Below, piece by piece: positions 1 to 34,851 of a stretch of DNA of 34,851 bases. The position numbers and the translations under genes are program-made. Origin of the DNA: a virus (Duplodnaviria > Caudoviricetes); IMG/VR virus record IMGVR_UViG_3300016665_000368, positions 1-34,851 of that record; one strand, given 5' to 3'. Under the pieces are notes generated by a model. It searched no databases. It was not told the origin of the DNA and worked only from the letters and a program-made list of their open reading frames with translations. Position 1 is the first letter of the stretch, and each line of letters begins with the position of its first letter.

Positions 1-33
1 TCCCTTCTCGCTGTGCGTGCAGGGTTGGGGATA

Positions 34-245
34 TGTGGATAACCCTGTGGACAACCCCGGTCCTGTGGACAACCTTGTGTATAAACCTGTGGGCAACCGG
101 GCAACCTGTGGATGACCGAAGCCCTGTGGATGACGCTGTGCAAAACCTGTGGAAAAACAGGATCATCAAAAAAACCGGCAGGCTGTGGAAAACCTGCCGG
201 CTGTGGAAAACCAAACAACCGTCCGAACCTCTACTCTGTGGAAAA
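34..245 (-). promoter_or_regulatory. Array of 12 co-oriented DnaA-box-like 9-mers (left part of the junction-spanning array)
   Basis: TGTGGATAA 34, TGTGGACAA 46 and 64, TGTGTATAA 76, TGTGGGCAA 88, TGTGGATGA 107 and 125, TGTGCAAAA 137, TGTGGAAAA 148, 184, 202 and 237. These are reverse complements of TTWTNCACA or the actinobacterial TTGTCCACA, with at most 1 mismatch. Confidence 0.85.
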
Positions 246-267
246 CTCCCGACGAATCGAGGCACCT

Positions 268-693
268 ATGCCACCAGGCTCCAAACCGAAACCTCCTGGC
301 AAGTCCGACCAGCGTGAAACCGTTTTCAAATGGAACCTCGCCGAGCATGAAGGCTGGCAACACGGCAAAGTCCCACCCTGCCCGAAAGGGTTGTCAGCTC
401 ACGGCCAGAAGGCGTGGCGGACTTGGATGAACGCATGGTGGGCCTGCTTTTACACACCGGACGATCTGCCAGGGCTCGAGCTTCTCGCCTTGCTCTACGA
501 CAAAGTCCTCTTGGATCAGATCGACGTTTCGAAGATCACACCGCTCCTCGACCGGTACGGCATCACACCGAAGGCCCGTCAGGATTTACGCTGGGCTCAG
601 GTTCCGGCGAAACCTGCCGAACAGACCGTCTCCCCGAATCTTCAAGATGAAATTGCTGAGCGTCGCCAGCAACGTCGAAGCAATCTGGCCTGA
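268..693 (+). CDS. terS: Terminase small subunit
   Basis: ATG 268 with GAGG upstream (the ORF track start at 112 runs through the repeat array). MPPGSKPKP start, W..W motif and 'YGITPKARQDLRW' resemble actinophage TerS. Lies directly upstream of TerL. Confidence 0.75.
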   Translation: MPPGSKPKPPGKSDQRETVFKWNLAEHEGWQHGKVPPCPKGLSAHGQKAWRTWMNAWWACFYTPDDLPGLELLALLYDKVLLDQIDVSKITPLLDRYGITPKARQDLRWAQVPAKPAEQTVSPNLQDEIAERRQQRRSNLA

Positions 694-698
694 GTTCT

Positions 699-2324
699 AT
701 GCCTCTGACCCGACTTGTAGCGCCAGCAGAATGGCCGACCCTTGGCTGGCAGGTCATCGACTGGACAGAGCAGTACCTGTGTCACGGCCCTGGCGACATC
801 CAAGGCGAACCTCTGGTTTGGGACGAGGAGTTCTGCCAAATCATCCTCGACTGCTACCGGCTGTTTCCGAAAGGCCATGAGAACGAAGGCCGAAGGGTGG
901 TCTCCTATTTCGGCATTTCTATGCCGAAGGGTCGCGCCAAATCGGAGTTCGCCGGCGCTTTGGTTTGTGCGGAACTTCTTGGCCCTGTCCGTTTCGACGG
1001 TTGGGACGCCAATGGCGAACCGGTCGGAAAACCTGTCACCTATCCGTTCATCCGCCCACTGGCAACGGAGGAAGGCCAGACAGGCAACACCTACGGCAAC
1101 GTTCAAACGATGCTCGAGCACGCGCGCGAACTGTTCCCAACGGAATGGCAGTTCAATCAGCTCGACATCGGTTCGACGAGGACGCTTCTTGGGAAAGGTG
1201 GCCGGTTGGGTGAGGTTCGCCCTTCGACCGCCGGTGCCGCTTCTAAAGATGGTGGCAAGGAGTCGTTCGCTGTCGTCGACGAACCCCACCTCTACTACCT
1301 GCCGGAACTTCGCCAGATGCACGCCATGGTCCGACGAAACACTCGGAAGCGGAAGATTGCTCAGCCGTGGATGTTGGCGACGACAACGATGTTTCAACCC
1401 GGCCAGCATTCGGTCGCCGAGGATTTGTATGACGAGGCGGAGAAACTGATGGAGCAGCAGAAACGGTCGTTTGGTTTCTGCTGGCACCATCGCGAGGGTT
1501 CAATCACCGAAGATGTCTGGGATGACGATGTGGCCCAGTTGGCGTCTCTTCGAGAGGCGTATGGGCCGGCCGCTGATTGGATGGATTTGGCCGGAATGGT
1601 TGAGCATGAGATACGCGCGCCCGGATCGGTGAAAGCCGAGAATGCCAGGTATTTTCACAATCTTCGCTGGAAGGGTGAGCAGCGTGCCATTGACCCCGAC
1701 AAGTGGGACGCGTTGGCCGCTCCGTCTTTGAACCCTCAAGGTGGGGAGTTCATCGCTATCGGCTTCGACGGTTCGGATCGTGGCGAACACGCCGACGACA
1801 CTGTCCTTGTCGGCTGGGTTCTCACAGAGAAACCTCATTTGTTTTTGATCGATCGTTGGCGCCGTCCGGAGTTCGCCGGCCGTGAATATCGGGTTCCTCG
1901 CGAGGAGATCCGTGAGAAGGTTTCTGAGCTGCGCGAAACGTTCGAGGTTCGCCGGTTCGCTTGTGATCCTCCTGGTTGGCGTGAGGAGATTGATTCGTGG
2001 GACAAGGAGTTCGGCGAACGCTATGGGGAACCGGTTGTGGTGGAAGTGTTGACGAACCGTCCGACTCGAATGGGTCCGGCTATCGACCGGTTTCTCGAGG
2101 CGATTGACGAGCAGTCGTTCACTCATGACGGTTCGCCGGAATTGCGCGAGTATGCGTTGAATGCGTTGTTGACGAAATCGAAAGGTCGAACCGATCTACC
2201 AGCCGTGGCGAAGCCTACGATTGATGCAAAGATTGACGGTTTAGTAGCCGCCATACTCTCCTACGACGAGGTTGCCAAGATGTCCCCCGAACAGCCGGTC
2301 GCCCCGTTCGCGCTTCTCGCATGA
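699..2324 (+). CDS. terL: Terminase large subunit
   Basis: Walker A-like 'MPKGRAKSE', Walker B 'FAVVDEPH', nuclease 'IGFDGS..D.T' and C-terminal 'KIDGLVAA'. Confidence 0.95.
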   Translation: MPLTRLVAPAEWPTLGWQVIDWTEQYLCHGPGDIQGEPLVWDEEFCQIILDCYRLFPKGHENEGRRVVSYFGISMPKGRAKSEFAGALVCAELLGPVRFDGWDANGEPVGKPVTYPFIRPLATEEGQTGNTYGNVQTMLEHARELFPTEWQFNQLDIGSTRTLLGKGGRLGEVRPSTAGAASKDGGKESFAVVDEPHLYYLPELRQMHAMVRRNTRKRKIAQPWMLATTTMFQPGQHSVAEDLYDEAEKLMEQQKRSFGFCWHHREGSITEDVWDDDVAQLASLREAYGPAADWMDLAGMVEHEIRAPGSVKAENARYFHNLRWKGEQRAIDPDKWDALAAPSLNPQGGEFIAIGFDGSDRGEHADDTVLVGWVLTEKPHLFLIDRWRRPEFAGREYRVPREEIREKVSELRETFEVRRFACDPPGWREEIDSWDKEFGERYGEPVVVEVLTNRPTRMGPAIDRFLEAIDEQSFTHDGSPELREYALNALLTKSKGRTDLPAVAKPTIDAKIDGLVAAILSYDEVAKMSPEQPVAPFALLA

Positions 2325-2461
2325 AAACCGCTTTGATTTCTGTGATAGCCGGTTTGGTCTTTTTGACTGTCGGCCTCGCACTTTCCCCTGTTCCCTGGCT
2401 CGCATTCTGTGTCCCAGGTGTCGCACTGATAGCCGCCGGCCTTCTCAAGGATGTTGAATGA
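2321..2461 (+). CDS. Small two-TM membrane protein (46 aa, MKTALISVIAGLVFLTVG...)
   Basis: Not in the ORF track. ATGA overlaps with both terL and portal, and the sequence is hydrophobic throughout. Confidence 0.7.
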   Translation: MKTALISVIAGLVFLTVGLALSPVPWLAFCVPGVALIAAGLLKDVE

Positions 2462-3795
2462 GACTTCTAGACCGCCTCCGAAATGCCGGTGAACCCGAGC
2501 GCTCCTATTCGAACGGTTTGACTTTCGAAGATGTCCTCGCCATGTTCTCCTTCAACGGAAACATCTATCAGGGGATGGCGTCACCTCTTCGAGCTCCTGG
2601 GCAGGCGGTGTCAGCGAACTTCTCCGGGTATGTGCAGGGCGTCTACAACTCTTCCGGTGTTGTCGCCGGTGCGATCACTGCGCGCGCGTTGCTGATGTCG
2701 CAAATTCGTTTCCAGTGGCGTTCACTGCTTCAAGGCGAAACCGGCCGACTGTTCGGAAACACTGAACTCGCCGTCCTCGAGCGCCCCGGCGATCTCACCC
2801 GAGCCGAACTGCTTTACACAGCCGAGCAGCACAACAGCCTCGCCGGCAACGCGTTCTTCTACCGCAACGGGGGACAGTTAAAACTTCTCCGCCCCGATTG
2901 GGTGACGATTGTGTTTGGGTCACGCGAAGGCGACTTGGACCCCACCACCAGCCTCGACGCTGAACTTGTCGGCTACACCTACCAGCCCGGCGGTCCCACA
3001 GCGAAAACAGATCCGATCTTCCTGGCACCCTCACAGGTCGCCCACTGGAAACCGGAGCCGGACCCGATGTTCTGGTGGCGTGGCCAGTCATGGATCGGTT
3101 CGGTCCTCTCGGAAATCACCACCGACCGGCAGGCCACCGAATTCAAATCCAAGTTCTTCGCGAACGCCGCCACCCCCCAGCTCATCGTGACCCTCGACCC
3201 TCACACCACTCAGCAGCAGGCCACCGACGTCGCCGGTGTCATCAACCAACGCCACGAAGGTTCCGCCAACGCCTACAAAACTTTGGTTCTAGGTGGCGGT
3301 GCTGATGTCACTGTTGCCGGCTCAAACCTTCAACAACTCGACTTGAAAAACACTCAAGGCGTGGATGAAACCCGAATCGCTCTCCGCTCGAGGGTTCCGG
3401 CCACTGTCCTCGGCATTTCCGAAGGACTGGCAGGTTCAGCACTCAACGCCGGCAACTACTCACAAACTCGGCGCCTCTGGTCCGACGCCTGGTTCACCCC
3501 CACCGCCCAAAACCTTTGTGCATCCTTGGAACGAATCCTCGCCCTGCCGGTTGGGACTCCGGCGGAACTTTCCTTCGACCAATCCCAAATCATGTTCCTC
3601 CAAGAGGACCGCAAAGACGAAGCGGAGATTCGAGCCACACAGGCTTCTTCGATGCGGCAGCTTGTCGAAGCCGGCTACGAACCTTCGACGGTCACAAAGT
3701 TCATCGAAACCGGAGACTCGACAGTGTTAACGCACACAGGCGTCTTCAGTGTGCAGCTCCAAGCCCCAACCAACGGAGAGTCCGATGCCGTATGA
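2458..3795 (+). CDS. Portal protein, HK97 family
   Basis: 'LAGNAFFYR..LKLLRPDWV', 'KFFANAATP', 'VLGGGADV' and 'RVPATVLG' motifs; position after terL. Confidence 0.93.
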   Translation: MRLLDRLRNAGEPERSYSNGLTFEDVLAMFSFNGNIYQGMASPLRAPGQAVSANFSGYVQGVYNSSGVVAGAITARALLMSQIRFQWRSLLQGETGRLFGNTELAVLERPGDLTRAELLYTAEQHNSLAGNAFFYRNGGQLKLLRPDWVTIVFGSREGDLDPTTSLDAELVGYTYQPGGPTAKTDPIFLAPSQVAHWKPEPDPMFWWRGQSWIGSVLSEITTDRQATEFKSKFFANAATPQLIVTLDPHTTQQQATDVAGVINQRHEGSANAYKTLVLGGGADVTVAGSNLQQLDLKNTQGVDETRIALRSRVPATVLGISEGLAGSALNAGNYSQTRRLWSDAWFTPTAQNLCASLERILALPVGTPAELSFDQSQIMFLQEDRKDEAEIRATQASSMRQLVEAGYEPSTVTKFIETGDSTVLTHTGVFSVQLQAPTNGESDAV

Positions 3796-5341
3796 GGTAA
3801 CGGATGACGCCGAAGGCTGTGACGGCTACGCCGTAATCAAATCGGAAACCGGCGAAATCATGGGTTGCCATGTTTCCGAAGCCGAGGCCGAAGACCAACT
3901 GACCGCCCTGAACATCGCCGAATATGGTGACGAAGGCCGAGCCGCCGACTCCTACCCACCCTCCGATGGCATGGTCGAAGAAGCCCAACGTGGTTTGGAC
4001 TGGCGAAGCGAATACGGCCGAGGCGGAACCCAAATCGGTATCGCACGCGCACGCGACATCGTGAACCGACGTGACCTTCCCATCAACACTTGGCGTCGAA
4101 TCAAAGCCTATTTCGACCGTCACGAAATCGACAAACAAGGTCAAGGCTGGTCACCCGGCGAAGACGGCTACCCCTCCAACGGCCGCATCGCCTGGGCTTT
4201 ATGGGGCGGAGACGCCGGATGGAGTCGCGCTAAAGCCATTATGGAAGACGTAAACAACGACGAAAGGTCCGTCATGGACGTCAACGAAACCCGAGGCATC
4301 GAAGGCATCTACCCAGTGACGCCTCTTCAAAACAAACTCTACGAAGACCTCGAGGAAATCGTCGACATCTTCGGCAAGTTCGATCAGTCAACCGGTGCAG
4401 CTGGAGCGCATTACATCCCAGCCGAAGACAACGTCTTTGCCACCGAAGGAATCGCCTGTTCGAACTGCGCGTTCTATGAGGGACCGCGCGCGTGTGAAAT
4501 TGTTGATGGCGACATCGACCCGGCGGCAGCCTGTAAATTCTGGATCATTCCCGAATCTCTCCTTTCAACAGCCCCGGCCGAACTTGTCATCGAGGAAGAA
4601 CCCATGATTGAAATGGAATCGGCACGTTCCACCGAAACCCGAACCGACCTCTACCGTGACGTCCCCTTCGAGGTTCGTTCCGCCGAGGAAAGTGGCGACG
4701 GCCTCACCCTCACCGGCTACGCCGCCGTTTTCAACCGCTCCACCATGATCGACAACTGGGAAGGCCGCTTCGAAGAACGAATCCGCCCAGGAGCGTTCAA
4801 ACGGTCAATCAATGCGAAAATGCCGGTTCTGCAATTCGAACACGGCCGTCATCCTCTCCTCGGCTCCATGCCTCTCGGCCAGATCACGAAACTTCGTGAA
4901 GACGAACACGGCCTCTATGTCGAAGCCCGTCTCGCCGACAACTGGCTGATCCAACCGGTTCGCGACGCCATCGCCTCCGGAGCGATCGACGGAATGAGTT
5001 TTCGTTTTCAGGTTGTTCGAGACAGCGTCAACGAGGCCGGCGAGATTCCGGTGAGAACCCTTGAGGAAGTCAAACTTCTCGAGCTCGGCCCCGTAGTTTT
5101 CCCAGCATACGAAGCGACAAGTGTTGGCGTTCGCTCCGCTGATCTGTCACCATTGTTCTCACTGCCCCAGGATGATCGCCAAGCGATCGCCAGGGCACTT
5201 GTTCTCGGCACCCAACCAGAACCCGCCAGTGATGGCACTTCTGGGAGGCTCGCCGATTCGAAACCGGACTCGCCTACGCACTCCGGCCTCACCCCCATCC
5301 AACGCAGCGCAACGCTGCGCGAAATCGAAGGAGTCCTCTAA
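3785..5341 (+). CDS. Prohead maturation protease (HK97/S78 type) with ~290 aa N-terminal extension
   Basis: C-terminal half has 'LTGYAAVFN', 'IRPGAFK', 'FEHG', 'GMSFRF' and 'LLELGPVVFPAY'. ATG 3785 has GGAG upstream. Confidence 0.9.
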   Translation: MPYEVTDDAEGCDGYAVIKSETGEIMGCHVSEAEAEDQLTALNIAEYGDEGRAADSYPPSDGMVEEAQRGLDWRSEYGRGGTQIGIARARDIVNRRDLPINTWRRIKAYFDRHEIDKQGQGWSPGEDGYPSNGRIAWALWGGDAGWSRAKAIMEDVNNDERSVMDVNETRGIEGIYPVTPLQNKLYEDLEEIVDIFGKFDQSTGAAGAHYIPAEDNVFATEGIACSNCAFYEGPRACEIVDGDIDPAAACKFWIIPESLLSTAPAELVIEEEPMIEMESARSTETRTDLYRDVPFEVRSAEESGDGLTLTGYAAVFNRSTMIDNWEGRFEERIRPGAFKRSINAKMPVLQFEHGRHPLLGSMPLGQITKLREDEHGLYVEARLADNWLIQPVRDAIASGAIDGMSFRFQVVRDSVNEAGEIPVRTLEEVKLLELGPVVFPAYEATSVGVRSADLSPLFSLPQDDRQAIARALVLGTQPEPASDGTSGRLADSKPDSPTHSGLTPIQRSATLREIEGVL

Positions 5342-6744
5342 TGGACGAAAAGAACCTTCGTGAAGGCGTCGAGTACGTCAAGGCTGTCCTTCGCGAAATG
5401 CACGCGGACGCTGAAGAGCGTTCGTTTGACCCAGACGAGCAGGCTTCTTGGGAAGCCGGTGTCGAGTTTGTCCGCACCTCAGAGGCCGACCTGGTCGCCC
5501 TCGAGGAGCGCAAGGCTCGTATCGCCGACTTCGCACCGGCCGCAACCGAAACAGGAGACGGAGCAGTGACCTCCATTAACGTCAACACCCACACCGCACG
5601 CGACGCGTTCGACCACAGCACCCTTCCGCATGAGTCGGGCAGCGAGCTTCGTGGCCGTGCCCTCGACGTCATCGAAAAGCACCTCCCGTCCTTCGTCACC
5701 GACGAAGCACGCGAGAACGCGACGAAGATGCTTGAGAAGCGTTCCGGCGATCTGGACATCGTGGCACGCCACATCGTCCGCACGTCATCGCCTGAATACT
5801 TGGAGGCGTTCGAGGATTACTTCCGCGCACCCGGCGCCGGTGTCCCTCGCATCCTTTCCAACGCAGAGGCCCGTACCGCAATGTCGCTCACCGCGGCCAA
5901 CGGTGGCGTTCTTGTGCCACAGTTCCTTGACCCAACAATCGTTCTCACCAACGCCGGTTCCTCGAACCAGGTTCGTGAGATTTCGAATGTCACGTCAATC
6001 ACGACCGATCAGTGGGACGGGGTCACCTCCGCTGGTGTGTCGGCCGAATGGTTGGCAGAAGGAACCGAAGCAGCCGACGCCACGCCGACCTTCCAAGGTC
6101 CGACGATCAGCGTTCACAAGGCAGCAGCGTTTCTCTTCGGCTCATACGAAGTGATTGCCGACTCAGGCTTCAACGAGGTTGGCGCACTTATCGCCGACGC
6201 CCGTGACCGCCTCGAGGAAGCAGCGCACGTCAACGGCACCGGCTCAGGTCAGCCTTACGGTCTGATCACTCGCCTTTCCGGCACCGGTCCAGTCGTCAAC
6301 GGTGCTTCAGGTGCGGCAGGTGCAGCGACCCTCGTGGCGGCCGACGCCTACGCCCTCGACAACGCCCTCGGCGCACGTTTCCGTCGCAACGCCTCGTTCC
6401 TCGCGGCTCGTTCGACCTACAACCAGCTCCGTCAGGCAACCGATGCGAACACCAACTTCTGGGCCGCATTCGGTGGTGGCGTTCCCGCTCAAATGATCGG
6501 GTACAACACCTACAGCAACGAAGCAATGGACTCGACGATCGTTTCGGGCTCCAATGACTTCGTGCTCGTCCTGGGCGACTTCAGCAACTACAAGATCATC
6601 GACCGCGTTGGCGTCGAGATCATGTACCAGCCGATGGTCATGGGCGCCAACCAGCGTCCGACCGGACAGGCCGGCTGGTTCGCCTTCTGGCGCACCGGCG
6701 CAGACGTCCTCACCTCGAACGCCTTCAAGGTGCTCAAGGTCTGA
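5341..6744 (+). CDS. Major capsid protein, HK97 fold with N-terminal delta domain
   Basis: Coiled-coil N-terminus, 'NGGVLVP', 'EWLAEG', 'NGTGSGQPYGL', 'LGDFSNY.IIDR' and C-terminal 'AFKVLKV'. Confidence 0.95.
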   Translation: MDEKNLREGVEYVKAVLREMHADAEERSFDPDEQASWEAGVEFVRTSEADLVALEERKARIADFAPAATETGDGAVTSINVNTHTARDAFDHSTLPHESGSELRGRALDVIEKHLPSFVTDEARENATKMLEKRSGDLDIVARHIVRTSSPEYLEAFEDYFRAPGAGVPRILSNAEARTAMSLTAANGGVLVPQFLDPTIVLTNAGSSNQVREISNVTSITTDQWDGVTSAGVSAEWLAEGTEAADATPTFQGPTISVHKAAAFLFGSYEVIADSGFNEVGALIADARDRLEEAAHVNGTGSGQPYGLITRLSGTGPVVNGASGAAGAATLVAADAYALDNALGARFRRNASFLAARSTYNQLRQATDANTNFWAAFGGGVPAQMIGYNTYSNEAMDSTIVSGSNDFVLVLGDFSNYKIIDRVGVEIMYQPMVMGANQRPTGQAGWFAFWRTGADVLTSNAFKVLKV

Positions 6745-6763
6745 TCGTCTGACAAGAAGTGAG

Positions 6764-6797
6764 CCGGACCCACTAGCGTCGGGGCTAGTGGGTCCGG
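6764..6797 (+). terminator. Perfect 14-bp stem hairpin after the capsid gene
   Basis: CCGGACCCACTAGC (6764-6777) / GCTAGTGGGTCCGG (6784-6797), 6-nt loop, no U-tract. Confidence 0.6.
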
Positions 6798-6842
6798 TCC
6801 ACACCTCCCCGACATCCCCCGACATCCCGACAAGGAGCAACT

Positions 6843-8270
6843 GTGGCATCCATCCCGAAAGTCGCCATTGGTGTCATCTATGGCAGTTTCGAACCCGACT
6901 TTGTTTTCTCTCTTCTGGCGTTGAAGTCCTGGGACGACAAACACAACGGAGTCCTCGACCATCCAGGCTGGCTCATCGCTCAGGCAGGAACCAACCTGCC
7001 CCAGCAGCGAAACACCGTTGTCAAAGCATTCCTCGAAACCGAAGCCGACTGGCTTCTGTTCATCGACACCGACCAGCGTTTCGCGTTCAACCTCGTCGAC
7101 ACCATGCTCGAGTCCGCCGACCCTGTCGAACGGCCGATCCTGTCCGCTTTGGTCATGGCCGAAAAATTTCAGCCCCATCATCGGATCATCCCAGCCTGCA
7201 TCGGTTTCGAAAAACTTGACCCACCGACGCCACGCGAATATCTGACAATCCCAACAGAGCAGCACTGGCAGGTCGGAGCAGTCGGCTCCGGCTGTGTCCT
7301 CATCCACCGAACCGTCTTCCAAAAGATTTGGGCAGCGAACTCGAAAGACGCTCAGCCCTGGTTCAAATATGTCCAATGGGATTGGACCGACCCCGACACC
7401 GGCGAACTCGTCCACGACATCATGGGCGAAGACTATGTGTTCAGCCTGCGCGCGCAGGCGGTCGGGTTTCCTTGCACAGTCGACACCACCATCGAAGTCG
7501 GCCACATCAAAAAACGCACCCTCACCACTCGAGACTTCTGGCCTCAAATACCGCCGGAACTTGTGCCTACCAAAAACTTCGTGATCGTCCCCGTCAAAGA
7601 TCAGTTGAAAATGACGAAGGCGCTTCTACGGCAGCTGCACGATCAGGGCGAACACGACGGCATCCTTGTCCTAGACAATGGTTCGAACCCTGAGACTCGG
7701 AAGTGGTTGGGTTCCCAGACGTTTGCCAAGGTGTTGGACTGTGCCGGTATGGGTATCCATGAAATGTGGAACGCCGGCGCCCGATGGGCTCTCGGCCGTC
7801 ACCCCAAAGCCAACATCGCTTTTCTCAACAACGACATTGTGATCGGCGACAAGTTCATTTCAACAATGGCCGAAGCGCTCCGAAGCGACGAACATTTGGT
7901 TGCCGTATGCCCCAACTATGACGGCCGAGAAGCCGTCGAAAACCTTGTTCAGGTTCACGGCATTTGTGCCGACCGTTATGACGGCACCGGCGGTCTCGCC
8001 GGCTTCGCCTTCATGGTGAAGTCTGAATGGTTCCAACAGGGCTGGCAGTTCCCCGAAGATTGCAAATGGTGGTTCGGTGACAACGACCTCGTCCTCTCCA
8101 TTGATCTGGCTGGCGGATGGTATGGCATGGCAACCGGAACGACCGTCGAACACATTGACGGAGGCTCAAAAACCGGTGACTGGGACAATCCTGTGATGCA
8201 GCAGCAGCTCGCGAAAGACAAAGCCGCCTTCATGCGCCGCTGGGCACGGCATGGGGTGCAAGTCCAATGA
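6843..8270 (+). CDS. Two-domain GT-A (GT2-like) glycosyltransferase
   Basis: Domain 1: 'LLFIDTD', 'GSGCVLIHRTVF', 'GEDYVFSLRA', 'VGH'. Domain 2: 'VIVPVKD', 'VLDNGS', 'FLNNDI', 'WFGDNDL'. GTG start with AAGGAG upstream. Confidence 0.85.
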   Translation: MASIPKVAIGVIYGSFEPDFVFSLLALKSWDDKHNGVLDHPGWLIAQAGTNLPQQRNTVVKAFLETEADWLLFIDTDQRFAFNLVDTMLESADPVERPILSALVMAEKFQPHHRIIPACIGFEKLDPPTPREYLTIPTEQHWQVGAVGSGCVLIHRTVFQKIWAANSKDAQPWFKYVQWDWTDPDTGELVHDIMGEDYVFSLRAQAVGFPCTVDTTIEVGHIKKRTLTTRDFWPQIPPELVPTKNFVIVPVKDQLKMTKALLRQLHDQGEHDGILVLDNGSNPETRKWLGSQTFAKVLDCAGMGIHEMWNAGARWALGRHPKANIAFLNNDIVIGDKFISTMAEALRSDEHLVAVCPNYDGREAVENLVQVHGICADRYDGTGGLAGFAFMVKSEWFQQGWQFPEDCKWWFGDNDLVLSIDLAGGWYGMATGTTVEHIDGGSKTGDWDNPVMQQQLAKDKAAFMRRWARHGVQVQ

Positions 8271-8899
8271 AACCCAAACTCGCTTTGATGGTCATCACTG
8301 ACGGCCGCTGGGACTATCTGCAACGAACCCTCGAATCAGCAGCCATCGACCTCGACTGGCCTTGGCACCAAAAACTCCTTGTCGACGATTCCGGTGAGGA
8401 TGTCGGTTTCTGTCCAGCAAAGTTTGATTTCGTGAAGAACACGCCCCGGAAAGGGTTGGCCGGTGCAATCCAAACCGGCTGGGACGCCCTCGACTCCGAA
8501 GTCGACTACGTCTTCCACCTCGAAGACGACTTCATCTTCCCTCAAACAGTCGACCTCGAGCTCATGATCGAACTGCTCGAGTATGAACCGGACCTCGCCC
8601 AAATGGCTTTGCTCCGGCAGCCCTGGTCACGTCAAGAACAAATCGCCGGCGGCATTTACTGGATACAACCCGAACGATTCAAACAAAAAAACGGGTACGT
8701 CGAACAACGCCATCTTTTCACATTCAACCCATGCCTCTACCCTGCCTCGATCACGCGCGACTACAAGGCAGGTTTGGAGTCGGAACTAAGCCAACGCCTT
8801 CTCGCTGATGGTTGGAGTTTCGGCTATCTCGGGGAACTCGACGACGAACCCCGAACCATCCACATCGGGCTTCGACGGTCACGGAACTATCAACTATGA
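8267..8899 (+). CDS. GT-A (GT2-like) glycosyltransferase
   Basis: 'LLVDDS', 'YVFHLEDDF', 'FTFNPCLY' and 'IHIG'; ATGA overlap with the upstream gene. Confidence 0.75.
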   Translation: MKPKLALMVITDGRWDYLQRTLESAAIDLDWPWHQKLLVDDSGEDVGFCPAKFDFVKNTPRKGLAGAIQTGWDALDSEVDYVFHLEDDFIFPQTVDLELMIELLEYEPDLAQMALLRQPWSRQEQIAGGIYWIQPERFKQKNGYVEQRHLFTFNPCLYPASITRDYKAGLESELSQRLLADGWSFGYLGELDDEPRTIHIGLRRSRNYQL

Positions 8900-9474
8900 G
8901 TCCGGTGGTGGTTCTCTGTGCTGGCGGCCACGGCCAAGACATCGCCGCCATCTTGAAAGACGCCGGCCAGCCGTTCGCCGGATATTTGGATGATGAACTC
9001 GACGGCCCCGACATCCTCGGCCCCTGCATCGACCTCGAACTTTACGACCGGTATTTGATCGGCCACAACAGCTCAAGAATCCGAGAAGCATTAGACCGAC
9101 CGGCCGGAGCAGCGACAGCCATACATCCCTCAGCGGCCGTCCATTCGACGCTACAAGCCCTCCCAGGCGTGGTGGTAGGGCAACACACCACCATCGGCCC
9201 CAAAACCCGTTTAGGGCGCCACACACACATCAACGGAAACGTCTTCATCACACGCGCCCAAATAGGCGATTTCGTGACCATCGGACCAGGAACCACCGTT
9301 TGTGGTCACGTCACCATCGGAGCCGGCGCCCAGATCGGAGCCGGAGCCGTCATCTCCAACCTCGCCGAAATAGGGCCACGCGCCACAATCGGCGCCGGAA
9401 CCGTTGTTCTTCCCCGACAAAACATTCCACCCAACACCACATGGGTCGGAGTACCAGCAAGGCGAATCAAATGA
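8896..9474 (+). CDS. Sugar O/N-acetyltransferase, PglD/NeuD-like (left-handed beta-helix)
   Basis: 'AGGHG' N-terminal motif, 'GYLDD', 'AIHPSA', hexapeptide repeats (IGAGAQ IGAGAV, IGPRAT IGAGTV) and C-terminal 'VGVPAR'. ATG at 8896 overlaps the previous stop. Confidence 0.88.
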   Translation: MSPVVVLCAGGHGQDIAAILKDAGQPFAGYLDDELDGPDILGPCIDLELYDRYLIGHNSSRIREALDRPAGAATAIHPSAAVHSTLQALPGVVVGQHTTIGPKTRLGRHTHINGNVFITRAQIGDFVTIGPGTTVCGHVTIGAGAQIGAGAVISNLAEIGPRATIGAGTVVLPRQNIPPNTTWVGVPARRIK

Positions 9475-10220
9475 CCATCGTCGCCATCACCATGGTTCGA
9501 GACGAAGCCGACATCATCGACTGGACCCTCGACCATCTCCTCAACCAGGGCATCGACCACATCATCGTCGCCGACAACCTGTCCGTAGACGAAACCCCGT
9601 GGAAACTCGCAGCACTCGCCAACACCGGTCGAGTCACCGTCATCCAAGACGACGAACCCGGCTACTACCAGGACGAGAAAATGACGAGGCTGGCCCACAT
9701 GGCCGCCAACGACTTCGACGCCGAATGGGTTCTCCCCTTCGACGCCGACGAATACTTCTACTGGACAGGCGGCAGCCTCGCCGAATTCTTCAACAAAACC
9801 AGCGCCGACATCATCACCGCCACCGGCTGGGACCATTTGGTCACCGACGACGACGACCCCACCGAACCCAACCCGTTCCGCCGAATCACCCACCGGCGAC
9901 AGGCACCACAGAAAATGGGAAAAGTAGCGTTCCGCTATCACCCCGACATTCACATCGACTTCGGCAATCACTTTCTCTTCAACCATCCCGGCCTACAAGC
10001 CCAAGCCCTCAACTACCGCCACTACCAATACCGCTCATTCGAGCAGTTGGTTACCAAAGCCCGAAACGGGGCAGCCGCCTACAACGCCACCAACCTCCAC
10101 CCCACCTACGGGGCACACTGGCGGCAACTCGGCGAACTCGACGACCGCGTCCTCTGGGCTACCTGGCGGAAACTCTGTGAAGAACCCGGCCTCATCAACG
10201 ACCCGGCACCGATGCCATGA
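9471..10220 (+). CDS. GT2-like glycosyltransferase (Glyco_tranf_2_4 type)
   Basis: 'MVRDEADII', 'IIVADNLSVD', 'WVLPFDADEY' and 'HYQYRSFEQ'. ATG at 9471. Confidence 0.85.
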   Translation: MTIVAITMVRDEADIIDWTLDHLLNQGIDHIIVADNLSVDETPWKLAALANTGRVTVIQDDEPGYYQDEKMTRLAHMAANDFDAEWVLPFDADEYFYWTGGSLAEFFNKTSADIITATGWDHLVTDDDDPTEPNPFRRITHRRQAPQKMGKVAFRYHPDIHIDFGNHFLFNHPGLQAQALNYRHYQYRSFEQLVTKARNGAAAYNATNLHPTYGAHWRQLGELDDRVLWATWRKLCEEPGLINDPAPMP

Positions 10221-10903
10221 CCATCGCAGTCATCATCCCCACTTTCAACCGGCTCGAACTCACCCAAAACTGTCTGGCCTCAATCGCACGCCACGACCCG
10301 ATCGACGAACTCATCATTGTCGACAACGGCTCCACCGACGGCACCGAACGCCTCGCCACCTACCCTCTCAAAATGAACGTCGGCTTTGCGACCGCCTGCA
10401 ACATCGGAGCGAAACACGCCACCGCCGACCATCTCATCTTCCTCAACAACGACACCATCGTCCACCCAAACTGGACATCTATGATCCAGCACCTCGAGCG
10501 CGAAAACGTCGGGATCGTCGGCCCCAAACTCATCTACCCCGACTGCAACATTCAATCCGCTGGAGTGGCCGTCGACTTCAACCGGCCACCAGGGCTCGAA
10601 GCCTGGAACCTCACCACCGACTGGGCCGACACACTCGCCGACGTCGACGCTGTAACCGGCGCCTGCCTCGCCATCGGAAACGACCTTTTCCATCAGCTCG
10701 GAGGGTTCGACACCGGCTACTGGAACGGCTACGAAGACGTCGACCTGTGTTTGGCATCCATAGAAAAAGGGTTCCGCAACGTCTACGATCCAAAGGCAAC
10801 CGTGACACATCTGGAGTCACAATCAGGCCCGGAACGTTGGACGGCCGTGAACGAGAACATCACCCGACTCCGAACCAAATGGAGCCAACATGGCAATCAC
10901 TAA
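10217..10903 (+). CDS. GT2 glycosyltransferase (WbbL/rhamnosyltransferase-like motif set)
   Basis: 'VIIPTFN', 'IVDNGSTDGT', 'NVGFATACNIG', 'IFLNND', 'VTGACL', 'GGFD..Y..GYEDVDLC' and 'HLES'. Confidence 0.9.
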   Translation: MTIAVIIPTFNRLELTQNCLASIARHDPIDELIIVDNGSTDGTERLATYPLKMNVGFATACNIGAKHATADHLIFLNNDTIVHPNWTSMIQHLERENVGIVGPKLIYPDCNIQSAGVAVDFNRPPGLEAWNLTTDWADTLADVDAVTGACLAIGNDLFHQLGGFDTGYWNGYEDVDLCLASIEKGFRNVYDPKATVTHLESQSGPERWTAVNENITRLRTKWSQHGNH

Positions 10904-11525
10904 CGGCTACGCCACCCTCAACGATTTCAAGGCGTACCTCTTCCCCTCCTCAAACTACGGCACCGCCGAAGACCCTCAAATGGAAGCAGCCATTGAATCG
11001 GCCTCCCGAATCATCGACGCCCACACCAACCGGCGCTTCTACAGCGACAGCACCGTCAGCGCGCGCGTCTACTACGCCGACACTCCGATCCGTTGCACCG
11101 TCGACGACTTCTCCACCATCACCGGACTCATCATCAAAACCGACACCGGCGACAACGGCACGTATGACCAAACGTGGGCAGCCACCGAATACATCCTCGA
11201 GCCTCTGAACGCTGAAATTGGTGGCGTCTCCTCCCAGCCGTACAACACGGTCATCGCCACCATTCCGAAACTGTTTCCCACAACCGGCCGTCGACCTCGA
11301 GTCCAAGTCACCGCCAAATGGGGATGGGCCGCTGTACCAGACACAGTCCGCCAAGCCTGCCTCATCCAGGCGGCCCGTCTGTACCGTCGAGCTCAAACAC
11401 CGGAAGGGTTCGCAGCCGGCGAATCATTCGGAGCGATCCGAGTGTCAACAAAACTTGACCCGGACGTTCAAATGCTTCTCGCCCCGTATCGCCGCCAAGG
11501 CGGCCAAGGTCTGGTCATCGGATGA
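10890..11525 (+). CDS. Head-tail connector/adaptor
   Basis: 'YATLNDFKAYL', 'ASRIIDAHTNRRF', 'VQVTAKWGWAAVP..VRQACL' and 'DPDV..LLAPYRR'. Confidence 0.8.
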   Translation: MAITNGYATLNDFKAYLFPSSNYGTAEDPQMEAAIESASRIIDAHTNRRFYSDSTVSARVYYADTPIRCTVDDFSTITGLIIKTDTGDNGTYDQTWAATEYILEPLNAEIGGVSSQPYNTVIATIPKLFPTTGRRPRVQVTAKWGWAAVPDTVRQACLIQAARLYRRAQTPEGFAAGESFGAIRVSTKLDPDVQMLLAPYRRQGGQGLVIG

Positions 11526-11917
11526 ACCTTGTAGACGTAAGAGCAGGCATCACCAACGCCCTTCAAAACATCGAAAACCTCCGAATCTACGAATGGATAC
11601 CGTCGCAGGTTTCGCCGCCAGCAGCGGTCGTCTCATTGGGAACCGGTCAGTATGACGCCGACCTCGACAATGGAATGATCGTCAACTATGGGGTTCTTGT
11701 CATGCTCACCAGGGCAGACGATCAGAAAGGCCAGGCACGCCTCGACGAATTCCTCGGCCAAGGCACAAACTCCATTTTCAACGTCATCGACACCGACCCG
11801 ACCCTCACCGACTCCTGTGATTCCTGCCGGGTCACGTCCTGGGACAACCCCGGAACGTTCACCATCGGAGGCATCGAATACCTCGGAGTGGAAGTCAACC
11901 TTGAGGTTCTTGGCTGA
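11522..11917 (+). CDS. Tail terminator / tail completion protein
   Basis: 131 aa with 'LRIYEWIP..VSPPAAVV'; position between the connector and the tail tube. Confidence 0.55.
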   Translation: MNLVDVRAGITNALQNIENLRIYEWIPSQVSPPAAVVSLGTGQYDADLDNGMIVNYGVLVMLTRADDQKGQARLDEFLGQGTNSIFNVIDTDPTLTDSCDSCRVTSWDNPGTFTIGGIEYLGVEVNLEVLG

Positions 11918-12955
11918 ATGAGAATCCTGACAGTCGAACCCGGCCCGGCTTTCTCAGTCGCAGACGTCCACAACGGATGGCTCAAAGCCTTCCAACGAAC
12001 AGGCAACCAGGTCCGCAACTTTAACCTCGCCGACCGAATCAACTTCATCGAAAACGCCATTCGAGGCAAAGTACCGGAAGCCGAAAAAGACCACATGGCC
12101 GCCCGAATGGTTGCCGAACAATTACGCGCCGTCTGCTTCGATTTCTGGCCCGACCTCATCGTCATCACCTCCGCCTTCCTCGTCCCACCAGAAACGTTTG
12201 ACATCATTCGCTCTCGAGGAATCCGAATAGCAGTGATCCTCACCGAATCACCCTATGAAGATCCTTCACAGCAGCCAATCGCAGCTCGAGCAGACATTGC
12301 CTTCATCAACGACCCCACGAATTTAGATACCTTTCGTGAAAGCCAACCCAACACGTTCTACAGCCCCCAGGCATACGACCCCGAAATCCACTACCGACGC
12401 CCCGTTCAAGACGATCTCCGCTCCGACTTCGCCTGGGTAGGCACCGCCTTCCCCTCCCGAATCGCCTTTTTCGAACAAGTCGACTGGACCGACATTGACG
12501 TCACTTTCGGAGGGAACTGGCAAGACCTCGACGACAACTCACCGCTCCGCCGATACGTCATGCACGATTTGGCGGCCTGTCTGCCGAACGAAGCAACAGC
12601 CGACGTCTACTCCTCCACCCACGCGTCAGCGAACCTCTACCGCAAAGAAGCAGCGAACGGACATTCCACCGGCTGGGCCATGGGGCCTCGAGAGATTGAA
12701 CTGGCCGCAACCGGAACGTTCTTTCTGCGCGAACCACGCCCCGAATCCGACCATGTTCTTTCGATGCTGCCGTCATTCACAAGCCCCGAAGAGTTTGGTG
12801 AGAAACTAAGATGGTGGCTTCAACATCCCGACAAACGTGAAGCCGTAGCAGCCCAGGCCCGAAACGCAGTGGCAGACCGCACGTTCGACAATAATGTCCG
12901 GCAAATGCTGGAACATGTCTCAGCTCTACCGACCAACCCGACCGGCCGGCAGTAA
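11918..12955 (+). CDS. GT-B glycosyltransferase, CgeB / Glyco_trans_1_2-like
   Basis: 'TESPYED', 'AYDPEIH', 'FAWVGT..PSR', 'SANLYR', 'REIELAATGTFFL' and 'F.SPEE...LRWWLQHPDKRE..A..AR'. Confidence 0.82.
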   Translation: MRILTVEPGPAFSVADVHNGWLKAFQRTGNQVRNFNLADRINFIENAIRGKVPEAEKDHMAARMVAEQLRAVCFDFWPDLIVITSAFLVPPETFDIIRSRGIRIAVILTESPYEDPSQQPIAARADIAFINDPTNLDTFRESQPNTFYSPQAYDPEIHYRRPVQDDLRSDFAWVGTAFPSRIAFFEQVDWTDIDVTFGGNWQDLDDNSPLRRYVMHDLAACLPNEATADVYSSTHASANLYRKEAANGHSTGWAMGPREIELAATGTFFLREPRPESDHVLSMLPSFTSPEEFGEKLRWWLQHPDKREAVAAQARNAVADRTFDNNVRQMLEHVSALPTNPTGRQ

Positions 12956-12988
12956 ACCCCAAACCCCCAACTCTCCAAGGAGAAACCA

Positions 12989-13393
12989 ATGGCACGTCGC
13001 CACGGCCGCAACGGTCGCCTCTACCTCGGCATTGCCTCGAGCAGCGCCGCCGCCTCATCCGTCGCATTTCTCAAGCAGTGGTCCGCAGAGTTCGCCACCG
13101 ACACCGCTGAAGTCACCTCGTTCGGTGACTCAAACAAGGTGTATGTCTCGGGTCTCCCCGATGCTCAGGGCAGCTTCTCCGGCCATTGGGATGATGCGAC
13201 CGCACAGTCCTACACAGCCGCCGTTGATGGTGACGCGCGACGCTTCTACCTGTATCCGGACATCACGAACGCCCCGACCGTTTATTGGTACGGAACCGGA
13301 TTCTTCGACTTCTCAGTCGATGCCCCTGTTGATGGTCCGATCACCATCTCGGGCAGCTGGCGCGCAGCCAGCACCATCTCCAAGAACGGCTGA
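12989..13393 (+). CDS. Major tail (tube) protein
   Basis: 'HGRNGRLY', 'WS.E...DTAEVTSFGD..KVYV.GL.D..GSFSG.WD'; strong AAGGAG RBS. Confidence 0.8.
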   Translation: MARRHGRNGRLYLGIASSSAAASSVAFLKQWSAEFATDTAEVTSFGDSNKVYVSGLPDAQGSFSGHWDDATAQSYTAAVDGDARRFYLYPDITNAPTVYWYGTGFFDFSVDAPVDGPITISGSWRAASTISKNG

Positions 13394-13824
13394 TGGCTGT
13401 AGGAGCTGGGGTTTACGTCAGCAACTTGGCCGAGGTCCGGAAGTATCTGCGAAAGATACATCCGGACCTCGTCCCGGTCCTACGCGAAGACCTCAAATCC
13501 GCAATCATTCAAAACACGTTGCCGGCAATCATCCGCCGAGTACCCAGCAAATCCAACAAAGCCAGATTCACCGTCAAAGCCAGATCGGGAGGCAACACCC
13601 TCTACGTCCTGGCAGGTGGCAAATCATCGGCGGCCCCGTACTTCGGATGGTTGGATTTCGGTGGAACACTCCGGAACCGTGGCCGTCGAGGAACAACCAC
13701 CATTGTTCGACCTATCTACAAAAAAGGCCGCTACGTCTACCCTGGAATCATGGAGACACAAAACCGTCTTGTAGAAGCCGCCGGCAAAGCAGTCGACAAA
13801 GCAATCCAATCCGCCCTCCGATAA
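13393..13824 (+). CDS. HK97 gp10-like neck protein
   Basis: Basic 143 aa protein with 'APYFGWLDFGG' and 'GRYVYPG'; lies in the tail region. Confidence 0.55.
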   Translation: MAVGAGVYVSNLAEVRKYLRKIHPDLVPVLREDLKSAIIQNTLPAIIRRVPSKSNKARFTVKARSGGNTLYVLAGGKSSAAPYFGWLDFGGTLRNRGRRGTTTIVRPIYKKGRYVYPGIMETQNRLVEAAGKAVDKAIQSALR

Positions 13825-13839
13825 AGGACAAGCCCGACC

Positions 13840-14130
13840 ATGTTCGACAAATACCGAATCACTCTCAACGACGGGACCGTCATCGAGGCACCAGGCCGCA
13901 AAGCCGACGCCGTCAAATTCGAACGGCAGTTCCATATGCCGATCTCGAAACTTTTCAACGAGGACGGCATCTACACCGAGCACATCATGTTTCTCGGATG
14001 GTGTGCAGTGAAACGGTCAGACCCAGACACCCCCGGTTTCGACGACTGGATCGAAACCGTCAAGGATGTCGACATTGTCACCGGCGAAGAAGTCCCCCCT
14101 ACGGAGCCGAGTTCTTTACCCTCGCTGTAG
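13840..14130 (+). CDS. Tail assembly chaperone (gpG-like)
   Basis: 96 aa ORF upstream of the tape measure, ending just after a C CCC CCT slippery site. Confidence 0.75.
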   Translation: MFDKYRITLNDGTVIEAPGRKADAVKFERQFHMPISKLFNEDGIYTEHIMFLGWCAVKRSDPDTPGFDDWIETVKDVDIVTGEEVPPTEPSSLPSL

Positions 14131-14273
14131 CAGCGATGGCGATGGACTCGGGGATACCAATGTCAGTTCTCCTCGAGGAACCCGACCACTACCTCGACGC
14201 AATGTTCGAAGTTCAACTCAGACGCCGAGAAGCCGCCGAATACGGACCGGACGCGAAGCGTTGGGACGAGTGA
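14094..14273 (+). CDS. Frameshifted extension of the tail chaperone (gpGT-like), -1 frame
   Basis: C CCC CCT at 14094-14100. The -1 frame reads YGAEFFTLAVAAMAMDSGIP...KRWDE* to 14273, ending 10 nt before the tape measure. Confidence 0.7.
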   Translation, partial: PPYGAEFFTLAVAAMAMDSGIPMSVLLEEPDHYLDAMFEVQLRRREAAEYGPDAKRWDE

Positions 14274-14282
14274 GGAAACCCC

Positions 14283-16676
14283 ATGGCCGGTGACAAAAGA
14301 GAAGTCAGGGTTGCCGTAGTCGGCGATGCTGGACAACTCCAACGCGAACTTCTCAAAGCCGAAGGGAAACTCAACTCATTCGGCAACCAAGCCAAAAGCG
14401 CTGGCGACACCCTTCGCTCAGCAGTATTCGGAGGCGCCGTTCTCTACGGAGCCAAGCATCTCGTAGACGCCGCCGCCAACCTCGAACAGGCAATCGGTGG
14501 AACCGCCGCCGTTTTCGAACAAGCCTCTCAACCTGTCAATCAGTTCGCAAAAGACGCCGCCGAACTCGCCGGCCTTTCCGAAGAGGCCGCTAGGACACTC
14601 ACCAGCCGTCTCGGCGCCTCCCTCAAAGGCTTCGGACTGTCCGCCGAAGACGCCGCCAAACAATCAGTTTTCCTCGCCCAAACAGGCGCCGATCTGGCCG
14701 CCACACTCGGAGGAACTACCGACGAAGCCGTCACCGCTTTAGGTGCAGCGCTTCGAGGCGAATACGACCCCCTCGAGCGTTTCGGTATCGCCCTCAAAGC
14801 CTCAGACGTCGCAGCCAAAGCCGTCTCAATGGGATTGGCTGAAAACGAGGCGTCAGTCACGACACTCGCCAAAGGCCAAGCCGCCCTCGCACTCATCACC
14901 GAAAAATCCGGATTTGCTCAAGGACAGTTCGCGAAGGAAGCCGACACAGCCGCCGGACAAGCCGCCATCGCATCAGCAAAAACAAAAAACGCCTCCGCTG
15001 ATCTCGGCAAATCGCTTCTCCCGATCTACACCAAAATCCAAGAAGTGATCGCAGCTGTAGCCGATGCGTTCTCAATGCTGCCAGGGCCGGTACAAACCGG
15101 AGTCATCGGACTGGCCGGCATGGCATTAGTCGGACCCAAACTTGTTGAAGCGTTCGGCGCGATGACATCGGCAGCAAAAACAGCCGGAACCGCAATTCTC
15201 GACGCCGGAGCAAAAGCCGTCACAACCAACACGGCCATCGCTTCAATGAACATTTCCACACAAGCCGCTGGAACAGGCGCCACAGCCGCCGCCGGTGGCC
15301 TGGGGCTTCTCGGCCCGGCAGCCATAGCGGTCGCCGGTGCAGCAGTCATCGGTGGACTCGCCTGGAAGTCCTACAGCGACGAACAGGCAGCAGTCGCCAA
15401 AGACATCAAAACCTTCAAAGAAAGTTTCGATGAGCTCACCGGCGCAATGACCGAAAACACCTACGAAACGGTCAAAGCCACTCTCGAATCCAAAAACCAA
15501 ATCGACAACCTCAACAAAGCCGGCATCTCAACCCGACAATTCACCGACGTTCTCGACGACAACCGTGACGCCCTGGTCAACCAAGGCGACGTCGAGGCCG
15601 CTTTGCGAATGCAAACTGAGTACGGAACCGAAGCCACCCAAGATCGAATCGACGCCATCAGAGCGGCAGGCGGAGCTCAAAACGAACTCATCGCACGCCT
15701 TCTCGAAACAGAGGCCGCGGATATGGGCCTCATCGAAACTCTTTACAACGGCATCGACGCCTACAATCAGCAGCAGGAAGCAATCCGGCAACTCAACATT
15801 CAAAAAGGATTGTCAGAAGGCAAATCGGAAGCACAGGCCACCGCCGAAGCGAACCTGGCCTCCGAATACGAGAAAGTCAAAGACAAAGTCGAAGACCTTT
15901 ACGACGCCACCTCCGACCTTCTCAGTTTGTACGTTTCCCAAGAAGAAGCGGATATGAAGTTGACTGAGGCCCAGAAGGCTTACAACGACAGCCTCAAAAA
16001 CGGTGGCCTCTCCGCTGATGAACGGAAACAAAAAGAACTCGACCTCATCAAAGCCTTCGAAACTCAAGCGAAACTGGCTGTGGAGAATGCTGAGAATCAG
16101 GCTGCCCTTCAAGGCAAAACTCTTTCGGCAGGTGAAGCGGCCGCCATTCAGTCGCAGAAATACAAAGACCTCGCCGGCACACTCGCCCCCGATAGCCCAC
16201 TGCGGAAACGAATCGAAGAGCTTTCACTTCAAATGTTTCTTCTGTCGTTACAAGACCCGGTTGTTCGGATCCGCGTGGAAACTGAAGCAGCAATGGCGAA
16301 GTTCAAAGCGTTCCTTCGTGACTTAGGTATCCCGGAAGGCGGCCAGGTTGGGTTAGGTGAAATCCTCACCTACTCGAGTAACTATGTGGAGAAACGTGCA
16401 GCCGGTGGGCCTGTCGATTCCAACACCCCATATCTGGTCGGCGAAAAAGGCCCCGAGCTTTTCATGCCATCCACGGCCGGCCGAATCATCGACGCCTTCT
16501 CCACCAGCAAAGCGCTTCTCAACAACACAGGGGCAGGCATGGCCGGCCCTGTCGGCGGTGGCATCACCATCAACGTTTCTGTTTCACCAACCGCCGACAG
16601 AGCCGCCATCGGACAAACCATCGTTGAAGCAATCTCGAGCTATGAACGCCGTTCCGGTACAGGCTGGCGGTCATGA
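14283..16676 (+). CDS. Tape measure protein
   Basis: 797 aa, Ala-rich and helical, with hydrophobic central segments and C-terminal 'RAAGGPV...YLVGEKGPELF'. Confidence 0.92.
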   Translation: MAGDKREVRVAVVGDAGQLQRELLKAEGKLNSFGNQAKSAGDTLRSAVFGGAVLYGAKHLVDAAANLEQAIGGTAAVFEQASQPVNQFAKDAAELAGLSEEAARTLTSRLGASLKGFGLSAEDAAKQSVFLAQTGADLAATLGGTTDEAVTALGAALRGEYDPLERFGIALKASDVAAKAVSMGLAENEASVTTLAKGQAALALITEKSGFAQGQFAKEADTAAGQAAIASAKTKNASADLGKSLLPIYTKIQEVIAAVADAFSMLPGPVQTGVIGLAGMALVGPKLVEAFGAMTSAAKTAGTAILDAGAKAVTTNTAIASMNISTQAAGTGATAAAGGLGLLGPAAIAVAGAAVIGGLAWKSYSDEQAAVAKDIKTFKESFDELTGAMTENTYETVKATLESKNQIDNLNKAGISTRQFTDVLDDNRDALVNQGDVEAALRMQTEYGTEATQDRIDAIRAAGGAQNELIARLLETEAADMGLIETLYNGIDAYNQQQEAIRQLNIQKGLSEGKSEAQATAEANLASEYEKVKDKVEDLYDATSDLLSLYVSQEEADMKLTEAQKAYNDSLKNGGLSADERKQKELDLIKAFETQAKLAVENAENQAALQGKTLSAGEAAAIQSQKYKDLAGTLAPDSPLRKRIEELSLQMFLLSLQDPVVRIRVETEAAMAKFKAFLRDLGIPEGGQVGLGEILTYSSNYVEKRAAGGPVDSNTPYLVGEKGPELFMPSTAGRIIDAFSTSKALLNNTGAGMAGPVGGGITINVSVSPTADRAAIGQTIVEAISSYERRSGTGWRS

Positions 16677-18613
16677 GCGAATTGCTATTCGACGGAATGA
16701 CAGTCACCGTCGAAATTAGGTTCGGAGGAACCTGGACAGACGTGACCGAATATGTGCGGAACGTCTCCACAAGTCGCGGTCGATCATCCGAACTTGACAC
16801 CTACTCGACCGGCTCATGCAACATCACTTTGGACAATCGGACACGACTGTTCGATCCGGAGAACACTGCCGGCCCCTACTACGGCAATCTCACACCGCTT
16901 CGAAGCGTTCGCATCAAAGCGACTAGCGGAGCAACCACCTACGACATTTTCCGGGGATATATCGAGCAGTGGCCGCAGTCGTACATAAACCCGAACGATG
17001 CGTTTGTGACAATCACAGCGTCAGACGCGTTCAAAGTTCTCAACATGAGGATTCTTCCCTCGCATTGGGAAATCGCTATTGGGGCAGAAAAACTCCGGTG
17101 GTTTCGAATGGCGGATTTCAGTGGCTCTTTCTATGTTTTCGACTCAGCGAACTCAAGGTCAACTTCTGCTCAGTGGATGTCATCGGCAGGAGCCGGGGTC
17201 ACGTCATTCTGCAATCCCGGTCCGCCTTTAATCGTCGGAGAGTCAACGACCTCTTCAGCGTTTGATGGTGCCAGATTTGTTCAGGCTGTCGACCCTCTCG
17301 GCATCAACGGAGTCACTCCGCTCTACAGCGAGTGGTCTGTTGAAATGTGGATTCAAACCACAGAAACAGAGGACGGGAACTATGGCATCTGGAACCACGG
17401 AGATTTCATTCATGGCGGCAGCCTGGGAATGGTTGTAGCCGGAGGCAACGCCACCCTCGTCGGACAGTTCGGTAACCGTGGCAACTCAAACGCCATGTAC
17501 ACAAACAACGTTCAAGTGACTGTGAACGACGGCCGGCCCCATCACGTTTACATGACCTACCGGTCCGACCCTTCTTCCTTCACAGTCCAAGAGCTGTACG
17601 TCGACGGAAGCAACCTTGACGTCTCAACCGGTTCTTTCACCGATGTTGTAGAGCAGGGCTACTCGTTCATGACCATCGGCGCTCCGATCTACAAAAGCGC
17701 CACAGCATCCAACAATTTTACAAAATACTTCCGTGGTTCGATCCAAGAAGTTGTTGTCTGGGGGCAAGTTTTCGATGGGAGTTTCGGAAACGAACCCCTT
17801 GACCATTACGAATCCGGCTCCGGGAAACGATATCAAGGTGACCTCACAGGAACCCGAATGGCATATCTCCTCGGCTTTGTGAACTGGCCGTATGACCTGA
17901 CTGATTTGGCAGCAGGTCAATCAACTGTCCTCGGATTGATCACGACAGGCAAAAACGTTCTCGACGCTTTGAGAGAAATGGAAACCGCTGAACAGGGCCG
18001 GCTTTTCATATCTAAAAACGGTTCAGTGAAATTCGTTGATCGAAACGCTTTAGGCGAAGGCAACTTCGTGACCGTTCAGGCACAATTCGACGATCTCGGC
18101 CGAAACGACGTCAACCACGGCATTCCCTACACCGACATCACTTTCACCTACGACGACCGGTACATCTTCAACGACATAGTCGTCAGACAGCCCGGAGGTA
18201 ACTTCGCTGAAGCCGAAGACTCCACCTCCCAATCGAAGTATTTCAAGCGAACGTCGACGATCGACAACGTCCAAGTAGACAACGGCTACCTCCTCACAAA
18301 CATCGCCGCCTCCCGACTCACCCAATACAAAGACCCCGAAATTCGTATCGACTCTTTGACAGTGAACGGCCGAGCCGAACCAGCGAAACAAGGAACCATC
18401 CTCGACCTCGAGATCGGTGACCGCGTCACCGTCATCCGAACCCCAGCAGTCGGGACAGAGATTGAGAAAACTCTTATCATTGAAGGCGTGAAACATTCGT
18501 TCACGACTGACAGTTGGATCGTCACGTTCAACACGTCCCCAACGAACAACGCACCATTCGTCCTCGACTCGTCGCTTCTTGGCGTACTCGACACCAACGT
18601 CCTCGGCTACTAG
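16673..18613 (+). CDS. Tail tip / minor tail protein with internal LamG (concanavalin-like) domain
   Basis: N-terminal 'WTDVTEYVR.VS..RGR..ELD....G.C.ITLDN'; internal 'WSVEMWIQT', 'NDGRPHHV', 'LYVDG' and 'FRGSIQEV'; C-terminal 'LEIGDRVTV'. Confidence 0.8.
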   Translation: MSELLFDGMTVTVEIRFGGTWTDVTEYVRNVSTSRGRSSELDTYSTGSCNITLDNRTRLFDPENTAGPYYGNLTPLRSVRIKATSGATTYDIFRGYIEQWPQSYINPNDAFVTITASDAFKVLNMRILPSHWEIAIGAEKLRWFRMADFSGSFYVFDSANSRSTSAQWMSSAGAGVTSFCNPGPPLIVGESTTSSAFDGARFVQAVDPLGINGVTPLYSEWSVEMWIQTTETEDGNYGIWNHGDFIHGGSLGMVVAGGNATLVGQFGNRGNSNAMYTNNVQVTVNDGRPHHVYMTYRSDPSSFTVQELYVDGSNLDVSTGSFTDVVEQGYSFMTIGAPIYKSATASNNFTKYFRGSIQEVVVWGQVFDGSFGNEPLDHYESGSGKRYQGDLTGTRMAYLLGFVNWPYDLTDLAAGQSTVLGLITTGKNVLDALREMETAEQGRLFISKNGSVKFVDRNALGEGNFVTVQAQFDDLGRNDVNHGIPYTDITFTYDDRYIFNDIVVRQPGGNFAEAEDSTSQSKYFKRTSTIDNVQVDNGYLLTNIAASRLTQYKDPEIRIDSLTVNGRAEPAKQGTILDLEIGDRVTVIRTPAVGTEIEKTLIIEGVKHSFTTDSWIVTFNTSPTNNAPFVLDSSLLGVLDTNVLGY

Positions 18614-18622
18614 GAGACCCTC

Positions 18623-19267
18623 ATGGGTTCAGGATTCAAACAATTCACCGCATCAGTTCTCACCGCTTCAGACGTCAACAACTTTCTGATGGAACAGACA
18701 GTGATGTCGTTTGTGTCTGACGGGGCGCGCGACGCTGCCGTCACCGCCCCCGAAGACGGCATGGTCGCCTACATCCGTTCCAACGACGCCAACGAAGGTC
18801 TCTACACCTACAACGGCACCAACTGGAGGAAAGGCCCAGGCTGGAACGCCCCATGGGGTGTTGTAGGGCGCGCGCTGATCACCTCGTCAACATCGGCAAC
18901 GACAGCGACCACCGTGGTGGGGTCCACGATCAGTTACACACAGGTTGCTAATCGGGTTTACAAGTATTCGGTGACTGGCCACGCGTTCTGGGGAAGTGTG
19001 AACGATGGGTTCCGTTGTTCAATTACTAACGGCTCCGGCACCGCCTACATCCACCACGACCAAATCCCCCTCGGCAACTCCACCAACTACGGAAACGGCT
19101 TTTCCTTCAATTGGTATGAGCTGCCAACCTCGACGGCTTCGGTGACTCGCGAGCTTCGAGTCAGTCGTTTCTACGGCACCTCGAGCACAGTGCAATTCTT
19201 CGCCGATTCCACCCGAATCGGTTCTTTGATCATCGAGGACATCGGAGCAGCTGGGGCGCCAGTCTGA
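18623..19267 (+). CDS. Minor tail / receptor-binding protein
   Basis: 'VLTASDVN..LM.Q.V..F....ARDAA...P..GM..Y' N-terminal anchor, beta-rich C-terminus and position after the tail tip gene. Confidence 0.6.
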   Translation: MGSGFKQFTASVLTASDVNNFLMEQTVMSFVSDGARDAAVTAPEDGMVAYIRSNDANEGLYTYNGTNWRKGPGWNAPWGVVGRALITSSTSATTATTVVGSTISYTQVANRVYKYSVTGHAFWGSVNDGFRCSITNGSGTAYIHHDQIPLGNSTNYGNGFSFNWYELPTSTASVTRELRVSRFYGTSSTVQFFADSTRIGSLIIEDIGAAGAPV

Positions 19268-20064
19268 TGGGCTATTACCTTCTGGACAATCCGCCAGCCT
19301 CACGGCAGTTTTACCCATCTCGAGCAGTGACCCCCACCTACGCGGTCGGAGTCCACACCAGCGAAGGCCCAACCGGACCGGGTAGCGCTCAAGGGTTAGC
19401 GGCTTTTATTGCGCGTCGATCCGATCCGGGCTCTTACGCGTGCATTGTTGACAGTGAAGAAACCATCGTCATGGTTCCGCCGGACTACACCACGTTTTCG
19501 GTGGCAGCTTCTGGGTACAACTCGCGAACCTGGCACATTTGTCTCGCCGGCAAATCCGCCGAACTGTCACCGGATGATCCGAACACCCAAGCCATGATCA
19601 CTCGAGCCGGCGAAGCCATCCGAGGTTTGTGGCTGATGCTCGGAATTCCACTCTCAAACGCCCAGTGGGTTGGCACCGCCGCTCTGGATCGTCCTGGTTT
19701 ATTCTGTCACGGAGACGTTCAACCTTGGGATCGTTCCGACGCCTGGTCAACACACCCCGACCGGGCACGCCTCGACCAGCTCCTCATCAACGCCATCACA
19801 CCCCCAACCCCCCCAACCCCCACAGAGGACGACATGAAACGCTATCTACTCCGAGGAGACAAAACCGGCGAGGTTTACCTGTGCGACGCCGGTTTGGGTT
19901 GGAAATGGCACATTCCAGCCGGACAAATGCAAAATGTCGTTTGGGTTATCAGCCAAGCCGGCGGACAGTTCCTCATCTTCCCAGGCTCCAACACCATCAT
20001 CGTCGAAGGCCAAACCGTTTGGGTAGCCGACCAGGCATTCGTCGACGCCATCCCCACCATCTAA
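19267..20064 (+). CDS. Endolysin, N-acetylmuramoyl-L-alanine amidase (Amidase_2-like) with Pro/Thr linker and C-terminal domain
   Basis: 'VGVHTSEG', 'SY..IVD', 'N.R..HICLAG', 'CHGDV' and 'RSD'; linker 'TPPTPPTPT'. Confidence 0.8.
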   Translation: MGYYLLDNPPASRQFYPSRAVTPTYAVGVHTSEGPTGPGSAQGLAAFIARRSDPGSYACIVDSEETIVMVPPDYTTFSVAASGYNSRTWHICLAGKSAELSPDDPNTQAMITRAGEAIRGLWLMLGIPLSNAQWVGTAALDRPGLFCHGDVQPWDRSDAWSTHPDRARLDQLLINAITPPTPPTPTEDDMKRYLLRGDKTGEVYLCDAGLGWKWHIPAGQMQNVVWVISQAGGQFLIFPGSNTIIVEGQTVWVADQAFVDAIPTI

Positions 20065-20083
20065 CGGACAGGCAGCCAATGTC

Positions 20084-20329
20084 ATGGAATGGGAACCGAT
20101 CATCGCCGCGTCCGTCACAGGACTTTTAGCCTTCGCCGGTGTCATTTGGCAGTCACGGAAAACCCGTCGAATCAACACCGACGAACACTCCGAAAACGCC
20201 ATCAAACTCGACCGCATCGAGAAGAAGGTTGACTCAACCGCCGAAAGGGTTGAAACTGTTTCGGACCGGCTTGACGATCACATCGTCCTTCACCGCATGA
20301 CAACTCGAAAGCCATGGTGGCGTAGATGA
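20084..20329 (+). CDS. Single-TM membrane protein with coiled coil (lysis accessory / holin-like)
   Basis: N-terminal hydrophobic helix, then heptad repeats 'LDRIEKKVD..VSDRLDDH'; follows the endolysin. Confidence 0.6.
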   Translation: MEWEPIIAASVTGLLAFAGVIWQSRKTRRINTDEHSENAIKLDRIEKKVDSTAERVETVSDRLDDHIVLHRMTTRKPWWRR

Positions 20330-20556
20330 GCTTCGCTGATGACGTCCGAGAAGAAACAAGAGCGTCAGGTGTTCAATGCCGGCTCTGTGTTCTCCTCGAG
20401 CAACTCGACGACAAAACCCGAAAAGAAGTCCAAGAAGTCCTCACCGATGTTTCATGGAATGCCGAGGCTATTTCTAGGGCCATGAACCGGAGAGGCTGGG
20501 AGATTCGTGCCGACACCGTCAGAAAACACCGGCGAAACTGCCTCGTTTCGCGATGA
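20326..20556 (+). CDS. Small CxxC...HxxxC putative Zn/HTH protein
   Basis: 'CRLC' and 'AEAISRAM....I..DTVRKHRRNC'; ATGA overlap. Confidence 0.55.
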   Translation: MSFADDVREETRASGVQCRLCVLLEQLDDKTRKEVQEVLTDVSWNAEAISRAMNRRGWEIRADTVRKHRRNCLVSR

Positions 20557-21739
20557 GGTAGCGGCCGGCTCCCGACCCCGACGAACCCACCCTCAAGGCT
20601 GGGAACCCGGTGTCGCCTGGAACGGTCGAGAAGGAACCCTCACTACCCCACCCCTCGAGGCCGACCCCACCAAAGGCGTCTGGTCTGAACTCGTAGCCGA
20701 CTGGGGACTCGACCCTCTCACCACCGAAGTCGTCGAAGGGTCTGTTCAGGTTCGAGCCTGGGACACCCATGACGGCCGCCGGCTCCGCTACTACCGGGCA
20801 ACGTTGCGCGCGAAGGAACTGGACTTCGACCGACCCGACATTGACGCCCTCTGCCGGCTCATTGAACGCCGGAAACCTGTGAAAGCCCCTGAGAGCCTCC
20901 CAGAGCCGTCCAGAGCCCTCGTATGCCTCTTAGCCGACTGGCAGTTAGGAAAGGCCGGAGAAGCCAACGGAGGGACTCCAGAGACTGTCGGCCGGATATG
21001 TCAGGCAATCGACCTCATCCCGGCACGAATCCGAGAACTTAAAAAAGCAGGCCGGCCCGTCGACACCGTCTACCTCGTCGGCCTCGGCGACCTCGTCGAA
21101 CAATGCAACGGCCACTATCCCGGCCAAACCTTCAACGTCGACCTCGACCGTCGAGAACAACTACGCCTCGCCCGACGGCTCATCCTCCGAGCCGTCGACA
21201 ACCTCCTCGGCCACACCCCCCGAATCGTCCTCGCAGCCGTACCAGGCAACCACGGAGAGAACCGGTTGAACGGAAAAGCGTTCACCCGAACCACCGACAA
21301 CGACGACCTCGCAGTCGTCGAACAGGTCGCCGAAATCTTGGCAGCCAACCCCGAACGCTACGGCTCCTGCACCACCGTCCTCGCCAACGGAAACAACCTT
21401 GTCCTCAACATCGCCGGCATCCCCGTCGCCTTCGCCCACGGACACAAAGCCGGCGCCTCCGGACACCCAGCCGCGAAACTCGAAAATTGGTGGAAAGGAC
21501 AGGTGATGGGCCGCCAACCCATCGCCGATGCTGACATTCTCATCACCGGCCACTACCACCATTTCATCTGCTCAGAAACGTCAGGTCGGACGTTCATGCA
21601 AGCCCCCGCCATGGATGGTGGTTCGGGTTGGTGGACTGACATTTCAGGGCAAAACTCTCCGTCCGGTTTCCTCACCCTCGGCATCGGCACCGGATACGGT
21701 CCAAGAGGCTGGGGCGACCTCCACATCCACTCCGTTTAG
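20507..21739 (+). CDS. Calcineurin-like metallophosphoesterase (Mre11/SbcD-like motifs)
   Basis: 'LADWQLG', 'LGDLVE', 'PGNHGE', 'FAHGH' and 'GHYHH'. The start is uncertain (GTG 20507 has GGAG upstream). Confidence 0.85.
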   Translation: MPTPSENTGETASFRDEVAAGSRPRRTHPQGWEPGVAWNGREGTLTTPPLEADPTKGVWSELVADWGLDPLTTEVVEGSVQVRAWDTHDGRRLRYYRATLRAKELDFDRPDIDALCRLIERRKPVKAPESLPEPSRALVCLLADWQLGKAGEANGGTPETVGRICQAIDLIPARIRELKKAGRPVDTVYLVGLGDLVEQCNGHYPGQTFNVDLDRREQLRLARRLILRAVDNLLGHTPRIVLAAVPGNHGENRLNGKAFTRTTDNDDLAVVEQVAEILAANPERYGSCTTVLANGNNLVLNIAGIPVAFAHGHKAGASGHPAAKLENWWKGQVMGRQPIADADILITGHYHHFICSETSGRTFMQAPAMDGGSGWWTDISGQNSPSGFLTLGIGTGYGPRGWGDLHIHSV

Positions 21740-21750
21740 AAGGAACTGTC

Positions 21751-22134
21751 ATGGAAGAACTTGAACCCGAAGAAGAGTTCGACGCCCACTGGCCGTCCAT
21801 TCTCCTCGACGCCTTCGCCCTGGTACATGGCGACCGTGGGCGTGCATACGGACCACCCTGGGAGGACTACGCGCGCGTCACCTACACGTTCAACAGTCTC
21901 TGGGGCGCCGACGTTCTCGACGTCAACGCCGGAATCTTGTTCATGATCTGCATGAAACTCGGCCGCATCGCCCACGGCCTCGAGCAAGGCTTCGACGCTG
22001 AACAGTTGAAAGACTCAATCACCGACGCCGCCGGCTACCTCGACTGCCTCTACGGCTCACTCCTCAACCCCCTCCCCGTCACCGTCCTCTTCGACAACGA
22101 CGACGACGAGCTCGAATGGGAGGAAGAAGAATGA
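21751..22134 (+). CDS. DUF6378-like all-helical protein (possible nucleotide pyrophosphohydrolase fold)
   Basis: 'LVHGDR.R.YG.P', 'M..MKL.R' and 'DS..D.AGY'; acidic tail. Confidence 0.65.
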   Translation: MEELEPEEEFDAHWPSILLDAFALVHGDRGRAYGPPWEDYARVTYTFNSLWGADVLDVNAGILFMICMKLGRIAHGLEQGFDAEQLKDSITDAAGYLDCLYGSLLNPLPVTVLFDNDDDELEWEEEE

Positions 22135-22259
22135 CCATTGTTATCGAACCCGACGTCATCCCAATCACCCAACCCGACGAGGATGAGGAAGAGTACGATT
22201 CCGAAGAGCACGAATACCCCGACGACCAGCCGTATCCTCAACCTGACTGGAAGCCGTGA
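22131..22259 (+). CDS. Very acidic 42-aa peptide (MTIVIEPDVIPITQPDEDEEEYDSEEHEYPDDQPYPQPDWKP)
   Basis: Not in the ORF track. ATGA overlap upstream, TGATG overlap with the holin, and GGAGG upstream. Confidence 0.55.
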   Translation: MTIVIEPDVIPITQPDEDEEEYDSEEHEYPDDQPYPQPDWKP

Positions 22260-22492
22260 TGTTCACGAAAACCTTTGTCGTTCAAACATTAGAACGCGCA
22301 ATCAAAACGTTCGCCCAAACTTTGGTCGCCTTGGCCGGCGCTTCTCAAATGGATTGGATGAGTTTGGACTGGCAGCAACTCGTCGCCACCTCGGCAATCG
22401 CCGCCGGCCTCTCTGTCCTCACCTCTATCGCTTCGGACAAGATCGGTCCGGCGAACACTCCGTCAACCGTTGACATCTACCAGGGACCGTAG
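22259..22492 (+). CDS. Holin, r1t-like
   Basis: 'F....LERAIKTFAQTL', 'LDW' and 'LSVLTSIAS' signature with two hydrophobic segments. Confidence 0.85.
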   Translation: MFTKTFVVQTLERAIKTFAQTLVALAGASQMDWMSLDWQQLVATSAIAAGLSVLTSIASDKIGPANTPSTVDIYQGP

Positions 22493-22494
22493 CC

Positions 22495-22833
22495 ATGGCC
22501 GCCACCTACAATTTGACCCTCCGAATGGGTGACACAGAAACCGTCACGGTCACGATTCAAGACGAAAACGGTTCAGCAGTGGACATCAGCGGCCGCACCT
22601 ACGCCGCACAGGTACGCGCCAACGCCGAAGACACCACCATTCTCGCAACGTTCACTTGCACCATCGTCAACGCCGCTCAAGGCATCCTCACAGCAACGTT
22701 GACATCAACCGAAACTCGAGCGCTCACCCCCGGACTCGCAGTGTGGGATTTACAGGAAACCAACCCGGTCGGGCCTGTCGTCACCACACTCCTCGCCGGA
22801 CAAGTCACCATCGTTCAGGACGTCACACGCTAA
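22495..22833 (+). CDS. Virion fibre adaptor (BppU N-terminal-like Ig fold)
   Basis: 'NL....GDT..VTVT..D..G..VDISG....AQVR', 'WDLQ' and 'TLL.G.VT...DVTR'. Confidence 0.6.
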
Positions 22834-24191
22834 TGAGCGACGAAGTCACACTGAAACTCACGAACGTCAACTTGACCCAGCGAACCTCCGAGGTTCAGGT
22901 CACTCGAACCGTTCCCGAAATTGTTATCGCCGGAATCGCCGGACCTGCCGGCCCTGCCGGTGCTGGCGGTGCCCTCGGCTACTACGGATCGTTTTTTGAT
23001 TCGACGACACAAAACGCAGCTGCAATCAACACCGCCTACGCCATGAAACTCAACACCACCGTCGAAGCCAACGGGGTTTCGGTGGTGTCGAACTCGAGGG
23101 TGACCGTCTCAGCCGCCGGCACCTACAACATTCAGTTCTCCGCACAAATCGACAAAGATTCCGCCAGCACCGGTCTCATCAAAATCTGGTTACGCAAAAA
23201 CGGGGCCGACGTCGCTGACAGTGCCTCAATCGTCGCCGTTCAGGGTTCAACGGCTGAAGCGATCCCAGCGTGGAACTTCATGTTGACGCTGGCCGCCGAT
23301 GATTACGTCGAACTGATGTGGTCTGTTTCATCGACCGACATTCATTTGCTCGCAACGGCAGCTTCTGCTCCGGCGCCGGCTGTGCCGTCCGTGATCCTCA
23401 CAGTTCAGCAAGTGATGTATACCCAAGCCGGCCCACAAGGCGCCCAAGGCGCCCAAGGTGCCCAGGGCTCGAGCGGAGCCACCGGAGCGACCGGAGCCAC
23501 CGGCGCCACCGGTGTTCAAGGCGCGCAAGGAGCCCAAGGCGCTCAGGGTTCTATCGGTCCGGCTGGCCCTCAAGGTGACACAGGCGCTCAAGGTGCCGTT
23601 GGCGCTCAAGGTGCTCAAGGCCCACAAGGTTTCCAAGGCCCAGCAGGTGCCCAAGGCCCCCAAGGCGCCCAAGGCGCCGTTGGTGCCCAAGGTGATCAAG
23701 GTGCCCAAGGCCCAGCAGGCCCACAAGGTGACACAGGAGCTCAAGGTGCCCAAGGTGCCGTTGGCGCTCAAGGTGCTCAAGGCCCCCAAGGTGCTCAAGG
23801 CCCCCAAGGTTTCCAAGGCCCAGCAGGCCCACAAGGTGACACTGGCGCTCAAGGTGCCCAAGGTGCCGTTGGCGCTCAAGGCGCTCAAGGCCCCCAAGGT
23901 TTCCAAGGCCCAGCAGGCCCTCAAGGTGACACTGGCGCTCAAGGTGCCCAAGGTGCCGTTGGCGCCCAAGGCGCTCAAGGCCCACAAGGTTTCCAAGGCC
24001 CAGCAGGCCCACAAGGTGACACTGGCGCTCAAGGTGCCCAAGGCGCTCAAGGCCCACAAGGTTTTCAAGGTGCCGTTGGCGCTCAAGGTGCCCAAGGCGC
24101 CCAAGGTGCCCAAGGGGCCCAAGGTCCTCAGGGTGCTAATCCATCAGCCGAGGATGACCAACTCATCTTGGCCTTCCAGGTGTTTAGTTAG
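22833..24191 (+). CDS. Collagen-like fibre protein with C1q/BclA-like beta domain followed by 79 Gly-X-Y triplets
   Basis: ATG 22833 (TAATG overlap). 'YGSFFD..TQ', '[14 protein letters not shown]', 'IWLRKNG' and 'DYVELMW', then an uninterrupted collagen repeat. Confidence 0.88.
23430..24140 (+). repeat. Collagen (GGN NNN CAA)n repeat with a 90-bp higher-order unit
   Basis: 79 consecutive Gly-X-Y codon triplets. The unit [30 protein letters not shown] recurs in tandem. Confidence 0.95.
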
Positions 24192-24200
24192 GAGCAGGAA

Positions 24201-24560
24201 ATGGCGACATTCACGAAACAAATCTTGTCGGGATCAACCGACGGTCGAGGCATCAAAGTGGTCGCAACTGCCACGGCAGGCACCACGATCCACACAGGAT
24301 CGTCAACAGCTGCAACCATCGACGAAATCTGGCTTTACGCGCAAAACACCGACACAACCGCGCGCAAACTCACCATCGAATGGGGCAGCACCACATCCCC
24401 CGACGATCTGATCGAAGTAACGATCGGCCCGGAACAAGGATTGGTTCTTGTCGCCCCTGGTCTACTCATCAAAGGCAACGCCACGCCTCTAGTCGTTCGA
24501 GCCTTCGCTGCGACAGCCAACGTCATCACGATCCACGGCTACGTCAACCGGATTGCCTAA
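24201..24560 (+). CDS. Small beta-rich virion/fibre-associated protein
   Basis: 119 aa with AGGAG RBS; 'DEIWLYAQN' and 'RAFAATANVITIHGYVNRI'; lies in the fibre module. Confidence 0.6.
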   Translation: MATFTKQILSGSTDGRGIKVVATATAGTTIHTGSSTAATIDEIWLYAQNTDTTARKLTIEWGSTTSPDDLIEVTIGPEQGLVLVAPGLLIKGNATPLVVRAFAATANVITIHGYVNRIA

Positions 24561-25390
24561 TGCTTCCGATTGGCTCACGCCTTCGCCGTCCTCGACGTTC
24601 ACTTGTCAGTTCGCCAGTGTCCGCCCCGATCTTGTCTTACCAGCCATGGTCACCGTTATCTCTTCAACCCAAACTTTGGTTGGACGCGTCTGACGCCACG
24701 ACGATCACCGACTCGAGCGGTGCAGTTTCTGAATGGCGAGACAAAAGCGGCAACGGATACGCCTTCACACAGGCAACCGGTGGAGCCCAGCCGACCACAG
24801 GAACAACAACTCAAAACGGTTTGAATGTTCTGGCCTTCGATGGTGGAGACCTTTTGACTTCCACGGCCGCCGCCTCGGAATGGAAGTTTCTGCATGACGG
24901 AACCGACGCCATGTTCGGAATCGTTTTTAAGCGAAACGTCGCCGGAGCCGGTCACACACTTTTCGCCACAGGAGCCGTTGTTTCAACAGTGAATCAGACC
25001 GGATTGATGGTTCGAGCATTGGGAACAAACAACTATTCAGTTGTAGGAGTAGCCGCAGCCGGAACAACGATTGCAAATGCTTTATCGGCACTCGGAACTT
25101 CGACCGTTGCTCGAGCAATCACAACTCGACTTGCTCTCAGCAATGCAGCAGCAGCTCCACGCGTGACACTACAAATCGACGGTTCAGTCGCTGTCACACC
25201 AAACGCCACCACAGGCACACCATCAACCGCCGACCCATACGGAACTCTCAGCATCGGGGCGCTATCAACAGCAGCTCAATATCTCAACGGCTTCATTGCC
25301 GAAATCGTTATGGTCACCGGTTCAGCAGTTAACGAGACAAACCGAACCGTTCTCCACGATTACCTGAATCGAAAATGGGCGGTCTATTGA
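24560..25390 (+). CDS. LamG/lectin-like fibre-associated protein
   Basis: ATG 24560 (TAATG overlap). 'LWLDASD..TIT', 'VSEWRDKSGNG', 'LNG.IAEI' and 'YL..KW'. Confidence 0.7.
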   Translation: MLPIGSRLRRPRRSLVSSPVSAPILSYQPWSPLSLQPKLWLDASDATTITDSSGAVSEWRDKSGNGYAFTQATGGAQPTTGTTTQNGLNVLAFDGGDLLTSTAAASEWKFLHDGTDAMFGIVFKRNVAGAGHTLFATGAVVSTVNQTGLMVRALGTNNYSVVGVAAAGTTIANALSALGTSTVARAITTRLALSNAAAAPRVTLQIDGSVAVTPNATTGTPSTADPYGTLSIGALSTAAQYLNGFIAEIVMVTGSAVNETNRTVLHDYLNRKWAVY

Positions 25391-25506
25391 AAGATAGGTT
25401 TGTTATGTTCCCCGGTTCGATGACGGCAACTACCGCTCCCCTGGTTGCTGATTGGAAACTCGAGGCGGCACGCCACGCACTCTGAGCCAACACCCGAACC
25501 GGACGA

Positions 25507-25555
25507 CGGAAGGCCCCACACGACCCTCCCCCAGGGCCAAGTGTGGGGCCTTCCG
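25507..25555 (+). terminator. 15-bp perfect inverted repeat ending the structural operon
   Basis: CGGAAGGCCCCACAC (25507-25521) / GTGTGGGGCCTTCCG (25541-25555), 19-nt loop. Confidence 0.6.
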
Positions 25556-25574
25556 AACGTTTAAAACAAAATCC

Positions 25575-25604
25575 TTGACATCCAACACACCATCCTTTAA
25601 AACA
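25575..25604 (+). promoter_or_regulatory. SigA-type promoter for the early arm
   Basis: Perfect TTGACA at 25575, 17-nt spacer and imperfect -10 TAAAAC at 25598. TTTAAAACA occurs twice (25560, 25596), in an AT-rich patch unusual for this genome. Confidence 0.6.
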
Positions 25605-25658
25605 TCCGGTGTGGCCGGAACCCACCGACCACAACCCAAGCAGACAAGGAACCCCGAC

Positions 25659-26003
25659 ATGGCAGCAATCAAAGAACTCGACCAACTCATCGCCGAAGCA
25701 ATCCACTACGAAGAACAGTTGGAGAAGCTCGCCGACATCATCCGCAACGTCGACCACATCACCGACGAATACGAACCAGCCGACAACATCGAAAACTCCT
25801 ACCTCGAAATGCTTGTCATGGCTGAGATCCGGGCCGAACAAATCGTCGACCTCATCCACCCCCACAACTTCGACAACCACGACCTCTTCTGGCACGCGGT
25901 CGTCAATGTCCGCCTTTACCTGCAACACACCGACGTTAACGAAATCACCATCGAAGACCTCGAGAACGTCATCGCCAAAGGATTCCAGCCGTGTGGACTC
26001 TGA
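25659..26003 (+). CDS. Acidic 114-aa hypothetical protein, first gene of the early arm
   Basis: ATG 25659 with AAGGA upstream; about 24 D/E versus 6 K/R. Confidence 0.75.
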   Translation: MAAIKELDQLIAEAIHYEEQLEKLADIIRNVDHITDEYEPADNIENSYLEMLVMAEIRAEQIVDLIHPHNFDNHDLFWHAVVNVRLYLQHTDVNEITIEDLENVIAKGFQPCGL

Positions 26004-26140
26004 TATGCCTGACCCCAGCGGCCCTACTCTTCGCCCACCAGGTCAAAAAAGCGCGCGCGCGTCAGGCCATCCCAGCGCCGACGATGGCGGACATTCCCGT
26101 CATCGTCCTCGTCGGCAACGATCTCGAGGTGGATTTGTGA
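25991..26140 (+). CDS. 49-aa putative membrane peptide (MWTLICLTPAALLFAHQVKKARAR...)
   Basis: Not in the ORF track. GTG start with AAAGGA upstream and GTGA overlap with the next gene. Confidence 0.5.
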   Translation: MWTLICLTPAALLFAHQVKKARARQAIPAPTMADIPVIVLVGNDLEVDL

Positions 26141-26289
26141 GCGAACCCAACGTCATCCGCTGCCTCCAATGCAAAAGATCGTTTCCACGATCAAGCGAAG
26201 GCGCCCAAGACTTCCTTGACCATCGCGACAACTGCCAAAACCCCGACCCCTACCGTCACCCTGCCAACCACACCCCGAAAGGTGCCTGA
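26137..26289 (+). CDS. 50-aa C2HC zinc-finger-like protein
   Basis: GTG 26137 with GAGG upstream; 'CLQCKRSF...FLDHRDNC'. Confidence 0.55.
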   Translation: MSEPNVIRCLQCKRSFPRSSEGAQDFLDHRDNCQNPDPYRHPANHTPKGA

Positions 26290-26290
26290 A

Positions 26291-26482
26291 ATGCTCCGCC
26301 GAACCCTCACCATCACCGCCCTACTCCTCGCCTTCGCCAGTCTCGAAACAGCCGTCCCCTGGGCAGCAGCTCTCAACTGGTTCACCCTCCTCAAATGGAC
26401 TGTGGCCCTCGGAATCGTCTGCCTTGGCATCCCAGCAGCCATCTTCCACTTCAGCCATCCAGCACGACTCGAGCAGCGATGA
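26291..26482 (+). CDS. Two-TM membrane protein
   Basis: Hydrophobic 63 aa ORF that overlaps the next start. Confidence 0.6.
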   Translation: MLRRTLTITALLLAFASLETAVPWAAALNWFTLLKWTVALGIVCLGIPAAIFHFSHPARLEQR

Positions 26483-26571
26483 TCAAAGACTGGCTCGCCC
26501 TCATCGGAATCTTTCTCATCGTCGCCATCGTCCTCTTCTGGGTTTGGGCCATCGCCGAAGGCGCACTGTGA
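26479..26571 (+). CDS. 30-aa single-TM peptide (MIKDWLALIGIFLIVAIVLFWVWAIAEGAL)
   Basis: Not in the ORF track. ATGA and GTGA overlaps at both ends. Confidence 0.55.
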   Translation: MIKDWLALIGIFLIVAIVLFWVWAIAEGAL

Positions 26572-26909
26572 CAAACGCGAACAAGGCGAAAGGCTCAGCG
26601 GCCGAACGTGCCGTCACCGATTACCTCAATGTTCGAGGAGTCGACGCCGAACGCGTGCCAGCCGGCGCCACTTTGGACCGTGGTGACATTTGGGTTCCCG
26701 ACAAAAACTGGCCGGCCATCCAAGTCAAAAACCACGCCCGCCTCAACCTCGCCGGCTGGATCGACGACGTCACCATCCAAGCCGTCAACGCCGGACGTGA
26801 CACCGGAATCGTGGTTCACAAACGACGCGGCAAAGGCAACCCCGGCGCCTGGTATGTCACCCTCACCCTCGACGACCTCGTCACACTCATCGAAAGGAAA
26901 CAGTCGTGA
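26568..26909 (+). CDS. Holliday junction resolvase, Hjc-like PD-(D/E)XK
   Basis: 'NKAKG..AER.V.DYL', 'DRGDI', 'IQVKN', 'VVHKRRGK' and 'WYV'. Confidence 0.8.
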   Translation: MTNANKAKGSAAERAVTDYLNVRGVDAERVPAGATLDRGDIWVPDKNWPAIQVKNHARLNLAGWIDDVTIQAVNAGRDTGIVVHKRRGKGNPGAWYVTLTLDDLVTLIERKQS

Positions 26910-27103
26910 CCGAACTAGCCATCGAAACCCTGTGGGCTCAGCTCATGGCAGCCGTCGAAACCGACGAACCCGACCCCGAACTGTTCCTCGACGCCTGCAC
27001 CGCCATCAACCAGCTACTCGACCGTCAACGCGAACTCGAGCAGCAAATCGCGAACCTCAAAGCCGAAAACGCCACCCTCAAACAGTACGGGTTCTACGAG
27101 TGA
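26906..27103 (+). CDS. Hypothetical coiled-coil protein
   Basis: 65 aa with heptad repeats; overlapping start and stop with both neighbours. Confidence 0.6.
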   Translation: MTELAIETLWAQLMAAVETDEPDPELFLDACTAINQLLDRQRELEQQIANLKAENATLKQYGFYE

Positions 27104-27444
27104 CCGAACACCCTGGAACCCTCGACGACTGGACCGACCGGGCCGCATGCAAAGGCAAAACCGAACTGTTCTTCATCCAACGAGGCGACAACGTCTCCGT
27201 CTCCAAAGCAAAACAAATCTGCCAAAACTGTCCCGTTATCGAAGAATGCCGAAACTACGTTCTCTACCATCCGGAACGTTTCGGAATATGGGCCGGGATG
27301 ACAGAGAAAGACCGACGCCACTACCGCCTCGAGCATGGCATCAAACTCCCAGCCGCCCAACACGGAACCCGAACACGCTACAACTCCGGCTGCCGTTGTT
27401 ATGACTGCCGATCGACCTACAACCGGATCGTTCGCACCCGATGA
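27100..27444 (+). CDS. whiB: WhiB-family transcription factor with extra C-terminal HGT..Y..GCRC..CR domain
   Basis: 'W..RAAC....LFF', 'AK.IC.NCPV..EC' and 'FGIWAGMTE.DR'. GTG at 27100. Confidence 0.92.
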   Translation: MTEHPGTLDDWTDRAACKGKTELFFIQRGDNVSVSKAKQICQNCPVIEECRNYVLYHPERFGIWAGMTEKDRRHYRLEHGIKLPAAQHGTRTRYNSGCRCYDCRSTYNRIVRTR

Positions 27445-27448
27445 ACTG

Positions 27449-27679
27449 TCACATCCTGCCGGCACGCTGCCGAAACCATGACCAGCAGTTCCAACCGTTC
27501 ACCAGCTGCCACATGGCGAACATGAACAGGAAACCGGGTTGGCCGGACTCGAGCGCATAAACAGCCCACGGCCACGAATGCAACATCACCACCAGCCAAC
27601 CCCACCAACGGCCACGGCCGGCCTGCCACATACCAAACACACCCAACAACTCAAACCCAGACAACACAATCGGCCACAC
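27449..27679 (-). CDS. Small three-helix Trp-rich membrane protein (PnuC/SemiSWEET-like half transporter?)
   Basis: GTG at 27679 with GGAGG 5 nt upstream on the minus strand. Three hydrophobic segments 'WPIVLSGFELLGVFGMW', 'WWGWLVVMLHSWPWAVYAL' and 'GFLFMFAMWQLVNGWNCWSW'. Fills the gap between whiB and the exonuclease. Confidence 0.6.
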   Translation of the reverse strand: MWPIVLSGFELLGVFGMWQAGRGRWWGWLVVMLHSWPWAVYALESGQPGFLFMFAMWQLVNGWNCWSWFRQRAGRM

Positions 27680-27705
27680 AGCCGCCTCCCGACAGGAAAC
27701 CCAAA

Positions 27706-29319
27706 ATGTCAACGCTAAACCCTGAAGCCCTCAACAGTCTCAACCAGCCACAAACCGAAGTTCGCCGTGACCGCTGGGGCCGCTACCAGGTACTGCCACC
27801 AGGAGCAGACAAACTCGTCGGCTACACCCGAGCCACCACCATCGCCAAACTCCTCGACGACACCTCGAGCCTCATGGCATGGAACGCCCGCATGACCGCC
27901 CTAGGACTCGCCCAACGCCCCGACCTCGTCGCATTAGTGGCAACCACCCCACAAGACGACAAAAGAGCTTTAGACGGCATTGTGAAGCGCGCGTCGGAAG
28001 CAGGAGGCGCCACCGTCCGACGAGACATCGGAACCGCCATTCACGGAATGCTCGAGCGACGCCTAGCCGACCCGACATTCAAAGCCCCGGAGCCGTACCA
28101 GGCTGACATCGACGCCATCATCGCCGCCATCGACGACGCCGGCCTTCAATTCGTCGAAGGCATGAGTGAACGAATCGTAGTCAACGACGACATTCAAGTC
28201 GCCGGAACCTTCGACCTTCTCCTCACCAACGGAACCGAAACATTCATGACCGATCTCAAAACCGGCTCATCGGTCAAATACGGAGGTCTTGGATTCGCGA
28301 TACAAGGCGCGATTTACGCCCACGCCCACAACCTCTACACCCAAGGCCCAGCGAAAGACGGCTCCGAAGACATCCGAGAACCAATGCCAGACGTCTCCAA
28401 AACCGTTGGAATCATCATTCACTGCCAACCCCAGTCCGCCGAAGTGAAACTCCATTGGCTAGACCTCGAGGCCGGCACAGAAGCCCTCGCCATCGCCCTC
28501 GAAGTGAAACGCCTTCGGAAACTTCAGCCACTCCACGAATTCACACTCACCCAAGCCACCGCCGCCATCCACGGCCACCAACGCCCTGGTCAGGTTCAAC
28601 ACGTCGACGACGCCTGGCGAAAAGCAACCGCCAAACGAATCTCAACGATCGTCACCGACGGACACGCCCAGCAGCTCGCGGAAGCATGGCCGCAAGATCA
28701 TCCGACATTGAAATCCGGTGACCCCATTACTCTCGACCAGGCTGATGGGATCGGACGCGTACTTGACGTACTTGAGAAACAGTTGGGGCTCCCCTTCGCC
28801 TCGCTCCCCGACCAGAACCCACCACCGAAACCACCGGCGAAATCGAAGCGTCGGCGCGCGATCAACGACGGCACAGACACCCTCGTCGACCTCGACATCG
28901 TCAACCGTTTAAACGACCGGGCCATGAACACTTTGACCCCAGCCGGTTTGGAATGGGTCAAACGCATCCTCGACGAAGCGAAAACCGCCGGCCGAACCCT
29001 CGCCCTTTCACCACCACAAGGACTCCCAGCGTTACGCCGCTACTGGGTCTGCGACCTCATCATCACCATCGCCGACCACGCCGACGACGAGCTCGCGTGG
29101 TGTCTGCTAGACCATGCCACCGGCCACACCATGCCCCACCATTCTCTCGGAGACGCCTTCGGTACTCTCCGAAAGACCGAAGCCCAAAAGGGTCTCGGAA
29201 TCGCCTACGCAATCGACAACCTCGACCTCATCCCCATGTGGGATGAAACAGGTATCCGGTTCGAAGGTGACATCAACGCCGCCATGCGCGGCATCCCGAC
29301 AGACAAGGAAACCAAATGA
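27706..29319 (+). CDS. PD-(D/E)XK (RecB/Cas4-like) exonuclease with long C-terminal extension
   Basis: 'RDRWGRY', 'YTRATT....L.D...L..W', 'GTAIH', 'VAGTFDL', 'DLKTG' and 'IQ.AIYA'. Confidence 0.82.
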   Translation: MSTLNPEALNSLNQPQTEVRRDRWGRYQVLPPGADKLVGYTRATTIAKLLDDTSSLMAWNARMTALGLAQRPDLVALVATTPQDDKRALDGIVKRASEAGGATVRRDIGTAIHGMLERRLADPTFKAPEPYQADIDAIIAAIDDAGLQFVEGMSERIVVNDDIQVAGTFDLLLTNGTETFMTDLKTGSSVKYGGLGFAIQGAIYAHAHNLYTQGPAKDGSEDIREPMPDVSKTVGIIIHCQPQSAEVKLHWLDLEAGTEALAIALEVKRLRKLQPLHEFTLTQATAAIHGHQRPGQVQHVDDAWRKATAKRISTIVTDGHAQQLAEAWPQDHPTLKSGDPITLDQADGIGRVLDVLEKQLGLPFASLPDQNPPPKPPAKSKRRRAINDGTDTLVDLDIVNRLNDRAMNTLTPAGLEWVKRILDEAKTAGRTLALSPPQGLPALRRYWVCDLIITIADHADDELAWCLLDHATGHTMPHHSLGDAFGTLRKTEAQKGLGIAYAIDNLDLIPMWDETGIRFEGDINAAMRGIPTDKETK

Positions 29320-29747
29320 CATTCGACACGAATGCAGCCCAATCCCTCACCCGAAAAGGTGGCGGAAACATCGCCAAATTCAACCAGATCGGCGACACCG
29401 TCAAAATCAAAATCACAGGACTTGAAGAACGGGAACAAACCGATTTCATTTCCGGTGAAGTGATCCGCTGGGCCGATGGCAAACCGAAAATGCAGTTTGT
29501 TTTCACCGGCATCGACCAGGACACCCAAGAGGAAATCCGACTGTTTGCCAAGGGTTACCTTCTCGGAGCGATCAAAGACGCCCTGGTGGCGGCCGACGCG
29601 AACCTCGAGGCCGGCGGAATCTTGGCCGTCAAGTTCTCCCATGAGGACGCCCCGTCGAAACCGGGATTGAATCCTGCGAAACGCTACAAGGCTCAGTATC
29701 AGCCTCCGAAGCCGGCATCCATCAGCGCCGACGATCTGCTCTCATGA
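29316..29747 (+). CDS. Single-stranded DNA-binding-like protein
   Basis: 'KF...GDTV...I', 'Q.DF..G....W.DGKPKMQ', 'LE.GG.L.V.F' and 'K.Y.A.Y'; acidic tip; follows the exonuclease. Confidence 0.6.
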   Translation: MTFDTNAAQSLTRKGGGNIAKFNQIGDTVKIKITGLEEREQTDFISGEVIRWADGKPKMQFVFTGIDQDTQEEIRLFAKGYLLGAIKDALVAADANLEAGGILAVKFSHEDAPSKPGLNPAKRYKAQYQPPKPASISADDLLS

Positions 29748-29899
29748 CAAAGCAGCTCATAGGAGCACAAGCCGACATCACCCTCGTCGCCATGATCGAC
29801 GAGGCAGCCAAACAAGCCGGCATCAACCGGTCCGAGTTCATCCGTCAGGCACTCGAGCAGCACGCCCGACAAATACTCAACCAACCGCCCCGGCCCTAA
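29744..29899 (+). CDS. Ribbon-helix-helix (CopG/Arc-like) DNA-binding protein, 51 aa
   Basis: Not in the ORF track. '[25 protein letters not shown]'; ATGA overlap. Confidence 0.8.
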
Positions 29900-29907
29900 C
29901 CCAGACC

Positions 29908-29957
29908 TGAAAGCCCCACCACACACCTCACCGTCCCCGACTGTGGTGGGGCTTTCA
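29908..29957 (+). terminator. 16-bp perfect inverted repeat
   Basis: TGAAAGCCCCACCACA (29908-29923) / TGTGGTGGGGCTTTCA (29942-29957), 18-nt loop. Confidence 0.6.
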
Positions 29958-29977
29958 CAACCCCGAAAGAACCTCCA

Positions 29978-30187
29978 ATGGAAACCGCCCATCTCCTCAT
30001 CCGCAAAGACCACAACCGCAACCTCTACCTCGTCGAAGCCGCCATGGGCGCCGACCGCATCACCCTCGCCACCACCATCGACCACGCCGACGCCTTCCAA
30101 ATCGCCCAAAACCTTCGACGCTGGACCCGACGCGACCCCGACAACATCCCATTCCCAATCTTCGACAAAGCAACACCCCAGCAATGA
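29978..30187 (+). CDS. Hypothetical protein
   Basis: 69 aa ORF with genome-typical codons; ATGA overlap downstream. Confidence 0.6.
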
Positions 30188-30345
30188 CAGGAAACACCGA
30201 ATGGCACTGCCCCCGATGCCAAGCCATTTACACGACACCACGACCGGCAACAGCGGTCCGCTGTCACGTCTGTATCCGCCAAACAAGGAGACAAACATGG
30301 ATGCAACCCCAACCAACTGGAAACAAACAACAGCAGCAGCCGTAG
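30184..30345 (+). CDS. 53-aa zinc-ribbon protein (WHCPRC...RCHVC)
   Basis: Not in the ORF track. Two CxxC motifs and an ATGA overlap; overlaps the next gene by 49 nt. Confidence 0.5.
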
Positions 30346-30848
30346 GAATCCTCACAATCCTCGGAGCAGGAATCGCCGCCGGCAGATGCTCCGCCCCAGC
30401 ACAAGCCCAAGAAACACAAGAAGTTTTCACCACACCCTCGAGCATCGAATGGTCCGGCTATGACCTGCACACAAACGCAGCTCTCGCACTCCAAAACCTT
30501 CAAGTGTTCCTTAATTCCGTAACACCCGAAACGACAAGTTCTCCAAGATCGGCGGCGAGCCCAGAGGCTGTCCCACCGGTTACTCCATCAAGTGACCGGT
30601 GGGATCAGCTCGCCCAATGCGAATCCGGCGGCAACTGGCACATCAACACCGGAAACGGATTCGGTGGCGGCCTCCAATTCATGCACCAAAACACCTACTC
30701 GACCTGGCTGTCCTTCGGTGGAGACGCTTACGCCCCACACCCCTGGGAAGCCTCGAGGGAACAACAAATCGCAATCGCCGAGAAAGTCTTGGCGTCATCC
30801 GGCTGGAAAGCCTGGCCCGGCTGCGCACGACGAATGGGACTCCTGTAA
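30297..30848 (+). CDS. rpf: Resuscitation-promoting-factor (Rpf) transglycosylase with N-terminal signal/TM segment
   Basis: '[27 protein letters not shown]', 'TW..FGG', '[14 protein letters not shown]' and 'GW.AWPGC'. ATG 30297 with AAGGAG; hydrophobic N-terminus ending 'AQA'. Confidence 0.92.
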
Positions 30849-31147
30849 TGAGCGAGATCTACGACGCCTTCATCAAAGCCTTCGACGCTGACGATCCAGA
30901 CATTGTCAAACAACTTCGCACTGCCGTTTCCAGCGACATGGATGAATACGACTTTAGGGACGATCTCATGTTGAATGCAGCCCACGAGATTGAGCGACTG
31001 CGCGCTCTCATCACTGGCGCATTCATCGCTAAGTGGGTCGACGTCGAGGATCAGCAAGTCACCAACGTCATCACAGCTGAACTCGGCACTAAGGCGTCGA
31101 CTCCGGACGACATCGCCAACGCTCTCCGTAAGGCGGTCGGACGATGA
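30848..31147 (+). CDS. Hypothetical protein, 'AxEIERLR' family copy 1
   Basis: ATG 30848 (TAATG overlap); 'DIVKQLR...AAHEIERLRALIT...ALRKAVGR'. Confidence 0.7.
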   Translation: MSEIYDAFIKAFDADDPDIVKQLRTAVSSDMDEYDFRDDLMLNAAHEIERLRALITGAFIAKWVDVEDQQVTNVITAELGTKASTPDDIANALRKAVGR

Positions 31148-31389
31148 GCGACGACATTGTGGACCGACTTCGTACCTCGTGGTTTGATCGGATAGGTGAA
31201 CATTCTGACGACTGCTGGCAATGGCACATTGAATGTGCGTGTCAACGATCAGCCGACGAGATCGAACGTCTACGAGCACTCATCACCGAGTTGATCAACG
31301 CCGCTGCTGATGGTGGCGTTATGTACCAAGGCATAACGCAACGCTGGTGGGACGCGAAAGAAGCACTCCGTAAGGCGGTCGGACGATGA
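31124..31389 (+). repeat. 24-bp perfect direct repeat at gene ends
   Basis: CTCCGTAAGGCGGTCGGACGATGA at 31124-31147 and 31366-31389. Confidence 0.9.
31144..31389 (+). CDS. Hypothetical protein, 'AxEIERLR' family copy 2
   Basis: 'DIVDRLR...SADEIERLRALIT...ALRKAVGR'. Confidence 0.7.
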   Translation: MSDDIVDRLRTSWFDRIGEHSDDCWQWHIECACQRSADEIERLRALITELINAAADGGVMYQGITQRWWDAKEALRKAVGR

Positions 31390-31607
31390 AACACGCCAGC
31401 ATCAGTTATCTACGCTCGCTTGCCTACAACGCGCCACGACGAGAAAATCGGGAGCATTTCACCGCCGTCGCCGACGAGATCGACCTCCTCCGCACCGCCG
31501 GCAACAACCTCGAGAAGCAGCTGATGAAACTGCATCGCTACCACCACGGCCCAACCTGCGAAACCTGCCAGGCCCTCGACACATGGTGGACCGTGAACGG
31601 CAGATGA
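31386..31607 (+). CDS. Hypothetical protein, diverged 'ADEIxxLR' copy with H/C motif
   Basis: 'VADEIDLLR' and 'H...TCETC.AL..W'. Confidence 0.65.
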   Translation: MKHASISYLRSLAYNAPRRENREHFTAVADEIDLLRTAGNNLEKQLMKLHRYHHGPTCETCQALDTWWTVNGR

Positions 31608-31942
31608 AACACGGAACAACCGCCGCCTACAACCATCACGGCTGTCGATGTAACCCCTGCCGACAAGCCGCCTCCGCCTATCAGAAACAATGGCGACACA
31701 ACAACGGCAAAGCCATCGCCAACACCCACCACTGGCCACTTCAACCATTATTCGACGCCGCCGGAACCGACGACTTCACCGAACTCGCCTACCTCACCGG
31801 GTTCTCGACTCGAACAATTCACCGATGGAAAAACACTGGCATCCCCGACAAAGCCGCCGACCAGGCAGCCTGCAACCTCGGACTCCACCCCTACACGATC
31901 TGGCCGGAATGGTTCGACCCCTACCTTAAAGGAGCAGCATGA
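31604..31942 (+). CDS. HTH DNA-binding protein with N-terminal HGT..Y..GCRC..CR domain
   Basis: 'HGTTAAYNHHGCRCNPCR', HTH 'TELAYLTGFSTRTIHRW' and Ner-like 'LGLHPYTIWPEW'. Confidence 0.7.
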   Translation: MKHGTTAAYNHHGCRCNPCRQAASAYQKQWRHNNGKAIANTHHWPLQPLFDAAGTDDFTELAYLTGFSTRTIHRWKNTGIPDKAADQAACNLGLHPYTIWPEWFDPYLKGAA

Positions 31943-32136
31943 CCCCCGACGACATACTCCAAGCACTCAAAAACCAAAGGTTCTGGCCCAACCCCGACAC
32001 CCTCGACGAAGACCTCGCCAACGCCATCACCCTCATCCAGCAGCTCTGCGAAACCAACGCCAAATACATCGCCAACATGATGGAAGTCATGGCAGCCGTC
32101 GAAGACATCAACGAAGAAATCGCAAAACTCACATGA
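31939..32136 (+). CDS. Hypothetical helical protein
   Basis: 65 aa with AAGGAG RBS and ATGA overlaps. Confidence 0.6.
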   Translation: MTPDDILQALKNQRFWPNPDTLDEDLANAITLIQQLCETNAKYIANMMEVMAAVEDINEEIAKLT

Positions 32137-34328
32137 CAACTCCTCTCCCGACAGCAACCGAATCAACACTCTCCTCGGCAATCGACTACGCCCAACGAGG
32201 TTGGCGAATCGTCCCAATCCGACCAGGCGAAAAACGGCCGGCACTTTCTAACTGGCAGAACATCGCCACATCACACCTCGACACCGTCTACGAATGGTTC
32301 GAAGGCCCCTACAAAGACCACGGAATCGGCATCGCCACCGGCCCCGAATCCGGCATCTTCGTCCTCGACATCGACATCGCCGAAACCAAAGCAGGCGACG
32401 AAACCCTCGCCGACCTCGAACACACCCACGGACGCCTCCCAGACACACTCACAGTCCTCACCGGCTCCGGAGGCTGGCACTTCTACTACCGCTACCCACA
32501 AAACCTCGAAATCCGCAACGACGCCGGCCGACGACTCGGACCAGGACTCGACATTCGAGGAACAGGCGGACAAGTCGTCGCACCCCCAACCATCCACCCC
32601 AACGGACACCCCTACGAATGGGACCAAGGATGCGACACCATCGCCGACGCCCCACCCTGGCTCCTCCAACTCCTCACCACACGCGACGAACCCCCCACCA
32701 AACCAGCGTCAACCCACACCAACATCATCGACGCCAACGCCGACCGCGACTCCATAGCCGCCCGATACAACGACACCACCAACTGGACACAACTACTCAC
32801 CGACGACGGCTGGACCCTCACAACCACACTCCCCAGCGGAGAAACCCAATGGACCCGACCAGGTAAAAACCCCAGCGAAGGAATCTCCGCCACAGTCGGC
32901 CACGAAGGCCGCGACATCCTCAACGTCTTCACCTCCTCCATCCCATGGCTCCCAGAAGGCGCCTACTCACGCTTCGGCTACTACGCCTGCCGACACCACC
33001 AAGGAGACCGCTCAAAAGCAGCCACACACCTCCACAACATCACAGCAAGAACCACCGAAAACTATTTCGAAACCCAACTCATCACCCCAACCCCAACCCT
33101 CGAGGCTGACCCCGCCGACCGCATCGAACTCGCCCACCTAGTCAACTGGGAAAAACTCTGGACCGACGACCGCCCAGAAGAAGAATGGATAGCCGAACCA
33201 ATCATCCCCAAAGGCCGATCCATCGCCCTCTACGCCCCAGCCAAAGCCGGCAAATCCACCATCACCCTCGCCATCGTCGCAGCAGTAGCAACAGGCGGCC
33301 GCATCCTCGGACAAACCCGAGCCACCCCCACCAGCTGCCTCTACCTCGACTACGAAATGACCGAAGACGACCTCATCGAACGACTCACCGGACTCGGCTA
33401 CGGACCCCAAGACAACCTCACCAACCTCCACTACGCCCTACTCCCATCACTCCCACCACTCGACACACCAGAAGGCGCCCACGCCATCCTCAACCTCGTC
33501 GACCAAACAGCCGCCCAACTCGTAGTAGTCGACACATTCGGCCGAGCCGTCGAAGGCGACGAAGACAAAGCCGACACCGTCCGCAACTTCTACCGACACA
33601 CCGGCCTCAGCTTGAAAGCTCGAGGCGTCGCAGTCCTCCGCACAGACCACTCAGGCAAAGACACCGGAAAAGGAATGCGAGGGTCAAGCGCCAAAGCCGA
33701 CGACGTCGACATCGTCTGGCAACTCACCCGAACCGACACCAGCCAAGGCGAAGGCGTACGCCTCAACCGCACCCACTCCCGAATCTCCTGGGTACCCCAA
33801 GAAATCAAAATCCGACGAGTCGAAACCGACAACGGCCACGACTACACCATCGACGCCCAAGACCAAACATGGCCCAACGGAACCCGACAAGACGCCGACC
33901 TACTCGACACCCTCCAACTGCCACACAACATCGGCTTCAACGCAGCCAAAACAGCAGTCCGAGAATCCGGACACAAAATGCGAGACGCCCGCATCCGAAC
34001 CGCCCTCAAGTTCAGAAAACAAGCCGCCAACTCCGAAGCCAACCTCCGACTCACAGCCGGAATCACCGACAATTCACAAGCGCACAAGCGCGTCGGACGC
34101 GCCGAAAACCAGCCGGACGCGCAACGCGTCCCAAAAACCCCGGACGCGCACCCCGAAAAACGGGACGCGCCGGCCTCTAAACAAAAACCCCACGTCACAG
34201 GCTCAGAAAAACGGGACGCGATGAACCCCAATCGGGACGCGATAGTCGACGGTCCAACGGGACGCGTTCCCCCCTATAGGGGGACGCACCCGGACTCACC
34301 TACAAACACACCATCCCCACTGCTTTAA
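32133..34328 (+). CDS. Bifunctional primase-polymerase (Prim-Pol) fused to AAA_25/RepA-like helicase
   Basis: 'GW..VP..PG.KRP', 'IGIATG', 'VLDID', 'TGSGG.H.YY' and 'DIRG.GG.VVAPPTIH'; Walker A 'APAKAGKS', Walker B 'LVVVDT', 'DHSGK' and 'RGSSA'. Confidence 0.93.
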   Translation: MTTPLPTATESTLSSAIDYAQRGWRIVPIRPGEKRPALSNWQNIATSHLDTVYEWFEGPYKDHGIGIATGPESGIFVLDIDIAETKAGDETLADLEHTHGRLPDTLTVLTGSGGWHFYYRYPQNLEIRNDAGRRLGPGLDIRGTGGQVVAPPTIHPNGHPYEWDQGCDTIADAPPWLLQLLTTRDEPPTKPASTHTNIIDANADRDSIAARYNDTTNWTQLLTDDGWTLTTTLPSGETQWTRPGKNPSEGISATVGHEGRDILNVFTSSIPWLPEGAYSRFGYYACRHHQGDRSKAATHLHNITARTTENYFETQLITPTPTLEADPADRIELAHLVNWEKLWTDDRPEEEWIAEPIIPKGRSIALYAPAKAGKSTITLAIVAAVATGGRILGQTRATPTSCLYLDYEMTEDDLIERLTGLGYGPQDNLTNLHYALLPSLPPLDTPEGAHAILNLVDQTAAQLVVVDTFGRAVEGDEDKADTVRNFYRHTGLSLKARGVAVLRTDHSGKDTGKGMRGSSAKADDVDIVWQLTRTDTSQGEGVRLNRTHSRISWVPQEIKIRRVETDNGHDYTIDAQDQTWPNGTRQDADLLDTLQLPHNIGFNAAKTAVRESGHKMRDARIRTALKFRKQAANSEANLRLTAGITDNSQAHKRVGRAENQPDAQRVPKTPDAHPEKRDAPASKQKPHVTGSEKRDAMNPNRDAIVDGPTGRVPPYRGTHPDSPTNTPSPLL
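34088..34298 (+). repeat. GGACGCG iteron-like cluster with CCCCCTATAGGGGG palindrome (putative phage origin)
   Basis: GGACGCG at 34095, 34115, 34142, 34163, 34214, 34235 and 34260; inverted copy at 34125-34131; variants at 34282 and 34292; palindrome at 34270-34283. Confidence 0.7.
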
Positions 34329-34350
34329 ATCACCACCCTCGAGGAACCCC

Positions 34351-34695
34351 ATGGCACGACGACGCTGCGAAAAATGCGGAGGCTGGGTCACCCCACCCAA
34401 CCCATGCCAACCATGCCGAACCAAATACGAACGGGCACGCTCGAGGGGCAGAGGCACCAGGGAGGAGTACGCCGGAGCATGGCGCTACAACTCCCAACAA
34501 CTCCGAAACAACTGGATCATCCTTCACGGCTACCACTGCCCAGGCTGGAACATCGAAGGATGGACAGGCCGGCCGGCCCACCCAGCCACCGACCTAGTCG
34601 TCGACCACGACCTCGGAGTCATGTGCCGCAGCTGCAACAGCCACAAAGCCGCAACCTACGACCGGAGGAGGGATACCCCCAGGCTCGAGGACTAA
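34351..34695 (+). CDS. HNH endonuclease (terminase-associated)
   Basis: 'CEKC', 'CQPC', 'HCPG', 'LVVDH' and 'MCRSCNSHK'; last gene before terS on the circle. Confidence 0.85.
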   Translation: MARRRCEKCGGWVTPPNPCQPCRTKYERARSRGRGTREEYAGAWRYNSQQLRNNWIILHGYHCPGWNIEGWTGRPAHPATDLVVDHDLGVMCRSCNSHKAATYDRRRDTPRLED

Positions 34696-34827
34696 CCCAC
34701 AGACTTAGCCACAACCTTTTCCACACCTAGCCTCCGAGAGGCCCAGTTATCCACAACGCAGTTGTCCCCAACCCTGTCCACAGGTTGTCCACAGCCTGGG
34801 GATAAGGGGGGAGGGGCCTGTGGACAA
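34693..34827. promoter_or_regulatory. DnaA-box-like array, right-end part (7 forward, then 2 reverse)
   Basis: TAACCCACA 34693 (weak), TTAGCCACA 34705, TTTTCCACA 34717, TTATCCACA 34747, TTGTCCCCA 34762, CTGTCCACA 34774 and TTGTCCACA 34785; reverse TGGGGATAA 34797 and TGTGGACAA 34819. Confidence 0.85.
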
Positions 34828-34851
34828 CGGGGCCCTCGGAGGCTCCTCAAC

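What the first reader, a model, noticed from the sequence alone, without database searches (positions are those of the whole stretch)
34..245. Dense DnaA-box array at the packaging end: candidate phage DnaA sponge or oriC mimic
Seen: 12 co-oriented DnaA-box 9-mers in ~210 bp upstream of terS (starts 34, 46, 64, 76, 88, 107, 125, 137, 148, 184, 202, 237), with recurring 11-12 and 18-19 bp steps. Nine more sit at the other end (34693-34827), giving ~21 boxes across the HNH-terS interval if the ends join. Established: TTWTNCACA and TTGTCCACA are DnaA boxes, and non-origin clusters (E. coli datA, Bacillus DnaA-box clusters) restrain initiation by binding DnaA. Inference: no dnaA gene was recognised, the phage has its own primase-helicase with separate iterons, and there is no clear AT-rich unwinding element. 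As genome copies accumulate, the array could titrate host DnaA and shut down host chromosome initiation using DNA alone. Alternatives are host-DnaA-assisted phage replication, or DnaA control of late transcription or packaging.
Basis: partly seen in the sequence, partly recalled or inferred. Interest (0 to 1): 0.9.

Follow-up and report, generated by a model that had tools for sequence, protein, structure and literature searches.

The report
Host DnaA boxes straddling phage ends
An uncultured virus of actinobacteria carries 21 close matches to the binding site of DnaA, the bacterial protein that starts chromosome copying, split between its two genome ends; these likely capture host DnaA and would let the virus hold its packaging and structural genes shut until its own copies outnumber that protein.

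Summary
The array is real: 12 DnaA boxes at 34-245 and 9 at 34693-34827. The window ends are the physical genome ends. Eight related contigs and one independent assembly join them through a 10-nt core, a predicted 3' cos overhang, so this is not mis-joined host oriC. All 17 informative close relatives carry the array, with box number and spacing varying. The sister clade (TerL 81-86%) has the same end layout with 0-2 boxes. A different end motif, shared family-wide, is the better TerS site. No DnaA-trio run was found, and the phage has its own iterons and primase-helicase. Best reading: an optional host-DnaA capture array, probably acting as a copy-number gate on late genes and cos, with host DnaA drained as copies accumulate. 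Binding is likely (~0.85); the purpose is unproven (~0.4). Similar arrays are widespread in phages (about 1700 stretches against 110 for a control) and sit beside cos in cultured Arthrobacter phages, which makes this testable. Precedent: the T5 injection-stop boxes. This scan has reported such arrays on other DNA.

The parts
34..245 (-). Left-end half-array: 12 DnaA-type boxes, all with TTWTNCACA/TTGTCCACA on the template strand of terS; last box ends 22 bp before the terS ATG
   Evidence: 7-11 boxes at this place in 17 of 17 informative relatives; last-box-to-ATG gap 21-24 bp in relatives
34693..34793 (+). Right-end half-array: 7 boxes pointing towards the genome end, starting at the HNH stop codon
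34797..34827 (-). Two boxes of opposite orientation flanking the G-tract; orientation switch at 34794-34796, where the sister clade has a single convergent pair
34806..34818 (+). G-tract about 35-45 bp before the right end, kept in box-less relatives (candidate packaging element, inferred)
   Evidence: L269; L440, L445
34851..34851 (.). Physical right end; a 10-nt core (CCCTGCGCCC) that is absent from the window links it to position 2: predicted 3' cos overhang lost in library end repair
2..24 (+). Physical left end and family-wide end motif (TCGC.GT.CGTA.G from base 7 of the end): best candidate for the TerS site (inferred from position and conservation)
   Evidence: 27 of 61 distinct contig starts have TCG at exactly bases 7-9, at most 2 at any other offset; HK97 analogy
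173..202 (-). 12-bp hairpin around box 184 followed by a T-run on the - strand (terminator-like for antisense RNA); strong only in the window's sub-lineage
   Evidence: z below -4 in 3 of 8 sequences; no signal in the other 5
268..693 (+). Small terminase subunit (141 aa)
   Evidence: Pfam Terminase_7 E 1.2e-4, below its cut-off; position before terL
699..2324 (+). Large terminase subunit; relatives are actinobacterial phages and prophages
34351..34695 (+). HNH-like protein (CxxC pairs, VDHD...CxxCNxxK), the usual cos neighbour; named from the motif, no library hit
   Evidence: no hit
32133..34328 (+). Prim-Pol plus AAA_25 primase-helicase
34095..34266 (+). GGACGCG iteron cluster in the 3' end of the primase-helicase gene: likely the phage's own origin (inferred)
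   Evidence: 8-10 copies at this place in L261, L263, L264, L266, L267, L436; none in L269, L440, L445

Best explanation
The two ends of this cos-type actinophage genome carry 21 DnaA-type boxes that likely bind the host's DnaA and would act as a copy-number gate on the late genes and the packaging site. Shown: the boxes, their split over both physical ends, their joining into one ~400-bp head-to-head array across a 10-nt core, their conservation in close relatives, and their near absence from a sister clade with the same end layout. Inferred: (1) after injection and cos closure, the single genome's array is filled by host DnaA; (2) bound DnaA hinders RNA polymerase entering terS and the structural operon, and may also shield cos from early cutting; (3) as the phage replicates from its own iteron origin, box number passes the DnaA pool, occupancy per genome falls and late expression opens; (4) the same titration starves host oriC and delays new rounds of host replication, freeing host replisome and nucleotides. 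Selection appears to act on the number of good sites, not on a fixed architecture.
For: DnaA identity: in a CACA-anchored count with no mismatch filter, position 3 is A/G/T and never C (0 of 110) and positions 1, 2, 4 are T in 85-93% (10 related sequences, not independent). Among 8 same-layout relatives 1 of 63 box columns varies, against 13 of 50 spacer columns (Fisher p 8e-5), and that one is position 3. The same variants occur beside dnaA in four genomes labelled Acidimicrobiia or Actinomycetota. No phage DnaA domain IV. Number over architecture: 13-17 boxes (1 mismatch allowed) in 8 end-spanning contigs, with changing spacing. Local gate: the left half fills the DNA between the end motif and the terS RBS (gap 21-24 bp in all; 64 bp end-to-ATG in the box-less sister clade). 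All annotated genes are on +, and no + strand terminator-like site was found from 24500 to the end or across the joined region. DnaA bound to boxes blocks transcribing polymerase (as stated in PMC10950094, passages); that TTTTCCACA on the non-coding strand is the active orientation is recalled from Schaefer and Messer 1989, of which I saw only the title. Fourteen of the 21 boxes, including all 12 before terS, have that orientation; so do the Arthrobacter phage boxes and 9 of 11 terminase-linked arrays in the survey (post hoc, p 0.065). Titration arithmetic: 13 exact boxes per phage genome against 12-74 per whole genome in five Acidimicrobiia-type genomes; plasmid-borne boxes delay initiation (PMC5835720, passages); non-origin clusters restrain initiation (PMC3245932, abstract).
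Against: No binding or expression data. No promoter could be located: the sigma-70 scan found none, not even for the early genes, so the test for terminators and read-through is weak in a high-GC actinophage. Over all surveyed arrays the orientation bias is not significant (26 against 15, p 0.12; 11 against 6 for co-directional flanks, p 0.33). A distant lineage (L316, L345, L464) has 1-2 boxes before terS in the opposite orientation. Seven right-end boxes have the other orientation. Sister phages do without the array. Only 11 of 66 independent arrays lie by terminase or HNH genes, not far above chance, and circular ssDNA Microviridae carry arrays too. The host is unknown, so its DnaA pool is unknown, and dnaA autoregulation would buffer titration.
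Confidence: 0.4

Rival explanations
1. Pure DNA sponge: position is incidental; amplified genomes soak up host DnaA to stop host chromosome initiation.
For: Variable box number and spacing; favourable arithmetic; arrays in many contexts, including Microviridae with 11 tandem perfect boxes; datA, D78 and DBC precedent; no tyrosine integrase found in 5 of 5 clade records.
Against: Does not explain why the boxes sit only at the ends and fill the terS leader while other intergenic gaps hold none. Most of datA's effect comes from IHF-dependent ATP hydrolysis, not binding. Boxes at this place also occur as only 1-4 copies (sister clade, Arthrobacter phages), too few for a strong sink.
Confidence: 0.2
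2. End capture: pre-existing host DnaA coats both naked ends at injection, protecting them from AdnAB/RecBCD-type nucleases or end sensors and bridging the halves to speed cos closure (or anchoring the DNA during entry).
For: Boxes start 33 bp from the left end and stop 24 bp from the right end; 19 of 21 point towards the ends. Boxes recur at ends in Arthrobacter phages, a T7-like terminal repeat and T5. DnaA loops separated clusters, also in Streptomyces (PMC3479198, passages). Incoming ends need protection before any phage protein is made (10.1101/866236).
Against: In H. pylori no loop formed on linear DNA. Arthrobacter phage Auxilium has boxes at the right end only. Microviridae have no ends. 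Most surveyed arrays are not by terminase genes.
Confidence: 0.17
3. Replication aid or oriC mimic: host DnaA helps open or load the nearby iteron origin, or the joined array is a second origin.
For: Iterons lie about 430 bp from the right-end half. GGACGCG iterons and the large array occur in the same lineage. Head-to-head halves with 11-12 bp steps look origin-like. DnaA assists iteron plasmids (recalled).
Against: No DnaA-trio run at the junction, while 2 of 4 host dnaA regions showed one with the same scan; the AT-richest 20-mer is 75% A+T and is mostly an A-run. Spacing to the iterons is not fixed (about 400-450 bp longer in L262 and L266). The phage has its own primase-helicase. The array has no similarity to host DNA beyond one 39-bp match in 301 genomes. 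Packaging cuts through the element.
Confidence: 0.13
4. Sites for TerS, the HNH protein or another phage protein (lambda R-site type), or DnaA as an IHF-like packaging helper.
For: They flank cos on both sides. The box-less sister TerS is only 55-60% identical, so specificity could have changed. Small phage proteins of unknown function exist.
Against: The sister clade and L269 keep the same ends without the array. A different motif at bases 7-22 is conserved family-wide, where HK97 TerS binds (15-29, PMC11331095). The same 9-mer sits beside unrelated terminase families and varies as DnaA boxes do.
Confidence: 0.08
5. Artefact or drift: host oriC mis-joined to the contig, or neutral slippage repeats.
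For: Repeats break assemblies, and tandem duplication clearly shaped the array.
Against: Continuous HNH-array-terS in 8 contigs plus one independent run; boxes conserved over spacers; no host match.
Confidence: 0.02

Closest known systems
DnaA boxes in the injection-stop (iss) region of T5-like phage terminal repeats (Davison, bioRxiv 10.1101/866236, parts 1-4 of 6 read; Heusterspreute 1987 as cited there)
   Same: Host-type boxes in non-coding phage DNA near a genome end, pairs at a 12-bp step, conserved in relatives, judged not to be the replication origin, function untested.
   Different: T5 has 7-8 boxes in fixed pairs, several kb inside a 10-kb terminal repeat, linked to two-step injection. 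Here 21 boxes of variable number lie within 245 bp of both ends of a cos phage, directly before terS, and a sister clade lacks them.
Non-origin DnaA-box clusters: B. subtilis DBCs (PMC3245932, abstract), S. coelicolor D78 and E. coli datA (PMC5835720, PMC5742627, PMC3479198, passages)
   Same: Dense boxes with no unwinding element; could lower free DnaA; some DBCs also regulate neighbouring genes.
   Different: Those are chromosomal and about one copy. This one is viral, amplifies during infection and is cut in two at packaging. No IHF-type site or DDAH activity is shown.
Actinobacterial oriC
   Same: Box variants, 11-12 bp steps, two opposed groups.
   Different: No dnaA/dnaN neighbour, no DnaA-trio run, no fixed architecture.
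DnaA transcription roadblock (E. coli asnC terminator and datA box 2; PMC10950094, passages)
   Same: Boxes in the path of polymerase, in the orientation recalled as active.
   Different: There one or a few boxes; here 12-14 in a row before a phage late operon; untested.
HK97-type cos (PMC11331095, passages)
   Same: HNH-cos-terS-terL order, 10-nt overhang, conserved motif just inside the left end.
   Different: HK97 passages read describe no DnaA array; 3' polarity here is inferred from the missing bases.

Membership tests
DnaA-box cluster | Several TTWTNCACA/TTGTCCACA 9-mers far above chance | tested here: met
DnaA-box cluster | Variation follows DnaA tolerance; boxes conserved over spacers | tested here: met
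DnaA-box cluster | Bound by DnaA | not testable with these tools
   needs EMSA, footprint or ChIP
datA/DBC-type titration locus | Lies outside an origin, no unwinding element | tested here: met
   no trio run; separate iterons; trio scan found 2 of 4 host controls only
datA/DBC-type titration locus | Lowers initiation frequency in vivo | not testable with these tools
   arithmetic only
datA/DBC-type titration locus | IHF site and DnaA-ATP hydrolysis (datA only) | not tested
   no IHF-site scan was run
Bacterial oriC | DnaA-trio or AT-rich unwinding element next to a box | tested here: not met
Bacterial oriC | Linked to dnaA/dnaN | tested here: not met
   flanked by HNH and terS; no DnaA domain
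Bacterial oriC | Autonomous replication | not testable with these tools
   needs a plasmid assay
T5 iss DnaA-box element | Fixed pairs in inverted repeats inside a long terminal repeat | tested here: not met
   no terminal repeat; fixed single ends and variable box number
T5 iss DnaA-box element | A1/A2 genes and two-step injection | not tested
   no A1/A2-like name among 51 ORFs scanned, but no directed search
Cohesive-end (HK97-like) packaging site | Fixed physical ends with a short overhang | tested here: met
   9 of 15 clade contigs begin and 4 of 6 end at the same bases; 10-nt core between them; polarity inferred
Cohesive-end (HK97-like) packaging site | HNH gene before and terS/terL after | tested here: met
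   (HNH by motif only)
TerS recognition repeats | Conserved wherever the same terminase and ends are | tested here: not met
   array absent in sister clade and L269; another motif conserved instead

The most novel reading that the evidence does not exclude
Many unrelated phages use the host's replication initiator as a DNA-only copy counter: a DnaA array, here split by the packaging cut and rebuilt only when the ends join, keeps late genes and cos closed until phage genomes outnumber DnaA, and at the same moment starves the host origin. No phage protein is needed.
Probability: 0.3. Interest if true: 0.87.

Novelty: new variant of a known kind. Interest (0 to 1): 0.6.

Why it matters
Phage DnaA boxes have been an unexplained note since the T5 injection-stop work. 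This case adds a natural control (sister phages with the same end layout and no array) and points to cultured phages of a harmless soil bacterium (Arthrobacter phages Auxilium, Seahorse and kin) with 3-4 boxes at the same place, so the question can be tested by box scrambling. If the gate or sponge is real, it is a protein-free way for phages to time late expression and halt host replication, present in well over a thousand viral contigs. It would also warn that origin-finding software can mislabel such phage arrays as origins.

Tried and rejected
Terminal repeat: none. Rfam at gathering threshold: 0 matches. Sigma-70 promoter scans: none found anywhere scanned, so no promoter is claimed. Conserved hairpin in the array: strong in 3 of 8 sequences, no signal in 5; not a general feature. 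Host assignment: WhiB matched 201 of 201 Acidimicrobiia-class genomes at 38-50% identity and the best TerL matches in bacterial genomes were 34-46%; host stays 'an actinobacterium'. Expression: two RNA-labelled runs (X17, X18) gave patchy contigs, one covering 22-359 across the array; contigs cannot show strand, start or level and may be DNA, so nothing is concluded. General orientation rule for phage arrays: not significant. General enrichment at terminase genes: 11 of 66, not clearly above chance. The left end of the box-less relative L269 is not in its record. Host-oriC capture: 1 short match in 301 genomes. Literature searches that found nothing on a cos-flanking DnaA array; the library lacks most subscription papers and no supplements were read, so a prior note cannot be excluded.

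Full report
Observation. The window is a 34,851-bp viral record with terminase, portal, capsid, tail, lysis, WhiB and a Prim-Pol/AAA_25 primase-helicase, all on the + strand. Its TerL relatives are actinobacterial phages and prophages. The twelve boxes named at 34-245 are all present on the - strand. Nine more lie at 34693-34827, seven on + and two on -. Eleven hits within one mismatch fall in 212 bp, against a maximum of 3 in 200 approximate dinucleotide shuffles of the window. Thirteen of the genome's 14 exact TTDTNCACA sites are in the arrays.

The ends are physical and they join. Of 23 close TerL relatives (89-96% identity), 17 reach far enough upstream and all 17 carry the array; the other six stop short. 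Eight contigs run unbroken from HNH through the array to terS (L007, L016, L017, L021, L024, L436, L438, L443; some are near-identical) and show a 10-nt core, CCCTGCGCCC, between the bases at which the window ends and begins. A contig from another study (run X2) matches window 33921-34851 with its bases 1-931 and window 2-333 with its bases 942-1273, a gap of exactly 10. Nine of 15 clade contigs begin at the base after the core (one of them behind what I recall as a sequencing adapter), and 4 of 6 end at the base before it. Loss of the core from both ends is what end repair of a 3' overhang gives (established practice, recalled); HK97 has a 10-nt 3' overhang with an HNH helper (PMC11331095, passages). 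So the array straddles cos, is split in the virion and is whole only in circular or concatemeric DNA. It is not host oriC: 1 of 301 Acidimicrobiia-class genomes gave a match, of 39 bp.

The sites behave like DnaA boxes. With only the CACA anchor fixed, position 3 is A, G or T and never C in 110 sites from 10 related sequences, and positions 1, 2 and 4 are mostly T. Among eight same-layout relatives, 1 of 63 box columns varies against 13 of 50 spacer columns (p 8e-5). The same variants lie beside dnaA in four actinobacterial genomes. No DnaA domain IV was found in 5 of 5 clade records, while the control rang in 12 of 14 genomes. Any DnaA reader must be the host's.

The array is optional and lineage-specific. 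On a TerL tree the array-bearing phages form one clade (100/98 support). Its sister clade (TerL 81-86%, TerS 55-60%) has the same end layout, 64 bp from end to terS start with no boxes, and a single convergent pair at the place where the window's orientation flips (L440, L445). L269 has the same right-end layout and no box. Of 193 more distant loci (56 viral, 57 metagenome, 80 bacterial-genome; 15 of the 80 metagenome loci were left out as duplicates or lacking upstream DNA) none has a tight cluster of three, though one lineage of 7 loci has 1-2 boxes before terS. A different motif is conserved family-wide: 27 of 61 distinct contig starts carry TCG at exactly bases 7-9, at most 2 at any other offset, within TCGC.GT.CGTA.G (contigs picked by eye). 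That is near where HK97 TerS binds (15-29). The boxes are therefore unlikely to be TerS sites.

It is not an oriC mimic in anatomy. No DnaA-trio run was found at the junction, while the same scan found one in 2 of 4 host dnaA regions. Box number (13-17 within one mismatch) and spacing vary. The phage has its own GGACGCG iterons at 34095-34266, at a distance from the array that varies by about 400 bp among relatives. DnaA help for that origin is not excluded.

Such arrays are common. A strict three-box pattern is held by an estimated 1700 stored viral stretches (121 fetched from 5 of 64 parts), against 110 in the whole collection for one shuffled control. Steps are 11 or 12 bp in 152 of 242 cases, whereas 212 of 220 control steps are multiples of three. 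None of 257 flanking ORFs hit a DnaA or DnaN family. Eleven of 66 independent groups lie by terminase or HNH genes, 16 in divergent gaps, and others in Microviridae. Cultured Arthrobacter phages Auxilium and Seahorse have 3-4 boxes between the HNH stop and the right end, and a T7-like Klebsiella phage has convergent boxes at its record end.

Mechanism. I commit to a titration gate (0.4; DnaA binding itself about 0.85). The left half fills the DNA between the end motif and the terS ribosome-binding site, with the last box 21-24 bp from the ATG in every relative checked. Any promoter in or upstream of the array must send polymerase through these boxes. DnaA bound to boxes impedes polymerase (PMC10950094, passages), and the orientation here is the one I recall as active from Schaefer and Messer 1989 (title only seen). 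One phage genome carries as many exact boxes as a whole high-GC Acidimicrobiia genome at the low end (13 against 12-74), so a few tens of copies would outnumber host sites. Occupancy would then fall, late genes would open and host initiation would be delayed, as with plasmid-borne boxes and chromosomal clusters (PMC5835720 passages; PMC3245932 abstract). Against it: no promoter was found; orientation bias over all arrays is not significant (26 against 15) and only suggestive near terminases (9 of 11, post hoc); one distant lineage has the other orientation; sister phages manage without; the host is unknown. Rivals are a pure sponge (0.2), end capture and circularisation (0.17), replication aid (0.13), phage-protein sites (0.08) and artefact (0.02).

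Comparison and novelty. The closest phage precedent is the set of 7-8 DnaA boxes in the T5 injection-stop region, also untested (10.1101/866236, parts 1-4 of 6 read; still called poorly understood in 10.64898/2026.01.13.699316, one passage). This array fails membership there (no long terminal repeat, no fixed pairs) and fails oriC, and it works most like a DBC/datA-type cluster. Two phage genome papers mention DnaA boxes only as software-predicted origins (PMC12484599, PMC11512268, passages). Six searches found no report of a cos-straddling array; the library is incomplete and no supplements were read. Earlier notes of this scan describe DnaA arrays in other phages, some beside terminase genes, but none on this family; they are leads, not support. 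Verdict: real, a new variant of a known but unexplained kind, valuable for its sister-clade control and cultured test systems; interest 0.6.

Noticed in passing
L025:1956-2074 (Microvirus mar31, MZ089777.1): Eleven perfect tandem TTTTCCACA boxes at an exact 11-bp period in the non-coding gap after the capsid gene of an ssDNA phage; other Microviridae also hit (L101). No paper found.
   Followed up: partly
L147:2868-2899 and L149:1891-1934 (Arthrobacter phages Auxilium, Seahorse): Three to four DnaA boxes between the HNH stop and the right genome end in cultured phages; relatives Richie, Faja, Isolde and Sakai match the same stretch.
   Followed up: partly
L150:1630-1739 (Klebsiella phage 175002, Przondovirus): Convergent DnaA boxes at the record end of a T7-like phage, present twice in some records, consistent with a terminal repeat; only a subset of T7-like phages matched.
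   Followed up: partly
L002:1-55 and L014:1-55: Two contigs from different samples carry the same 55 unrelated bases before the 10-nt cos core, although L002's own right end is the normal one: another element sharing this cos, or a repeated mis-join.
   Followed up: no
window:6843-10903: A block of four or five glycosyltransferase-like genes between capsid and head-tail genes, suggestive of virion glycosylation (recalled from mycobacteriophages).
   Followed up: no
window:29943-30848 and 27121-27444: Transglycosylase-like (resuscitation-promoting-factor type, name recalled) domain and a WhiB transcription factor in the early region.
   Followed up: no
window:25510-25605: Hairpin followed by TTGACA and an A/T-rich stretch at the late/early boundary: candidate terminator and early promoter, seen by eye, missed by the scan.
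   Followed up: no
L033, L062, L064, L057 (3-kb flanks): A group of phages with 10-12 DnaA boxes between a GP88 gene and lysis genes.
   Followed up: no
L316, L345, L464 (TerL 45%): A distant lineage has one or two TTATTCACA boxes, 11 bp apart, between the left end and terS, in the opposite orientation: apparent independent gain at the same place.
   Followed up: partly
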